A stretch of DNA of 64,000 bases from Bacteroidales bacterium (GTDB lineage: Bacteria > Bacteroidota > Bacteroidia > Bacteroidales > VadinHA17): the NCBI GenBank assembly GCA_035541795.1, contig DATKMR010000014.1:214029-278028 (forward strand), written 5' to 3'. Under the pieces are notes generated by a model. That model searched no databases. It saw nothing but the letters and a program-made list of their open reading frames with translations, and was not told the DNA's origin. Positions 1-64,000 of the stretch are shown here, one piece after another (within the stretch, counting starts at the first letter, position 1; every line of letters begins with the position of its first letter). The position numbers and the translations under genes are program-made.

Positions 1-1063
1 TCCTGAAATATCCCGGGGTAAAAATTAATTGTGAAAGTCCGAGAGAATAACCAGTGAATGATGTGTTCGAAAACCACAGCATATTGTCTCCCTCCGGACA
101 AACAAACTTCAGAAACTGAACAGTTGATTCAGGTATCCTTATTACGGAATCCTGATCAGGTTTAATAATAAACAGTCCTCCATCAATATTCCCCCAGCAT
201 ATCATTTTATTCCTGTCAAAATCATTCAGCGGGATTCTTCCCCTGAACTCGCTGAAAACTCCGTTACCTTTATCAAAGCAGAAGAGCCCGATATTGGAAA
301 AGAGCCAGATGTTAAATTTCCTGTCGAAGCGGATTTTGTGCCATTCGGTATGTTCATAGTTCCTGACAATTTTTCCGTGAGGCATTGGCGTGGTCATTAC
401 GGGATATAGTCCTGCAGATGTCACGGTTTTCTTGGCGTCATTTAAAATATACCTGGTCATAGGATTGCCCGAGATCCAGAATACTGAGTCATTTTCAAAG
501 GAGAGATCATACACATAACCCTTTATTACTGCCCGTTGATTTTCATTGAATATTCCCCGGAACCTCGTATAAACCCCGTCGGATGGTGTATATCTCCAGA
601 AAACAGTGTCGTAGAATATCCAGACATTGCCTTTCTGATCGCTGCATACGCTGGCATATGATCCTATCTTTTCACCGTTTATTGACCTGATTGTGGAGAA
701 TGTATTTGCGGGCTTGTTGAAACGCGCTATTTTACCGTTGTCGGTCAGTATCCACAGATCATCATTCCTATCCAGGATAATCTTTCCGACCGAAAAATAG
801 GGCAGTGAAGTGGAATCTCCCGGAACGTGGTGATAATTCCTGAATTCGTACCCGTCATACCTGCTTAGCCCGTCAAATGTGCTCAGCCAGAGAAAGCCCG
901 ACCGGTCCCTGGCTATATCCCTCACGCTGTTGTGCGGCAGTCCGTTGTCAATATTGAAATTTCTTATCGTATAATTCTGGGCGTGAATAATACCGGTTTC
1001 AGCAAAAAGCATCGACTGAACAAGCAGCAAAGAGATTATCAGGCTATGATAAGTCGTTCTCAT
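1..1063 (-). CDS. Sensor protein N-terminal part with two-component-regulator beta-propeller repeats (3' end lies beyond the window start)
   Basis: Absent from the ORF track because the window edge cuts it. My minus-strand translation from the ATG (complement of 1061-1063) gives MRTTYHSLIISLLLVQSMLFAETGIIHAQNYTIRNFNIDNGLPHNSVRDIARDRSGFLWLSTFDGLSRYDGYEFRNYHHVPGD. That is a signal peptide plus the GLPxN / G.LW..T..GL.RYDG repeat of Y_Y_Y-type sensor propellers. The frame stayed open where I spot-checked (610-660). Confidence 0.7.
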   Translation of the reverse strand, partial: MRTTYHSLIISLLLVQSMLFAETGIIHAQNYTIRNFNIDNGLPHNSVRDIARDRSGFLWLSTFDGLSRYDGYEFRNYHHVPGDSTSLPYFSVGKIILDRNDDLWILTDNGKIARFNKPANTFSTIRSINGEKIGSYASVCSDQKGNVWIFYDTVFWRYTPSDGVYTRFRGIFNENQRAVIKGYVYDLSFENDSVFWISGNPMTRYILNDAKKTVTSAGLYPVMTTPMPHGKIVRNYEHTEWHKIRFDRKFNIWLFSNIGLFCFDKGNGVFSEFRGRIPLNDFDRNKMICWGNIDGGLFIIKPDQDSVIRIPESTVQFLKFVCPEGDNMLWFSNTSFTGYSLGLSQLIFTPGYFR

Positions 1064-1140
1064 GAAATACAGTTAGAGATCGGCAAAAAAGCTATTTTTG
1101 AATTTTGAAAATAAAGTAAACTAAAATTTGGGAAAGCAGG

Positions 1141-3159
1141 ATGGATTTCAAACTGGTTTCTGATTTTCAACCGACTGGGGATCAGCCTGAGGCAATTAAG
1201 CAGCTGGTTGAGGGTCTTGACAGCGGCCTTCCTTACCAGACTCTTCTGGGGGTAACCGGTTCGGGCAAGACTTTCACAATAGCAAATGTGATTGAAAAGG
1301 TTCAGAGACCCGTTCTTGTACTCAGTCACAATAAGACTCTTGCTGCACAGCTTTATGGTGAGTTCAGGCAGTTTTTTCCCGAAAACGCTGTTGAATATTT
1401 TGTTTCATATTACGATTATTACCAGCCTGAAGCATACCTGCCTGTTACAGATACATATATAGAGAAAGATCTCTCAATAAATGAGGAGATAGAGAAACTG
1501 AGGCTTAGTGCTTCATCGTCTCTGCTTTCGGGGAGAAAGGATGTAATTGTTGTTTCTTCAGTTTCATGCCTTTACGGTATTGGCAATCCTGACGATTTTC
1601 ATTCAAACACAGTCGGGGTAAAGGTCGGCCAGGTTATTGGCCGTAATCTTTTCCTGCGAAAACTTGTCGATAGTCTCTACTCGAGGAATGAGATAGATTT
1701 CAGGCATGGAACATTCAGGGTCAGGGGAGATACAGTGGATATCTACCCTGCATATGCGGATATTGCCGTCAGGATAGTTTTTTTCGGTGATGAGATTGAG
1801 GAAATTTATTCATTCGATCCTGAGGGAGGTTCAATGATCAGCAAGCTGGATAATTACATCATTTATCCGGCAAATATTTTTGTAACTACAAGGGACAGGA
1901 TAAACCAGGCCATTGCGTATATCCAGGACGACCTCGTGCGACAGATTACTTATTTTAACGATATCGGAAAGAAGGAGGAGGCCAGGAGGCTGGAACAGAG
2001 AGTGCAGTATGATCTTGAAATGATCAAGGAGCTTGGTTACTGTAGCGGGATAGAGAATTATTCAAGGTACTTTGACGGCAGGAAAGCAGGTACCAGGCCG
2101 TTTTGCCTGATCGATTACTTTCCTGATGATTTTATAACAGTCATCGATGAAAGCCATGTTAGCATGCCACAGATCAGGGCAATGTTCGGGGGCGATCACT
2201 CAAGGAAGCAGACCCTGGTGGAATACGGATTCAGGCTTCCTGCTGCTCTTGATAACAGGCCACTGAGGCTTGAGGAGTTTGAATCCCTGACGGGACAGGT
2301 AATATTCGTCAGTGCCACACCTGCCGATTACGAGCTCGGGAAGAGCGAAGGAGTTTTTGTCGATCAGGTCATAAGACCCACGGGATTGCTTGATCCGCCG
2401 GTGGAAGTGAGGCCCAGCCTCAACCAGGTTGACGACCTTATGGCGGAGATCAGGAAACGGTCGGCAAGGAAGGAAAGGACACTCGTGACAACACTTACGA
2501 AGAGGATGGCAGAGGAGCTGACCACATACCTGTCGAGGTTCAATATCAGCTGCAGGTACATCCATTCCGACATAGACACCCTCGAAAGGATTGAAATTAT
2601 GGAGGGCCTCCGCGAAGGAGCCTTTGACGTGCTGATAGGCGTCAATCTTCTCAGGGAAGGACTTGACCTGCCGGAGGTTTCGCTTGTTGCCATACTGGAT
2701 GCAGATAAGGAAGGCTTTCTCAGGTCTTCAAGATCCCTTACCCAGACTGCAGGACGGGCAGCAAGAAACCTCAACGGGCTGGTAATAATGTACGCGGATA
2801 CAATTACCGGTAGCATGCAGCAGACTATTGATGAGACAGAAAGACGCCGCGAGAAACAGCTGAAGTATAATATTGAAATGGGAATTACCCCTTCCCAGAT
2901 TGTGAAGAAAACAGGTTCAATGCTCAGAGGGCTGAGCAGTCAGGGTGTAAAGATCAAAGCATATATAGAGCCTGAAAAACCTGATATTGCAGCTGATCCC
3001 GTTATCAGGTACATGGATCGTGAAGCACTGGAGAAAGCAGCGGAGAAAACAAGGAAGGCAATGGAAAAAGCTGCATCAGAGCTTAATTTCATCGAAGCCG
3101 CACGCTACAGGGATGAACTTGCTGAACTGCAGAAAATGATCAGGTCGAAATCGGACTAA
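1141..3159 (+). CDS. uvrB: Excinuclease ABC subunit B
   Basis: 672 aa. Walker A GVTGSGKT, helicase motifs (DESH, TPADYE) and the C-terminal UVR motif (FIEAARYRDELAELQ) are typical of UvrB. Confidence 0.97.
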   Translation: MDFKLVSDFQPTGDQPEAIKQLVEGLDSGLPYQTLLGVTGSGKTFTIANVIEKVQRPVLVLSHNKTLAAQLYGEFRQFFPENAVEYFVSYYDYYQPEAYLPVTDTYIEKDLSINEEIEKLRLSASSSLLSGRKDVIVVSSVSCLYGIGNPDDFHSNTVGVKVGQVIGRNLFLRKLVDSLYSRNEIDFRHGTFRVRGDTVDIYPAYADIAVRIVFFGDEIEEIYSFDPEGGSMISKLDNYIIYPANIFVTTRDRINQAIAYIQDDLVRQITYFNDIGKKEEARRLEQRVQYDLEMIKELGYCSGIENYSRYFDGRKAGTRPFCLIDYFPDDFITVIDESHVSMPQIRAMFGGDHSRKQTLVEYGFRLPAALDNRPLRLEEFESLTGQVIFVSATPADYELGKSEGVFVDQVIRPTGLLDPPVEVRPSLNQVDDLMAEIRKRSARKERTLVTTLTKRMAEELTTYLSRFNISCRYIHSDIDTLERIEIMEGLREGAFDVLIGVNLLREGLDLPEVSLVAILDADKEGFLRSSRSLTQTAGRAARNLNGLVIMYADTITGSMQQTIDETERRREKQLKYNIEMGITPSQIVKKTGSMLRGLSSQGVKIKAYIEPEKPDIAADPVIRYMDREALEKAAEKTRKAMEKAASELNFIEAARYRDELAELQKMIRSKSD

Positions 3160-4307
3160 GGGACCAGCATGTTAACATAATCCCCGATTGCGAGACATGA
3201 TGTAAGACCCGGTGATTCAATTCCGACCAGGTTTATGAATCCGGGCAGGCCTCTTTCGCTTTCCTCCCTGATGTAGAAATCCCTGATTGAGCCACCCTGC
3301 TTCTGAAGCTTGGGTCTTATACCCGCCATATCTGGATAAATGTCGTCCGGTTCAAGAAATGGTAAAAACTTCCTCGCCGAAGCATAGAACGAGTCCCTTT
3401 TCGTGGCGTCGACGGAATAATCTTCATGATTTGTATCAAGCCATGTAACATCGGGTCCCAGCTTTACACCGCCTCCCATGTCGACCGTAACATGCACGCC
3501 TATATGTTCAAGGTTCTTGTGAGGTACAGGATAAACCAGCCTTTTTAAGAGCTTGCTTTTTGGGGGCCTTACCCTGAAATACTCGCCTTTGCAGTATGTT
3601 ATTGAAAGCGTTTCATCATCAATGCCCGCCATTTTTGAGATTTCACCCGAAAACAAACCGGCTGAATTGATAAGCACAGATGTGGAAAATGTATAATCCT
3701 TCCCGTCAGAATCTGTCAAAGTCACCTCGTATCCTTCGGTAACTTTCCTGATACCTTTCACTTTACTGCCATATACTATATTGCCACCGGTGTTCAGGAC
3801 ATTTGCCTCAAGCTGCTTCATAAGTGAGTGTGAATCAATAATTCCTGTTGAAGGGGACCATATGGCTTTTACTGCAAAGATTGACGGTTCCAGCTTCCCG
3901 ATTTCAGCAGCACCGAGGATGCTCAGGTCCTCCACACCGTTTCGCGCTGCCGAGATCATTATATCATCCAGGTCATTAATCTCCTCCCTGGTCGTTGCAA
4001 CCACAAGCTTACCACAGTTGCTGAACGGAATATCGTATTTCCTGCAAAAATCGTACAGGAGAACTTTCCCTCTGACACATAGCATTGATTTCAGGCTCTC
4101 GGCAGGATAGTAGAGCCCTGCATGTATTACCTCGCTGTTACGGCTGCTTGTTCCCTGGCCAAACCTGAGGTTTTTCTCAATGAGAAAGAGAGAACTGGTC
4201 CTGGTGCTTAATCTTTCAGCAATTGCCAGGCCGACAACACCTGCTCCTATGATTGTAATTTCAGCATCCATATGACAAAAAGAATCACGAACTGCTTTCA
4301 AAAGCAA
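3156..4307 (-). CDS. FAD-dependent oxidoreductase, L-2-hydroxyglutarate oxidase (LhgO/YgaF)-like
   Basis: Has the dinucleotide fold IIGAGVVGLA. SRNSEVIHAGLYYPAESLK...NCGKLVVAT matches the LhgO pattern as I remember it. The true start may be the MDAEI codon at 4271. The stop overlaps the uvrB stop by 4 nt (convergent genes). Confidence 0.8.
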   Translation of the reverse strand: MLLKAVRDSFCHMDAEITIIGAGVVGLAIAERLSTRTSSLFLIEKNLRFGQGTSSRNSEVIHAGLYYPAESLKSMLCVRGKVLLYDFCRKYDIPFSNCGKLVVATTREEINDLDDIMISAARNGVEDLSILGAAEIGKLEPSIFAVKAIWSPSTGIIDSHSLMKQLEANVLNTGGNIVYGSKVKGIRKVTEGYEVTLTDSDGKDYTFSTSVLINSAGLFSGEISKMAGIDDETLSITYCKGEYFRVRPPKSKLLKRLVYPVPHKNLEHIGVHVTVDMGGGVKLGPDVTWLDTNHEDYSVDATKRDSFYASARKFLPFLEPDDIYPDMAGIRPKLQKQGGSIRDFYIREESERGLPGFINLVGIESPGLTSCLAIGDYVNMLVP

Positions 4308-4351
4308 TCCGGCCCAAAAATAGGAGAAAAATCTATGACAGGGAAGCAGGG

Positions 4352-4591
4352 TTAATCTTTACTGCACTTGCACCTGTAAATATAGATAAACAGGGCAATC
4401 GCCAGCAGGAAGAAGGTATTGGCTGTAATGAAGAAATTAACGATATGCGTGAACCCGAAAAGGTTCTTCCCCAACAACAGTGAAATCAGAGCCAGCAGTA
4501 TAATCAGACAGCCACCTCCCAGCGACAGCCAGGCAACCCAAGTCAATGTTTTCATAATCTGAGGTTTTGTTATATTTACCAAAGTTACCAT
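4352..4591 (-). CDS. Small membrane protein, unknown function
   Basis: 79 aa with two hydrophobic helices and no recognisable motif. Confidence 0.4.
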   Translation of the reverse strand: MVTLVNITKPQIMKTLTWVAWLSLGGGCLIILLALISLLLGKNLFGFTHIVNFFITANTFFLLAIALFIYIYRCKCSKD

Positions 4592-4733
4592 TAATATTTC
4601 CCAAAGTCAATATGTTAATCTTTGTTAAGAACAGTGAATTTTTATATTGCCGGTTCTATATTTACTATCCGGAAACAGCCCTATTTTTAACGGACAGTTT
4701 TTAATTTTGCGATCAACCATATTTAATACGACT

Positions 4734-5603
4734 ATGAAAAACCAGCGAATATTTGCAATTGTACTGCTATTTGGATTAGGCCTGGCCTGTTACGGCCAGC
4801 AGGCACGGTTTAAAATATCTCTTGCCGAATGGTCTCTGCATCGTGCATTGATGAAAAAGGAAATATCAAATCTGGATTTTCCACGGATCGCGAAAAAGGA
4901 TTTCAATCTTGATGCAGTTGAATATGTATCAATTTTTTTTGCTGGAAGGGGGCAGGATTCCCTATACCTTTCCCAGCTAAAAGATTCCTGCGGAAAGTAC
5001 GGTGTTAAGAGTCTGCTGATAATGGTCGACGGCGAAGGAAACCTTGCAGATACATCCGCGGAAAGAAGGCAAAAGGCAGTCGAGAACCACTACAAATGGG
5101 TGAAAGCAGCTAAATTCCTGGGTTGCCATTCCATAAGGGTCAACGCGGCGGGGAGAGGTACTCCGGAACAGATGAAAGCCGCTGTAATAGAATCTCTTTC
5201 AAAGCTTTCCAGGTATGCCGGTGAATATAATATTAATGTTATTGTAGAGAATCACGGAGGCAATTCTTCTGTTGGGACCTGGCTTTCGGATGTGATGAAA
5301 AAAGTAAACATGCCAAATTGCGGCACCTTGCCCGATCTCGGGAACTTCTACGAATATGACAGGTACCAGGGTGTTACAGATATGATGCCATTTGCAAAGG
5401 GCGTCAGCGGGAAGACACACAATTTTGACGATAACGGCAATGAAACCCAGATCGATTATTCAAGGATGATCAGGATTGTGGCAGATGCCGGTTATAAAGG
5501 GTACATAGATGTGGAATACGAAGGGGATAAGCTGAGTGAGTATGACGGAATCAGGGCTTCGATTGCGCTTGTGCGGAAAGCTGTTGAACCTTACAATAAA
5601 TAA
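4734..5603 (+). CDS. Secreted sugar phosphate isomerase/epimerase (xylose isomerase-like TIM barrel)
   Basis: The track ORF starts at TTG 4647. ATG 4734 gives the signal peptide MKNQRIFAIVLLFGLGLACYGQ. The LAEWSLH, HSIRVN and VIVENHGG pattern is typical of AP-endonuclease-2/xylose-isomerase-like TIM barrels. Confidence 0.8.
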   Translation: MKNQRIFAIVLLFGLGLACYGQQARFKISLAEWSLHRALMKKEISNLDFPRIAKKDFNLDAVEYVSIFFAGRGQDSLYLSQLKDSCGKYGVKSLLIMVDGEGNLADTSAERRQKAVENHYKWVKAAKFLGCHSIRVNAAGRGTPEQMKAAVIESLSKLSRYAGEYNINVIVENHGGNSSVGTWLSDVMKKVNMPNCGTLPDLGNFYEYDRYQGVTDMMPFAKGVSGKTHNFDDNGNETQIDYSRMIRIVADAGYKGYIDVEYEGDKLSEYDGIRASIALVRKAVEPYNK

Positions 5604-5794
5604 GCGGTAATTTGGGGAAAGAATTTAAAGGTAAATGATTAGTTATGGCAGGAGTAAAGATATTTTTCTTTAAGGTTCTTATTTGGTTCATACTGGCAAT
5701 ACTGGCAGTAAGCGCATTAATTCGCGTGATCAAGAAGTGGAGTTAAGCTGAAAGTATGCCGATTTAGTTATCTTTGTCTTCTTATTGCTTGAAA

Positions 5795-6133
5795 ATGAAG
5801 ACCAGAACTGACCCTGGTAAAAACGGGTTCCTTATTACGGCACTGATAATGATGCTCATTTCGATGTGTATAGAAGGAGCCTGGATATGGGTTTTCTATT
5901 TCAGCAATCTCAATACCGCTGAAAAGAAATCTGACTTTTTCCTGAGCCTTTTTCCAGACTTCCTTCAGAAGGTATCTTCGCTTACAATTACAGAATTTCT
6001 GCTTGCTGCCTTGGCTTTCATATTTTCAGCCTTAAGCATTAAAAAGGTTCGAAGAAGCTTCAGATGGATGGCAATTATCTGCATGGTTATCTGCCTTGCT
6101 CTGGCGGGTCTTTCTATTTTCAGGCTTGCCTGA
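5795..6133 (+). CDS. Membrane protein, unknown function
   Basis: Three to four hydrophobic helices. ATG 5795 is preferred over TTG 5774. Confidence 0.4.
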   Translation: MKTRTDPGKNGFLITALIMMLISMCIEGAWIWVFYFSNLNTAEKKSDFFLSLFPDFLQKVSSLTITEFLLAALAFIFSALSIKKVRRSFRWMAIICMVICLALAGLSIFRLA

Positions 6134-6172
6134 ACTTATTATACTCAAAACCCATCAAATCAGTAAATTGCA

Positions 6173-6613
6173 ATGAGAAAGTTTATCCTTTTTATTTCCC
6201 TGATAGCTTCATTCCTGGTTTTTGGCTGTAGTTACGGACGTCATCCACAGGGCGCCTGGCAGCTGATCCGGTCGGAAAGCATCAGGGATGGCAAAACGAC
6301 CATCACCTTTCCCGGAAAGATGAAAGGGAGCGAGTTTAAATTCTGGTCGGAGAAGAATTTTATGTTTGTCGGAAGATGGGTGCAGGATTCTGTTACCACT
6401 GACAACTACGGTTTTGGTGCATACACTCTGAACGGAAAAGCTTATGAGGAAACCGTAATCCAGCATTTCAGGAAGGAATACCAGGGTCAGAAAATCCGAA
6501 TGACGCTTGAACTGGTGAACGATACTATTATCCAGGTATATCATCCCTGCGATTCAGCCGGAAGGCCCGTAACAGAAATTTCATCGGTCGAGAAATATGT
6601 CAGGATCAGGTAA
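6173..6613 (+). CDS. Lipoprotein, unknown function
   Basis: Lipoprotein signal MRKFILFISLIASFLVFGCS. The rest is beta-rich. Confidence 0.55.
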   Translation: MRKFILFISLIASFLVFGCSYGRHPQGAWQLIRSESIRDGKTTITFPGKMKGSEFKFWSEKNFMFVGRWVQDSVTTDNYGFGAYTLNGKAYEETVIQHFRKEYQGQKIRMTLELVNDTIIQVYHPCDSAGRPVTEISSVEKYVRIR

Positions 6614-7874
6614 TAAAAATTCCCCGGCAGTCAGGATTTTCGTCTCAATAGTAATTCTTTTCCTTGCGACGCATGTTTTATCTGCAAAGAAACCATCGGT
6701 CGGGGATAACAATAAAAAGCTTATTGCCCAGGTCGACAGCATTCTTGACAGCCAGGTAAAAAAGGACCTGATACCAGGTGCGGTGATTCTCATTAAAAAG
6801 AATGGTAAAACTATTTACAGGCATGCGTATGGTTTTGCCCAGAAGTACGACTTTGAACACAAGCTGCTGAAAACACCCGAGGTGATGTCTGTCGGTCACC
6901 TGTTTGATATTGCATCGCTGACTAAAGTGGTTGGTACAACTACCTCCATGATGCTCCTGGCCGACAGGGGAATGATAAATGTCAACGACCCCGTATGTAA
7001 ATACATCATCTCATTCGATACTCCTGAAAAGAGGAGCATTACCATCAGGAACCTGCTCACCCATACGGCAGGGCTTTATGAATGGTACCCTTTGTACTAT
7101 TTCGCATCAAACAGGAAGGAAAGCTACGATCTTATTCACAGGCTCCCGCTGAAGTTTCCGGTAGGTGAGCAGAGAAGGTACAGCGATCTTGGATTTGTTC
7201 TGCTGGGAGAGATTATCGAAAAGGTCTCCGGTATGCCCCTTGAGAAATTCATGAAAGAAAATATCTTCCAGCCGCTGAATATGGGACAAACCACTTTCAA
7301 CCCGCTGCTCGCGGGCGGTTTTAAGAAGATTGCCGCGACTTCACCGGGGAACCCGTACGAGAAAAGAATGGTGACCGATAATACACTGGGATATTCTGTA
7401 ACTGAGGCTGACCCAGGAAAATGGAACGGCTGGAGGAACTATGTCCTGAGAGGTGAAGTTAATGATGGCAACGCCTGGTACGCCAACGGTGGCATTTCAG
7501 GAGCAGCCGGACTATTTTCGACCGCAGGTGATATTCAGAAGGTAGTCGATATGCTATTAAATAACGGCAAGGCAGGTTCAAAACAATTTATCTCAGAAAA
7601 AACAATCAGGTCATTTCTTACCATGGATCGTTTCGGTAATGGCCTTGGCTGGATGATGGATCCTTCAAACTCATTCATGAAGGATGCCCCGGAAGGTTCC
7701 TTCGGGCATACAGGATTTACGGGCACCAGCATAGCCGTGGTTCCTGAAGCAGGGATTTCTGTGATTCTTCTTATTAACCGCCAGAATACGGGACTGCAGG
7801 GGAATGGTGAGTATTATAACGTGAATCCTGTCAGGCTGGCTGTATTCAAGGCAATAATGAAAAATCTTGACTGA
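6597..7874 (+). CDS. Serine hydrolase, beta-lactamase/transpeptidase-like family
   Basis: Signal peptide, SxxK motif (ASLTKVV), a YSD motif in the YxN position (RRYSDLGF) and HTGFTG near the C-terminus, as in class C beta-lactamase-related esterases. Confidence 0.85.
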   Translation: MSGSGNKNSPAVRIFVSIVILFLATHVLSAKKPSVGDNNKKLIAQVDSILDSQVKKDLIPGAVILIKKNGKTIYRHAYGFAQKYDFEHKLLKTPEVMSVGHLFDIASLTKVVGTTTSMMLLADRGMINVNDPVCKYIISFDTPEKRSITIRNLLTHTAGLYEWYPLYYFASNRKESYDLIHRLPLKFPVGEQRRYSDLGFVLLGEIIEKVSGMPLEKFMKENIFQPLNMGQTTFNPLLAGGFKKIAATSPGNPYEKRMVTDNTLGYSVTEADPGKWNGWRNYVLRGEVNDGNAWYANGGISGAAGLFSTAGDIQKVVDMLLNNGKAGSKQFISEKTIRSFLTMDRFGNGLGWMMDPSNSFMKDAPEGSFGHTGFTGTSIAVVPEAGISVILLINRQNTGLQGNGEYYNVNPVRLAVFKAIMKNLD

Positions 7875-8006
7875 TCCTTGATTTTTGAAAATTTTGTTTT
7901 TTTTAAATTCATGTAAGGTCTGGTTTGATTCCAGATCAATTCTTTATTTCTAACTTAGCTTCAGCATGGAACAAGAGTATATTTTTCAAATCAAATAATC
8001 AATAAA

Positions 8007-8912
8007 ATGAAAACCTCCAGAAGAACTTTTCTAAGATCCGGTGCCATGGCTGCAATTGGTGCCGCATTGTTACCAAAGGATCTCTTTTCGGCCCTTCCGC
8101 AGAAAGCCCTGGTGGGCATACAGTTGTATTCAATCCGCGACAATATGACGATGGACCCTCTCGACTCGCTTAAAAAAATTGCCGCAATGGGATACAAGGT
8201 AGTTGAACATGCAGGTTATGATAAGCGTAAGTTCTATGGTTACAGCCGTGAAGAGTTCAGGAAAATTCTCCAGGACCTCGGCCTGGTCATGTATAGCGGA
8301 CATGTTGGTTTCGGAAGCTATGTGTGGGATACTGCGAAAAAAGATTTTATTGACGACTGGAAATACACGGTCGAAGATGCAGCATTCATGGGCCAGAAAT
8401 TTGTGATTACCCCCGAGCTGGAAGACAAGGCCATGAGAGATTACGATACCCTGATGAAGGTTATTGAACTATGGAACAAAACAGGTGAAATGACCCACAA
8501 ATATGGTATGAAGTTCGGTTACCACGACGATTTCTTCGAGGATATTGTGCTTAAAAATATGAAGATATATGATATCATAATGAAGAATACCGATCCTGCC
8601 AAGACTATGCAGCAATTTGATATCGCCAACCTTTATAATGCTGCCGGGACGAACCCGGTCGATATAATAAAAAGATACCCGGGAAGGTTTGAATCGCTTC
8701 ATGTTAAGGATGTTCTGAAGGAGAAAAACAAGGATGGTCAGCACGACAGCACAGTGCTCGGGAAGGGTGTTCTCGACATTAATAATGTTGTGGACGAGGC
8801 CATTAAGAACGGTGCATGGCTCCTGATAATCGAGCAGGAATCATACCAGAATGAGACGCCTTTGGATTGCGTAAAGGACGATCTTGCAGCAATGAGAAAG
8901 TGGGGATACTGA
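8007..8912 (+). CDS. Tat-exported sugar phosphate isomerase/epimerase (TIM barrel)
   Basis: Twin-arginine leader MKTSRRTFLRSGAMAAIGAALL, followed by a xylose-isomerase-like TIM barrel pattern (GIQLYS, HVKD, IIEQE). Confidence 0.8.
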   Translation: MKTSRRTFLRSGAMAAIGAALLPKDLFSALPQKALVGIQLYSIRDNMTMDPLDSLKKIAAMGYKVVEHAGYDKRKFYGYSREEFRKILQDLGLVMYSGHVGFGSYVWDTAKKDFIDDWKYTVEDAAFMGQKFVITPELEDKAMRDYDTLMKVIELWNKTGEMTHKYGMKFGYHDDFFEDIVLKNMKIYDIIMKNTDPAKTMQQFDIANLYNAAGTNPVDIIKRYPGRFESLHVKDVLKEKNKDGQHDSTVLGKGVLDINNVVDEAIKNGAWLLIIEQESYQNETPLDCVKDDLAAMRKWGY

Positions 8913-8957
8913 TTATCGACAGGAAATACCGGCTTACATAATTAAAAAAGGTACTGC

Positions 8958-10565
8958 ATGAAGGGGAATCATGCGTATATAATTGCACTGACTTTAGTTG
9001 CAACTCTTGGTGGATTACTGTTCGGCTACGACACCGCGGTTGTAAACGGTGCTGAAAAATCGCTGGTCGGGCTGTACATATCACCGATCCTGAATGAACC
9101 GGGCCACGATTATACAATAGAACTTATCAGTCAGTACAAGATAATATTGACTCTTGTAGTTTACCTGGTCTTCCTGGTAATATCGGGCCAGTTAGTACGT
9201 CTGCTGGGTGTTAACAAAGGTGGGGTATCCTCACTTGTTTTGATTGGCCTGGTCACTCTCTGGGCAGTAATGTTCCTCAGGAAATCCCTGGCTTTTGAAG
9301 GTGATGCGCTTAAGGATACTGCGGATATAATAAAGGGATTCGTGATTTCAAGCGCCCTCATTGGATGCATTATTGGCGGGGCGCTTGCCGGGTTCATCTC
9401 GAAATCTTTTGGAAGGAAGAAAGGACTGATGATTGCAGCTGCAGCATTCCTCATTTCAGCCATTGGTGCATGGAAGCCGGAGTCTTTGAATCTCTTTCCG
9501 GTACTGCCGGTATATTCGTTCTTCTTTTACAGGGTCATTGGCGGTATCGGTGTGGGTATCGCATCGATGATTTCCCCGATGTATATTGCTGAAATTGCAC
9601 CGGCATCAATGAGGGGCAAGCTTGTTTCGTGGAACCAGTTTGCAATAATCCTGGGAATGCTCGTGATCTACTTTGTCAATTATTTCATAGCACGCCGTGG
9701 CGATAGCGCCTGGCTTTTAAATGAGGGATGGAGATGGATGTTCCTCTCTGGTGCGATTCCCGCAGGAATTTTTTTAATTCTGCTCTTTTTTGTTCCTGAA
9801 ACACCCAGGTTTCTTGTGATGAAAGGACGTGACGACAAAGCACTTGCAATACTGAAAAGAATTGCCGGAGAAGCAGGCGGAAATGATATTCTTGAAGAGA
9901 TAAAAGGGACAATTCATGAGAAAAGTGCCCCCTGGCTCTCATTTGGATTTTTCGTGATACTGATCGGGATACTGCTTTCCGTATTTCAGCAGTTAGTCGG
10001 GATAAATGTGGTCCTGTACTATGCCGGTAATATCTTCAGGAATATGGGCGCTTCAACTGATTCTTCACTGCTGCAGACGATCATTGTAGGAGCTGTTAAC
10101 CTTACTTTCACCGTGGTTGCGATACTCACAGTTGACAGGATTGGAAGAAAGCCACTTATGATTATTGGAGCATCAGGCATGGCGCTGAGCATGATGGCAC
10201 TTGGTTTTTCATTTTATGCTCACCACGAAGGTGTGTCGGCATTGATTTTTATGCTGTTGTATGTTGCTTTCTTTGCGATGAGCTGGGGTCCCGTTACCTG
10301 GGTGTTACTTTCAGAAATATTTCCCAACAGTATCAGGGGGGCAATGTCTATTGCCGTGGCAGCACAGTGGGTCGCCGACTGGCTTGTATCCTTTACCTTT
10401 CCGGTCCTAAACGATAATCAAATGCTTACTGCCAGGTTCAACCATGGCTTTTCATACTGGCTCTATGGCATAATGGGAATTGTGGCCGCACTCCTGGTAT
10501 GGAAGCTGGTACCTGAAACCAAGGGAAAGACCCTCGAGGAAATGGAACGTCTGTGGAAAAGGTGA
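8958..10565 (+). CDS. MFS sugar porter family transporter
   Basis: Sugar-porter signatures GRKKGLMIAA, PETPRFL and PETKGKTLEEME, with about 12 TM helices and a long insertion after TM1. Confidence 0.9.
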   Translation: MKGNHAYIIALTLVATLGGLLFGYDTAVVNGAEKSLVGLYISPILNEPGHDYTIELISQYKIILTLVVYLVFLVISGQLVRLLGVNKGGVSSLVLIGLVTLWAVMFLRKSLAFEGDALKDTADIIKGFVISSALIGCIIGGALAGFISKSFGRKKGLMIAAAAFLISAIGAWKPESLNLFPVLPVYSFFFYRVIGGIGVGIASMISPMYIAEIAPASMRGKLVSWNQFAIILGMLVIYFVNYFIARRGDSAWLLNEGWRWMFLSGAIPAGIFLILLFFVPETPRFLVMKGRDDKALAILKRIAGEAGGNDILEEIKGTIHEKSAPWLSFGFFVILIGILLSVFQQLVGINVVLYYAGNIFRNMGASTDSSLLQTIIVGAVNLTFTVVAILTVDRIGRKPLMIIGASGMALSMMALGFSFYAHHEGVSALIFMLLYVAFFAMSWGPVTWVLLSEIFPNSIRGAMSIAVAAQWVADWLVSFTFPVLNDNQMLTARFNHGFSYWLYGIMGIVAALLVWKLVPETKGKTLEEMERLWKR

Positions 10566-10586
10566 GTATGGGATATCAGATGATTT

Positions 10587-11303
10587 TTACCCTCTCTTTT
10601 TGATCTCCTCGAGTAACCCGGGTTTTAATAGTATGATGTCTTTGTCGTGAAGTTCAATGATGCCGTCTTTTTCAAACGCTTTAAGCAGCTTTACCGCGCT
10701 CTCCATTGAAATTCCTGCAAAATCGGCAATGTCTTTTCTGCTTAGGTACTGGAATAAACTCTCATGTGATTTATTCAAACTATCTATATACAGCAAAGTC
10801 TCAGCAAGCCTTCCGTTCATCTGCCTGAAGAGCAATTTTCCCACCGTGTCAAGAAGGTTGGTGTTTTGCTCGCAGTATTTCCTGATTATTCCGTACGCGA
10901 ACATTGCATTCTGCTTGACAAGCGTCGCTATTGCATCTTTCTCAATAAGGTAGGCCTGGCAATCAGTCATGGCAACAGAGGAATAATTGAAAATATTAGT
11001 GTTAAATACGGCCGAGAGCCCAACAAACTCACCGGGAATGATAATCTTCAGATTAAAGTCCCTGTTCCCTTCCCCTTCAAGATACTGCCTTGCATATCCA
11101 TTGATAACAAATAAGATATAGGATGCAAAAGCTCCCTGCTTAGTAAGATTCTCACCTTTTCTGAAAAGGACCTGAGTTTTACTTCCCTTTACAAGATCCG
11201 CCTCTTCGTGTTGCAGATTCTGAAAGCACGGTGCTTTTATATCACAAAAAAAATCGTTATCTGCTTCCAGTATGGTCCTCATATATTCTGAATAATCCGA
11301 CAA
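10587..11303 (-). CDS. Crp/Fnr family transcriptional regulator
   Basis: 238 aa with an N-terminal cNMP-binding-like beta-barrel (FRKGENL...GE) and a C-terminal HTH (RKDIADFAGISMESAVKLLKAFEKDGII). Confidence 0.85.
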   Translation of the reverse strand: MSDYSEYMRTILEADNDFFCDIKAPCFQNLQHEEADLVKGSKTQVLFRKGENLTKQGAFASYILFVINGYARQYLEGEGNRDFNLKIIIPGEFVGLSAVFNTNIFNYSSVAMTDCQAYLIEKDAIATLVKQNAMFAYGIIRKYCEQNTNLLDTVGKLLFRQMNGRLAETLLYIDSLNKSHESLFQYLSRKDIADFAGISMESAVKLLKAFEKDGIIELHDKDIILLKPGLLEEIKKRG

Positions 11304-11428
11304 ATTTAATCTAAATCAATAAAAAAGTTGTTCTTTTTCAACCAGTCAATTATCATACATGAACAAGGAACCAGTAAATGCGCCGGATTTTGTATTTATT
11401 TTTGCTGCATAATTTTAAACTGAACAAA

Positions 11429-11785
11429 ATGTTGTACACAAATCTAAATCATCTGGAATCGGCATCTGATCATCAGAAGGCTGTTAACCAGAACGAAAAT
11501 GTAATGGTTATATGCGGAAGAATGGGTCCAATGTGCATACCTGTCTATGGCATTGCTGAAGAACTTGAAAAAGAATATAACCATGTCAAATTCTTCGATA
11601 TGGAATTTGATAATCCTGAATCTCATGTTATACGCAACCTTCCAGAAGTAAGAAACTTCATGGGTATTCCTTTTACAATTTACTATAAGAATGGCAAAGT
11701 AGTAAAAGCCACCTCAAGCATCCAGACGAAAGAGCAGGTAAGGACAATCCTCGATAAGGAGTTCTCTGCAACTGTGAATGTATAA
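11429..11785 (+). CDS. Thioredoxin-fold protein with an atypical active-site region
   Basis: Trx-like layout (VMVICGRMGPMCIPV....GIPFTIYYKNGK), but CGRMGPMC replaces WCGPC. ATG 11429 is preferred over the upstream start. The 3' end overlaps the next gene by 8 nt. Confidence 0.65.
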   Translation: MLYTNLNHLESASDHQKAVNQNENVMVICGRMGPMCIPVYGIAEELEKEYNHVKFFDMEFDNPESHVIRNLPEVRNFMGIPFTIYYKNGKVVKATSSIQTKEQVRTILDKEFSATVNV

Positions 11786-12749
11786 TGAAAAGGAGAAAAT
11801 GGATCATTTTGATGCTGTAATAATAGGCGCAGGACCGGCAGGTCTTACTGCAGGTATTTATCTCTCCAGGGCCAGGATGAAGACTCTCATTCTCGATGAA
11901 GGGATAACGGGAGGACAGATGGTGCTGACCCATGAGATTGCCAACTATCCAGGTGTTGAAAGCATCAGCGGGTTCCAGCTTGCCGGAATAATGAAAAAAC
12001 AGGCACTGGGATTCGGGTGTGAACTCAGGTCAAATATTTCAATAATTAGGATTGATCTTGAAAATAAAAGAAAGAAGATATCCCTCACAGACGGTTCTCA
12101 ATACTCGGCAGATTCGGTAATACTGGCTCCGGGCGGACGGCCAAGAACACTTGGTGTACCGGGTGAAAATGAGCTGAAAGGAAAGGGAATATCATATTGT
12201 GCCACCTGCGACGGCGATTTTTTTACCGGCAAGGAGATCATTGTGGTCGGCGGAGGAAATTCTGCACTTGAAGAAGCTGTATCGCTGACAAAATATGCGT
12301 CCAAAGTAACGGTTGTCCATCAGTTTGATCGCTTCCAGGCATTTGAGCACGCAATTGAAGAAGCCAGGAGCAATGCCAGGATAGATTTTATAATGGAATC
12401 AACTGTAGCAGGTTTTCATGGCTTTGAGAAGCTGGAAATGGCTGAAATCAAAAATCTCAGGACTGGAGAGATAACAAACAGGAGAATTGATGGCACATTT
12501 ATTTTCATCGGCTATATCCCCAACACGGAGTTCCTGGAAGGAATCATCAAACTGAACAGGAGAGGTGAAATTCCAGTCAGCGGGTCAGTGCAGACGGCCG
12601 TTGAAGGAGTTTATGCAGCTGGTGATTGTACAGCAAAACAGTACAGGCAGGTTACAACGGCTGTGGCGGACGGGACAATTGCAGCGCTTGCTGCATCAGA
12701 ATATGTCAACCAGATTAAAACATCGAGTAAAAAACTGATGGAGGCTTAA
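11778..12749 (+). CDS. Thioredoxin reductase-like flavoprotein (low-Mr TrxR family), probably not NADPH-dependent
   Basis: GAGPAG FAD motif, redox-active CATCDG and GGGNSALEEA. The HRRDxFRA NADPH 2'-phosphate motif reads HQFDRFQA here (encoded at 12318-12341). The true start may be MDHFDAV at 11799. Confidence 0.85.
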   Translation: MYNEKEKMDHFDAVIIGAGPAGLTAGIYLSRARMKTLILDEGITGGQMVLTHEIANYPGVESISGFQLAGIMKKQALGFGCELRSNISIIRIDLENKRKKISLTDGSQYSADSVILAPGGRPRTLGVPGENELKGKGISYCATCDGDFFTGKEIIVVGGGNSALEEAVSLTKYASKVTVVHQFDRFQAFEHAIEEARSNARIDFIMESTVAGFHGFEKLEMAEIKNLRTGEITNRRIDGTFIFIGYIPNTEFLEGIIKLNRRGEIPVSGSVQTAVEGVYAAGDCTAKQYRQVTTAVADGTIAALAASEYVNQIKTSSKKLMEA

Positions 12750-12750
12750 T

Positions 12751-13167
12751 ATGAAGATTACTTATATTATCGCAATTGTGGTGGTGTTTTTCGCCGGATA
12801 TTTCATTTACTCTTTCAGGAAAATGAAGAATATCCCCATGGTTGAGAACAGCGACAGGATATTGGAACTGACTGACAAGAATTTCCAGCTCCAGGTTAAG
12901 AGTAATATCACACTTGTCGATTTCTGGGCATCCTGGTGTGTACCATGCAAAATGATGGCACCGGTGCTGAATGAAGTTGCAGATGAAGTACCTGGTAATG
13001 TCAAGGTATGCAAGGTCAATGTTGAACAGTACCGGTCCCTGGCATCGAAATATTCGATTAGGGGAATCCCTACAATTGTTCTGTTCAGTGACGGGAAAGA
13101 AGTTGACAGGATAGTAGGTGTGAAAACCAAGGATTTTATCATTAACAGAATCAATAAAGTAAAATGA
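12751..13167 (+). CDS. Membrane-anchored thioredoxin
   Basis: An N-terminal TM helix (IIAIVVVFFAGYFIYSF) followed by a canonical Trx domain with WCVPC and GIPT. The stop overlaps the next start (ATGA at 13164-13167). Confidence 0.85.
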   Translation: MKITYIIAIVVVFFAGYFIYSFRKMKNIPMVENSDRILELTDKNFQLQVKSNITLVDFWASWCVPCKMMAPVLNEVADEVPGNVKVCKVNVEQYRSLASKYSIRGIPTIVLFSDGKEVDRIVGVKTKDFIINRINKVK

Positions 13168-14180
13168 CTGCAATTCTGATAGGTTTAGCATTTGGATCAA
13201 TACTCCGGTACGCGAAACTTAACCGTTTTGATACTATCAGCGGCCTGGCAATTCTCGGGGACCTCACGGTGGCAAAGGCATTAGCTGCAGCAGTCGGACT
13301 GGGAGCCATACTCGTGGCAGTTGAGACTGTTACCGGGCTTGGTTCATTCCATCTTAAACCCGTCATCCTTGGTGGATTGGTAATTGGAGGGATTGTATTT
13401 GGTACCGGGATGGCAATTCTGGGATATTGCCCGGGAACAATGGCTGTTTCTCTGGGTGAGGGATCAATAGATGCCCTGGCTGGCATAGCCGGAGGATTGG
13501 CAGGCGGGCTTGTTTACACGCTTTCATTCCCGGTTATTAAGAGCCTTGCAAACCCTGACCTGGGAAGCATTTCACTATTCAGCCTTCTGGGAAACAGCAG
13601 GCCTCTCTATTTGATAGCAACCCTGATCATCGGATCCTTGTTTATTGTGCTTGCTTTCAGATTGAAAGGCAGGGTGAACAATTCCGGGAAGAGATGGCTA
13701 TATGCTGGAATAGCCCTTGCAGCATTAAATGTGTTTGTTAATCTTTCATTTGTGGCTAACCATTTTATAGGTGCTTCAACTGCTTATCCAATGGTTGCCG
13801 ATTTTGTGACCGGTTTTACAGGTAATCCCTATTTTGAAAAGATAAAAGAACCCGGAACATGGGAACTGGAATTCCTTGGAGGAGCATTTCTTTCAGGACT
13901 TATTCTTTCAATTTCCAGTAAAGAATTCAGGATAACCACACTCCACAGTAACTGGATCAGGTTCAAAGGAAAGTCACCCCTGAACAGAATTTTATGGTCA
14001 TTTGCAGGTGGATTCCTGTTGCTCTTCGGCGCCAGGATGGCAGGTGGGTGCACAAGCGGACATATACTTTCAGGTGGGATGCAGCTTTCAGTCAGCAGCC
14101 TGGTATTCACAGTTTTTGTCTTTACTGGACTTGTTTTAACCGGGAAACTATTTTATAATCAGAAAGATGTAATTAAATAA
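13164..14180 (+). CDS. YeeE/YedE family sulfur-compound transporter (full-length, two-repeat form)
   Basis: 338 aa polytopic protein with the conserved Cys-containing motifs GYCPGT and GGCTSGH typical of YeeE/YedE. Confidence 0.85.
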   Translation: MTAILIGLAFGSILRYAKLNRFDTISGLAILGDLTVAKALAAAVGLGAILVAVETVTGLGSFHLKPVILGGLVIGGIVFGTGMAILGYCPGTMAVSLGEGSIDALAGIAGGLAGGLVYTLSFPVIKSLANPDLGSISLFSLLGNSRPLYLIATLIIGSLFIVLAFRLKGRVNNSGKRWLYAGIALAALNVFVNLSFVANHFIGASTAYPMVADFVTGFTGNPYFEKIKEPGTWELEFLGGAFLSGLILSISSKEFRITTLHSNWIRFKGKSPLNRILWSFAGGFLLLFGARMAGGCTSGHILSGGMQLSVSSLVFTVFVFTGLVLTGKLFYNQKDVIK

Positions 14181-14208
14181 TAATTCAACTTACTAAAAAA
14201 TCGAAATT

Positions 14209-14418
14209 ATGAAAAAGAACATGGGCAATCTCGACAGGATTCTGAGAGTTGTAGTTGCAATCGTAATTGCAGTTTTATTCTTCACAAAGGTTATAAGCGG
14301 AACATTGGGGATTATTCTCATGGTTATCGGAGGAGTATTCCTGCTAACAAGTATAATCAGCGTATGTCCCTTATATTACCCGTTTGGGATTAATACAAAA
14401 AAGAAAGAGGGAGCGTAG
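14209..14418 (+). CDS. DUF2892 (YgaP-like 2-TM) protein
   Basis: 69 aa. MGNLDRILRVVVA...two TM helices...CPLYYPFGINT matches the DUF2892 pattern as I remember it. Confidence 0.7.
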   Translation: MKKNMGNLDRILRVVVAIVIAVLFFTKVISGTLGIILMVIGGVFLLTSIISVCPLYYPFGINTKKKEGA

Positions 14419-14498
14419 CGGATTCTGTTGTAAATAAATTAAAAATGAGCCATCTGCTTGATATTGAATGAAAAAAGCGGATGTGATCTTGAATAACT

Positions 14499-14535
14499 GC
14501 TCCCGGTGATTTCAGCGATACCGGGAGCTTTTATT
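14499..14535 (+). terminator. Rho-independent terminator after the trx-yeeE-DUF2892 operon
   Basis: A 9-bp perfect stem GCTCCCGGT (14499-14507) / ACCGGGAGC (14520-14528) followed by TTTTATT. Confidence 0.65.
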
Positions 14536-14598
14536 GCTCTGCCAATTTAAAGACCGTGCATTTATCTTGTATTCATCTGTTGTGATACGCCTTGTAAT

Positions 14599-14623
14599 AT
14601 GAACATTTGTTCATTATATTTGT
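14599..14623 (+). promoter_or_regulatory. Operator palindrome ATGAACA-TT-TGTTCAT fused to a TATATTTG -7 box (promoter of the DUF134-nifX-arsR operon)
   Basis: ATGAACATTTGTTCATTATATTTGT lies 14 nt upstream of ATG 14637. A 24/25 identical copy lies on the minus strand at 17924-17948. TATATTTG fits the Bacteroides -7 consensus TAnnTTTG. Confidence 0.55.
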
Positions 14624-14636
14624 CAAAAATATTCGT

Positions 14637-15032
14637 ATGTCCCGGAATAAAAAGGACAGGTTGGTTCAGAAGGCGCCTAGTTTTTTCGGATTTAAGCCAC
14701 TTGGTCTCCAGGGTAAGCAATCAGAGGCGGTGATTCTTGGATTTGAGGAATACGAAGCCTTGAATCTGTGTGATTATGAGCTTCTAAAGCAGGCCGAAGC
14801 TGCCCTTTTGATGAATATCTCCAGACCCACCTTTACAAGAATTTATGAAAGTGCCAGGCGAAAAGTCGCAAGGGCCCTGGTTGAAGGAAAGCCCATTCGG
14901 TTTGCAAACGGGAACTCGTCAGTTGCTGAATGGTACATCTGTAACAGCTGTCGCATCAGTTTTACTCTGGCAGGGAAGGGAACACTTTGTTGTCCGGTTT
15001 GCAAATCCGGTGATATAATTCTTAACACATGA
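14637..15032 (+). CDS. DUF134 family putative DNA-binding protein with a C-terminal CxxC...CxxC zinc ribbon
   Basis: KAPSFFGFKPLG....VILGFEEYEALNLCDYELLKQAEAALLMNISRPTFTRIYESARRKVARALVEGK matches the DUF134 (sigma-70 region-4-like HTH) pattern. The tail reads CNSC...CCPVC. ATG 14637 is preferred over TTG 14607. Confidence 0.75.
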   Translation: MSRNKKDRLVQKAPSFFGFKPLGLQGKQSEAVILGFEEYEALNLCDYELLKQAEAALLMNISRPTFTRIYESARRKVARALVEGKPIRFANGNSSVAEWYICNSCRISFTLAGKGTLCCPVCKSGDIILNT

Positions 15033-15036
15033 TGTG

Positions 15037-15348
15037 ATGATTGTTGCAATTGCAGCCTCCGAAAACCACAAGAAATCCGTAATCGATTTGCATTTTGGAA
15101 GATGTGAATGGTATTGCCTTTTTAATTCAATCACAGGTGATCTAGAATTTATTGAGAATTCATTCAGATTTAAAAAGGATCAGGCTGGCCTTGATGCCGC
15201 TAAAATGCTTATAGCCAGGGGAGCTGGTATAATTGTGGCTGGACGTTTCGGGGCTAAGGTCATGGAAGTCCTTCGTGAAAACAACATTCAGATGGTTGTT
15301 CCGCAAACACGGCAGGATATTTCGAAGTTCTTAAATTCATTCAGATGA
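15037..15348 (+). CDS. NifB/NifX-type (dinitrogenase FeMo-cofactor-binding domain) protein
   Basis: IVAIAAS.....VIDLHFGRCEWYCLF...GAGIIVAGRFGAKV is typical of the small NifX/NifB C-terminal domain family. The start is GTG 15034 or ATG 15037. Confidence 0.75.
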   Translation: MIVAIAASENHKKSVIDLHFGRCEWYCLFNSITGDLEFIENSFRFKKDQAGLDAAKMLIARGAGIIVAGRFGAKVMEVLRENNIQMVVPQTRQDISKFLNSFR

Positions 15349-15686
15349 ATCAGTTAACAGAAAATTCTTATCCCAATTCTTTACCGGAAGTGAATGAATA
15401 CGAGAAATTCAGCGAAACACTCAAGGCACTATCTCATCCGGTAAGGTTGAAAATAATGCAGCTGCTGCTGAGCGACAAGATTTGTGTCAACGAAATTGTA
15501 AAAAGGCTGGACGTACCTCAATCAATTATCTCCCAGCATCTTTCAATTCTAAGAAACAGGGGGATATTAGTCAGGCAAAAAAAGGGTACCAGAACATGGT
15601 ACATGATCAGTGATGACCTGGCAATGGTAATTACAAATTTTCTGAACGGGAGGGATGAATCACGTTATAAACTGAAAAGTTACTGA
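15345..15686 (+). CDS. ArsR/SmtB family transcriptional regulator
   Basis: Winged HTH LKALSHPVRLKIMQLLLSDKICVNEIVKRLDVPQSIISQHLSILRNRGIL. It has a single Cys and no alpha-5 His/Asp metal-site pattern. The start overlaps the preceding stop (ATGA). Confidence 0.85.
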   Translation: MNQLTENSYPNSLPEVNEYEKFSETLKALSHPVRLKIMQLLLSDKICVNEIVKRLDVPQSIISQHLSILRNRGILVRQKKGTRTWYMISDDLAMVITNFLNGRDESRYKLKSY

Positions 15687-15690
15687 ATTC

Positions 15691-17466
15691 TCAGTGTGCC
15701 GGATCCGGTAACGTGGTCATCAGACCGGCTTTATCCCTTACCAGCTTAATTATTCCAGCGATTATTAGCTCCTCGTTTTCTGCGGAAATATCAAAAATAT
15801 ATACATTTCCGGTATTCCATTTCCTGGTAACACGGTCTAAAAGCTTCTTTCTGACAACCCACAGCTGAGTAACCGTCGAATATAAACATAATCTCTCTAT
15901 TGCATGATACCATCCTTTCCCGCTAAGCTCAAGCGGGCCAATCTCATCAATTACAATAAGCTGCTTATCCTTTGAGTTTTCAGGGTCAAGAATATGGGAG
16001 CCTGTATTTATGGTTTCGGGATTGAAAGAATATTTTCCTGTTTTTATACCATAACCTCTGCCTTCTGTTGAGCATAATTCGTATTGCTCAGCAGTATCGA
16101 TGTCATATAGCCTGAATCCAACCCTTCCCTTATCATTGTTTACTCCCGGTGACAAAAATCCTCCAACCCGGAAATTTTCTTCTTTCAGGCGCAAAACTGT
16201 CTTGTTGGCCAGTGTTGTCTTCCCCTGGTGGATCTCTCCGGTTATAATAATAATTTCCGGCCTTTTAAAGTGTTCCTTTTTAAATAAGTCAAGCAGGATA
16301 TCAGCCTTGCTGAGAAGACCCTTTAAAGAACTGCGAGAAATGCCGGAAGCGCTATTTTCTTTCCGTTCAGATAAACTGGACAGGAGAAAAGGGAGTGCGG
16401 AAAATGCAAGATCCAGCGACTGGTAAACCGATTCTAACCCATTGCGAAATAATATCGATTTGATTACCGGGTTCTTTAGTTCAATGCTGATGGCTGAGAA
16501 TCCAAGAACAAGGATTACCGCCCTGGCATTCATCTTTAAACCAACCAGTAACCCTGGCATACTGAAATATTCCCCGGTGGAAACTCCTTCCCATAAAAAT
16601 GCCGCGCAGAATGTAATTATTATAAAACTCAGCCAGAATTTAATCTTCAGCAGTCTTCTTATTGACCTGCTGTATTTTAAATAGCTGAAAAGAACATAGC
16701 AAATTCCTGCAAGTACAGCCGCGATTGTAAGATCTGAATTGATTAGGGTAAGTGTTCCTGTAATAAATAAGATATTTACTGTCAGCAGGATAAGTGAGTA
16801 CTTTTCGCCTGGAGCCGGGCCCTTCTTTATCCTGTTCCCTGACTGGAAGTTAAAGTCCAATTCCTGATCCCGACTGGAATCTTCTTTTGAGAATCCCCTT
16901 CCTGAGAGATAACCTGAAATAGCGCCGGCAATTCCTATAGCCGAATAGAACAGGACAATGATCAGCAAAACCATTAAAGGACTTACGCCGCGGATACTGA
17001 TCTGTTTTGAAACAAAATGATAGAGGTCAGTAACTATCTTCACCAGGTCGAAGCCGTACAGAATTAGCAGGTTGACTGTTTTTTGAATCAGTGTGCTCAG
17101 TACTGCAAAGATGCCGCCAATGATATAACCGAGAAGGTTCCTGCCAAAGATAAATATGAAAACCTGCATCAGGATTGCCTCTGCAAGTATGCCAATCATT
17201 GGCCCAAGGATTATTGCACTCGGCGATACAGCTTTCATCATGGCACATATAAGCCCTGACCTCCAGACAAGACCAGGTTCTTTCCAAACCTGAAGAAATG
17301 AAACGATCAGCCATACACTAATGAATGACAGAATCAAACCTGTAAAAGGGATTTTCAGGTTATGCAGGAAACTTCCCAGGACAATCTCCACCGAGGCCCA
17401 GATTGATCCTGTAACAGCCGATTTAAGCCATATTTCTTTTAAAGGTCTTGATGGTACAAGCTGCAT
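15691..17466 (-). CDS. Fusion protein: polytopic membrane domain (about 400 aa) plus C-terminal P-loop NTPase (THEP1/DUF2478-like)
   Basis: About 10 hydrophobic helices, then IIIITGEIHQGKTT (Walker A) and LIVIDEIGPLE (Walker B). The size and order resemble the NTPase_1/DUF2478 family as I remember it. Confidence 0.7.
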   Translation of the reverse strand: MQLVPSRPLKEIWLKSAVTGSIWASVEIVLGSFLHNLKIPFTGLILSFISVWLIVSFLQVWKEPGLVWRSGLICAMMKAVSPSAIILGPMIGILAEAILMQVFIFIFGRNLLGYIIGGIFAVLSTLIQKTVNLLILYGFDLVKIVTDLYHFVSKQISIRGVSPLMVLLIIVLFYSAIGIAGAISGYLSGRGFSKEDSSRDQELDFNFQSGNRIKKGPAPGEKYSLILLTVNILFITGTLTLINSDLTIAAVLAGICYVLFSYLKYSRSIRRLLKIKFWLSFIIITFCAAFLWEGVSTGEYFSMPGLLVGLKMNARAVILVLGFSAISIELKNPVIKSILFRNGLESVYQSLDLAFSALPFLLSSLSERKENSASGISRSSLKGLLSKADILLDLFKKEHFKRPEIIIITGEIHQGKTTLANKTVLRLKEENFRVGGFLSPGVNNDKGRVGFRLYDIDTAEQYELCSTEGRGYGIKTGKYSFNPETINTGSHILDPENSKDKQLIVIDEIGPLELSGKGWYHAIERLCLYSTVTQLWVVRKKLLDRVTRKWNTGNVYIFDISAENEELIIAGIIKLVRDKAGLMTTLPDPAH

Positions 17467-17489
17467 TCAGAATCAGAGTCAATTATTGT

Positions 17490-17873
17490 TTAACCGTGAT
17501 GACATGTATGTTCTCCGGGTGAATGGGAATGGTGATGATCGCATGTACTTCCGCTGTCTTCAACCGAGCCTTCGATGTATTTTCTGACTACTTCTTCCGC
17601 CCTGCCGGAACAGCCTTTTATGACTTCAATACCATTATTATTCAGAACATTGACTGCACCGACACCTATTCCGCCGGCAAGCATTACACTGACTCCAAAA
17701 GAAGCAAGCCGGGGTGCAATATCAGATTTACATCCGCATCCGGCGGGCGATTTAATCGTATTTACTTCCACAATCTCATTGGTTTCGGAGAGCGAATATA
17801 CTGCATAGGAATCACAATGACCGAAATGCGTATCCACCAGTTTGTCGTAGGTTACGGGAACTGCTATTTTCAT
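17490..17873 (-). CDS. NifB/NifX-type domain protein with a His/Cys-rich C-terminal tail
   Basis: MKIAVPV....HFGHCDSYAVY...GVSVMLAGGIGVGAV is the NifX-like core. The tail reads CDHHHSHSPGEHTCHHG. Confidence 0.75.
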   Translation of the reverse strand: MKIAVPVTYDKLVDTHFGHCDSYAVYSLSETNEIVEVNTIKSPAGCGCKSDIAPRLASFGVSVMLAGGIGVGAVNVLNNNGIEVIKGCSGRAEEVVRKYIEGSVEDSGSTCDHHHSHSPGEHTCHHG

Positions 17874-17923
17874 AACTTATTATAATTTGAATAAAACTGT
17901 TTAATACAAGAACAAAATCCGAT

Positions 17924-17948
17924 ACAAATATAATGAACATATGTTCAT
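17924..17948 (-). promoter_or_regulatory. Second copy of the operator plus -7 box module (promoter of the nifX-His / membrane-NTPase operon)
   Basis: The minus strand reads ATGAACATATGTTCATTATATTTGT, with a perfect 16-bp palindrome ATGAACATATGTTCAT at 17933-17948. It lies 50 nt upstream of the start at 17873. Confidence 0.55.
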
Positions 17949-18066
17949 AATGTTTGCGCAAAATATGTTCTTTATCATTTGCCTTATCCTGACAAACCTA
18001 TGGCATTTTAAGAATTAGAGCTTAAATTGCCTCCACCTGTCATAACTGTGACTACATGCACTTAAT

Positions 18067-18086
18067 AATGTGATATGTATCACATT
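18067..18086 (+). promoter_or_regulatory. Perfect CRP/FNR-type palindrome AATGTGATA-TG-TATCACATT (TGTGA-N6-TCACA)
   Basis: Read directly: TGTGA at 18069-18073 and TCACA at 18080-18084. A TACATTTG (-7-like) box follows at 18106-18113. The molybdoenzyme start is at 18268. Confidence 0.45.
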
Positions 18087-18267
18087 CTGAAACTATCCCA
18101 ATAAATACATTTGAATCAAGTATAAAACAAGTTTCCCTTGATGTGACATAATTATTTCTGGTCAGTTAATATATTGATTTATAATGCATAAACTGACAAC
18201 TTGATGTTGCACGGTAAACCTGGCAGAAATTTAAATTTCAAAATACCTGAAAAGTTTCAGAAAAACG

Positions 18268-20505
18268 ATGACAAACAGGAGACAATTTATTAAGATTTCG
18301 GTGGCCGGAGCAGGATTTATGGCAACAGGTGCCGGTACAATGAAGGCCATGGAATTGATCTCTCAGCCGGGGAATACCGGCAGCCTGAATCTTGATCTAA
18401 AGAGAACCCCTACCTATTGTGAGGTTTGTTTCTGGAAATGCGCTGGCTGGGTATATAAAAAATCCAACGGAAAAATCTGGAAGATAATTGGGAATGACCA
18501 GGACCAGCATTGTAACGGCAGGCTGTGCCCGAGGGGAACCGGAGGTGTCGGAATGTATAATGATAACGAGAGATTAAGGACACCGCTGCTAAGGACAGCA
18601 GAAAGGGGAAAACAAATTTTCAGGGAAGCAACCTGGGATGAAGCTTTTGACTACATCGCGGGAAGGATGAAGGAAATATCAGTAAAATACGGGCCATCTT
18701 CAATGGCTCTGTTCACTCATGGTTCCGGGAGCTCATATTTTACAACACTTCTTAAAGCTTATGGCTCCGAGAATATTGCGGAACCATCTTATGCCCAGTG
18801 CAGGGGACCGAGGGATGATGCCTTTTTTGCAACCTTTGGCGAGGAAGCCTATTCTCCTGAAATAACTGACATAAGGAATACAAAGTGCCTTGTTCTCATT
18901 GGGTCACACATAGGAGAAAATATGCATAACGGTCAGATACAGGAAATGTCCGATGCCATTGATAACGGAGCTACGATAATTACTGTTGACCCAAGATTTT
19001 CAACTGCTGCAGGCAAATCGAAGTACTGGCTGCCGATTAAGCCATCGACAGACATCGCGCTGCTGCTGGCCTGGATGCACGAGATTATATATAATGAATA
19101 CTACGATAAAAAGTATGTGGATAAATATTGCACGGGGTTTGATCAGTTAAGGGAACATGTGAAAAATTTCACTGCTGAGTGGGCTTATGGAATAACAACA
19201 ATCAGTCCCGACAAAATCAAACGTACAGCCAAAGAAATGGCAAGCGCAGCACCTGCAGTCATAGTTCATCCGGGACGCCATGTAACCTGGTATGGCGATG
19301 ATACCCAGAGAATCAGGGCTATTGCAATACTAAATGCCTTACTGGGTTCGTGGGGTCGAAGGGGGGGATTCTACAGGCCATCAAAAGCATCGGTGCCAGG
19401 ATATAAATTGCCTGGATTTCCAAAACCATCCAGGACATGGCAGGATGCTTTTCCCGGCAAGTTTCCGATAGCCAGTTCGCCGGTTTCAAATGTGCTCATC
19501 GATGCCTCGATCCCGGAAAATAATCCGGGTTATCTGGTAAAGGGATGGATTGTAAACGGCACTAACCTTATCTCGACTATTCCTAACCAGGCAAATACAA
19601 TAAAAGCTATTCAGAATCTGGAACTACTGGTTGCAATTGACACAATGCCCATGGAGATAACTGGTTGGGCTGATGTTGTATTACCTGAATGCACATATCT
19701 TGAAAGGTATGACAGCCTGAGAATCAGCCCGCACAGGAAACCTTCCATCGCTTTAAGAATGCAATCGACTGAACCTTTGAATCAAACCAGGCCGGGTTAC
19801 TGGATTGCCAGGCAATTATCATTGAAGCTTGGGCTTGAAAGCTATTTTCCGTTTGAAAAACAGGAAGATTTGCTCGACTGGCAGTTAAAACAGGTTAAGT
19901 CATCGCTTGAGGAAATGCAAAGTCTTGGGGTTAAAAACTTTGAAAGGGAAGCCGATGACCTGTACTTTGCAGAGGATGAAAATGTGCAATTTCCTACTGA
20001 TTCAGGCAGGATAGAGCTGTTCTCAAAATCTCTTGAAGCCGCAGGTTTTGATGCAATGCCAAAATATACTGCTCATGAGGAGCCACAGGACGGCTATTAC
20101 AGGCTTATCTATGGCAGGGCACCAATGCATACTTTCAGCAGAACATCAAATAACCCCAATCTCACGGACCTTATGCATGAGAACAGCGTCTGGATTAACC
20201 CAAAAGTCGCGAAGGAATGGAGTCTTGTCACTGGACAGTATATATGGCTTAAGAATCAGGATGGAGTCACTACCGATTTTCCAATAAAAGTGAGGGTCAC
20301 TGAAAGAATTAGGTGGGATTCGGTTTATATGGTCCATGGATTCGGGCATAAGCAAAAACAAATGAAGAGATGCTTCGGAAAGGGGGCGAGCGATACACAA
20401 ATGATAACAAAAGTTCTTTACGATCCGCTGATGGGCGGAACCGGAATGAGATCGAATTTTGTAACGTTTGTAACAGAGAATGCAGGGAAGGAGGTATCAT
20501 TATGA
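18268..20505 (+). CDS. Tat-exported molybdopterin (bis-MGD) oxidoreductase catalytic subunit, PsrA/PhsA-like
   Basis: Tat leader MTNRRQFIKISVAGAGFMATGAG, an N-terminal FeS motif CEVCFWKC...C....C, and DMSO-reductase-family length and motifs. The stop overlaps the next start (ATGA 20502-20505). Confidence 0.9.
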   Translation: MTNRRQFIKISVAGAGFMATGAGTMKAMELISQPGNTGSLNLDLKRTPTYCEVCFWKCAGWVYKKSNGKIWKIIGNDQDQHCNGRLCPRGTGGVGMYNDNERLRTPLLRTAERGKQIFREATWDEAFDYIAGRMKEISVKYGPSSMALFTHGSGSSYFTTLLKAYGSENIAEPSYAQCRGPRDDAFFATFGEEAYSPEITDIRNTKCLVLIGSHIGENMHNGQIQEMSDAIDNGATIITVDPRFSTAAGKSKYWLPIKPSTDIALLLAWMHEIIYNEYYDKKYVDKYCTGFDQLREHVKNFTAEWAYGITTISPDKIKRTAKEMASAAPAVIVHPGRHVTWYGDDTQRIRAIAILNALLGSWGRRGGFYRPSKASVPGYKLPGFPKPSRTWQDAFPGKFPIASSPVSNVLIDASIPENNPGYLVKGWIVNGTNLISTIPNQANTIKAIQNLELLVAIDTMPMEITGWADVVLPECTYLERYDSLRISPHRKPSIALRMQSTEPLNQTRPGYWIARQLSLKLGLESYFPFEKQEDLLDWQLKQVKSSLEEMQSLGVKNFEREADDLYFAEDENVQFPTDSGRIELFSKSLEAAGFDAMPKYTAHEEPQDGYYRLIYGRAPMHTFSRTSNNPNLTDLMHENSVWINPKVAKEWSLVTGQYIWLKNQDGVTTDFPIKVRVTERIRWDSVYMVHGFGHKQKQMKRCFGKGASDTQMITKVLYDPLMGGTGMRSNFVTFVTENAGKEVSL

Positions 20506-21035
20506 GATATGCAATGGCAGTTGATACCAGGAAATGTGTGGGATGCAGCGATTGTGTTGTAGCCTGCCAGACTGAAAACAATGTACCATCAGGATTCAGC
20601 CGCGACTGGGTGGTGGAGAGGCTTAACGGGACGTATCCCCAGCTTGAAATTGAATTAAGATCGGAAAGATGCAACCATTGTAATAATGCTCCTTGTGTCC
20701 GTTGCTGCCCGACGGGAGCAAGTCATTTTGCTGAAGGTGGAATTATTCTCGTTAATCATTCAAAATGCATCGGCTGTGGAGCTTGTATTTCTGCCTGCCC
20801 TTATGATGCAAGGTACCCGCATCCCGATGGCTATGTCGATAAATGCACATTCTGTAACCATCGCCTTAAAAATGGGCTTAGCACCGCATGCGCTGATGTT
20901 TGTCCGACAAAATGCATCTACTTTGGCGATTTGGATGACCCTAACAGTTCAGTAACCATGATCCTGAAGCGGAGGAAGTATAAGACACTTATTCCTGAAG
21001 CAGGTACAGATCCGAGACTCTATTTTCTCATTTAA
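20502..21035 (+). CDS. 4Fe-4S ferredoxin-type electron-transfer subunit, PsrB/PhsB-like
   Basis: Four Cys clusters (CVGCSDCVVAC, CNHCNNAPCVRCC, CIGCGACISAC, CTFC....C..VC). I take the start at MRYAMAVD; the track's upstream extension from 20370 overlaps psrA. Confidence 0.9.
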   Translation: MRYAMAVDTRKCVGCSDCVVACQTENNVPSGFSRDWVVERLNGTYPQLEIELRSERCNHCNNAPCVRCCPTGASHFAEGGIILVNHSKCIGCGACISACPYDARYPHPDGYVDKCTFCNHRLKNGLSTACADVCPTKCIYFGDLDDPNSSVTMILKRRKYKTLIPEAGTDPRLYFLI

Positions 21036-21056
21036 AACTCCATAATACGGAATAAC

Positions 21057-21998
21057 ATGAACGAAGAATTAATAGTCAGTGGCAGAAATAACCTGATGGT
21101 GGACCCGCACCTTAACATCTGGCACTGGCCAATTCCTCTCTATCTCTTTCTCGGTGGAATGGCTGCTGGGATACTGGCAATAGCAGCCATATATTATATC
21201 AGGGGAAGAGAGGAGGATTACAAAGCTGCTGTGAGGATTACTCCGATGCTGGCTCCTTTTCTGCTTGTTCTCGGACTGCTTGCATTGTTTCTGGACCTCA
21301 GGCACAAAGCCTATTTCTGGCAATTGTATGTGAATATTAAGCTGCAGTCACCCATGTCGTGGGGTGCCTGGGTACTGATGGTAATCACCCCCGTCTCATT
21401 TATATGGGCAGCGTTGCACATAAGGGAACTGTTCCCAAGATGGGACTGGAAATACAGTGTGCTTTACTCTGTCGAAAAGTTCTTCATCAGGTATAAGAAA
21501 ATACTGGCCTGGGTTATGCTGATTTACGCATTAGTACTAGGTATCTATACAGGAATTTTGTTATCAGCATTCAATGCACGGCCGTTCTGGAACACTTCAA
21601 TTCTGGGGCCCTTATTCCTGGCATCCGGACTTTCGGCAGGTGCCGCTGCAACCCTGATAATATCAAAAAATACTGATGAAAGAAAACAGTTCGCGAGGAT
21701 AGACCTCGTACTGATAGGGATTGAATTATTCCTGATCATTCACATGTTTATGGGATTCCTGGCAAGTACACAGGTTCAGATTGATGCGGCTAACATGTTC
21801 CTCGGTGGCCCTTATACTACAGTGTTCTGGATATTTGTTGTTATCATGGGAATGCTAATCCCTGCATTGCTTGAAGTTCTGGAATTAAGGAAATACCACA
21901 TTCCTGCTATTTTGCCGGCAATACTTGTAATCTTCGGCAGTTTCATGCTGAGATTCATTATAGTATTTGCAGGTCAGGCAAGCCGGTGGCTATATTGA
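21057..21998 (+). CDS. NrfD/PsrC-type quinol-interacting membrane subunit
   Basis: 313 aa with about 8 TM helices, in the typical position after the A and B subunits. Confidence 0.85.
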   Translation: MNEELIVSGRNNLMVDPHLNIWHWPIPLYLFLGGMAAGILAIAAIYYIRGREEDYKAAVRITPMLAPFLLVLGLLALFLDLRHKAYFWQLYVNIKLQSPMSWGAWVLMVITPVSFIWAALHIRELFPRWDWKYSVLYSVEKFFIRYKKILAWVMLIYALVLGIYTGILLSAFNARPFWNTSILGPLFLASGLSAGAAATLIISKNTDERKQFARIDLVLIGIELFLIIHMFMGFLASTQVQIDAANMFLGGPYTTVFWIFVVIMGMLIPALLEVLELRKYHIPAILPAILVIFGSFMLRFIIVFAGQASRWLY

Positions 21999-22039
21999 AA
22001 ATCACTGATCGGGAAAATTATTTTATAATAAACCTAAAT

Positions 22040-22561
22040 ATGGAAGTTAAGAAAATAAAATACCTTAATCCCTATGTAGGAGGGGTATTATTAGGTCTGG
22101 TCTTGCTGGCTGCCAATTTTGTTTCGGGCAGAGGGCTTGGGGCAAGCGGTGCAATTAAAAGCGTGGTTGTAACCACCATGACGACGGTAGCTCCGCATGC
22201 GGGAGAAAACTCGGGATTTGTCAGGGAATTCCACCAGTCCCATCAGGGAAACCCGATGAAAACCTGGCTGGTATTCGAAATGCTTGGAGTTCTTGTTGGT
22301 GGATTTCTTTCAGGGACATTAGCAGGAAGACTTAAATTCAAAGTTGAGCATTCACCGAAAATAACCTCAGGAAGAAGGCTTGTCCTTGCTCTGGGAGGCG
22401 GTGTTCTATTTGGATTCGGATCCCAGCTGGGGAGAGGCTGTACCAGCGGATCAGCCCTCAGCGGAATGGCAGTGCTTTCACTTGGGGGATTTATTACAAT
22501 GATGGCAATATTCGGCACGGCCTTTGCCTTCGCATATTTCTTCAGAAAAAACTGGATTTAA
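22040..22561 (+). CDS. YeeE/YedE family protein (half-size, first of a split pair)
   Basis: GRGCTSGSALSG motif and 4 TM helices. ATG 22040 is preferred over the upstream start. Confidence 0.8.
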   Translation: MEVKKIKYLNPYVGGVLLGLVLLAANFVSGRGLGASGAIKSVVVTTMTTVAPHAGENSGFVREFHQSHQGNPMKTWLVFEMLGVLVGGFLSGTLAGRLKFKVEHSPKITSGRRLVLALGGGVLFGFGSQLGRGCTSGSALSGMAVLSLGGFITMMAIFGTAFAFAYFFRKNWI

Positions 22562-22574
22562 AAATAAATTGAAT

Positions 22575-23165
22575 ATGGGACCACTAGTTGCAAATGATAT
22601 AATATCAGAAAACACGAACCTGTTTCTGGCTTTTATTATAGGTATCGGGTTTGGTTTTGTTCTTGAGCAAAGCGGATTTTCTTCCAGTAAAAAGCTGGCC
22701 GGGGTTTTTTATGGATATGATACGGTAGTATTAAAAGTGTTCTTTACAGCTGCAATTACAGGAATGTTAGGTTTGCTTTTTTTCAGCCTCTTCGGTTGGA
22801 TTGACCTTAGCTCGGTTTACATCAACCCGACGTACCTGCCTTCTGCCATCCTTGGCGGCGTTATTATGGGGTTAGGCTTTATAATGGGTGGCTATTGCCC
22901 CGGCACAAGTTTTTGTGGAGCATCAATCGGTAAAATAGATGCCCTGGTTTTCATCGGGGGACTCTTTATCGGTGTATTTATCTTTGGTTTGGGATATAAA
23001 CTCTGGGAAGGCATCTATATGGCAAAGTTCATGGGCTCACCTAAAGTAAGTTCAGTTCTGGGTTTGTCCGACGGACTTTTTGCACTCCTGCTGATTATCG
23101 TTGCCCTGGTAATGTTCAGGGTCGCAGAGTGGGCTGAAAAAAAATACCCTGTTGAAGATTATTAG
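22575..23165 (+). CDS. YeeE/YedE family protein (half-size, second of a split pair)
   Basis: GGYCPGTSFCG motif and polytopic topology. ATG 22575 is preferred. Confidence 0.8.
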   Translation: MGPLVANDIISENTNLFLAFIIGIGFGFVLEQSGFSSSKKLAGVFYGYDTVVLKVFFTAAITGMLGLLFFSLFGWIDLSSVYINPTYLPSAILGGVIMGLGFIMGGYCPGTSFCGASIGKIDALVFIGGLFIGVFIFGLGYKLWEGIYMAKFMGSPKVSSVLGLSDGLFALLLIIVALVMFRVAEWAEKKYPVEDY

Positions 23166-23182
23166 AATTTAAAAATCATACT

Positions 23183-23806
23183 ATGAAACCACGTACATTA
23201 CTGGCATTATTTCTGATCCCTCTTGGACTTGTGATTGCTGCCGTGCCGCAGAATACAACCAGGCCTTATAAGCTGACTGCAGACCAGCTTCTTTCAGAAG
23301 TTAAAACCAGGACTCAGTATATTGCGCCTGAAACCGTTGCCGATATGCTTGTAAAGAAGGATCCGACTCTCAGGTTGGTTGATGTCAGGAGCCAGGATGA
23401 ATTTGAGAAATTCAGCCTTCCCGGGGCGGTTAATGTTCCTATACCTGACTTGTTAAATGACAAGTATACTGAGATTCTGAATCAGGATTCAAAGATGAAC
23501 GTCTTTTACTCCAACGGTACGATTACTGCAAATGAGGCATGGATGGTGACCCGTCAGTTGGGATATAAGAATAACTTTGTACTTGAAGGCGGACTCAACT
23601 ACTGGTTTGATGCAATTATGAATCCTCAGAAACCTGTATCTACAAGTGCGGATGAGGAGTTTGCAAAGTATGATTTCAGAAAGAGTGCCGGACAGGCCCT
23701 GGGCGGAGGAGGTGTGATTCAGGCTGAAAAGACACAGCCCGGTGCTGCTTCAAAGCCGACTGTAACGGCCGGGCCTAAGAAAAAGAAGGTAGCAGGCGGA
23801 TGTTGA
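23183..23806 (+). CDS. Membrane/periplasm-targeted rhodanese-homology-domain protein lacking the active-site Cys, with a Gly/Pro/Lys-rich tail ending in GGC
   Basis: N-terminal hydrophobic signal or anchor. The rhodanese pattern LVDVRSQDEFEKFSLPGAVNVP....VFYSNGTITANEAW...LEGGLNYW has Ser where the catalytic Cys sits. The only Cys in the protein is its last residue. Confidence 0.75.
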   Translation: MKPRTLLALFLIPLGLVIAAVPQNTTRPYKLTADQLLSEVKTRTQYIAPETVADMLVKKDPTLRLVDVRSQDEFEKFSLPGAVNVPIPDLLNDKYTEILNQDSKMNVFYSNGTITANEAWMVTRQLGYKNNFVLEGGLNYWFDAIMNPQKPVSTSADEEFAKYDFRKSAGQALGGGGVIQAEKTQPGAASKPTVTAGPKKKKVAGGC

Positions 23807-23819
23807 ATCAGAGATTCAT

Positions 23820-24410
23820 ATGTACGAGAACTTTTCAGGAATTATTCTGGCGGGCGGAGAAAACAAGAGATTTGACGGCATAATCAAATCTCTTTCTTAT
23901 ATTGATGGCAAACAGATTGTTAAAAGGATTATTCTGGTGTTGGAGCAATTGTTTCCTGAAATAATCATAGTAACAAATTTACCCGGGGAGTTCAGGGAAT
24001 TTTCCCGGTTTAAAATCGTAAGTGATAAGATCATTGGTAAGGGCCCTTTGGGTGGAATACACGCGGGTCTGGAGGCTGCTGCAAATGAGCTTTGTTTCGT
24101 TATTGCAGGTGACATGCCTTTCCCCGACAGGGATATCATTAAGGGTATGATAGATGAATTCTCTGATTCAGAACCTGAGTTGCTCATCCCGAAATTAGGA
24201 TCGGGAATTGAACCTTTGCACTCTATTTGGCAGCGTAAGATCAATCAGAAGCTAGAATCTTTCCTGCTTTCAGGAGACAGGAATGCAGTGCGGGATTTTA
24301 TAAAAACGGCGGATATTAAATATTATGAAATTCAGGAATCCGAATCAGCCAGAATTGCTTTTACCAATATCAATTACCTGAAAGATATTGTTTCACCGCA
24401 TAAATTTTAA
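23820..24410 (+). CDS. mobA: Molybdenum cofactor guanylyltransferase
   Basis: GIILAGGENKRF..., GPLGGIHAGL and AGDMPF motifs are typical of MobA. Confidence 0.8.
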   Translation: MYENFSGIILAGGENKRFDGIIKSLSYIDGKQIVKRIILVLEQLFPEIIIVTNLPGEFREFSRFKIVSDKIIGKGPLGGIHAGLEAAANELCFVIAGDMPFPDRDIIKGMIDEFSDSEPELLIPKLGSGIEPLHSIWQRKINQKLESFLLSGDRNAVRDFIKTADIKYYEIQESESARIAFTNINYLKDIVSPHKF

Positions 24411-24420
24411 ATGTTACTGA

Positions 24421-24450
24421 AGCCCGTAATCATTAACGGGTTCGTTTTTT
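24421..24450 (+). terminator. Probable intrinsic terminator after mobA
   Basis: Stem AGCCCGT / ACGGGTT (includes one G-T pair) followed by CGTTTTTT. Confidence 0.45.
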
Positions 24451-24483
24451 CAGGGATTGTTCTTCTTTTGCTAACTTTCGGCC

Positions 24484-25161
24484 ATGAAAAACGAATGCGG
24501 TGTTTGTACAATAAAGTCCAAGGCAGCGTCTAAACTGAATCCTGAAGAGACAGACAAACTTTCCATCAATTGTGCCCTGGTAAAGTTTGCAAAAGGGGAT
24601 TCGCTTATCAAACAGGGGACCTTTTCGACAAATGTTGCATACCTGAGAAGCGGGCTTGTAAAAATACATATCAGCGGACCCTATCATGAACAGATCGTCA
24701 GGATTGACAAGGCTCCCACATATCTGGGTTTACCCACGACCTTTGGAGACAAGATAAACCAGTACTCTGTAACGGTTATCGAGGAGGCTGAAGTTTGTTT
24801 CATTGATGTTGATGTATTCAGGTCTTTGCTCAGGACAAATCACGAGTTTTCTTACGAGATAATGCTTGAGTTATGCAGGAATGAACTTGAAGTGTTTAGC
24901 AGGTGTGCATGCAGGACTCAGAAGCAGATAAGGGGAAAAATGGCAGATCTCCTTCTCGAAATGGCCGATCGGATATATAAATCTGACAGGTTCAGGCTGC
25001 CACTCACACAGGAGGAGATTGGCAATCTCGTTGACTCCAGCAGGGAAAGCATAAGCAGGGTGCTCTCGGAATTTGACAGGGATAAGATCATTAAGATTCA
25101 GGGAAAGAAGATCGAGATTTTAAACAGAAAATCACTCTCCCTGATCAGCGCAAACGGCTAA
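24484..25161 (+). CDS. Crp/Fnr family transcriptional regulator (Cys-rich)
   Basis: cNMP-binding-like barrel plus C-terminal HTH (QEEIGNLVDSSRESISRVLSEFDRDKII). It has an N-terminal CGVC and further Cys residues (SRCAC). Confidence 0.85.
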   Translation: MKNECGVCTIKSKAASKLNPEETDKLSINCALVKFAKGDSLIKQGTFSTNVAYLRSGLVKIHISGPYHEQIVRIDKAPTYLGLPTTFGDKINQYSVTVIEEAEVCFIDVDVFRSLLRTNHEFSYEIMLELCRNELEVFSRCACRTQKQIRGKMADLLLEMADRIYKSDRFRLPLTQEEIGNLVDSSRESISRVLSEFDRDKIIKIQGKKIEILNRKSLSLISANG

Positions 25162-25485
25162 GAATTATTCAGGGAAGATCATTTTTAATATGCTGGTTCA
25201 TCGGATTTTTTTATCCGTAGGGCTGTAACTGCGTTACAAAGTGTCACTACCAAATGTCGTGGGATATATAATAAAATCCTAAATTTTCAGACAGAAAAAC
25301 TTGACTTTGATTCTTCCCTGTCTTAATTTTATAGGTGCAATCCAATGTCTAAAATAATGTCTGTCAAAGGAGATCGTGGTTCAGCCATGGAGCATTTTAT
25401 TGAACATTACCTTACCCTTAGTTTTTGATATTGACAAGAAGGGGGTACTGTCTTTAAGGAAGGTAAAACATTTTTCATAATAGTC

Positions 25486-25704
25486 ATGAGCATGAATAAT
25501 AATTCTTATCGTGGTGTTGTTAAAACAAAGCAACAGATGGCGGATGAATTTGGTATCTGCAGGAAGACTTTCAACAGGTTAATGCTGAAAAAGAACATCA
25601 GGCTGGAAAGGGGGTTGATATACCCCCGCGACCAGAGGAGTATCTACGAGGCACTTGGCTCACCCGGCGATCAGGGCAAGATCTCTGCAACTCCTAAATT
25701 GTAG
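25486..25704 (+). CDS. Small HTH-like protein, DUF4248-like (typical of Bacteroidota mobile or phage-derived regions)
   Basis: 72 aa. KQQMADEFGICRKTFNRLMLKK......YPRDQRSIYEALGSP resembles the DUF4248 pattern as I remember it. It is an isolated ORF in a 1.26 kb otherwise non-coding stretch. Confidence 0.4.
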   Translation: MSMNNNSYRGVVKTKQQMADEFGICRKTFNRLMLKKNIRLERGLIYPRDQRSIYEALGSPGDQGKISATPKL

Positions 25705-26424
25705 CATCGGAACGTTCCGGACCTCATTTCTGGCAAAACAGCGCTCCTGATGCAAAAATCCATTGGAATATCTCCAGCGGGGGAGGTGTATAACTTAAAG
25801 TCCCCTGGGATTCCAGTAGGTTAGTAGCTTTTAGAGGTTCCTGCCGAAGCTAGTAATCCTTTATTCTACAACTATTTCACTGCTGAGGGAATCTGAACTG
25901 AGAATTCCCGAAAGGCAATCCAGCCTCACTCATTATTTAAAATTGTCAATTTGACAAATCGCTTCCCGCACACAAAACCGGAATAGTCGTCTTCGTCAGA
26001 CCAAATCGGCGGGCATGAAGTTTGGGTTAATTGGCTTTGCCGGGCTCACCGCCAAGGGCGGTTCGGTTCACTGGTGCTTGCACCGGAAAGGAGTCCAGAG
26101 CTTCCGCGAGAGCTGTAGCCACTCTGCGGAAGCTCTGCTCTAGGGTTCAAACCTGTTGATTGCCTGGGTTTGATTTATTATTACGAAAATAAAACATGCA
26201 ATGGGAATTTTTGGGAACAAATGGGAATTCTTTGAACTGGTTTTATTAAGCTATTTCTTGTTCGAGCTTAAAAATCTGAAGGTTAGTAAACATAATGGTT
26301 CATTAACCAAATTGACACGGTTGACTTTAAATGTTTCATGGTTTATTTTTGTTAATGTCAAGTCTTGAATGTCTTAGGTCAATATTCGCTTCCATTTCAA
26401 TATAATTCCTTTCGTATATTAACT

Positions 26425-27477
26425 ATGTCACAAAAGATTAAGATTGCCACCTATAACTGCGAGAATCTTTTCAGCAGATCAAGGATTTTCAAGGAAGATG
26501 ATCCGAAAGCCAGAAAACTGTTAGAAGCAGTAGAAAAGCTTGAAGAGGAGCTTAAAAAGCCTGTTTTTGATCAGGCTGAAATCTCGAGCCTTAAAGCTCA
26601 GCTAAAAGGTTATGCAACCATTATTGATGTCCGTGAAAAGCATACTAAAAAGGGGACAGGATCCAAAAATTGGGTCGGATGGATTGAATTTGAAATGGAA
26701 CCTGCCGATACAAAATCTGTAAGAAACCTTGCAAAGGTGATTTCTGAAATCGATGCTGATATAATTTGTCTTATTGAGGTTGAAAACAGGACGCTGCTTC
26801 AAAGGTTCCATGATGAAATTCTCTACAGAGATTTTCTCAAGCCTATCGGGAAGCTGCCGTATAAGCATATAATGCTGATTGATGGTAATGATCCTCGTGG
26901 CATAGATGTAAGCCTGATGTCGAGACACCCTATCATGAATATGAAAAGCTATATTGATGATACTACTGATTACCTGGGGAAGACCGTAAAGACCTTTTCA
27001 AGAGACTGCCTTCATATTCAGTTAGATATTAAAGCTGTCAAGCCTCTCAATATTTTCATAAATCATTTGAAATCACAGGGTTATTCAGGAGGTCAGGATC
27101 CAGGGGGGGACATACGAAGGAAAGGTCAGGCAAAGCGTGTAGCCGAAATAATAAATGAATTGGATCTGAAAAATGATTATATAATTGTTGCCGGTGACAT
27201 GAACAGCGATCATTCCAGTGACTCGCTTGCCCCACTCATTATGAACGATGAACTTCATAACCTCAACCTTATGCTGCCTGAGAATGAACGTGGAACTTAT
27301 GGAACCGGCAAAGAGCAACTCGACTATCTGATTGTAACAGAACCCTTGAAAGCAAGATGCAGGAATCTTCAAATAAACAGAAGCGGCATTTATACGAAGC
27401 CTGGAGTTGGAGGGATAAGTAATATTACAGAAGCAGCATCCGATCACGCTGCAGTGGTGGCTGAGTTTGATTTCTAA
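26425..27477 (+). CDS. Endonuclease/exonuclease/phosphatase (EEP) superfamily hydrolase
   Basis: EEP catalytic motifs appear in order: IATYNCENLF, DIICLIEVEN, AGDMNSD and the C-terminal SDHAAV. ATG 26425 is preferred over TTG 26365. No signal peptide. Confidence 0.8.
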   Translation: MSQKIKIATYNCENLFSRSRIFKEDDPKARKLLEAVEKLEEELKKPVFDQAEISSLKAQLKGYATIIDVREKHTKKGTGSKNWVGWIEFEMEPADTKSVRNLAKVISEIDADIICLIEVENRTLLQRFHDEILYRDFLKPIGKLPYKHIMLIDGNDPRGIDVSLMSRHPIMNMKSYIDDTTDYLGKTVKTFSRDCLHIQLDIKAVKPLNIFINHLKSQGYSGGQDPGGDIRRKGQAKRVAEIINELDLKNDYIIVAGDMNSDHSSDSLAPLIMNDELHNLNLMLPENERGTYGTGKEQLDYLIVTEPLKARCRNLQINRSGIYTKPGVGGISNITEAASDHAAVVAEFDF

Positions 27478-27664
27478 ACCATTGTAAGTCAAATATATAA
27501 ATTACGTTATTATTTAATATATCTTATTTAAGAGGTTGAAGTATTAAATACAGGTTTTCAATCACACGCACGGGGTAGATTAATAGGACTTATCCTCAAT
27601 GGTCTTAAAATGGAACTCTCTTTTATAGTAAAAGTGTCTGAAATATAATTAAATACGAAATACC

Positions 27665-28660
27665 ATGACCGGACTTGGATTTCTTGATCTTGTGATTGGA
27701 CTGATCTTTATCTATCTGATCTTCAGTATAGCTTGTTCTACATTCTGGGAAATAATTATCAGTTTTTCAAATCTCCGAGGACGGATGCTGTCCAAGTGGA
27801 TTACGGACACATTCGGGAAGGGTGAGAACGACCTTGGCAAACGAATTGAAGATCACCAGCTGATAAGCGGATTAACGAAGAAGAATGGATTAAAACCTTC
27901 ATATATTTCTTCGAGTGTCTTCACAGATGTCCTCCTGGATCTGATCAACTTCGATGGGCATGAGTCTGCTACTTTGAGCTTTAATTCGGAAATATTACGA
28001 AGTAAGATAATAGCGTCTGACTTACTGAAAGGGAAAGACGATTTAAAGAGGATTTTACTCCAGTACCTTTCGGACACTAATGGCAAGATTGACCAGTTCA
28101 AGATAAAAATAGCAAGATGGTATGATGAAGCTCAGGAGAGACTGATTGGCTCATATAAGAAAAAACTTCAGTTGTGGATCTTTATAATTTCCATCGTACT
28201 GGTTGGTGCAACAAATACGGATACTTTCACCATCTGTTCTTATTTGTATAACAATGATACTGCACGGCAGGCAATTGCCAATAAAGCTTCATTATTTGTA
28301 CAGGATACATCTGTTGTCAGGTTGGTTTCGGCAATTGATACAATGAAGATTTCAGCCTCCGCTAAATTGAGTCAGGATGAATCTGTTAAGAAAATATCCA
28401 GGAACTTTGAGACTTTGAAGAATCTTGATAAAGAACTGAGGAAGGCCGATCTTCCTATAGGATGGAAAGATGTGAAGCTTGAAAACTTCTGGGATTACAT
28501 AAAGAAAATTGGAGGACTTCTCATAACCGCCCTGGCTGTATCGATGGGATCACCATTCTGGTTTGATTTACTCGGTAAGCTTGTTAATCTGAGAGCCGCC
28601 GGGAATAAGCCAAAGTCGGTACTTGATGAAAAAAAAGTGAAAAAGGAAAAAAATAGTTAA
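27665..28660 (+). CDS. Three-TM membrane protein of unknown function
   Basis: Hydrophobic segments lie at about aa 5-33, 168-186 and 283-303 (GGLLITALAVSMGSPFWFDLL). Long charged helical loops separate them, and the tail is Lys-rich. The patatin gene follows after 21 nt. Confidence 0.6.
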   Translation: MTGLGFLDLVIGLIFIYLIFSIACSTFWEIIISFSNLRGRMLSKWITDTFGKGENDLGKRIEDHQLISGLTKKNGLKPSYISSSVFTDVLLDLINFDGHESATLSFNSEILRSKIIASDLLKGKDDLKRILLQYLSDTNGKIDQFKIKIARWYDEAQERLIGSYKKKLQLWIFIISIVLVGATNTDTFTICSYLYNNDTARQAIANKASLFVQDTSVVRLVSAIDTMKISASAKLSQDESVKKISRNFETLKNLDKELRKADLPIGWKDVKLENFWDYIKKIGGLLITALAVSMGSPFWFDLLGKLVNLRAAGNKPKSVLDEKKVKKEKNS

Positions 28661-28681
28661 TCGCATTTTAACCACTATATA

Positions 28682-29686
28682 ATGGCAGCCAGAAATTTCA
28701 GGAACCTTGTTTTTGAAGGTGGTGGTGTGAAAGGAATCGCCTATGGGGGCGCCCTGGATGTTCTAAACGAAATGGGGATACTCAACAAGATTGAACGTGT
28801 CGGAGGTACATCCGCAGGAGCAATAAATGCGGCGCTTCTGGCGACAGGACATTCAACAACAGAGATTTCTGAAATTATTTCAAATACTGATTTTTCGGCT
28901 TTCGCTGATGGAGGGTCGATTTTTACAAAGATCCCCAGGTTGTTGAAGAGATACGGAATAAACAAAGGTGATGTATTCAGCAGGTTTATAAGGGACAAAA
29001 TAGGGGAAAAGACACAAAATCCTGATTTGACATTCAATCAACTAAGTAAACGAGTTGAGGAAGGTGAACCGGGTCTCAGAAATTTGTACATAATAACGAC
29101 AGACCTTACCAGGCAAAAACCTGTGATCTTCTCTCATGAAGGAAGTGAAAATTCTGATACACCTATTTGGCTTGCTGTAAGGATGTCTATGGGCATCCCC
29201 ATTTATTTCCAATCTGTCTTTTACAAGAATTCCGTACTCGTTGACGGGGGGGTATCCTACAACTATGCCGTGAACATTTTTGACAATAAAAAGTACCTTT
29301 CAAACCAGCAGAACGGGAAATATGATTTTTATCCCGATGATAAAATCAAGGTCTTCAATTATGAAACTCTCGGGTTCAGACTCGACAGCCGGCAGGTCAT
29401 TAAATACAGCCATGATAACTGGGCAATACCACCAGAAAAAATAGAGAACATAAAACAGTTTTCAGGGGCTCTTCTGAACTTTATGATGGAGATGGCAAAC
29501 AAGTCCCATTTGCTGCCGGAAGATTGGAACAGGACTGTTTTTATAGACACTCTTGATGTACGCACCACCGATTTTCATATTAACAGGGAAAGGATCAATG
29601 CCTTGATCCGGAGCGGAAGGAATTGCACAAAACTGTATTTTGACTGGAGGGAAAAAGAGCCAATATGGAATGTTTATCCTGAATAA
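28682..29686 (+). CDS. Patatin-like phospholipase
   Basis: Oxyanion motif GGGVKG, nucleophile elbow GTSAG and catalytic-Asp motif VDGG. No signal peptide. Confidence 0.9.
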   Translation: MAARNFRNLVFEGGGVKGIAYGGALDVLNEMGILNKIERVGGTSAGAINAALLATGHSTTEISEIISNTDFSAFADGGSIFTKIPRLLKRYGINKGDVFSRFIRDKIGEKTQNPDLTFNQLSKRVEEGEPGLRNLYIITTDLTRQKPVIFSHEGSENSDTPIWLAVRMSMGIPIYFQSVFYKNSVLVDGGVSYNYAVNIFDNKKYLSNQQNGKYDFYPDDKIKVFNYETLGFRLDSRQVIKYSHDNWAIPPEKIENIKQFSGALLNFMMEMANKSHLLPEDWNRTVFIDTLDVRTTDFHINRERINALIRSGRNCTKLYFDWREKEPIWNVYPE

Positions 29687-29783
29687 TAACCGAAACAGGT
29701 AAAGCAGGAGACTCTTTACAATTATTAGTTTTTATCATCCCATATATAGAAAATTTATTTCAAACCAATTAAAAAAGATTACA

Positions 29784-30164
29784 ATGCAAAAGGCATATTT
29801 TAACCCTGAAGGTGAGCCATTAAAGATGCAGGTTGTATATAAAAATGGCGTAATTGACGCGGTTTACAACATTACTCTTTCAGAGAAAGAAAGTAACAGT
29901 GTCGTTGAAGATTTCGACGGGAATAATTTAAATCCGGAAGATGATGTTTACGCTCTCCCGGGACCAGTAGTCGATAACGATGGAAGACTAATAATCCTGA
30001 CTAACAAGTTTTACGGCCTTGACCTGGAGAAGAGCAATAAATATGAAATAGCTCTCGAAATATTTCAGGGAGGAACTCTGATCAGCACCAACACTGATTC
30101 CGGGAGTATTACGGGTAATGCGCAAAATTCCCTCCTTATTACGAAACTACTTAAACAACCATAA
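29784..30164 (+). CDS. Hypothetical protein (beta-rich, no signal peptide)
   Basis: 126 aa ORF with no recognisable motif. Its stop lies 1 nt before the next start. Confidence 0.45.
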   Translation: MQKAYFNPEGEPLKMQVVYKNGVIDAVYNITLSEKESNSVVEDFDGNNLNPEDDVYALPGPVVDNDGRLIILTNKFYGLDLEKSNKYEIALEIFQGGTLISTNTDSGSITGNAQNSLLITKLLKQP

Positions 30165-30165
30165 T

Positions 30166-31266
30166 ATGAAAAGAAGCCTGATCCTGATTATTTTCATTCT
30201 GTCTTTTAAATGTCATGCTCAGACATCTCTCCAGGAGCCTGATAGCCTTCTCAGGAAATTCAAACTGGACTTCGCACTCCCAGATGTACCAGCATTTAAA
30301 TCGCTGGAAAACGAACCTAGCAAAATCCTTCGACCCTCAACTCCGGAGGCTTTTTCAGCTTTGGTTTCGGAGTTTTTCACTGGCAATGAACTGATACTTC
30401 CAAAGTCACTTGGCATCGAAGTATCTCCCTTGCTTATTGCAGGCTCTAACAAGCTGACATTAAATAGTTTCAAGAAACACCCGGTTCTTTATAGTACCAG
30501 GATATCATTCGGCTCTTACAGAAACTCAGACAGGATTTCCACAAGTTCGGTTGGCATAAGGCTTACCATTATTGACAAGGGTGACGCCAAAAACGACAAT
30601 AAATTTCTTGGTAACCTGACAAGTTTATTGAGTAACAGCTTAAAATCAGAGATCAAAATCAGGAATGAGTATCTGAAAGAAATGAAGTACACGTTCGAGC
30701 AATGGGCAACGGACACTGTGATTAAAGCAGAGGTTGATAGTGTAGTTAGCACCAGGTACACTAAACCTGGTGATCTTGACAAAAAGATCGAAAGGCTTAA
30801 GGAAGACTACAAGAAAGAGAATTGGAATTCTCAGAAATTGGATTTCGCTTTTGCTCTTACAGGTTACTCGAAGGATTCCCTTGTAAAGAGTCTGAAGTAC
30901 AAGTCGACGGCATTCTGGTTAACTTGGGCTTTACCGGTGAAGAAATTCGGACAGTTGCTTCTGGGAAGTCATGTGTTCACATATAAAGATTCAGCGGATA
31001 ATAAGTTCTATACTGATTTCTATTTAAACAGCCGCCTTTATGTAGGATCGAACCGGCTAAAAGGCTTCGCTGAGCTTCAATATGCCATGCAGCAAAAAGA
31101 TAATATCAAAAAAGTTTTATTTGATTTAGGCGCTGAGATAAACATAAGTAATGGTATCTGGCTGGATTTTTACTCGGGAGTAGATAAAAAACTGCCAAAT
31201 GAGAATCCGGTTCTTAGTACATCTTTCAGGCTGAGGTTTACATTACCGGAGAGTTTTAAATACTAA
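30166..31266 (+). CDS. Secreted protein, possibly outer-membrane beta-barrel-like, unknown function
   Basis: Signal peptide MKRSLILIIFILSFKCHAQ. The termini alternate hydrophobic and polar residues, the middle is charged and helical, and the C-terminus ends ...FRLRFTLPESFKY (aromatic terminal residue). Confidence 0.55.
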   Translation: MKRSLILIIFILSFKCHAQTSLQEPDSLLRKFKLDFALPDVPAFKSLENEPSKILRPSTPEAFSALVSEFFTGNELILPKSLGIEVSPLLIAGSNKLTLNSFKKHPVLYSTRISFGSYRNSDRISTSSVGIRLTIIDKGDAKNDNKFLGNLTSLLSNSLKSEIKIRNEYLKEMKYTFEQWATDTVIKAEVDSVVSTRYTKPGDLDKKIERLKEDYKKENWNSQKLDFAFALTGYSKDSLVKSLKYKSTAFWLTWALPVKKFGQLLLGSHVFTYKDSADNKFYTDFYLNSRLYVGSNRLKGFAELQYAMQQKDNIKKVLFDLGAEINISNGIWLDFYSGVDKKLPNENPVLSTSFRLRFTLPESFKY

Positions 31267-31331
31267 ATCTATCCGAACAAATGTCATTAAGGATGAAATT
31301 TCTAAAATGAAATTCTAAAAGTCAGATAAAT

Positions 31332-32252
31332 ATGATATTGCAGGTAGACGATATCCAGTCATTAAACGATTTTATCGAGCAAATAGGCTCAATTAGCAAA
31401 TACCTGGTTCAGGAATTCAGCGGAGAACTATATCACTATACAAATCTGGAGGCTTTAATTGGGATAGTTCAAAAACATGATCTCTGGCTTACGAACTCAA
31501 GATTTTCTAATGATGAAACTGAATTGAATCACGGTTATGAGATCGCCAGGGAAGTTATCAATAGGCACAAACAAACTAAGACATCTACTGAGATGGCACG
31601 ATATTATGGTCTCGTGGAGTCTCTGCTAAGGAACCCCCCGCAAGGTGTATATATCTGTTGTTTCTGTGAAAGGAATAATTTACTTAGTCAGTGGCGCAGC
31701 TATGGTGAAAATGGTACCGGTGTCAGTATCGGTTTCAATCCTACAGGATTTCAAAGATTCACAGGGCCAGATCTTTCTACGGAACAATACGGATTAATGC
31801 GTCTTTGGAAAGTGTATTACGATGATCAGGTTAAAGAAAAGATCGTTGCACAGGCTTTGGAATTGATTCCTGAGATGCACAAAGGAAAATCGATTGAGTT
31901 GCAGGCCCAAAAAGCAGCTGAAGCAATTCATTTCTTTCTACCAACATTTAAAAACAAGGATTTTGTTGATGAAGATGAACGCCGTTTGATCTTCACACCT
32001 TCAAAAAATTGCAGTGTTAAGCCTTTATACAGGTACAGGAGACAAATGCTAGTTCCTTATTTTAGTCTTAATTCGCTTGTAAATCAGAACAATCAAAACA
32101 ATCAGAACCCATGCAGATTACCAATAAAAAGTGTCATGGTGGGTCCGAGCGAAAGGAAACAGATTAATAAGGAAAGCATTGAATTACTGATGCACAATAA
32201 CAATTATGGAGATGCAGATATCGAAGTATCTGATACCCCATACCGGGGGTAA
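31332..32252 (+). CDS. DUF2971-like protein
   Basis: LYHYTNLEALIGIVQKHDLWLTNSRFSNDETE resembles the DUF2971 N-terminal signature as I remember it. It contains an NQNNQNNQN low-complexity stretch. Confidence 0.6.
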   Translation: MILQVDDIQSLNDFIEQIGSISKYLVQEFSGELYHYTNLEALIGIVQKHDLWLTNSRFSNDETELNHGYEIAREVINRHKQTKTSTEMARYYGLVESLLRNPPQGVYICCFCERNNLLSQWRSYGENGTGVSIGFNPTGFQRFTGPDLSTEQYGLMRLWKVYYDDQVKEKIVAQALELIPEMHKGKSIELQAQKAAEAIHFFLPTFKNKDFVDEDERRLIFTPSKNCSVKPLYRYRRQMLVPYFSLNSLVNQNNQNNQNPCRLPIKSVMVGPSERKQINKESIELLMHNNNYGDADIEVSDTPYRG

Positions 32253-32455
32253 AATAACTGCAATACTTTGCCCGGTGCTTTCCGACGTATTAAGCAACTT
32301 TGATTTATGATCCGTTTAATTATGGAAATATTTAGTAAATATTTTACTGAACTGAGAATGTCCTGATCATACTGATGTGTTTGGTTCTGAAATACCAAAT
32401 CGCGGATGAAGTGACAGGAATCAATTCCAGATAAAAGTGTCTTAAATCTCTTATA

Positions 32456-33781
32456 ATGTCTGATACGAACAAAAGAATAGTCGACCCCGTTATCATGGTA
32501 CCGGGAATCACTGCAACATATCTGCTGGATGAATATCCAGTTAGTCATGAACAGGTTTGGAATTTATTGAGCAATAAGTTTGAAAGGGTAGCACTGCATC
32601 CAAATAATCTCAGATATGAAGCCCAGGAGCCGGCTCGTATTAGACCAGGACAGATATTTGAGATAGCTTATAAAGAGTTAATAGAAGAACTAAGGTATAA
32701 CTTAAAAGATAAGGAGGACCTGCCGATACCAGTGTATCCGTTTGGATATGACTGGAGAAAACCTTTGGAGGCGATTGAGGCGGAACTTGATGAATTTATT
32801 CAGGAGGTTATTGAGCGCACAGTGCTATTGAGGCATTATCATGATGCAGGTTATTATGAATCTCCAAAGGTAAATCTCATCGGACATTCTATGGGGGGCC
32901 TTGTTATAACAGGATATCTTATCAACAAAGGGAAAGATGCCCCTGTAAACAAAGTAGTTACTTTAGCTACTCCATTTAAAGGATCATTTGAGTCAGTTTT
33001 AAAACTTGCTACTGGAAACGCTGAACTTGGAACATCCTCGAATAGTTCCAGAGAAAGGGAAACTGCCAGGGTAACTCCATCATTATATTATCTGATTCCA
33101 TCATTCATCAAAGGTATCAGTTATGCTCAGGGAATTCCTCAATCACTCTTTGATCCAGGGGCATGGCAACCTTCAATTACGCTGTCTATAGCTGAGTTTA
33201 TAAGACTCAAAGGACTACCGGGCGACAATATTCAGGAAAAAGCTGCAAGTATATTCAAAAGTCTTCTTGACCGTGCAAAAGAACATAGTGAGAGAATAGG
33301 ATCTTTTAAACTTGAAGATGCAGGTCTTGATGTGCATAGCTGGCTAGCAGTTATCGGCGTTAATGTCAAAACACGTGTTAAATTAAATATAGTAAAGACA
33401 AATGGCAGTGCTGATTTTGATATCAGACCTGGTGACCGTCTTGACAATTGGACCGAAACGGATAAAATTCAACAAAGACTGACCGGAGACGGGACAGTAC
33501 CCTTCGAAGGAGCCGTACCTCCATTTCTTAATGAAGAAAATCTGGTTTGCATTACCCCGGATGATTATGGATACTGGGAGCTGAAAGATAAAGCTCTTTC
33601 AGCTATTGGAGGATTTCATGGAATACTTCCTAATATGAACATGATCCATCGTCTCATAGTCAGGTTTCTAAAAGACCTGGACGATATAAGAGGAAATACC
33701 TGGGGTTCCAGGGCTCCAGGTGCAGAAAAATGGAACCCTCCTCTTAAACTGACTGAGTGGGAAATAGATCGTAAAAGGTAA
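32456..33781 (+). CDS. Alpha/beta-hydrolase lipase, LCAT-like
   Basis: VIMVPGITATYL, the YDWR motif (PFGYDWRKP) and the nucleophile elbow GHSMGG are arranged as in lecithin:cholesterol acyltransferase-type lipases. No signal peptide. Confidence 0.75.
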   Translation: MSDTNKRIVDPVIMVPGITATYLLDEYPVSHEQVWNLLSNKFERVALHPNNLRYEAQEPARIRPGQIFEIAYKELIEELRYNLKDKEDLPIPVYPFGYDWRKPLEAIEAELDEFIQEVIERTVLLRHYHDAGYYESPKVNLIGHSMGGLVITGYLINKGKDAPVNKVVTLATPFKGSFESVLKLATGNAELGTSSNSSRERETARVTPSLYYLIPSFIKGISYAQGIPQSLFDPGAWQPSITLSIAEFIRLKGLPGDNIQEKAASIFKSLLDRAKEHSERIGSFKLEDAGLDVHSWLAVIGVNVKTRVKLNIVKTNGSADFDIRPGDRLDNWTETDKIQQRLTGDGTVPFEGAVPPFLNEENLVCITPDDYGYWELKDKALSAIGGFHGILPNMNMIHRLIVRFLKDLDDIRGNTWGSRAPGAEKWNPPLKLTEWEIDRKR

Positions 33782-33914
33782 CTAAAGTCACTATGTATTA
33801 AGAGGTTAATCAATGGCATGGAAATGTTTTTATTTATGTTGTTAAAGGACTCAACTGAATTGGACATTAAATAAGTACTATGTAAATAATTGTGTTAAGG
33901 ATTTAAAACTTATT

Positions 33915-34727
33915 ATGGTCATGAAAGATTTTTTCAAGAAAATTGATGAGATATTGAACTATGCCGACTCAATAGTTCTGAGAAATGAAGCAAATGAGGT
34001 TTTTTTCAGGGGTGTTAACAGGCAATCTTATGGATTGTTACCCGGTTTAGCCAGGATTAAAGCAGATGGCCTTGATATTGTGGAGAACAGGATGTATTAT
34101 GATTTTGTTAATTATGGTGGCCACCTGACGCCGCAGAATAAGAATACCTGGGATATCCTTTTCCTGATGCAGCATCACGGTCTTCCGACCAGGCTTCTTG
34201 ACTGGACTGAGAGTCTGTTAACTGCACTGTACTTTGCTACCAAGGATACGGTTTTTACCGAAGATGCTGCAATTTGGGTACTGGATCCTTATGGGCTAAA
34301 TGAATTATATAGTGATAATGACAGCATTGACTACCTTGATGTTTCATACCCTGAAGGCTATTTCAGTTATTTTGTTGATGAAACATCTTCAGTGTACAGA
34401 AAATTTCCGAAGAGCATTATTGCAATAGGTGTCAATCCGCCTAATTCCAGGATAGTTGCTCAAAAGGGAGCATTTACATTCCATAATCCAAGAAGCATGC
34501 GCAAACCTCTTGAAGAATTTAAGGAACTTTCTAATAAGAATTACTTACAGAAATTTATAATTGAAAGATCTTTGTTCAATGATGCAAGAAAGTTCCTGAT
34601 GTACTCCAATATGAATGAATTTTCCATGTTTCCTGATTTGGATGGTTTGGCTAGGTATATAAACATGAATGAACGTTTTAATATTCAAGAGTATTATAAA
34701 CCTGTTCAAGAAAAAAAAAGTAAGTGA
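33915..34727 (+). CDS. FRG domain protein
   Basis: VFFRGVNRQSYGLLPGLAR and LMQHHGLPTRLLDWTESLLTALYFA match the FRG domain signature. Confidence 0.75.
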   Translation: MVMKDFFKKIDEILNYADSIVLRNEANEVFFRGVNRQSYGLLPGLARIKADGLDIVENRMYYDFVNYGGHLTPQNKNTWDILFLMQHHGLPTRLLDWTESLLTALYFATKDTVFTEDAAIWVLDPYGLNELYSDNDSIDYLDVSYPEGYFSYFVDETSSVYRKFPKSIIAIGVNPPNSRIVAQKGAFTFHNPRSMRKPLEEFKELSNKNYLQKFIIERSLFNDARKFLMYSNMNEFSMFPDLDGLARYINMNERFNIQEYYKPVQEKKSK

Positions 34728-34890
34728 TTAGTTTAGCTGAGCCAGAATAGTGGATTTAAATAAAAGGTTTGAATTTGTATCCGGATTATCCGATGACTTG
34801 TCACAAACTTTCAGAGCTACAGATCCAGGTATAGCTACAATATTCATCAGGTAACCCTTTATTCTTATGAGGCGTCAAAGTTTTAAAAAT

Positions 34891-35667
34891 CTATTTAGGA
34901 TACATCTTTCTGATATATAGCATGTCGCTGCGAGATAATTTATCATTTTCTTGCGTTCCAACACCGCTCATCAAAAGTTCCGCCGGGAAGGAGTAGAGCA
35001 TAATAGATTTGGGATCGAATTTTGTCGCATTTAGCTGATCCAGGGAATATTTCTGTATCACATTCTGATATGTATCATCCCTTGACCAGTTGTTGGGTGG
35101 ACCTGCAAAGAACTTGTAAACCGCCTCTTCATTCCATTTCAGCCCACCCTTCGGATTCTGATGTTCATGAATGCATCCGAGAGCATGGCCAAACTCATGC
35201 AGAACAACCCGGTTGTACTCCTCATCCGCAGTGTTGTCGGTAAGCCATCCAAAATTCATCGTGGGCTTGTTTTTCGGGATATTGATATTATCAGTTCCTA
35301 TATAGGACCAGGAACCGGGATCCGATTCAAAAGAAATACGGATGTCGGACCTGGCTTGAGCGGAATTGAAACTGAACCCAATGTTTGCATATTTCAGCCA
35401 CCCGGATGCATGAGCAATCGTTTTATTCCTCTGGATCTTGCTACCATCGAGAAAACAGATATTCAATACCCTCCCCGTTGACCACATTTTCCCCGTAATG
35501 AGCGCCATCTTCTGTGGACTGACAGACATACCTGGCAGCCTTGTCAGAACAGGCTTGTTCCTCTTGTCTTCATAAATTGCCCGGTTCATTGCTTCGATCT
35601 TATTATCTCCGGCAATTACCCTGTCAAAGCAAAAATGAATGTGCCTGGAATCAATTTTCATTTCCAT
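34891..35667 (-). CDS. Astacin-like (M12) zinc metalloprotease without a signal peptide
   Basis: Extended zinc motif HEFGHALGCIHEH and a Met-turn SIMLY. The N-terminus MEMKIDSRHIHFCFDR is not hydrophobic. Confidence 0.8.
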   Translation of the reverse strand: MEMKIDSRHIHFCFDRVIAGDNKIEAMNRAIYEDKRNKPVLTRLPGMSVSPQKMALITGKMWSTGRVLNICFLDGSKIQRNKTIAHASGWLKYANIGFSFNSAQARSDIRISFESDPGSWSYIGTDNINIPKNKPTMNFGWLTDNTADEEYNRVVLHEFGHALGCIHEHQNPKGGLKWNEEAVYKFFAGPPNNWSRDDTYQNVIQKYSLDQLNATKFDPKSIMLYSFPAELLMSGVGTQENDKLSRSDMLYIRKMYPK

Positions 35668-35961
35668 TTTTGAAAATTTAGAAAATTATAACAAAAAGTA
35701 TAAAAATCGGACTTTAGAAGGATTATGTATTGTCTCAACCAGCAAACTGAATCAAATTTACACTATAGTAAACTGAAAGTCAAGATAAAAAGGATAAAAA
35801 AAATGATTTCCATGCCTGATTTGACTATTTTATTAATATCTGATTATCATCTGACAGTCTGTGAGAAACCGGGGTTTTTGAAATGACCAGAGTTTTCTTT
35901 ACGGACTGACTAATCAGGAATAGAATTATCGGAGACCACCAGGAAAAACGAGATTTACCAG

Positions 35962-35990
35962 GAATAAAAAAGGGTGATGAATTCACCCTC
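35962..35990 (-). terminator. Rho-independent terminator downstream of tRNA-Pro
   Basis: On the minus strand, stem AGGGTGA / TCACCCT with a 5-nt loop, followed by TTTTTATT. Confidence 0.7.
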
Positions 35991-35995
35991 TTTTG

Positions 35996-36069
35996 TCGGG
36001 GTGATCCGACTTGAACGGACGACCCCTTGCACCCCATGCAAGTGCGCTAGCCAACTGCGCCACACCCCG
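35996..36069 (-). tRNA. tRNA-Pro (anticodon GGG)
   Basis: Hand-folded 74-nt cloverleaf from the minus strand: acceptor CGGGGTG/CACCCCG, D stem GCGC/GCGC, anticodon stem CTTGC/GCAAG with loop AT-GGG-GT, T arm GTCCG-TTCAAGT-CGGAT, discriminator A. No encoded CCA. Confidence 0.9.
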
Positions 36070-36251
36070 GTTGCCGGTACTGATCCTGAACACGACCGGC
36101 TAACTTGAAACGAAATGTTATCGTTTAAGTCCCCGCAAAAATAGTCAACAAATCCGATTCTGCAAAAACTGAATGTTTGCTTTCCAAACTTTCATCCGGA
36201 AATATTAATTTCCTACTTTTGATTCACAGAAAATCTAATATCCTACATTCT

Positions 36252-37451
36252 ATGAGCAAGACATTTTCCCGCAGAAAATTCTTCAACATCGTCGGCATCA
36301 GCACTGCCTTGCTGGCTGTAAGATCTTTAACTTCTAAAATATTCAGCAAAAGCCTCTCGACTCCTCCCCCTGAAAATCCTCAACAGGTAAAATCACCGGC
36401 AAAACCCTCTACTAATATTGCCGATGCACTTAAGGTCCCCAGATCAACAATTTCAATGCCCGGATTATTTCCAGGCAAGGTGGTTAATGTAACAAATTCA
36501 AAGTCAGTCAACGGCAATATCCCTTCCGAGACCGAGGCATATAAAATGATAGCAAAAGCCATGTCGGAACTGACCGGAGAATCCAGCCTCAAAAAGGCAT
36601 GGCAAATGTTCGTAAAACCGGGTGAGAAAATAGGGCTTAAAGTAAACCCTGTTGCGGGCAGGGAACTTGCAACAAGTCATGCAGTGGTTAAATCGGTGGT
36701 AAAGCAGCTTCTCTCAGCAGGAATTAAAAAAGAGGATATTGTAATCTGGGACAGGAGGGGACCCGATCTGGCTGATTGCGGGTTTAATAATGAAAATTAT
36801 CCCGGAATCAGGATAGCGGGTACCGAGGTAAAGGATGAGAAAGGTTCATTTTACGATGGTGAAGGAAAACTGTACGGCGAAAGGAACATTGACAAGGACT
36901 GGTATTATTTTGCCGATGTCGAGGAGAACTATGATTCTGAAACTCTCCCATATATGATAAATACAGGGAAATATTCATACTATTCAAAGATCGTGACAAA
37001 AGATGTAGATAAGATCATAAATATTCCGATCCTTAAAAACGCCGGTGCCTCAATTACCAATGCAATGAAGAACCTTGCATTCGGAGCAATCAGCAATACC
37101 AGCAGGCTCCATGCCTCTCTCTGGCATGAAACCTGCGCTGAAGTCTGTGCATTTGCCCCGATCCGCGACAAAGTGGTTCTGAATATCTGCGACGGACTGA
37201 GAGGTTGCTTCAACGGGGGTCCTGCAGCGAACCCCCAGTTTATATGTAATTATAACCTTCTCCTGGTCTCATCCGACCCGGTGGCTCTCGACAGGATCGC
37301 TTATGAGATTATAGCTGATAAAAGAATTGCCGAAGGCCTTCAGAAAAACAAATCACCCCAGGCATATTCTTTCCTGAAGAACGCTTCAGATCTGAACCTG
37401 GGAGTTTCAGAAATTGAAAAAATCAGTGTCAGAACAATAACCATGGGGTAA
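36252..37451 (+). CDS. Tat-signal DUF362 domain protein
   Basis: Leader MSKTFSRRKFFNIVGISTALLAV, then the DUF362-like pattern (KIGLKVNPVAG...IVIWDR). ATG 36252 is preferred over TTG 36177. Confidence 0.7.
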   Translation: MSKTFSRRKFFNIVGISTALLAVRSLTSKIFSKSLSTPPPENPQQVKSPAKPSTNIADALKVPRSTISMPGLFPGKVVNVTNSKSVNGNIPSETEAYKMIAKAMSELTGESSLKKAWQMFVKPGEKIGLKVNPVAGRELATSHAVVKSVVKQLLSAGIKKEDIVIWDRRGPDLADCGFNNENYPGIRIAGTEVKDEKGSFYDGEGKLYGERNIDKDWYYFADVEENYDSETLPYMINTGKYSYYSKIVTKDVDKIINIPILKNAGASITNAMKNLAFGAISNTSRLHASLWHETCAEVCAFAPIRDKVVLNICDGLRGCFNGGPAANPQFICNYNLLLVSSDPVALDRIAYEIIADKRIAEGLQKNKSPQAYSFLKNASDLNLGVSEIEKISVRTITMG

Positions 37452-37550
37452 GTGTTTAGAGAGTTAAAGTGATTAGTGAAATGAGGATAATGTAAAATTG
37501 AACGGGGAAAACGGTGTGTTACTACGAGTGAAGGCCCTCTTTCTATTCTT

Positions 37551-38435
37551 ATGCTATTTATGACTAGAATCTTTTTCTTCCTGTTTTTTATCATTGTACC
37601 GGTGAAAGTGGTTGCACAGGATAAGATCCCATCTCTTTCGGATAAGGACATTAAAGGTCTTAAGATTCAAAGAGTCAGGTCTTTTACCGGCGAGTCGCTT
37701 TACGGTTATATTGATGGCGGTGCTGACCTTTATCTCGAATATGGATTTTCAGAACTTAGTGTCACCGACCTGACAGTGAAGAGAAGCAGGCTGAAAACGG
37801 AAATATGGAAAATGACGGGCCCGGAACCGGCCTTCGGAATATTTTCAGTTTCCAGGTTTCGTTGCCCTTTCAAACCTGCCTTTACCGGTATGGCGTGCCA
37901 GAATAAGCACCAGGTCCAGTTTTGCCGGGGAAGGTTCTACGTGAATGTGATAAGTGAGGGGGAAAGCAAGGCTGACAGCTCTGCCATGTACGATGTATCC
38001 AGCTTAATTGCAGGCAGGCTGGCTGACGAAAGACCAGATCTTTCCGAATACCTTGCTGATCCTGACCAGCAAAAAATTCCTGAAGAATCAGTTCTTGTGA
38101 CGGGCAGGATCGGTATAAATAACGGTGCGACAGATTTTGAACCGTTCTTCAGAGGTACAAGCGGTTTCAGGGCATTGATATTCAAGGATAACGGGAATAC
38201 GATCGTCTCGGTGATTTTCAGGGACGGGCAGTCCCTTGATAAATTTATGAGAATTCATTCCTGGACGGTACTGCCTGAAGTCGGAAAATCGACCGTTATG
38301 CCTTCGGGGGAGAAGGTCATGCGAAAAAGCCTTCTCCACCTTGTTATTGAGATAAAGGAGGCATCGTCTTTTGATTTGAAAATGGAAGTGGAAAATAGTA
38401 GCAGGCAGATTCTGCCTTTAGTGACTACTGAATAG
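37551..38435 (+). CDS. Secreted hypothetical protein
   Basis: Signal peptide MLFMTRIFFFLFFIIVPVKVVAQ. It contains LYGYIDGGADLYLEYGF. No confident family assignment. Confidence 0.5.
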   Translation: MLFMTRIFFFLFFIIVPVKVVAQDKIPSLSDKDIKGLKIQRVRSFTGESLYGYIDGGADLYLEYGFSELSVTDLTVKRSRLKTEIWKMTGPEPAFGIFSVSRFRCPFKPAFTGMACQNKHQVQFCRGRFYVNVISEGESKADSSAMYDVSSLIAGRLADERPDLSEYLADPDQQKIPEESVLVTGRIGINNGATDFEPFFRGTSGFRALIFKDNGNTIVSVIFRDGQSLDKFMRIHSWTVLPEVGKSTVMPSGEKVMRKSLLHLVIEIKEASSFDLKMEVENSSRQILPLVTTE

Positions 38436-38467
38436 TATATTTGCACAATTAAACATCAAATTGGACC

Positions 38468-39463
38468 ATGGAAATATTTAAACCAATGGACCTGAACAAG
38501 GATCCAAAAAAAGTGAATATTGAAAACACAGAAAGATTAAAATGTCTGATAATAGGCTCAGGCCCGGCAGGTTATACCGCAGCAATTTATGCTGCCAGGG
38601 CTAACCTGGGGCCGGTACTTTACACTGGGTTGCAGATGGGGGGACAGCTTACCACCACAACTGAGGTGGACAATTTTCCAGGATACCCCGATGGTGTTAC
38701 CGGTCCGGAGATGATGGAACAGCTGAAAAGACAGGCTGAACGATTCGGGGCCGAGATCAGGTTTGGCATTGCTACCGCTGTCGACTTTTCGGGGCATCCT
38801 CATAAGGTAACCATTGATGACACGATTGTTATTCTGGCAGATGCGGTTATAATTGCAACTGGGGCCACTGCAAAATACCTTGGCATCCCGGGTGAGACGA
38901 ATTATGCAGGAATGGGAGTTTCGGCATGTGCTACCTGCGACGGATTTTTTTACAGGGGGAAGGATGTTGCTGTTGTAGGCGGAGGTGATACTGCTGCTGA
39001 AGAAGCTACCTATCTTGCAGGATTATGCAGGAAAGTTTATCTGATTGTAAGAAGGGATGTTCTCAGGGCATCAAAGGCAATGCAGGAAAGAGTTAAAAAG
39101 ACCGAAAATATAGAGGTGATCTGGGAACACCAGGTAGTCGACCTGTATGGTGAAAATGGTGTCGAGGGGGCAATCCTTGTAAGCAGGAAAGGAACACCAC
39201 AGGAGAAAGAGGTTAAGATAAATATTGATGGCTTTTTCCTTGCCATAGGACATAAACCGAATTCTGAAGTTTTTAAAAAATACCTTGAAACCGATGAGGT
39301 AGGATATATCAAAACGACTCCCGGGTCATCGCGGACCAAAGTTCCCGGGGTATTTGCAGCAGGGGATGTCCAGGATCCAGTTTACAGGCAGGCAGTAACA
39401 GCTGCCGGATCGGGATGCATGGCAGCGATCGACGCAGAAAGATACCTCTCGGAGCTTCATTGA
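38468..39463 (+). CDS. trxB: Thioredoxin-disulfide reductase (canonical, NADPH-type)
   Basis: GSGPAG, CATCDG, GGGDTAAEEA and an intact VRRDVLRA NADPH motif. Confidence 0.9.
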   Translation: MEIFKPMDLNKDPKKVNIENTERLKCLIIGSGPAGYTAAIYAARANLGPVLYTGLQMGGQLTTTTEVDNFPGYPDGVTGPEMMEQLKRQAERFGAEIRFGIATAVDFSGHPHKVTIDDTIVILADAVIIATGATAKYLGIPGETNYAGMGVSACATCDGFFYRGKDVAVVGGGDTAAEEATYLAGLCRKVYLIVRRDVLRASKAMQERVKKTENIEVIWEHQVVDLYGENGVEGAILVSRKGTPQEKEVKINIDGFFLAIGHKPNSEVFKKYLETDEVGYIKTTPGSSRTKVPGVFAAGDVQDPVYRQAVTAAGSGCMAAIDAERYLSELH

Positions 39464-39494
39464 AAAATTCCTCAAACCAACTCATACATTCAAA

Positions 39495-39881
39495 ATGAAA
39501 ACGTTCAAAAAGACATTCATGATCAGCGCCGAGCCGGCAGATGTATATGCGGCACTGACGAACCCTTATACAATTGAACTCTGGTCGGGGTACCCTGCAA
39601 TAATGTCGGAAGAACCAGGGTCTGAATTCTCACTCTGGGAAGGAGATATAACAGGGAAGAACATTGAATTTGTCAGGGACAAGAAGGTTGTTCAGCAATG
39701 GTATTTCGGAGAGCAGGAAGCAAAATCAATAGTGACTATTGTAATTCAACCTGAAAACGGGAAATCATCAGTAACCGTTGAGCATACAAACATACCTGAT
39801 GAAGAGTATGATGGATTTGCTGAAGGCTGGAAGGATTTTTACTTTGATGCCATTAACAGCTTTTTTAACCCTAACTTCTGA
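39495..39881 (+). CDS. SRPBCC/Aha1-like (START-fold) protein
   Basis: 128 aa. ADVYAALTNPYTIELWSG... is typical of activator-of-Hsp90-ATPase-homologue-like SRPBCC proteins. Confidence 0.65.
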   Translation: MKTFKKTFMISAEPADVYAALTNPYTIELWSGYPAIMSEEPGSEFSLWEGDITGKNIEFVRDKKVVQQWYFGEQEAKSIVTIVIQPENGKSSVTVEHTNIPDEEYDGFAEGWKDFYFDAINSFFNPNF

Positions 39882-39883
39882 TT

Positions 39884-40558
39884 TCAGTTCAGGTTTATAA
39901 AGTTCTGCCTTCGCATCAGGCTTTCATCCATAATACTGAATATATCCTCAGTACATGCCAGGATAAGGGATGCAATTCCCTTGTACGATTTTGTAATCGC
40001 CTGTGCCTGAACCTTTCTGTTCCATTCGGGCAGCCATGAAAGGAGGTGGAGGCTGATGAAGCGTTTTATCTCATTCCTCATTTCAATATTGCACACCTCA
40101 TCATCCATCTCAAAGTATTTTTGAATCATCAGGGTCAGAAAAAGGAGCTCGACACCTAGATGATCATCCGGAAAATGGTTTTTAAACTTTGATTCCCAGC
40201 CATAGGAGCTGTAAAACTGAGTTGCCCTGTCTTTGCCGACCGACGTGGCTTCCCTTATTCTTGATTCCACCGGAGGTGCGGTAAGAGATCCGCCTTCTGC
40301 GAACATGGATCCGAAATCAGCCATCATCATCTCATAACTGCTTCCAGGATCATCTACAGATTCCCTCAATGCCGATGCTGCAAACATGAACCTGGGGTTG
40401 CCGCTGGTTACAGGCAGTTTCTTCAGTATTTCCTGTTTCCAGAAATCCTGTATACATTCAGTGGACGGATCCCACATTATCATTGTACCTGAAAAGTAGA
40501 GCAGCATATTGTATGCCTTCAGAATATTCTTTTCTTCTGTTTTCAGGCTGTTATCCAT
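39884..40558 (-). CDS. TorD/DmsD-like redox-enzyme maturation chaperone (tentative)
   Basis: All-helical 224 aa protein with the PDDHLGVELLFL motif characteristic of TorD-family chaperones. Confidence 0.55.
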   Translation of the reverse strand: MDNSLKTEEKNILKAYNMLLYFSGTMIMWDPSTECIQDFWKQEILKKLPVTSGNPRFMFAASALRESVDDPGSSYEMMMADFGSMFAEGGSLTAPPVESRIREATSVGKDRATQFYSSYGWESKFKNHFPDDHLGVELLFLTLMIQKYFEMDDEVCNIEMRNEIKRFISLHLLSWLPEWNRKVQAQAITKSYKGIASLILACTEDIFSIMDESLMRRQNFINLN

Positions 40559-40671
40559 TGGAGTCAGTTACCGCTTTAATAAATTGATGTCAGCCGCTTA
40601 CCCGCGGCAGGTTCAACGTATAATTAACTTCTGAAAAAGAAAATTGTTCGGGGGAACAGATAAAATATCAT

Positions 40672-40699
40672 AAAAAAAGCCGCATCATATGACGCGGCT
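40672..40699 (-). terminator. Probable intrinsic terminator after the alpha-oxoamine synthase gene
   Basis: The minus strand reads AGCCGCGTCATATGATGCGGCT followed by TTTTTTT. The stem is imperfect, with one mismatch. Confidence 0.5.
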
Positions 40700-40718
40700 C
40701 AGATATGTATTAATCCCG

Positions 40719-41996
40719 TTATTTTGAAAAATCCGCCATTTCGTGGGGGTAGACATCATTATCAACCTTATACTTGAGTTCGGAAAATGCTTTGATAGTA
40801 TATGCGACATCCTCCAGACTATGAGATGATGTGGGTATTATCCTGAGCATCACAACATCCCTTGGCACAACAGGGTAAATAACAACAGAACAGAAAATTC
40901 CATAGTTTTCCCTGAGGTCGTAAATAAGCTGGGTAACCTGCTCCAGCTGGCATTTCATAAACACCGGAGTTACAGGTGATTCAGTCTTGCCAAGATCGAG
41001 CCCGGCTTCCTTAAGTCCTTTCTGCAGAGCCCTGACTATCGTCCACAGCTTTTCCCTGTATTCGGGATGTTCCTTTATCAGTTCAAGCCTTTTGATAGCA
41101 CCGATTGTCATCGCCATCGGAAGAGATTTGGCATAAATCTGCGAACGAAGGTTAAACCTGAGGTAGGTTACCACCTCTTTCGTACTCGCAACAAATGCAC
41201 CAATCCCTGCCATTGATTTTGCGAATGTCGCAAAATATACATCTATGTCGTCCTGCACACCGAAATGTTCACCGGTTCCCGCACCTGTTTTCCCCATCGT
41301 TCCGAAGCCATGAGCATCATCAACCAGGAAGCGGAATTTGTACTTCTTCTTGAGAGCTGCAATTTTATCCAGTTTTCCAAGATCGCCTGCCATTCCGAAA
41401 ACACCTTCGGTAATTACAAGGATGCCGCCTCCTGTCTCCTCGACAATTTTTGTAGCTCTCTGAAGCTGTTTTTCGCAGCTTTCGATGTCGTTATGCGGAT
41501 AAACGAACCTTTTGCCGATATGCAGCCTGAGTCCGTCCATTATGCAAGCATGTGATTCCGAATCATATACTATAACATCGTGTCGATCGACAAGAGCATC
41601 GATGATTGATACCATTCCCTGGTACCCGAAGTTCATAAGATAGGCAGCCTCCTTATTCACAAATTCAGCGGCCATTTTTTCAAACTTCTCGTGAGTCGTA
41701 GTTTGTCCCGACATCATTCTTGCTCCCATAGGGTACGCGAGACCGTACTGAGCAGCCGCTTCAGCATCTGCTTTTCTGACTTCCGGGTTATTGGCTAATC
41801 CAAGATAGTTATTGAGACTCCAGGTAAGGACCTCCTTACCCCTGAATTTCATCCGGGGGGCTATCTCACCCTCAAGTTTTGGAAACATGAAGTAGCCGTC
41901 GGCTACACCAGAATACTGACCAAGAGCGCCTTTGGTAGAATTGATTTTATTAAAGATATCCATGATTGATTGTCTGTTTATTTTAAACTGCGACAA
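40719..41996 (-). CDS. PLP-dependent alpha-oxoamine synthase (KBL / 8-amino-7-oxononanoate synthase / serine palmitoyltransferase family)
   Basis: WSLNNYLGLANNPEV, DDAHGFG and the FAKS PLP-lysine region are typical of the AONS/SPT family. Confidence 0.85.
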   Translation of the reverse strand: MSQFKINRQSIMDIFNKINSTKGALGQYSGVADGYFMFPKLEGEIAPRMKFRGKEVLTWSLNNYLGLANNPEVRKADAEAAAQYGLAYPMGARMMSGQTTTHEKFEKMAAEFVNKEAAYLMNFGYQGMVSIIDALVDRHDVIVYDSESHACIMDGLRLHIGKRFVYPHNDIESCEKQLQRATKIVEETGGGILVITEGVFGMAGDLGKLDKIAALKKKYKFRFLVDDAHGFGTMGKTGAGTGEHFGVQDDIDVYFATFAKSMAGIGAFVASTKEVVTYLRFNLRSQIYAKSLPMAMTIGAIKRLELIKEHPEYREKLWTIVRALQKGLKEAGLDLGKTESPVTPVFMKCQLEQVTQLIYDLRENYGIFCSVVIYPVVPRDVVMLRIIPTSSHSLEDVAYTIKAFSELKYKVDNDVYPHEMADFSK

Positions 41997-42139
41997 AAGT
42001 AAGGATAATCAGTTATATCCTGATAAGATTTTATACCTAATTTGCCCGATACAGCCTGAGGGGGCAATAGCCGGATAAAATTTGCGTTTTTATATCATGA
42101 TTAAAAAAAATTAAGTACTTTTGCGCAACATTTTTTGAT

Positions 42140-42958
42140 ATGAAGATCAGATACATAATATTCCTGGTACTAGCGCTTATACTTGTTTCCTGCAGCCAGT
42201 ACAGCAAGCTTCTTAAGAGCACTGATTACGAACTTAAGAAGAATAAAGCAAAGGAGTATTTTGAGAATGGTGATTTTTCCAGGGTCACGCAGCTTCTTGA
42301 ACAGATCATACCCAGATACAGGGCCACGGATGAAGCTGAGGATCTTACCTGGATGAGCGCACAAAGCTATTATGGCATGAAGGACTTCATGATGGCCGGT
42401 GCCGAATTCAGGAATTATGCAAACCTTTACCCTTATGGCAAGCATGATGAGGAGGCTAACTTCCTTGCTGCCATGTGCGATTATTATCAGTCGCCCAGGC
42501 CCGAGCTGGACCAGGCAAGCACCACCAGCGCGATAGAATCTTTTTCACTTTTCATAAGTAAATATCCTTCCAGCCAGAGAGCCGTTGAAGCTAAAAATTA
42601 TGTTAAGGAGATGAAAGATAAGCTCTCGGAGAAATCGTACCTCAGCGCGAGACTTTATTACAGGATGGACCAGTATAAGGCTGCAGTAACGGCATTGTCG
42701 AACAGCCTGAAGGAATTTCCTGAGACTAAATTCAGGCATGAGATGATGTTCCTGAAGCTGAATTCACTTTACCTTTATGCTGTAAACAGCATACCTTCAA
42801 AGCAGACAGAACGGTTCCAGTCAGCTCTCGACGATTATTACTCCTTCATTGAAGAATTTCCCAAAACGTCCTATTCAAAGGATCTTGCTAGAATATACCA
42901 GGCCACGACAAAGGCTCTGAAAATCAATATTGATCAAACTCAAACAAATAGCAAATAA
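42140..42958 (+). CDS. bamD: Outer membrane protein assembly factor BamD (TPR lipoprotein)
   Basis: Lipoprotein signal LALILVSCS and TPR-like repeats, in the conserved position upstream of rpoZ-coaBC in Bacteroidota. Confidence 0.8.
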   Translation: MKIRYIIFLVLALILVSCSQYSKLLKSTDYELKKNKAKEYFENGDFSRVTQLLEQIIPRYRATDEAEDLTWMSAQSYYGMKDFMMAGAEFRNYANLYPYGKHDEEANFLAAMCDYYQSPRPELDQASTTSAIESFSLFISKYPSSQRAVEAKNYVKEMKDKLSEKSYLSARLYYRMDQYKAAVTALSNSLKEFPETKFRHEMMFLKLNSLYLYAVNSIPSKQTERFQSALDDYYSFIEEFPKTSYSKDLARIYQATTKALKINIDQTQTNSK

Positions 42959-42960
42959 TA

Positions 42961-43296
42961 ATGGACTATAGAAAAACAAATGCACCGGTAACAACCATTA
43001 CGCGTAACCTTGAGACCCTCAACACGGGAACTGAGAATGTGTACGAGACCGTTATCGTTGTATCGAGAAGGGCCAACCAGATTTCGGTGGAAATGAAGCA
43101 GGAACTGAACAAAAAGCTTGAGGAGTTTGCATCATATACCGACAACCTGGAAGAGGTGTTTGAGAACCGAGAACAGATAGAAATATCTAAATTCTATGAG
43201 AGGCTGCCGAAGCCTACTCTTATAGCATTGCAGGAATTCGAAGAGTCAAAGATATTCTTCAGGAATCCTGACAAAACTGCAAAACCGAAGAGCTAG
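42961..43296 (+). CDS. rpoZ: DNA-directed RNA polymerase omega subunit-like protein
   Basis: NVYETVIVVSRRANQI resembles the omega NRYxLVxxAAxRARQL motif, and the synteny fits. Confidence 0.65.
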   Translation: MDYRKTNAPVTTITRNLETLNTGTENVYETVIVVSRRANQISVEMKQELNKKLEEFASYTDNLEEVFENREQIEISKFYERLPKPTLIALQEFEESKIFFRNPDKTAKPKS

Positions 43297-43304
43297 TAGC
43301 CAAT

Positions 43305-43856
43305 ATGCTTAATGGCCGGAAAATACTTGTTGGTGTTACCGGGGGTATTGCTGCCTACAAAACAGCTACGGTAATCAGGCTTCTTGTTAAGGATGGTGCG
43401 GAAGTCAGGGTGGTGATGACATCCCATGCCAGGGAGTTTATAACACCACTGACACTTGCAACATTATCGAAAAACCCGGTCCTGACCGAGTTCTTCAGCC
43501 CGGAAAACGGGAGCTGGAACAGCCACATTGACCTTGGCATCTGGGCTGATCTTCTCCTGATAGCTCCGGCTACTGCAAATACAATAGCAAAAATGTCAGC
43601 CGGCATCGCCGATAACCTGCTTCTTACAACTTATCTTTCAGCACGGTGCCCGGTAATGATCGCCCCATCGATGGACACCGATATGCTTAACCATCCTGCG
43701 ACAATAAAAAACATTGAGGCCATCAGATCGTTCGGGAATATTATCCTGGATCCTGAGAGCGGCGAGCTTGCAAGCGGGCTTTCGGGTAAGGGAAGGATGG
43801 TTGAACCGGAAGAAATAGTTAAAGAGATTGATAAGCTCTTCTCAAAAAAGATCTGA
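43305..43856 (+). CDS. coaBC: Phosphopantothenoylcysteine decarboxylase (CoaC half of CoaBC), ORF terminated by a frameshift
   Basis: Flavoprotein motifs GVTGGIAAYK and PAMN-like APSMD. It ends at ...DKLFSKKI* immediately after an A6 run (43844-43849). Confidence 0.8.
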   Translation: MLNGRKILVGVTGGIAAYKTATVIRLLVKDGAEVRVVMTSHAREFITPLTLATLSKNPVLTEFFSPENGSWNSHIDLGIWADLLLIAPATANTIAKMSAGIADNLLLTTYLSARCPVMIAPSMDTDMLNHPATIKNIEAIRSFGNIILDPESGELASGLSGKGRMVEPEEIVKEIDKLFSKKI

Positions 43857-44511
43857 TTCCCTGAAAGGAAAGCACCTTCTCATTAATGCTGGTCCTACAA
43901 GGGAAAACATCGATCCGGTAAGATTCATCAGCAATCATTCCTCCGGTAAGATGGGCATTGCAATTGCACAGGAAGCTTCGGGGATGGGAGCAGAAGTGAC
44001 TCTTGTCCTGGGTCCGGTCAGCATTGTTCCGGAGGGAAAAAACATCAATGTAATCAATGTGGTGACTGCAGCGGAGATGGCTTCGGAATGCATCAGAATA
44101 TTCCCCTGCTGTGATATTGCCATCCTGGCGGCCGCGGTTGCTGACTTCACACCTGAGAATTACTCTCCCGTAAAGGTGAAGAAGAGCGGTGAGGGCCTGG
44201 TAATAAGGCTTAAACCGACAGTGGATATTGCGATTGAACTTGGCATGATGAAGAGGACAGATCAGCTGATTGCGGGATTTGCGCTTGAAACGGATAATGA
44301 GCTTGAGAATGCCCGTAAAAAGATGCTTCGTAAAAACATGGATATCATTGTTTTAAATTCTCTCAGGGATGAAGGAGCCGGTTTTGGCCACGATACTAAC
44401 ATCATCACAATAATCGACAAATACAATAATATTGATAAATTTGGGTTAAAATCCAAGCAGGAAGCTGCAGCTGATATACTTGGGAAAATCATAAGGATGA
44501 CAATGAAATAA
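43828..44511 (+). CDS. coaBC: Phosphopantothenate-cysteine ligase (CoaB half of CoaBC), in the +1 frame relative to the CoaC half
   Basis: LKGKHLLINAGPTRENIDPVRFISNHSSGKMG is the canonical CoaB N-terminus. The ORF opens at TTG 43828 and overlaps the CoaC ORF by 29 nt. Confidence 0.8.
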   Translation: MISSSQKRSDSLKGKHLLINAGPTRENIDPVRFISNHSSGKMGIAIAQEASGMGAEVTLVLGPVSIVPEGKNINVINVVTAAEMASECIRIFPCCDIAILAAAVADFTPENYSPVKVKKSGEGLVIRLKPTVDIAIELGMMKRTDQLIAGFALETDNELENARKKMLRKNMDIIVLNSLRDEGAGFGHDTNIITIIDKYNNIDKFGLKSKQEAAADILGKIIRMTMK

Positions 44512-44518
44512 CCGGGCA

Positions 44519-45451
44519 ATGAGGCTTATCAGGAATTATAAATATTGTTTGATTTCCTTGCTGATATTGACCAGCAGCAAGGCATACCCACAGGAGCTTC
44601 TTTGCAACGTTCAGATATCAGCACAGAAAATTCAGGGGTCCAACCGCCAGATATTCATCTCAATGCAAAAGGATGTTTATGATTTCATGAACGGGATGGT
44701 CTGGTCAAATATGGTGGTAAGCTATGCTGAAAAAATCGAATGCAACATCCTTATAAATCTTACAGACCAGCTGTCGGCCGATGAGTTTAAGGGGACTATC
44801 CAGATACAGCTTAAGCGGCCGGTCTTCAATACCACTTACAACTCAACCCTTCTTAATTTCATTGATAATAGCTTCCAGTTCAGGTATGTTGAATTCCAGC
44901 CACTTGAATTTGATCCAAACGTTCACAGGTCAAACCTTGTTTCAGTACTGGCCTATTACGCGTATATGATACTCGGTTTCGACGGCGATTCCTTCTCTCC
45001 TGAAGGTGGTACGCCATTCTTCCAGATTGCTGAAAAAATTGTCAATAATGCACAAAATGCCCCTGAACAGGGATGGAAGCCATATGACGGTTCGAGGAAC
45101 CGTAACAGGTACTGGCTGGTTAAGAATATCCTAAACAAGGAATATGCCGGGGTGCGCCAGTTCATTTATGATTACCATCTCAATGGCCTCGACAAAATGG
45201 AATCAAAAGTAACCGAAGCCAGAACCAATATTGTGGAAAGCCTGAGGCTTCTCCAGGATGTTTACAGGAAAAAACCCGACCCTTTCCTTTATTTCTTCCA
45301 GATCGTTCTGGATGCAAAGAGCGATGAAATAGTCAATATATTCACAGAAGCTTTCCCCGAGGAGAAAGGAAGAGTAGTCCAGATACTCACTGAGATAGAT
45401 CCTGCCAACAAGGTAAAATACTCTAAGATTACAGGCAGTTCTCTCCCATAG
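44519..45451 (+). CDS. DUF4835 family protein
   Basis: Signal peptide. It sits between coaBC and recN, as I recall for the Bacteroidota DUF4835 family. Confidence 0.6.
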   Translation: MRLIRNYKYCLISLLILTSSKAYPQELLCNVQISAQKIQGSNRQIFISMQKDVYDFMNGMVWSNMVVSYAEKIECNILINLTDQLSADEFKGTIQIQLKRPVFNTTYNSTLLNFIDNSFQFRYVEFQPLEFDPNVHRSNLVSVLAYYAYMILGFDGDSFSPEGGTPFFQIAEKIVNNAQNAPEQGWKPYDGSRNRNRYWLVKNILNKEYAGVRQFIYDYHLNGLDKMESKVTEARTNIVESLRLLQDVYRKKPDPFLYFFQIVLDAKSDEIVNIFTEAFPEEKGRVVQILTEIDPANKVKYSKITGSSLP

Positions 45452-45461
45452 CAGTTAATTT

Positions 45462-47126
45462 ATGCTTACCCGACTCTACGTTCAGAACTATGCACTTATC
45501 AGGGAGCTCGATATTCCCCTGCAGGAAAACCTTACTGTTATAACTGGCGAGACCGGGGCGGGTAAATCAATTCTCCTTGGAGCACTTTCGCTTGTGCTGG
45601 GAGCAAGGGCCGATACTAATGTACTGCTCGACAAATCACTTAAATGCGTAGTTGAGGGAACCTTCCTTATAAAAGAATATGACCTGAAGGGATTTTTCAA
45701 GGCAAACGAACTTGATTATGATCATGTGTCAATTATCAGGCGTGAGATCAATCCTGCAGGAAAGTCCAGGGCATTCATTAACGATACTCCCGTGAACCTA
45801 AATATCCTGAAGGATCTTGGCGAAAGGCTTATCGACATACATTCGCAGCACCAGACGCTTATGCTGAGTGAAAACACGTTCCAGATGAGCGTTATTGATT
45901 CTTTTGCAGGGAACATGAAGCTGCTTGGAGAGTACAAAGCTTTGTACAGTAACTATAAAAGCCTGAAGAAGGAGTACGAGGAGCTGCTTGAAAAATCTGA
46001 CCGCAATAAGGCGGACCTGGAGTACTACAAGGCCCAGCTCATTCAGCTTGAGGAGGCCAGGCTGAAGGCGGGAGAACAGGATGAGCTTGAAAGGGAACAG
46101 GAAGTTCTTGAGCACACCGAGGAGATAAAGTCATCGCTAGAAAGCGCAGGAAATCTGCTCGCTTCGGATGATGCAGCGATTCTGAACCAGATCAGGGATG
46201 TCAAATCCAGTATTTCCAAAATCAAAGATTACCTGCCGGAGGCGGAATCGCTTCTTACCAGGATAGATTCGGCATATATTGAGCTCGATGATATTTCAAC
46301 CGGGCTTTCCAGAATATCTTCAAGAATTGAAGCTGACCCTGAAAGGCTGAAAATCGTCGGTGCAAGGCTTGATCTGATCTATTCTCTTGCCCAGAAGCAC
46401 AGGGTCAAAACAACCGACGAATTAATTGCGAAGAAACAGGAACTGGAGAGGCTGGTCAACGGAATAGCATCATCTGATGAACGGATGGAGGAGCTTAACT
46501 CACTTATTGAGAAGGAGCTGAAAGTTATGTCGGTGGTGGCAAACCAGGTCAGTGAAAGACGCGGAAAAATAGTTCCGGAGGTGGAGGAAAAGATTTCAGG
46601 AATGCTCAGGCAGCTTGGAATGCCAAATGCCAGGTTCAGGGTGGAGCTGACCAGGCTCCAGGATTTCTCAGCAACGGGAATTGACAAAGCCGACCTGCTT
46701 TTTTCTGCCAATAAGCAGGTACCTCCTGAGAACCTGGCAAAAGTAGCCTCAGGTGGCGAACTCTCGCGCGTGATGCTGAGTCTTAAATCGCTCCTGGCCA
46801 GGAACCTTAACCTGCCGACAATTATATTTGATGAGATCGATTCAGGCGTCTCAGGTGAAGTCGCTGATAAGGTCGGCCAGATACTGTCTGAAATGGGAAA
46901 ATATATGCAGGTGATAAATATTACACATCTTCCTCAGGTGGCAGCAAGAGGCAGGGAACACCTTCATGTATACAAGGATGATACCCGCAGTTCAACAATT
47001 ACCCGCATTAAATTGTTAACACCTGATGAGAGAATACTTGAAATAGCAAGATTATTAAGCGGAAGCGAAATAACCGAGACCTCAAAAAGGAATGCAAAGG
47101 AGCTGCTCGAAGCAGCAACAGAATAG
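45462..47126 (+). CDS. recN: DNA repair protein RecN
   Basis: Walker A GETGAGKS, a long coiled coil, the SMC signature ASGGELSR and Walker B IIFDEID. Confidence 0.92.
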   Translation: MLTRLYVQNYALIRELDIPLQENLTVITGETGAGKSILLGALSLVLGARADTNVLLDKSLKCVVEGTFLIKEYDLKGFFKANELDYDHVSIIRREINPAGKSRAFINDTPVNLNILKDLGERLIDIHSQHQTLMLSENTFQMSVIDSFAGNMKLLGEYKALYSNYKSLKKEYEELLEKSDRNKADLEYYKAQLIQLEEARLKAGEQDELEREQEVLEHTEEIKSSLESAGNLLASDDAAILNQIRDVKSSISKIKDYLPEAESLLTRIDSAYIELDDISTGLSRISSRIEADPERLKIVGARLDLIYSLAQKHRVKTTDELIAKKQELERLVNGIASSDERMEELNSLIEKELKVMSVVANQVSERRGKIVPEVEEKISGMLRQLGMPNARFRVELTRLQDFSATGIDKADLLFSANKQVPPENLAKVASGGELSRVMLSLKSLLARNLNLPTIIFDEIDSGVSGEVADKVGQILSEMGKYMQVINITHLPQVAARGREHLHVYKDDTRSSTITRIKLLTPDERILEIARLLSGSEITETSKRNAKELLEAATE

Positions 47127-47171
47127 CTCTTTTCACATTCAGGTCTGCCTGAAAATTAATTTGGACTAAAT

Positions 47172-48002
47172 ATGAAAGAAGGTTTGTTAAAAGGTAAGAA
47201 AGGAATCATTTTCGGTGCTTTGAACGAAAAATCAATAGCATGGCAGGTGGCTATAAAGGCCCATGAGCATGGAGCGGAACTTGTACTTACCAATTCACCG
47301 GTGGCACTCAGGATGGGTACCATAAAGGAACTTGCAGATTTTACGGGCAGTACAGTAATTCCTGCAGATGCCACGAGGATGGAAGATATCGAGAATCTCC
47401 TTTCTGAAAGCATGAGGATTTTTGGAGGCAAATTTGATTTTATCCTTCACTCGATAGGTATGTCACCCAACGTCAGAAAGGGGATACCTTACGAAGAGAC
47501 AAATTACGAGAATATGCTGAAGACATTCGATATCTCGGCACTAAGCTTTCACAGGGTCCTGCAGACAGCCTACAAGCTTGATGCCCTGAAAGAGTGGGGA
47601 TCGGTTGTTGCCCTATCTTATGTAGCCGCACAGAGAACCCTGTTCGGATACAACGATATGGGAGATGCAAAAGCATTGCTCGAATCGATCGCAAGATCTT
47701 TCGGATATATATATGGAAGGGAAAAGAGAGTCAGGATTAATACTATCTCCCAATCACCTACACTCACAACTGCAGGAAGCGGGATTTTCGGCTTTGATTC
47801 ACTTTACGACTTCTCAGACAGGATGTCACCCCTTGGGAACGCCTCAGCAGAGGAATGCGCAGATTATTGCGTTGCCCTCTTTTCAGATCTGACCCGGAAG
47901 GTCACCATGCAGAATCTTTTCCACGACGGTGGTTTTTCCAGCATGGGTATGAGCCTCAGGGCAATTGAGCAATACCGGAAAAGCTTCGAGGAATGCCCCT
48001 GA
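47172..48002 (+). CDS. fabI: Enoyl-[acyl-carrier-protein] reductase (NADH), FabI type
   Basis: GKKGIIFGALNEKSIAW and the SDR-type FabI layout with Y...Y..MGDAKA. Confidence 0.88.
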   Translation: MKEGLLKGKKGIIFGALNEKSIAWQVAIKAHEHGAELVLTNSPVALRMGTIKELADFTGSTVIPADATRMEDIENLLSESMRIFGGKFDFILHSIGMSPNVRKGIPYEETNYENMLKTFDISALSFHRVLQTAYKLDALKEWGSVVALSYVAAQRTLFGYNDMGDAKALLESIARSFGYIYGREKRVRINTISQSPTLTTAGSGIFGFDSLYDFSDRMSPLGNASAEECADYCVALFSDLTRKVTMQNLFHDGGFSSMGMSLRAIEQYRKSFEECP

Positions 48003-48032
48003 CAGGACAATAAGTATAAATACCTATTTTTC

Positions 48033-48067
48033 AGGCGACTTACCTCTGTGTGGTCGCCTTTTTTTTA
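48033..48067 (+). terminator. Rho-independent terminator after fabI
   Basis: Stem AGGCGAC (48033-48039) / GTCGCCT (48053-48059) followed by a T8 run. Confidence 0.75.
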
Positions 48068-48096
48068 TTTTTGATATCTAGCAAAAACTGCATATC

Positions 48097-49371
48097 ATGA
48101 TAAAGATTATCCTGCTGATTGCCTTTTACGTGCTCTTCCCGCTGCTGATTATTTTTATTTGCAAGAAATGGTCATTCTTCAGGAAGATAGGGACAATCGT
48201 TCTTGCCTATGGCTTTGGACTTGTTCTGGGAAGTTCAGGAATCTTCCCCGAAGGAAGTACACAATACAAAATTGCTTTGCAGGGCAGATCTGCTATTCCG
48301 TCAGCTGAGATGCAGACCCTGGTGGCAGGCGGAAAGCTGCCGCAGGATGATGTATTTGTAAACCAGATTGCCACGGTCCAGGATCTTATTCCTTCAGTAG
48401 CTGTTCCGCTTGCATTTCCGCTTCTCCTTTTCTCCCTGAACCTGAAGCGATGGCTGCGTTTTGCCAAAAAAGGTTTCATATCAGTTATTCTTGCACTGGT
48501 TGCAGGCGTCGTTATGGTTACGCTCGGATTCTTTATTTGGAAGGATTCCATCCCTGAAAGCTGGAAGCTTGCAGGGATGTTCGAAGGTATCTATGCAGGC
48601 GGGACACCGAATTTCGTTGCAATAAAAATGGCACTGAATGTTGATCCCAACCTGTTCATTATTGTGAGTACTTATGATGTGGTAGTCGGTGCCTTCCTTG
48701 TTCTGTTCTTTATAACTGTTGCTCCGAAGTTCTTCAGACTGATATTGCCGGCTTACAAGTACGAGAAGAATGTCGCTTTTTCTGATGATGAGATAAAAAA
48801 GGAGACTGACGACCTTGAGGATTTCAGCGGGTTCTTTTCAAAGGGTCGTTTACTTCCACTGGCAGGAGCTCTTGGTCTTTCCTTCGTGATAGTGGCAATA
48901 GGACTGGGACTTACATTCCTTTTTCCAAAGGTCCCGATGATGGTAGTCGTGATTCTCTCGATAACAACGCTCGGAATTCTTGCTTCTTTTATTCCTAAGG
49001 TTAACAGGATAGAAAAGACCTTTCAGCTCGGCATGTACCTTATACTGGTATTTTCTCTTACCGTGGCTTCAATGGCAAATATTAAATCAATGTTCGGAGT
49101 GGGAATGCTTAGCCTGATAATGTTCATCACATGGTGTTATTTCGGATCGATGCTTTTTCACCTGCTCCTTGCTAAAATATTCAGGATCGATGCTGATAAC
49201 TTTCTTATAACATCAGCAGCATTTGTTTTTTCACCGCCATTCGTTCCCCTTGTTGCAAATGCACTGAAGAACAGAGAACTGATCGTAACAGGAATAACAG
49301 GAGGAATCTTAGGCTACGTTCTTGGCAACTACATGGGCGTTGCCCTTGCATATTTCCTGAAAGGATTCTAG
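48097..49371 (+). CDS. DUF819-like polytopic membrane protein
   Basis: 424 aa with about 12 TM helices. The family call is from memory of the DUF819 N-terminal pattern. Confidence 0.6.
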   Translation: MIKIILLIAFYVLFPLLIIFICKKWSFFRKIGTIVLAYGFGLVLGSSGIFPEGSTQYKIALQGRSAIPSAEMQTLVAGGKLPQDDVFVNQIATVQDLIPSVAVPLAFPLLLFSLNLKRWLRFAKKGFISVILALVAGVVMVTLGFFIWKDSIPESWKLAGMFEGIYAGGTPNFVAIKMALNVDPNLFIIVSTYDVVVGAFLVLFFITVAPKFFRLILPAYKYEKNVAFSDDEIKKETDDLEDFSGFFSKGRLLPLAGALGLSFVIVAIGLGLTFLFPKVPMMVVVILSITTLGILASFIPKVNRIEKTFQLGMYLILVFSLTVASMANIKSMFGVGMLSLIMFITWCYFGSMLFHLLLAKIFRIDADNFLITSAAFVFSPPFVPLVANALKNRELIVTGITGGILGYVLGNYMGVALAYFLKGF

Positions 49372-50756
49372 AACAGGTAATTCAAACCTATATAGAGACC
49401 TTTATCGCCATCCTGGCTATTGAAAGCCTTCCCGAAGTCGACAGCTATTATGAAGTTTTCGTTCATTACAATCCTCAGGCCCAGACCGGCACTTACATGA
49501 AGTTTCTCCGCACCATTGTTGAAGAACTGGCTTTCAGTATATCCGGCAGGCATTTCAGATGATGATGGTAAATTGAATTTAATCTTGTCCGTCACCATTC
49601 CGAAATCCGAAAACGCATTTATACCCAGGTACCAGTTCTGGTTTATAAACCTGAATCTGGCGGCTTTCCACCTTAACTCGGCATTACCATAAAATATTCC
49701 GTCTCCCACAATCCTGTTCCTCAGTATGCCACGAAGGTTCTTTGACCCACCCAATCCTTCAGAATATGCTCCCCTGAGTACTGAAACTATGACCTGCGTC
49801 TGATAATAAAATGGGACCGTACCAAAAATGGTCTGCTGGTACCCGAGCCTGTACGCAAATGACAGATCGTTGGGGATGATTGTAAAATATTGCCTGTGAG
49901 TAAAATAGAATTTTCCAAAGGAGGCCGCACTTCCAATGAATTTGGTGGATACTTCAATTCCACCTTCTGTCCATATTCCTTTCATCGGATTCGGACGGTT
50001 ATCCCTTGAATCGTAAGCCAACCCGGCCTTGATGGTATTTATAAGCCCCCCTTTGGCATCTGATTTTGGAATGATATCCCAGTTCTGGTAAAGCTGGTAG
50101 AGAGATAATGTGTCACCATTGTTTATATTCCAGGGAAGCTTGTCGGAGGCACTTTTGCCTTTATTGAATTTTGCCACATCAACAGTATCAACATTAAACT
50201 TCTGAATTGCGAAACCGGCGTTCCAGAAAAGATGCTCGCCTGAAAGCTTTCCTGAAAAATCATTCTTAAACCTGAAAAGGTTCCTTTTCTGCTTATAGAA
50301 CATCCTGGTAAGGTAATCTGCACCACTATTTACAGTTTTATCGGTCCAGCCTTTATTGTAAACAGCGTCATAACCATTGAACCCATAAAAGTCACAGGCA
50401 TCATCCGGCAGATAGGCAAGATCTGTTGCAAGCCTTACCCCCGGTATGAGTGTAGGCGACTCGTAATTAAACCTGAAAATGCCGCTTCCTTTTGTATAAT
50501 GCGATACCTCAAAATAGAACTTATGATAGTAATCGGGAAACAGATCACCCTTGCCATAATAATAGAGATCTATCAATCCGCCGTACTGGAAACCCATATC
50601 GGTATCAAAGGCAATTGCCGGCAGGATTCCGAAATTCCAGCCGGTTTTTGCCTTCTTCCCGGCATCTTTTTTATCCTTTGTACTATCCTGTTTTACCTGT
50701 GCGTTCGCCGTGATGACAAAACATGCCATCAGCATGAGAATCAGCTGTCTTTTCAT
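49368..50756 (-). CDS. Outer-membrane beta-barrel protein (Omp85 / surface-antigen-like, no obvious POTRA)
   Basis: Signal peptide, alternating beta-strand pattern throughout, and the C-terminal GLYIGLNYLF. Confidence 0.55.
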   Translation of the reverse strand: MKRQLILMLMACFVITANAQVKQDSTKDKKDAGKKAKTGWNFGILPAIAFDTDMGFQYGGLIDLYYYGKGDLFPDYYHKFYFEVSHYTKGSGIFRFNYESPTLIPGVRLATDLAYLPDDACDFYGFNGYDAVYNKGWTDKTVNSGADYLTRMFYKQKRNLFRFKNDFSGKLSGEHLFWNAGFAIQKFNVDTVDVAKFNKGKSASDKLPWNINNGDTLSLYQLYQNWDIIPKSDAKGGLINTIKAGLAYDSRDNRPNPMKGIWTEGGIEVSTKFIGSAASFGKFYFTHRQYFTIIPNDLSFAYRLGYQQTIFGTVPFYYQTQVIVSVLRGAYSEGLGGSKNLRGILRNRIVGDGIFYGNAELRWKAARFRFINQNWYLGINAFSDFGMVTDKIKFNLPSSSEMPAGYTESQFFNNGAEKLHVSAGLGLRIVMNENFIIAVDFGKAFNSQDGDKGLYIGLNYLF

Positions 50757-50858
50757 AGGTCAAGGTTTAAGTTTGGTCAGCTAAAGATAAAGAAAAATGG
50801 AAAGAGCAAAGTATTTTTTTTATAATTGCTACCTTAGGGGTCCCGAAAAACTCCGCCT

Positions 50859-52103
50859 ATGCGCATCCTCATAAAAAATATCTCCGGATTAATGCAGACC
50901 CTCGGGAAAGAAGTAAAAATGCTTTCAGGAAAGGATATGTCGGTATTGAGCTATCTGCCTGACAGCTATTTACTTATTGAGGATGGTTTGATAGCCGGTT
51001 TTGGCGTGATGGACTCCATTCCGGATGAAGCCGGGCCAGGTAAAATAATTGATGCTTCGGGACGGTTTGTCTTTCCTTCATTCTGTGATTCTCATACCCA
51101 TATTGTCTATGCCGGCAGCCGTGAAGCTGAATTTGCCGATAAAATAAAGGGACTGTCTTATGCTGAAATAGCCAGGCGTGGTGGTGGCATACTGAACTCG
51201 GCAAAGTTGTTGCACAATACACCCGATGAAGATATTTACCACCAGGCAATGGGGAGGATCAATGAAATTATAAGCAAGGGTACAGGGGCGATTGAGATAA
51301 AGAGCGGATACGGCCTCAACACCGAAGATGAGCTTAGAATGCTCAGGATCATAAGGAAGATTCGTGAGAATACACCGGCTGAGGTAAAAGCAACATTCCT
51401 TGGGGCTCATGCTCTTCCACAAGAATTCAGAGATGACCGTGATGGTTATATTGAGCTGGTTATTAATGAGATGATACCTGCTGTTGCATCGGAGGAACTT
51501 GCCGATTTTATCGATGTTTTCTGCGATACAGGATTCTTTACTGTGGAGGAGACTGAAAGGATACTGATGGCAGGAATTAAATACGGACTAAGAGCCAGGA
51601 TCCATGCAAATGAGCTTGGATTTTCAGGTGGTGTACAGGCCGGGGTAAGATATGATGCGTTGTCGGTGGATCATCTTGAATGCTCGGGAGAGGATGAGAT
51701 CAATGCACTTTTAGGATCATCAACCATCCCTACCATACTGCCGGGGTCGGCTTTCTTCCTGGGCCTGCCTGAAGCTCCGGTGAGGAAGATGATTGATGCA
51801 GGATTGCCTGTTGCAATGGCCTCCGACTATAATCCCGGGTCGTCCCCGTCGGGAGATATGAAGTTTATTATGTCGCTTGGCTGTATCAGGCACAGGATGA
51901 CACCGGAAGAGGCACTGAATGCCGTAACGATCAATTCGGCTGCTGCCATGGGTATTTCGGAAACACACGGATCGATTACAAGAGGGAAGGTGGCTAACCT
52001 GTTTATTACAAAGAAAATTCCCTCCTATGAATTCATGCCATACGCGTTCGGCTCGGACCTGATTGATACCGTTATTCTGAAAGGCAGGATAATAGAAATT
52101 TAA
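50859..52103 (+). CDS. hutI: Imidazolonepropionase
   Basis: Amidohydrolase motifs CDSHTHIVYAGSRE, HANE and ASDYNPGS are typical of HutI. Confidence 0.9.
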   Translation: MRILIKNISGLMQTLGKEVKMLSGKDMSVLSYLPDSYLLIEDGLIAGFGVMDSIPDEAGPGKIIDASGRFVFPSFCDSHTHIVYAGSREAEFADKIKGLSYAEIARRGGGILNSAKLLHNTPDEDIYHQAMGRINEIISKGTGAIEIKSGYGLNTEDELRMLRIIRKIRENTPAEVKATFLGAHALPQEFRDDRDGYIELVINEMIPAVASEELADFIDVFCDTGFFTVEETERILMAGIKYGLRARIHANELGFSGGVQAGVRYDALSVDHLECSGEDEINALLGSSTIPTILPGSAFFLGLPEAPVRKMIDAGLPVAMASDYNPGSSPSGDMKFIMSLGCIRHRMTPEEALNAVTINSAAAMGISETHGSITRGKVANLFITKKIPSYEFMPYAFGSDLIDTVILKGRIIEI

Positions 52104-52178
52104 GTGACAGAGAAAAAACGGGTTATTGCCAGTACGGCGATGTACAAAATGCAAAGCAGTAAGTTTTATAAATAATAT

Positions 52179-53870
52179 ATGGAGAGGAAGATTATAGAGT
52201 GCGTACCCAATTTCAGCGAGGGACGGGACATGGAGATTATCAGGCAGATCACCGCTGCAATCGAATCGGTTAAGGGTGTCAGGCTGCTGGATGTTGACCC
52301 GGGAAAGGACACTAACCGGACTGTTGTAACATTTGTCGGGACACCGGAGGAAGTGTGTGAAGCAGCTTTCATGTCAGTAAAAAAGGCATCTGAGCTTATA
52401 GATATGTCGAAGCATCACGGGGAACATCCAAGGATGGGTGCAACGGATGTGCTTCCCCTGGTTCCGGTTGCCGGGATAACCATGGAAGAGACTGTTGTTT
52501 ATGCACGTAGTCTGGCTAAAAGAATCGGCGAACAGCTATCTATTCCCGTGTACTGTTATGAGAGTGCGGCACTTGAAGAGAAACGCAGGAATCTTGCCAG
52601 TTGCAGATCGGGTGAATATGAAGGACTTAAGAAGAAGCTTGCCGACCCGGAGTGGAAACCCGATTTCGGCCCGGCGTTGTTTAATGAGAGGGCAGGGGCT
52701 ACTGCAGTAGGAGCAAGGGATTTCCTGGTAGCCTTTAATGTGAACCTTAACACCACCTCTACGCGAAGGGCAAATGCCATTGCCTATGATGTAAGGGAAA
52801 AGGGCAGGCCGCTCCGGGAAGGAGATACTGTAACCGGCAAAATTGTCAAGAACGAAAAAGGTGAGCAGGTTATGATTCCGGGAACCCTCAAGTCGGTAAA
52901 AGCCATAGGCTGGTATATTGAAGAGTACGGTATAGCTCAGATTTCGATGAACCTCACAAATATTTCAGTTACACCTGTCCACATCGCATTCGATGAGGTG
53001 TGCAGGAAAGCAGGAGAAAGGGGAGTGAGGGTTACCGGTTCAGAACTGGTAGGGCTCATACCGCTCAAGGCGATGCTCGACTCAGGCAAATACTTCCTGC
53101 GAAAACAGGAAAGGTCTCTCGGTGTATCTGATGATGAGCTGATTAAAATAGCTGTAAGATCGTTGGGACTTAATGACATTCACCCGTTCAAACCAGAGGA
53201 GAAAATAATTGAATATGTCATGGCAGATAAGAGTAAAAAGTTGCTGACTGACATGAGTCTTAAGGACTTCATGAACGAGACTGCTTCGGAATCACCGGCT
53301 CCCGGAGGTGGTTCAGTATCGTCGTATATCGGGGCACTGGGTGCCTCACTTGGAACAATGGTGGCCAACCTTTCATCGCATAAGCGGGGATGGGATGGAA
53401 GGTGGGAAGAATTCTCAATCTGGGCCGAGAAAGGCAAAGAAATTCAAAATACCCTACTTGCACTGGTCGATGAAGATACCCTGGCCTTCAACAGGATAAT
53501 AGAAGCTTTCGGGCTGCCAAAGAAGACCGGAGAAGAAAAGCTGTTACGTGATAAATCCATTCGTGAGGCGACTATTGAAGCAATTAATGTTCCATTGAAG
53601 GTAATGGAAACAGCTTTCATGGGTTTTGATGTCGTGCGTGCCATGGCAGAATCGGGTAACCCCAATTCAGTAAGCGATGCAGGCGTGGGAGCCCTGGCAT
53701 TAATGGCATGCGTGCGCGGTGCCTGCCTGAATGTAAAGATTAATTCAGGCACACTCGAAGACAAAGTTTACGCCTCCGAAATTGTCAAGAAAGCTGTAAA
53801 CCTGGAAAAGAAATCGGTAGAGGTGGGAGAGGAGATACTGCTGAATGTGAACCGGAAGATTTCGAAATAA
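52179..53870 (+). CDS. ftcD: Bifunctional glutamate formimidoyltransferase / formimidoyltetrahydrofolate cyclodeaminase
   Basis: The N-terminal ECVPNFSEGR hallmark, followed by a C-terminal cyclodeaminase domain (PAPGGGSVS). Confidence 0.9.
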   Translation: MERKIIECVPNFSEGRDMEIIRQITAAIESVKGVRLLDVDPGKDTNRTVVTFVGTPEEVCEAAFMSVKKASELIDMSKHHGEHPRMGATDVLPLVPVAGITMEETVVYARSLAKRIGEQLSIPVYCYESAALEEKRRNLASCRSGEYEGLKKKLADPEWKPDFGPALFNERAGATAVGARDFLVAFNVNLNTTSTRRANAIAYDVREKGRPLREGDTVTGKIVKNEKGEQVMIPGTLKSVKAIGWYIEEYGIAQISMNLTNISVTPVHIAFDEVCRKAGERGVRVTGSELVGLIPLKAMLDSGKYFLRKQERSLGVSDDELIKIAVRSLGLNDIHPFKPEEKIIEYVMADKSKKLLTDMSLKDFMNETASESPAPGGGSVSSYIGALGASLGTMVANLSSHKRGWDGRWEEFSIWAEKGKEIQNTLLALVDEDTLAFNRIIEAFGLPKKTGEEKLLRDKSIREATIEAINVPLKVMETAFMGFDVVRAMAESGNPNSVSDAGVGALALMACVRGACLNVKINSGTLEDKVYASEIVKKAVNLEKKSVEVGEEILLNVNRKISK

Positions 53871-53902
53871 TCGCGTGGCAGCACATCAGTTAACCTTGCA
53901 AT

Positions 53903-54664
53903 TTATTTAATCCTCTTTATCAGCCTGAGGTGATGTGAGTATTTGCCTGTTTCGGGCTTGAATATTCCCTGGTGGTCGAGGTTGTCGATCCGAACTCTTC
54001 CTGAAGCATGGATGACAAGTCCTTCCGAAAAAACCATTCCCACATGCGTTATAATTCCTCTCTCATTATCAAAAAATACAAGGTCGCCGGGCCGTGCATC
54101 ATTAATCATATTCACTGAATCTCCAATTTCAGCCTGTTGAGCGCTGTTACGGGGAATAGCAATACCATGAATCTTAAAGACCAGCTGAGTCAGTCCCGAA
54201 CAATCAATTCCCGAAGGGATTCTTCCTCCCCAGATATAAGGGCTGTTTATGAAACGGAGTGCAGTATCGGTCAGGCTCTCGTTTGCCGACACATAGCTTT
54301 TATTGAAGTCGTCTGACGCATGGAAAATATTCTCCCCGGCCATAAATGTAAACGACGTGAAATCAGGATCATAGATTTCCGATCCGGGTTCCAGTACCAT
54401 CCTGCTCTTGTCTTTTTTAAAGCATGGAAGGGCCTTGTTTATTACGTAGCTCCGGCTTCCTGATTTTTCAGGGCAGTGCTGTAAATGGTCGAGGTCCAGC
54501 CAGCCTGTAAACTTGTCGAACTCAGTTTCAATTTTTATCCACTTGCCCGCCTCGCCAACGATAGCGTACTTTTCACCGAAAACGATTTGGCTGAGCATCT
54601 CTGCCCTGTGCGAAGGGCCCGACCTGAGCGGTACAAAGACATTCTCACAAATATATTTTGACAT
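53903..54664 (-). CDS. NlpC/P60 (C40) peptidase with an N-terminal SH3-like domain
   Basis: YIWGGRIPSGIDCSGL (catalytic Cys) and ITHVGM (His). Confidence 0.85.
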   Translation of the reverse strand: MSKYICENVFVPLRSGPSHRAEMLSQIVFGEKYAIVGEAGKWIKIETEFDKFTGWLDLDHLQHCPEKSGSRSYVINKALPCFKKDKSRMVLEPGSEIYDPDFTSFTFMAGENIFHASDDFNKSYVSANESLTDTALRFINSPYIWGGRIPSGIDCSGLTQLVFKIHGIAIPRNSAQQAEIGDSVNMINDARPGDLVFFDNERGIITHVGMVFSEGLVIHASGRVRIDNLDHQGIFKPETGKYSHHLRLIKRIK

Positions 54665-54726
54665 CTGGTGACGATTTTACAACACGAATTTACACAAAGT
54701 TAGCTTACAGATATCATGATAAAGCC

Positions 54727-55374
54727 TTACCTCATGTCGTTAATTTCTGCTCCCTTGTACTTAACCTGATCAAAGATAAAGTCAGCCGCCACAGGTTTCT
54801 GCTTTATGCTGTAGTAATCGATAACAAGAACGATGGAAGTCCCGTCTTTCCGCCTGTATTCTGCACCTGCAAGTGCTGAGTCTGTTTTGCTGATGGCCAG
54901 CCTGATCCTTACCAGGTCCGACTTGATGTCTTCGGGATAAAGATCTATCACATATGTTTTGCCGTTATCTTCAATTAACCTCGACTTATAACCCTTTTTA
55001 TACAGCGTGAAAATGGAGGATGGTCTGGTAGTAAATGAATCGTCTTTCTTACCGGGCCGTGTGATGGTTACTTCTTTCTCCCTGATTAGATAGCTCCATG
55101 AAGTTGTGCCGTTGAACCATGTTATGTTATCAGGTAATTCCAGCCTGTACTGATCTCTGGCCATGAGAAGGTTTCCCTTTGAGGTGTCGCTTTTCTGACT
55201 TTGCTGGTCAATGTTTATGAGTCTGAAATTAATCGCAACGGAAGGTGCCGAGGTAGCTGTTCTTGAGAAATTATCAAGGATCTTTACAGCCTGAGGATCA
55301 GTCTGTGCGTTGCATTCAGAGAAACCTGATGCCAGGGGTAAAAGGCACAGGAGTGCTGATAAGAATATCTTCAT
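54727..55374 (-). CDS. LolA-like outer-membrane lipoprotein carrier protein
   Basis: Signal peptide, a LolA-like beta pattern, and the usual position downstream of ftsK. Confidence 0.65.
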   Translation of the reverse strand: MKIFLSALLCLLPLASGFSECNAQTDPQAVKILDNFSRTATSAPSVAINFRLINIDQQSQKSDTSKGNLLMARDQYRLELPDNITWFNGTTSWSYLIREKEVTITRPGKKDDSFTTRPSSIFTLYKKGYKSRLIEDNGKTYVIDLYPEDIKSDLVRIRLAISKTDSALAGAEYRRKDGTSIVLVIDYYSIKQKPVAADFIFDQVKYKGAEINDMR

Positions 55375-55383
55375 AAGATTGTT

Positions 55384-57888
55384 TTACTCAAGTCTCTTCA
55401 AAATCTGTTCCAGAACTGTCAGATCCGAAACAAGAACATCCCGGGCTTTGCTGCCCTCGAAGGGTCCTACCACTCCGGCTGCTTCCAGCTGATCGATTAT
55501 CCTTCCGGCCCTGTTATAACCTATAGACAGCTTTCTCTGTATCAGGGAAGTGGAACCCTGCTGGTGCTGAACAACCAACCTGGCCGCTTCATCGAACATG
55601 GAGTCACGTTTCTTCAGGTCAATATCCTGCAGCCCCGTTTCGCTGTCGTCGATGTATTCAGGAAGATGCATCGCATCGGGATAACCCTGCTGTGACCCAA
55701 TGAACTCTGTCAGTTCCTCAATCTCAGGGGTATCGATGAAGGCACACTGGACCCTGACAGGTTCATTTCCTGATGAGACGAGCATATCGCCACGTCCTAC
55801 AAGCCTGTCGGCCCCTGTCGCATCGAGTATTGTTCTGGAGTCGACTGAAGAGAATACCCTGAATGCTATCCTCGTGGGGAAATTAGCCTTTATGAATCCT
55901 GTAATGATGTTTGTAGAGGGCCTCTGTGTTGAAATAATGAGATGTATTCCGATAGCCCTTGCAAGTTGGGCTAACCTCCCTATCGGCCCTTCAATCTCCC
56001 TTCCTGCAGTCATAATCAGATCAGCGAACTCATCAATGATAAGAACGATGTATGGCATAAACTTATGACCCTTTTCAGGATTGAGCCTACGGGCTATGAA
56101 TTTTTCATTGTACTCCTTTATATGCCTTGCCTGGGCCATCTTGAGGAGTTCCAGCCTGTTATCCATCTCGATGCAAAGGGAATTCAGTGTATTAATGACC
56201 TTCTGGGTATCGGTAATGATTGCATCCTCATCACCCGGCAGTTTTGCAAGGAAATGACGCTCAATCTTCATATAAAGCGGCAGCTCGACTCTCTTGGGGT
56301 CTATCAGAACGAATTTAACTTCGGCCGGGTGCTTCTTGTACAGGATAGATGTAATGATGGTGTTTATACCGACCGATTTCCCCTGTCCTGTTGCCCCTGC
56401 AACCAGGAGGTGAGGCATCTTGGTGAGATCGACAATAAAAGGATCATTGGTAATGGTTCGTCCCAGCGCAAGCGCAAGGTCGAATTTCGTCTCCTGGAAA
56501 GCCTTTGAGGTCACCAGCGATCTCATTGAAACCGTTTCAGGCTTTTTATTCGGAACTTCAATTCCAACTGTCCCCCGCCCCGGTATTGGTGCAATGATTC
56601 TTATGCCAAGCGCAGAAAGGTTCAGGGCAATGTCATTCTCCAGAGCCTTGATTTTTGCAATCTTGACACCTCTTTCCGGCACTATCTCATAAAGAGTTAC
56701 GGTGGGTCCGACAGTCGCTGAAATCTGCCTGATAGGAATCTTATGGTCGCCCAGCGTTTTTATGATGTTTTCCTTGTTCTCAATTACTTCGGCATTATCG
56801 AAGGAGCTTTCACTCCTGTGGTCGGCAAGAATAGATACCGGTGGAAACTTATACCGGGGAAGATCAAGCCTGGGGTCGTAGTTCTCCATTATCTTCCGGA
56901 CCTCCTCATCGGGAAGAATATCGTTTGCCTCGGCTTTTGTAATATTAATTGGTATTCCGGAGCCTTCCGTCACAACCTGAACACCTTCGTTTTCAAAATC
57001 GTGAATTATTCCTTTTGCCTCAGGTGTCTCTTCACCCGGAAGAATACCTTCCTCAAGTTCAGCCCTGTTCCTGGTATCGATAACCTGGAAATGAATCTCC
57101 TCATCCTGTCCGGGAAGCTCACCTTCATTTTCATTTTCTTCTTCCCCTTCCTGCTCTTCCGCAATTTCCCCGGTTTCCTCCAGTACCGATTCGCCGGGAT
57201 CCGCTGGTTTTTCCTTCTTTTTCAGGAATGAAGGTATCCGCAGCCTGAAGAAAGCCGGGCTCACACCAAGCGCGAAAATCAGGTAGGCTACGGTGATAAG
57301 CACAAGGATCACCGCGGTGCCTATCTTTCCCATGAAGGCATTCGCCCACTGTGTTACAAGGTAGCCATGGGCTCCGCCGGGTCCGCTGCCAAGATAGCCG
57401 TTCGACTTTCCAAAGACAAAGCCGAGAATGAGCGACAATATAATGGTAGCGAACGTGAATCTGAATATGCTTCTCCATACCTTTATTTTAGGAAAATTCA
57501 GCATGAAAAGGCCAATAGAGGCAACAATGACGGGAATAAAAAAAGCACCAAAGCCGAAGCCTTTGTCGACCAGGATCATCGCAAACCAGGCTCCGCTTTT
57601 GCCTGACCAGTTTTTTACCTGGACATCGGCTCCTGAAATTACCTGTGAGCTGTCGAGACTGAGATCGGTTTTCCACCAGAAAAGGTAGGCAATCAATGCA
57701 ATAACCAGGTAAATTGCAAAGCCGGTAAGAAGCACCCCGAAGATGAATTTTATTCTCTCATCGGTAAGGAAGGACTTTTTTTCAGGTTTTGCCTTCTTTG
57801 GTTTTTTTCCGGGCTCCGCTTTCCCAGGTTCATCCTTTCTGGATTCCTTCTGTTCTTCTTTCTTAGGTTCTTCCTTGCTCTTCTTCAT
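55384..57888 (-). CDS. ftsK: DNA translocase FtsK
   Basis: N-terminal TM helices, Walker A GATGQGKS, Walker B LIIDEFADL and a C-terminal gamma winged helix (LIQRKLSIGYNRAGRIIDQLE). Confidence 0.93.
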   Translation of the reverse strand: MKKSKEEPKKEEQKESRKDEPGKAEPGKKPKKAKPEKKSFLTDERIKFIFGVLLTGFAIYLVIALIAYLFWWKTDLSLDSSQVISGADVQVKNWSGKSGAWFAMILVDKGFGFGAFFIPVIVASIGLFMLNFPKIKVWRSIFRFTFATIILSLILGFVFGKSNGYLGSGPGGAHGYLVTQWANAFMGKIGTAVILVLITVAYLIFALGVSPAFFRLRIPSFLKKKEKPADPGESVLEETGEIAEEQEGEEENENEGELPGQDEEIHFQVIDTRNRAELEEGILPGEETPEAKGIIHDFENEGVQVVTEGSGIPINITKAEANDILPDEEVRKIMENYDPRLDLPRYKFPPVSILADHRSESSFDNAEVIENKENIIKTLGDHKIPIRQISATVGPTVTLYEIVPERGVKIAKIKALENDIALNLSALGIRIIAPIPGRGTVGIEVPNKKPETVSMRSLVTSKAFQETKFDLALALGRTITNDPFIVDLTKMPHLLVAGATGQGKSVGINTIITSILYKKHPAEVKFVLIDPKRVELPLYMKIERHFLAKLPGDEDAIITDTQKVINTLNSLCIEMDNRLELLKMAQARHIKEYNEKFIARRLNPEKGHKFMPYIVLIIDEFADLIMTAGREIEGPIGRLAQLARAIGIHLIISTQRPSTNIITGFIKANFPTRIAFRVFSSVDSRTILDATGADRLVGRGDMLVSSGNEPVRVQCAFIDTPEIEELTEFIGSQQGYPDAMHLPEYIDDSETGLQDIDLKKRDSMFDEAARLVVQHQQGSTSLIQRKLSIGYNRAGRIIDQLEAAGVVGPFEGSKARDVLVSDLTVLEQILKRLE

Positions 57889-57982
57889 TTTAAAAAGGTA
57901 GATGCCCGGTCATTAACCCGGGTCTTTAAAAAACGACCTAAAGGTAATAAATTTATGATGAAGAATAAGAAGCGGATAAAGA

Positions 57983-58669
57983 CTAAAGGTTTACCATATC
58001 GGTAATAATCTTGTCCATATCCTTCTTGGAAACTGGCCTGAATCTCGGCCTTCTTTCAAATGCCTTGTCGGGAATATCTTTCTTATAAACGGTTTCCGCT
58101 TCAAACTTCATCTCAGAGCTGCCAAGGATATAATAGAAGCTTAGCAATACACCATCAATCGCGCTGTAAGGATTATTGGCATTGGAATTTGATACTTTTA
58201 TCTCCTCGGTATACCAGATGCTGTATTTCTTGTTCCTGTCGGACGGAAAAGTTACTTCCGCATTCTTGCAGTTATAACCGCAAATGATAGTTGTTTTATC
58301 AGTCTTGGTTATCTCCATCCCGTCCATTGAACTGAACCCGGGGTCAATCTCACCCTCTCCGCCTGGGTAGTAGTATCTTGCCCCCAGCATGCTTACATAA
58401 GTGTCAAATATCTTGGAATCCGGATTTGATATGTTCATTATTCCCTGACCGCCGATAGGTGAAAGAATTTCAAAAAGTATCTTGTCATCCTTGAATGATA
58501 CCACGAGGTTACGTGGCTTCAGTTCTGCTGACATTGTCCCTGCACTTTTGATATAATCAATAGAAAAATGGATTTCTCCCTGATTAATATATTTACCTCC
58601 CCTTTCGCGGCATGATATTACAGTAACCAGAACAAGGGCTGCAGTAAAGGACAATCTGAATAATCTCAC
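57983..58669 (-). CDS. Lipoprotein, unknown function
   Basis: Lipobox LVTVISC. No recognised motif. Confidence 0.5.
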   Translation of the reverse strand: MRLFRLSFTAALVLVTVISCRERGGKYINQGEIHFSIDYIKSAGTMSAELKPRNLVVSFKDDKILFEILSPIGGQGIMNISNPDSKIFDTYVSMLGARYYYPGGEGEIDPGFSSMDGMEITKTDKTTIICGYNCKNAEVTFPSDRNKKYSIWYTEEIKVSNSNANNPYSAIDGVLLSFYYILGSSEMKFEAETVYKKDIPDKAFERRPRFRPVSKKDMDKIITDMVNL

Positions 58670-58841
58670 TTACCTGTGTGTTTGAGTTCCTCAAAAATAG
58701 TAATTTTTTTTTACTACCTGCAAATAACATGACTTTTACCACCAGATGCCCAGAAAAGAGCCGGTTACAGCTAATCTTAATTTTGCCTGCCGGGTATGGA
58801 TTTCCATTTATTTAATAGATTTGCTGTTTGCAAATTTTCAA

Positions 58842-59801
58842 ATGGAAAAGAAACTGGCAGTGGTCGCCCTGGGAGGTAATGCACTCCTCAGGGGTGAACA
58901 GGCAGGCACAATCGAGGAGCAGGAACAAAATACTGCAGACACCCTCGAAAACCTGATATTTCTTCTGAGAGAAGGCTATGATCTTGTTATTACCCATGGG
59001 AACGGTCCCCAGGTTGGAAATATCCTGATGCGAAACGATGCAGGTGAACAACTGTACAACATAGCACAGATGCCGATTGATATTTGCGTCGCCGATTCGC
59101 AGGGGGGAATCGGGTATATGATAGAAAGGATGTTCAGGAATATCCTGAATAAACACGATATCGATAAGAATGTAGTATGTATCATTACCCAGGTTGTTGT
59201 AAACAAAGATGACCCTGCCTTCACGGACCCGCAGAAGCGAATCGGAAAAATATACAATGCTACACAGGCAAAGGAGCTGGCTGAGAAGAAAGGCTGGATT
59301 TTCAGGGAGGAGGTAAAGGTCGACGGAGGCTTCCGGCGTGTAGTACCATCTCCTCAACCTGTCGGTATACTGAATGAGAATATTATAAAGGACCTGGCCA
59401 GGAATGGTAATATTGTGATAGCGGCAGGCGGAGGGGGTGTCCCGGTATTTATTGACGAAAATAACGATGTCAGAACCACTGAAGCTGTGGTTGATAAGGA
59501 CCTTGCTTCGTCGTTGCTCGCCACCAGGATCGGCGCTGATGAATTCTATATTCTTACGGATGTGCCATACATTTATATCAATTTCAAGAAGCCTGACCAG
59601 GAAATAAAAGAGTTTCTCAATTACAATGATGCACTGGGCTACCTTAACGAAGGCCAGTTTGCCAAAGGAAGCATGGCTCCCAAAATACAGGCTTGCCTGA
59701 ATTTCATTAAAGCTGGTGGGAGAAAGAGCGTCATCACAGAGGCTTTTAAGCTTGCCGATAAGAAATACGGATCAAAAATTACGATGGAATACGAAGATTA
59801 A
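58842..59801 (+). CDS. arcC: Carbamate kinase
   Basis: [22 protein letters not shown] and [12 protein letters not shown] 58842 is preferred over the upstream extension. Confidence 0.9.
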
Positions 59802-59823
59802 CAGTGAACAAACATTTAGTGAT

Positions 59824-60822
59824 ATGAAAGCAAATCTTAAGAACAGGAATTTCCTTAAACTGCTCGATTTTACACCCGACGAGATCCGGTACCTTCTCGA
59901 TCTTGCAGCCAGTCTGAAGAAAGATAAATATAACGGCAGGGAAAAAATGTACCTGAAAGGCCGTAACATAGCCCTTATATTCGAGAAATCATCAACCAGG
60001 ACAAGATGTGCTTTTGAGGTGGCTGCCTTTGATCAGGGTGCTCACGTTACCTACCTTGGTCCTTCAGGTTCTCAGATAGGCCAGAAAGAATCGATGAAGG
60101 ATACGGCCAGGGTACTGGGCAGGATGTACGACGGTATAGAGTACCGGGGTTATGGACAGGAAATTGTTGAAGAGCTTGGGAAATATGCCGGTGTCCCGGT
60201 CTGGAATGGTCTTACCAACGAGTTCCATCCCACCCAGATTCTTGCCGATTTCCTGACTATGACTGAACACACTACCAAGCCTCTCGATAAGGTCAGTTTT
60301 TGCTACATGGGCGATGCCCGGTACAACATGGGCAATTCGCTGATGGTAGGAGCTGCAAAAATGGGAATGGATTTCAGGTCGGCTGCACCGAAGGAATACC
60401 AGCCATCCCCTGAGCTTGTTGAAATTTGCAGGAAGATAGCAGGGGAAACCGGGGCAAGGATTACAATTACAGACAATGTCGATGAGGCAGTTAAAGGTGT
60501 GGATTTCCTTTATACCGACGTCTGGGTTTCCATGGGTGAACCCGATTCAGTATGGGAAGAGAGGATCAGGCTGCTTAAACCTTACCAGGTTAACGGAGAG
60601 GTGATCCGGAAAACCGGCAACCCGGATGTGAAATTCCTGCATTGCCTTCCTGCCTTTCATAACCGCGAAACAAAGGTAGGTGAGGATATCTTCAGGAAAT
60701 TCGGGCTCGATGGAATGGAAGTGACTGAGGAGGTATTTGAATCGGAGAGATCCATCGTCTTCGACGAAGCTGAAAACAGGATGCATACCATTAAGGCTGT
60801 GATGGTAGCCACGCTGGGGTAG
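59824..60822 (+). CDS. argF: Ornithine carbamoyltransferase
   Basis: STRTR, HPTQ, DVWVSMG and HCLP motifs. Adjacency to arcC suggests a catabolic role. Confidence 0.92.
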
Positions 60823-60835
60823 TTAAGACAAAAGT

Positions 60836-61315
60836 CTAAACAATTAAGGCCCTGACGAAATAGAAGGTCATTATAAAGGAAGCTGCAAGCTTTAAGCCTA
60901 TCCCTGCCAGGAATCCAATAAGGCTTCCGAGCCCGGCTTTAAGAGCGTAGTTTGTATCATCTCGGAAGATCATTTCGCCGACAAACGCTCCGATAAGAGG
61001 GCCGGCAATAATACCTGCCGGACCGAAGAAAAGCCCTACAATAAGCCCTACCGTGGCTCCTCTGGTTCCATATTTAGAACCTCCGAATTTCTTTGTACCC
61101 CAGACGGGAACCAGGTAATCGAGGATGGAAACAGCTAAAGCAATTGATGCAAATGTTATCAGTGTAGCCCCTGTAAAATGACCGAACCTTGTGAAATGCA
61201 GAGCTAGGAGCCCGAGGAAGTTTAACGGCGGGCCCGGCAGTACCGGCACGAGGCAGCCAATAATCCCGAGGATCGTAAGAATGATTCCAAGTGTAAGAAG
61301 TACGTAGTCGGTCAT
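60836..61315 (-). CDS. DUF456-like membrane protein
   Basis: 159 aa with 4 TM helices and Gly-rich helices (GLFFGPAGIIAGPLIGAFVGE). Confidence 0.6.
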   Translation of the reverse strand: MTDYVLLTLGIILTILGIIGCLVPVLPGPPLNFLGLLALHFTRFGHFTGATLITFASIALAVSILDYLVPVWGTKKFGGSKYGTRGATVGLIVGLFFGPAGIIAGPLIGAFVGEMIFRDDTNYALKAGLGSLIGFLAGIGLKLAASFIMTFYFVRALIV

Positions 61316-61382
61316 GTCAAATGCAAAAGGAAATCAGATATGTTCTGAAACCGAAAATTTTTAGCCTTACCGTAAAGTTATG

Positions 61383-61778
61383 CTATTCTTTCCCCAGGTC
61401 GTCAAAATCGACGTTGGTGAATTCTTTAGTAGCTGCTACGGGAATTTCCTCCTCCTCAACCAGGGACTCTTTCTTAATGCTTTCACTTTCAGGGAGATCC
61501 CTTCCATTGCCAATGTAATTCACAGCTTCCCGTAATCCATCGGCAAACTTATCAAAATCCTCCTTGTAAAGGAAGATCTTGTGCTTTTCATAAAATACTT
61601 TACCCTCCTTGCCCATCCGTTTTTTACTTTCAGTGATGGTAAGGTAGTAATCCTCTCTTCTTGTGGCTTTTACATCGAAAAAATAGGTTCTTTTTCCAGC
61701 TCTGACAACCTTGGTGAAAATTTCATCCTTCCCGGTTTTCTCATCTTTTTCGACTATTGCTCCGGTTTCTTCTTCCAT
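61383..61778 (-). CDS. PUR-alpha-like nucleic-acid-binding protein (DUF3276)
   Basis: VVRAGKRTYFFDVKATRREDYYLTITESKK is typical of DUF3276/PUR repeats. Confidence 0.7.
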   Translation of the reverse strand: MEEETGAIVEKDEKTGKDEIFTKVVRAGKRTYFFDVKATRREDYYLTITESKKRMGKEGKVFYEKHKIFLYKEDFDKFADGLREAVNYIGNGRDLPESESIKKESLVEEEEIPVAATKEFTNVDFDDLGKE

Positions 61779-61935
61779 AACTTATCTCATTAGATCCCTT
61801 TATCACATCAAATGTAACAATATTTTTATCAAATCAAAATACTGAAAGCCAATCGTCCTGATATTTTGCAATGTTGTTTTGACGATAAAGGAAAAAGAGT
61901 ATTTTTGCACCGTTAAAAATGGAAGTTCTTTTTAA

Positions 61936-62901
61936 ATGATAAGCAGGAGATTATTACGCGTAAAGGCATTGCTTGCCCTTTATGCATTTAACAGGAGAGA
62001 TGACAATGATCTGGTTCAGGCTGAAAAGGAATTAATGTTCAGCATTTCAAGAACGTACGACTTATACCACCTGGTCCTGCTTCTGGTCATTGACCTTGCC
62101 GATATTGCCAGGGAGAAAATCGACCTCGCTCTCAGGAAGAAGATGCCTACACGCGAGGATCTTAACCCCAACAGGAGATTTGCCGATAATACGGTGATAA
62201 ACCAGCTTCGCGAGAACAGCGACCTGAACAGTTTTGTCTCATCGAAGAAACTTTCCTGGGCAAACAGCCAGGAGGTGGCAAAGGCAATCTACAACAAGAT
62301 GATTGCATGGGATACATACATCGAGTATATGAAATCGCCGAAGAGCTCATACCCGGCCGATAAGAAATTTATTGTTAGCCTGGTCACGGATTTCCTGGTT
62401 TCTTCCGATGACCTTATTACCGGGCTCGAGGAGCAGAGCATTTTCTGGAATGATGACCTCGACTATGTCGGCGCGATGATTGAAAAAACACTCCGGAAAT
62501 TCAAAAGCGAGGAAATCTCTGAATCAAGGCTCATGCCCCTTTATAAGAGCGATGACGATGAGAGATTTGTCAAGACACTCTTCAGAAAGGCGGTTCTCGG
62601 CTCAAAGGACTGTTCCGATATGATAGACAGGAATACCACAAACTGGGAAATTGAAAGGATAGCCCTGATGGATATCCTGGTAATGCAGCTCGCGATCACT
62701 GAAATTGTCGAATTCCAGGAGATCCCGGTGAAAGTTACACTGAATGAATATATTGAAATTGCAAAATACTACTGCACTTCAAAAAGCAGTACTTTTGTCA
62801 ACGGGATCCTCGACAAGGTGGTAAGGGAGATGCGCGATAACGGGAAATTCAAGAAGACAGGGCGCGGCCTCGTCGGGGACCTGGAAAAAGATGATGAATG
62901 A
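61936..62901 (+). CDS. nusB: Transcription antitermination factor NusB (long Bacteroidota form)
   Basis: The N-terminal RRLLRVKALLALYAF and the C-terminal NusB fold motif (FVNGILDKV). Confidence 0.8.
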   Translation: MISRRLLRVKALLALYAFNRRDDNDLVQAEKELMFSISRTYDLYHLVLLLVIDLADIAREKIDLALRKKMPTREDLNPNRRFADNTVINQLRENSDLNSFVSSKKLSWANSQEVAKAIYNKMIAWDTYIEYMKSPKSSYPADKKFIVSLVTDFLVSSDDLITGLEEQSIFWNDDLDYVGAMIEKTLRKFKSEEISESRLMPLYKSDDDERFVKTLFRKAVLGSKDCSDMIDRNTTNWEIERIALMDILVMQLAITEIVEFQEIPVKVTLNEYIEIAKYYCTSKSSTFVNGILDKVVREMRDNGKFKKTGRGLVGDLEKDDE

Positions 62902-63352
62902 TTTTACCTATAGGATGAAAAGGCTGTTGCCTTTGCCCGGAATGCTTACCATGTTCCTGCTTTTTGCATTATTTTCATGCACAGGTAAGGGTACCGGGAA
63001 CAGCAGCAGGAATCTCTCGCCCGGTGATACCGCGAGCATTGCATTCACCGAATATGAACATGATTTCGGAAAAGTTTTGCAGGGTGAAAAAGTTGCCTGT
63101 GTATTTGCCTACGAGAGTAAGGGCACGGCGCCGCTTGTAGTTTATTCAGCCTCGACAAGCTGCGGCTGTACCGTAACGAAGTACAGCACAAAGCCACTGG
63201 CACCGGGTAAAAAGGGTACAATGGAGGTGGAATTCGATACATCCGGAAGAAACGGGAGGCAGTCAAAGACTATCACAATCAGGTCGAATGCGACCCATCC
63301 GGTCATATTACTTAAAATTACTTGCGAGGTGACTGAAAACAATAATAACTAA
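62891..63352 (+). CDS. DUF1573 domain protein
   Basis: Lipoprotein-like signal, and the FDFG-like HDFGKV...GCGCT pattern of DUF1573. Confidence 0.7.
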   Translation: MMNDFTYRMKRLLPLPGMLTMFLLFALFSCTGKGTGNSSRNLSPGDTASIAFTEYEHDFGKVLQGEKVACVFAYESKGTAPLVVYSASTSCGCTVTKYSTKPLAPGKKGTMEVEFDTSGRNGRQSKTITIRSNATHPVILLKITCEVTENNNN

Positions 63353-63365
63353 ATACAGACAAAAA

Positions 63366-63695
63366 ATGGGTAATTTAAACTATGTTCTTTTAATGGCACC
63401 ACAAACCGGTTCCACCGGTTCAGCGAATCCGCTTATTTCTCTTCTGCCGATCATACTTGTATTTGTGGTTTTCTATTTCTTTATGATCAGGCCGCAAATG
63501 AAGAAACAGAAAGAGCTTAACACCTACAGGAATGCACTCTCCAAGGGTGACAAAATTGTTACCACGGGTGGAATTTACGGAAGGGTTGCAGAAGTAAAGG
63601 ATAATATTGTCATTATGGATGTTGGCGGCGATGTCAAACTCAAGGTCGACAAAAGTGCCGTTCTGAAAGACTCATCCGATATCGATCAGAAATAA
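63366..63695 (+). CDS. yajC: Preprotein translocase subunit YajC
   Basis: A single TM followed by FFMIRPQMKKQKE...GDKIVTTGGIYG. Confidence 0.88.
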   Translation: MGNLNYVLLMAPQTGSTGSANPLISLLPIILVFVVFYFFMIRPQMKKQKELNTYRNALSKGDKIVTTGGIYGRVAEVKDNIVIMDVGGDVKLKVDKSAVLKDSSDIDQK

Positions 63696-63705
63696 ATGCG
63701 CTGAA

Positions 63706-64000
63706 GTGGAAGGGAAAGAAAGTGCCGGCAAAAGCTTCCTCGGGAAAAGTTTTCGTTTCCTGAGAAAGGATGTGGCCATCTTTGCCTTCTTTCTCTTACT
63801 CTCATTTTTTTTCTGGTACCTTAATTCTCTCAGAAAAGAATTTGAGATTGATCTCAGATACCCGGTAAAGTACCTGGGTTCGCCGGGAAGAGTTTCGGAA
63901 GATAACCTGCCTGATAAGCTGATATTCAGCATTAAAGGACCTGGCTACACAATCATCAAGCTTAAGCTTTCGGGAAACAGGTCACCGCTGACCATCGATT
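63706..64000 (+). CDS. YbbR-like domain protein, N-terminal part (continues beyond the window end)
   Basis: My translation from GTG 63706 gives MEGKESAGKSFLGKSFRFLRKDVAIFAFFLLLSFFFWYLNSLRKEFEIDLRYPVKY...IKGPGYTIIKLKLSG. That is a TM anchor plus a YbbR-repeat-like sequence, open to the window edge. The start codon is uncertain. Confidence 0.5.
   Translation, partial: MEGKESAGKSFLGKSFRFLRKDVAIFAFFLLLSFFFWYLNSLRKEFEIDLRYPVKYLGSPGRVSEDNLPDKLIFSIKGPGYTIIKLKLSGNRSPLTID

What the first reader, a model, noticed from the sequence alone, without database searches (positions are those of the whole stretch)
27665..29686. Three-TM protein plus patatin phospholipase two-gene cassette (21-nt spacer): candidate membrane-sensor/effector pair
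The 331-aa protein has three hydrophobic segments separated by long charged helical loops, and a conserved-looking C-terminal GSPFWFDLLGKLVNLRAAGNKP. A cytoplasmic patatin with a complete catalytic set (GGGVKG, GTSAG, VDGG) follows after only 21 nt. In CBASS-type systems, patatin effectors are controlled by a nucleotide signal. Here the only visible partner is a membrane protein. That suggests the phospholipase is gated or tethered by a membrane-integrity or envelope sensor. I know of no described system with this architecture, but I cannot search for one.
Basis: inference. Interest (0 to 1): 0.7.

Follow-up and report, generated by a model that had tools for sequence, protein, structure and literature searches.

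The report
Membrane protein paired with exchangeable hydrolases
The membrane protein next to this phospholipase belongs to a very large, unnamed family that sits beside many kinds of signal-peptide-less degradative enzymes, above all cell-wall hydrolases, so it most likely acts as a holin-like gate that lets such enzymes reach the cell envelope.

Summary

The membrane protein has no Pfam, NCBIfam, PADLOC or PHROGs match and no fold match in PDB or BFVD. It nevertheless belongs to a family of about 16,400 clusters at 50% identity, spread across many bacterial phyla.

The neighbouring enzyme is exchangeable. In 80 genome loci and 7 plasmid loci the adjacent gene is most often a cell-wall hydrolase without a signal peptide (amidase, CHAP, lysozyme, GH19, GH46, M15). 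Other partners are patatin, S8, sedolisin, M4 and C1 proteases, a Tle1-like lipase, a nuclease or a TIR protein. TM-patatin pairs recur in at least four phyla with unrelated patatin subfamilies.

A third, envelope-targeted gene is frequent. In the window it is a 126-aa protein plus a predicted outer-membrane β-barrel (30166-31266).

My best reading (about 0.45) is a non-phage, holin-like gate that gives signal-peptide-less hydrolases access to the envelope, for suicide lysis or for toxin release. It is not CBASS. No experiment supports any of this.

The parts
27665..28660 (+). 331-aa inner-membrane protein with three TM helices. Predicted topology is N-out, a cytoplasmic helical loop of about 140 aa, a periplasmic helical loop of about 90 aa, and a basic C-terminal tail in the cytoplasm. 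It is the conserved component of the module and belongs to a large unnamed family.
   Evidence: ORF, hydropathy, positive-inside charge pattern over 27 sequences; invariant motifs; AF2 pLDDT 84; no Pfam, PADLOC, NCBIfam or PHROGs hit; no PDB or BFVD relative; 168 close homologues, at least 573 species genomes, 16,413 clusters at 50% identity.
28661..28681 (+). 21-nt spacer between the TM gene and the patatin gene, consistent with co-transcription.
   Evidence: sequence TCGCATTTTAACCACTATATA; no terminator-like site in the spacer.
28682..29686 (+). 334-aa patatin-like phospholipase without a signal peptide. It occupies the exchangeable enzyme slot of the module. The closest solved relatives are the secreted toxins VipD, ExoU and PlpD. 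It is not a CapV equivalog.
   Evidence: PF01734, E 7e-30; GGGVKG, GTSAG, VDGG; CBASS_lipase 29 bits against a cut-off of 200; VipD 2e-12, ExoU 3e-10, PlpD 5e-9; no N-terminal hydrophobic segment.
29784..30164 (+). 126-aa protein with no signal peptide and no known domain. It is always immediately upstream of the β-barrel gene.
   Evidence: homologues L094 6987-7367, L096, L097, each directly preceding a p382 homologue; no PDB relative.
30166..31266 (+). 366-aa protein with a signal peptide, predicted to be an outer-membrane β-barrel of about 12 strands with a helical insert. The longest ORF starts at 30118; the likely true start MKRSLIL... is at 30166, right after the p126 stop. It is a recurrent third component.
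   Evidence: AF2 pLDDT 82; Foldseek hits only outer-membrane barrels: BrkA, Hbp and EspP β-domains, FapF, COG4313, OccK; probability 1.0; homologues beside the TM gene in L034, L049, L052, L061, L062, L074, L094, L097.
26365..27477 (+). 370-aa endonuclease/exonuclease/phosphatase-fold protein without a signal peptide, 187 nt upstream of the TM gene. It may be a second enzyme of the module, but the link is weak.
   Evidence: PF03372, E 5e-15; EEP-fold genes also lie beside the TM gene in L001 and L097, but from unrelated subfamilies.
31332..34727 (+). Block of DUF2971, an LCAT-like α/β hydrolase and an FRG-domain protein. The same block follows a 48%-identical TM gene in another Bacteroidota MAG (L095), where a signal-peptide-less S8 peptidase replaces the patatin. 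Whether it is part of the system or a neighbouring defence-island block is unresolved.
   Evidence: DUF2971 / PDC-S31 weak; LCAT; FRG / PDC-S15 E 6e-50; L095 synteny.
25200..36069 (.). Low-GC island (0.37-0.40 against 0.43-0.47) that holds all of the above. Its right edge is a tRNA-Pro gene (35995-36069, minus strand).
   Evidence: composition; tRNA; housekeeping genes on both sides; no att-like direct repeat found.

Best explanation
The 331-aa protein is the conserved inner-membrane component of a modular, mostly chromosomal or plasmid-borne envelope-breaching cassette. Functionally it behaves like a holin. It gives a co-encoded, cytoplasmically folded hydrolase that lacks a signal peptide access to the membrane, periplasm or exterior. 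In this window the hydrolase is a patatin phospholipase; elsewhere it is usually an endolysin-like cell-wall hydrolase, or a protease, lipase or nuclease. A third, envelope-targeted protein often completes the cassette and probably deals with the outer membrane. Here that is the p126 plus outer-membrane β-barrel pair.

Shown: the family exists and is conserved; it has a three-TM N-out/C-in topology with a basic C-terminal tail; it sits tightly on the same strand next to exchangeable signal-peptide-less hydrolases; and outer-membrane proteins recur as third components.

Inferred: that the membrane protein permeabilises or translocates; that its trigger is a change of membrane state; and the biological purpose. 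The purpose could be suicide lysis for phage defence, release of toxins or injection particles, or non-lytic secretion for antagonism.
For: 1. Partner spectrum. Among same-strand neighbours of 80 genome loci, Pfam finds Patatin 6, Peptidase_S8 7, Pro-kumamolisin 4, Amidase_2 6, CHAP 3, PG_binding_1 4, plus Phage_lysozyme, M15_4, GH19, GH46, Tle1-like lipase, Endonuclease_NS, Peptidase_C1 2 and TIR 2.
2. Position. Of 21 cell-wall-hydrolase hits within ±6 kb, 18 lie within 400 nt on the same strand and none lies beyond 1.1 kb. None of these families reaches 2 members among 79 control ORFs 3-6 kb away.
3. No signal peptides. The adjacent cell-wall hydrolases, patatins, S8, M4 and sedolisin proteases lack N-terminal signal peptides. 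Several still carry cell-wall-binding domains that only make sense outside the cytoplasm (PG_binding_1, SH3).
4. Independent annotation. RefSeq annotation of cultured strains shows the same pattern:
   - Hymenobacter canadensis: TM, amidase, S8 peptidase.
   - Caballeronia: TM, amidase, PG-binding protein.
   - Rhizobium phaseoli: cell wall hydrolase, TM.
   - Rhizobium sp. NXC14: patatin, TM.
5. Close relatives (48-59% identity) keep the TM gene and swap the enzyme: S8 peptidase in L095, GH46 for P0008, M4 in L084, CHAP plus patatin in L001.
6. TM and patatin identities do not co-vary, so patatins were recruited several times.
7. Three-gene sets of cell-wall hydrolase, TM protein and outer-membrane lipoprotein or β-barrel occur in L017, L040, L054, L034 and L049. 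They mirror the inner membrane / cell wall / outer membrane logic of Gram-negative lysis cassettes and T10SS (PMC9527704).
8. The N-out, C-in topology with three TMs and a basic C-terminal tail matches class I holins by positive-inside analysis of 27 sequences. The comparison with class I holins rests on textbook knowledge.
Against: - There is no sequence or fold relationship to any holin family.
- At about 300-350 aa with two large helical loops, the protein is several times larger than typical holins.
- It has invariant polar residues (E29, R38, Y80, N184, near-invariant D186, K305). That is unusual for holins and more typical of enzymes or transporters.
- It is almost absent from viruses: 0 of 50,697 GenBank phages and 1 of 2.9 million IMG/VR contigs.
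- The window's own cassette has no cell-wall hydrolase.
- A patatin could act on the inner leaflet without being exported at all.
- About half of the loci have no recognisable hydrolase neighbour.
- 'Holin-like' labels based on context have been wrong before, for example CidA/LrgA (my own knowledge).
- No experiment exists.
Confidence: 0.45

Rival explanations
1. Sensor/effector abortive-infection system. The membrane protein senses phage-induced envelope or membrane perturbation through its periplasmic or cytoplasmic helical domains. It then activates or recruits the neighbouring enzyme, which kills the cell. It does not itself form a hole.
For: - The window's cassette lies in a low-GC island next to tRNA-Pro, together with candidate defence genes: FRG / PDC-S15 at E 6e-50 and DUF2971 / PDC-S31.
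- The partner list (patatin, TIR, nuclease, proteases) resembles the effector repertoire of known defence systems.
- L084 sits beside TIR-EndoNS, MAP3K_TRAF_bd/TPR-S, patatin and TIR genes.
- The Ralstonia homologue lies in the accessory region of a prophage next to ParDE and methylases.
- Flanks include CRISPR-Cas, AbiEii-like and ResIII genes.
- Close patatin relatives pair with a TIR protein or with a different 2-TM protein, which is typical modular shuffling in defence systems.
Against: - The most frequent partners are cell-wall hydrolases without signal peptides. They cannot reach their substrate unless something opens the inner membrane, and the TM protein is the only membrane protein in many two-gene cassettes.
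- No PADLOC model hits the TM protein.
- Only about 5 of 79 flanking control ORFs hit PADLOC models, so enrichment in defence islands is not established.
- No signalling or NTPase domain is present.
Confidence: 0.25
2. The membrane protein is itself an enzyme or transporter of envelope lipid or cell-wall precursors, or a protective (immunity-like) factor. It would be co-encoded with hydrolases because they work on the same envelope substrate, not because it exports them.
For: - Strong conservation of polar residues in or next to the TM helices (D8, Y17, S21, S25, E29, R38, N184, D186, K305) across phyla at about 30% identity.
- The family is large and mostly non-viral.
- Some neighbours are lipid or phosphoester enzymes: PAP2-type 'vanadium haloperoxidase', metallophosphoesterase, EEP, SGNH hydrolase.
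- There is a precedent for a signal-peptide-less Amidase_2 next to a membrane protein with no export role, namely ampD-ampE (my own knowledge).
Against: - One conserved protein cannot be a specific immunity factor against amidases, muramidases, lipases, proteases and nucleases at once.
- Partners carrying PG_binding_1 or SH3 wall-binding modules are not cytoplasmic recycling enzymes.
- There is no similarity to any enzyme or transporter fold in PDB.
Confidence: 0.15
3. The adjacency is coincidental: two unrelated genes that happen to be neighbours in a variable island.
For: - Close patatin relatives (41-51% identity) in three metagenome loci with upstream flanks lack the TM family.
- Many TM loci have unrelated neighbours.
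Against: - The spacer is 21 nt on the same strand.
- TM-patatin adjacency recurs with at least three unrelated patatin subfamilies in at least four phyla.
- Of 12 patatin genes found within ±6 kb of TM genes, 6 lie within 260 nt.
Confidence: 0.05

Closest known systems
Phage class I holins (e.g. lambda S105) with their signal-peptide-less endolysins
   Same: Three TM helices, predicted N-out/C-in topology, a basic cytoplasmic C-terminal tail, and tight same-strand linkage to endolysin-type cell-wall hydrolases without signal peptides (amidase_2, CHAP, lysozyme, GH19, M15). Outer-membrane-directed third genes are sometimes present.
   Different: - No sequence or fold similarity to any holin family.
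- Three to four times larger, with two structured helical loops of about 90-140 aa.
- Invariant polar residues.
- Virtually absent from phage genomes.
- Partners extend to lipases, proteases, nucleases and TIR proteins.
- This window's cassette has no cell-wall hydrolase.
Type 10 secretion systems (holin / cell-wall hydrolase-dependent secretion: Serratia ChiWXYZ, Salmonella TtsA, Yersinia entomophaga, clostridial TcdE/TpeE; PMC9527704, PMC10847048)
   Same: A chromosomal, non-phage cassette in which a membrane protein is genetically linked to enzymes or toxins that lack signal peptides. Some relatives carry the full set of cell-wall hydrolase, TM protein and cargo, for example CHAP-TM-patatin in Ohtaekwangia and amidase-TM-patatin in a Desulfobulbaceae MAG.
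   Different: The T10SS holins are recognisable phage-derived holins and the outer-membrane step uses spanins. Here the membrane protein is an unrelated family, and the outer-membrane candidates are a β-barrel with a small partner, or simple lipoproteins. Secretion has not been shown.
CBASS with a CapV patatin effector
   Same: A patatin phospholipase without a signal peptide in a small cassette within a variable island.
   Different: There is no CD-NTase or other signal-generating enzyme in the island. The patatin scores 29 bits against the 200-bit cut-off of the CapV equivalog model. Its nearest solved relatives are VipD, ExoU and PlpD.
Phage WO (Wolbachia) patatin, proposed as a lysis or entry factor next to lysis genes (PMC9203015)
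   Same: A patatin associated with a membrane-disrupting module rather than with a nucleotide signal.
   Different: That case is a phage context with different membrane proteins, and it is equally untested.

Membership tests
Patatin-like phospholipase (PF01734) | Pfam domain above the gathering score, plus the Gly-rich oxyanion motif G-G-x-R/K-G, the G-x-S-x-G nucleophile elbow and the D-G-A/G catalytic Asp | tested here: met
   105 bits against a cut-off of 27.7; GGGVKG at 13, GTSAG at 42, VDGG at 187.
CBASS (CapV-type) | CD-NTase (cyclase) gene in the same operon | tested here: not met
   every ORF of the island 25.2-36 kb was scanned. None is a nucleotidyltransferase and there is no PADLOC CBASS cyclase hit.
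CBASS (CapV-type) | Patatin reaches the CapV equivalog model NF041079 | tested here: not met
   29.1 bits against a cut-off of 200.
Known holin families (Pfam Phage_holin_*, PHROGs lysis groups) | Sequence match to a holin profile | tested here: not met
   no Pfam hit at E<=0.1; no PHROG hit for 6 diverse family members.
Holin (functional class) | Small membrane protein with at least one TMD and a charged, basic cytoplasmic C-terminus | tested here: inconclusive
   Three TMDs and a basic tail (9 K/R in the last 32 residues; family mean net charge +2.4) are met. The 'small' criterion is not met: 331 aa with two large structured loops.
Holin (functional class) | Encoded next to an endolysin that lacks a signal peptide | tested here: inconclusive
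   Met for the family: 18 of 80 genome loci, plus Hymenobacter, Caballeronia and R. phaseoli plasmids. Not met in this window, where the neighbour is a patatin.
Holin (functional class) | Found in phage lysis cassettes | tested here: not met
   0 hits in 50,697 phage records; 1 IMG/VR contig, a prophage accessory region; no terminase, portal or capsid genes in the flanks.
Holin (functional class) | Forms lethal membrane lesions or releases endolysin when triggered | not testable with these tools
   Needs lambda Sam7 complementation, membrane-potential and release assays.
Type 10 secretion system | Holin, cell-wall hydrolase and cargo encoded together | tested here: inconclusive
   The window has no cell-wall hydrolase within the island. 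Relatives L001/L004 (CHAP-PG_binding_1, TM, patatin in L001 only) and L070 (Amidase_2-SH3, TM, patatin) have the full set.
Toxin-immunity pair (polymorphic toxin systems) | Immunity protein specific to one toxin family and co-varying with it | tested here: not met
   The same TM family sits beside more than 10 unrelated enzyme families. TM and patatin identities do not co-vary.

The most novel reading that the evidence does not exclude
The TM family, together with its envelope-targeted third components, defines a previously unrecognised and widespread non-phage pathway. It would move folded, signal-peptide-less hydrolases and toxins across the inner membrane and out through the outer membrane. 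Those cargoes include endolysin-like enzymes, patatins, protealysin-type M4, S8 and sedolisin proteases, and nucleases. In this window the third component is a small protein plus an outer-membrane β-barrel. In effect this would be a new protein release or secretion system class with exchangeable cargo, used for antagonism, for release of injection particles, or for altruistic lysis.
Probability: 0.2. Interest if true: 0.85.

Novelty: new variant of a known kind. Interest (0 to 1): 0.65.

Why it matters
Many bacterial hydrolases and toxins lack signal peptides, and how they leave the cytoplasm is unknown. From my own knowledge, protealysin-like M4 proteases are one such case.

A conserved membrane protein family of about 16,000 clusters, unnamed in every library searched, sits directly beside exactly such enzymes. 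That gives a concrete, testable candidate for the missing gate.

If the function is suicide lysis, it would add a new effector logic to anti-phage defence. If it is secretion, it would widen the holin-dependent (T10SS-type) principle far beyond enterobacteria and clostridia, into Bacteroidota, Acidobacteriota, Nitrospirota and rhizobial plasmids.

Several carriers are cultured strains, so experiments are feasible.

Tried and rejected
- CBASS or another nucleotide-signal system: rejected. There is no cyclase and the CapV model is far below its cut-off.
- Known holin, phage or defence family membership for the TM protein: no hit in Pfam, NCBIfam, PADLOC or PHROGs. A family profile against PDB sequences also found nothing.
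- Prophage lysis-cassette origin: not supported. There are no phage hits, one IMG/VR contig, and the flanks hold CRISPR-Cas, IS200, T4SS coupling protein and metabolic genes rather than phage structural genes.
- Domain fusions between the TM protein and an enzyme: the longer family members only have loop insertions.
- TatA-like 'TM plus amphipathic helix' idea for the conserved PFWFD...NLR helix: rejected, because its hydrophobic moment is low (0.1-0.3).
- Obligate patatin-to-TM coupling: rejected. Close patatin relatives pair with a 2-TM protein or a TIR protein instead.
- att-type direct repeats for the island: none found.
- The sigma-70 promoter scan is uninformative for Bacteroidota.
- Defence-island enrichment of the flanks: weak, about 5 of 79 control ORFs.
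Full report
**Observation.**
The first has three hydrophobic segments, at residues 6-24, 170-190 and 282-303. Its AlphaFold2 model (pLDDT 84, pTM 0.74) is all-helical, with two long helical loops. The second is a patatin (PF01734, E 7e-30) with GGGVKG, GTSAG and VDGG at residues 13, 42 and 187 and no signal peptide. An identical membrane protein is on record as a hypothetical protein of a Bacteroidales MAG.

**What the membrane protein is.**
It matches nothing in Pfam, NCBIfam, PADLOC or PHROGs. It has no relative in PDB by sequence profile, and no fold match in PDB or BFVD.

It is nevertheless a member of a large and well-conserved family:
- 168 close homologues.
- Relatives in at least 573 species genomes, from Bacteroidota, Acidobacteriota, Nitrospirota, Pseudomonadota, Desulfobacterota, Ignavibacteriota, Gemmatimonadota and Actinomycetota.
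- 16,413 clusters at 50% identity at E<=1e-3.
- Members in Methanoperedenaceae archaea.

Every member that carries a name is called 'hypothetical protein'.

Twenty positions are invariant in 27 diverse members.

**Genomic company.**
I fetched 80 genome loci and called the same-strand neighbours. The neighbours are very diverse (46 clusters among 67 downstream proteins) but functionally coherent. Counts below combine downstream and upstream neighbours:

| Neighbour family (Pfam) | Count |
|---|---|
| Patatin | 6 |
| Peptidase_S8 | 7 |
| Pro-kumamolisin | 4 |
| Amidase_2 | 6 |
| CHAP | 3 |
| PG_binding_1 | 4 |
| Peptidase_C1 | 2 |
| TIR | 2 |
| Phage_lysozyme, M15_4, GH46, Tle1-like lipase, Endonuclease_NS | 1 each |
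| GH19 | 2 |

Iterative searches seeded with these proteins show how tightly they sit. Of 21 cell-wall-hydrolase hits within ±6 kb, 18 are within 400 nt on the same strand and none is further than 1.1 kb. Of 12 patatins, 6 are within 260 nt. Among 79 control ORFs 3-6 kb away, none of these families has two or more members. That output lists only the top 25 families, so the control is coarse.

None of the adjacent cell-wall hydrolases, patatins or proteases has an N-terminal signal peptide. Several of them carry PG_binding_1 or SH3 wall-binding modules.

RefSeq annotation of plasmids from cultured strains shows the same picture independently:
- Hymenobacter canadensis: non-specific endonuclease, hypothetical protein, TM, amidase, S8 peptidase.
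- Caballeronia: TM, amidase, PG-binding protein.
- Rhizobium phaseoli: cell wall hydrolase, TM, metallophosphoesterase.
- Rhizobium sp. NXC14: M15 (opposite strand), patatin, TM.

**The enzyme slot is exchangeable even among close relatives of the window's protein.**

| Relative | Identity to window TM | Arrangement |
|---|---|---|
| L095 | 48% | TM, signal-peptide-less S8 peptidase, 706-aa signal-peptide protein, then the same DUF2971 / LCAT-like / FRG block as in the window |
| P0008 | 59% | GH46 then TM, next to a phage-sheath gene |
| L084 | 56% | Signal-peptide-less M4 peptidase plus a small protein, then TM |
| L094 | 49% | TM directly followed by homologues of the window's p126 and p382 |
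| L001 (Ohtaekwangia koreensis) | 44% | CHAP-PG_binding_1, TM, patatin |

TM and patatin identities do not co-vary. In L001 the TM is 44% identical and the patatin 26%. In L070 the TM is 28% and the patatin 39%. Patatins were therefore recruited several times.

From the patatin side the link is not obligate. Three close patatin relatives with upstream flanks lack the family. They pair with an unrelated 2-TM protein (L088) or a TIR protein (L089) instead.

**Third components.**
In the window the patatin is followed by a 126-aa protein and then a signal-peptide protein. The latter's model (pLDDT 82) is a β-barrel of about 12 strands with a helical insert. It matches only outer-membrane barrels in PDB: autotransporter β-domains, FapF, COG4313 and OccK.

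Homologues of this barrel lie beside the TM gene in L034, L049, L052, L061, L062, L074, L094 and L097. The p126-barrel pair also occurs without the TM gene (L096, L100), and once next to an eCIS cluster with a LytTR regulator (L098).

Other loci have small lipoproteins after the TM gene, sometimes together with a cell-wall hydrolase (L017, L040, L054). A recurrent design is therefore an inner-membrane protein, a signal-peptide-less hydrolase and an envelope-targeted protein.

**Mechanism.**
A cell-wall hydrolase without a signal peptide but with wall-binding domains has to cross the inner membrane. In many two-gene cassettes the only membrane protein is this one. The most economical explanation is that it acts like a holin, as a gate that permeabilises or translocates.

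The three-TM N-out/C-in topology with a basic tail agrees with this. So does the three-layer logic of inner membrane, wall and outer membrane, which parallels Gram-negative lysis cassettes and T10SS, where genetic linkage of signal-peptide-less enzymes to holins is the accepted argument (PMC9527704).

In the window the cargo or effector is a patatin of the VipD/ExoU/PlpD type. The outer-membrane barrel may provide the second step.

I cannot tell whether the outcome is suicide lysis (defence), release of toxins or particles, or non-lytic secretion. The window's island context favours a conflict role: low GC, tRNA-Pro at one edge, and FRG and DUF2971 candidates. However, flanking genes in the wider family are mixed.

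**Caveats.**
- The protein is not homologous to any holin.
- It is much larger than holins and has enzyme-like invariant polar residues.
- It is essentially absent from viruses.
- The conserved post-TM3 helix is not amphipathic.
- About half of the loci show no recognisable hydrolase neighbour.
- My ORF calls are crude (longest ORF), especially for high-GC genomes.
- Pfam counts on sets of proteins come as aggregate tables.

I therefore give the holin-like gate 0.45, a sensor/regulator of an abortive-infection system 0.25, a membrane enzyme or protective factor 0.15, and coincidence 0.05.

**Comparison and novelty.**
The cassette works most like a holin-endolysin or T10SS module, but it fails the membership tests for holin families and for CBASS. 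The membrane family is unnamed, and the combination with exchangeable hydrolases and an outer-membrane barrel is not described in the libraries or papers I could search. I rate it a new variant of a known kind, with a 0.2 chance that it represents a distinct release or secretion pathway.

Noticed in passing
window 31332-34727; L095 10273-13014: The block of DUF2971, an LCAT-like α/β hydrolase and an FRG protein (PADLOC PDC-S31 weak, PDC-S15 E 6e-50) is syntenic between the window and another Bacteroidota MAG. In both it lies downstream of the TM-hydrolase cassette. It may be a conserved multi-gene defence unit, or part of the same system.
   Followed up: partly
window 35995-36069 (- strand) and 25200-36000: A tRNA-Pro(GGG) gene bounds a low-GC island of about 10.8 kb (0.37-0.40 against 0.43-0.47) between a polysulfide-reductase/Crp region and a DUF362 gene. 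No integrase gene and no att-like repeat was found.
   Followed up: partly
L098 110-8658: Homologues of the window's p126 and β-barrel pair sit next to a LytTR regulator and an extracellular contractile injection system cluster (Pvc16_N, sheath, gp19 tubes, CIS_tube). A 59%-identical TM homologue (P0008) also lies two genes from a phage-sheath gene. This hints at a role in releasing injection particles.
   Followed up: no
L094 2755-4289; L084 5476-6830: Signal-peptide-less M4 (protealysin-like) peptidases with an emfourin-type small inhibitor gene lie just upstream of TM family genes. From memory, how such proteases leave the cell is unresolved, so the TM family is a candidate route.
   Followed up: no
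window 27629-27644 and 32432-32447: A 16-nt motif, TAAAAGTGTCT(G/T)AAAT, occurs 9-21 nt upstream of the start codons of both the TM gene and the LCAT-like gene. It could be a shared regulatory site or chance.
   Followed up: no
L089 4026-4961; L088 4074-4943: Close relatives of the window's patatin (47-51% identity) are preceded by a TIR plus DUF1566-like protein (L089), or by an unrelated 289-aa protein with two central TM helices (L088). This patatin subfamily is therefore itself a shuffled module.
   Followed up: partly
window 34891-35667 (- strand): An astacin/M12-like zinc metalloprotease (HEFGHALG motif) without an obvious signal peptide lies at the island edge, convergent with the FRG gene.
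   Followed up: no
L002 6001-8599; L101 8001-10680: In a Ralstonia prophage the TM homologue is followed by a 506-aa lipoprotein of unknown function. The pair lies in an accessory region between DNA methylases and a ParDE module, not in a recognisable lysis cassette.
   Followed up: partly
L044, L071, L078 (Acidobacteriota): The TM gene overlaps or abuts a conserved 304-331-aa signal-peptide protein of unknown function. This is a partner class that is not a signal-peptide-less hydrolase.
   Followed up: no
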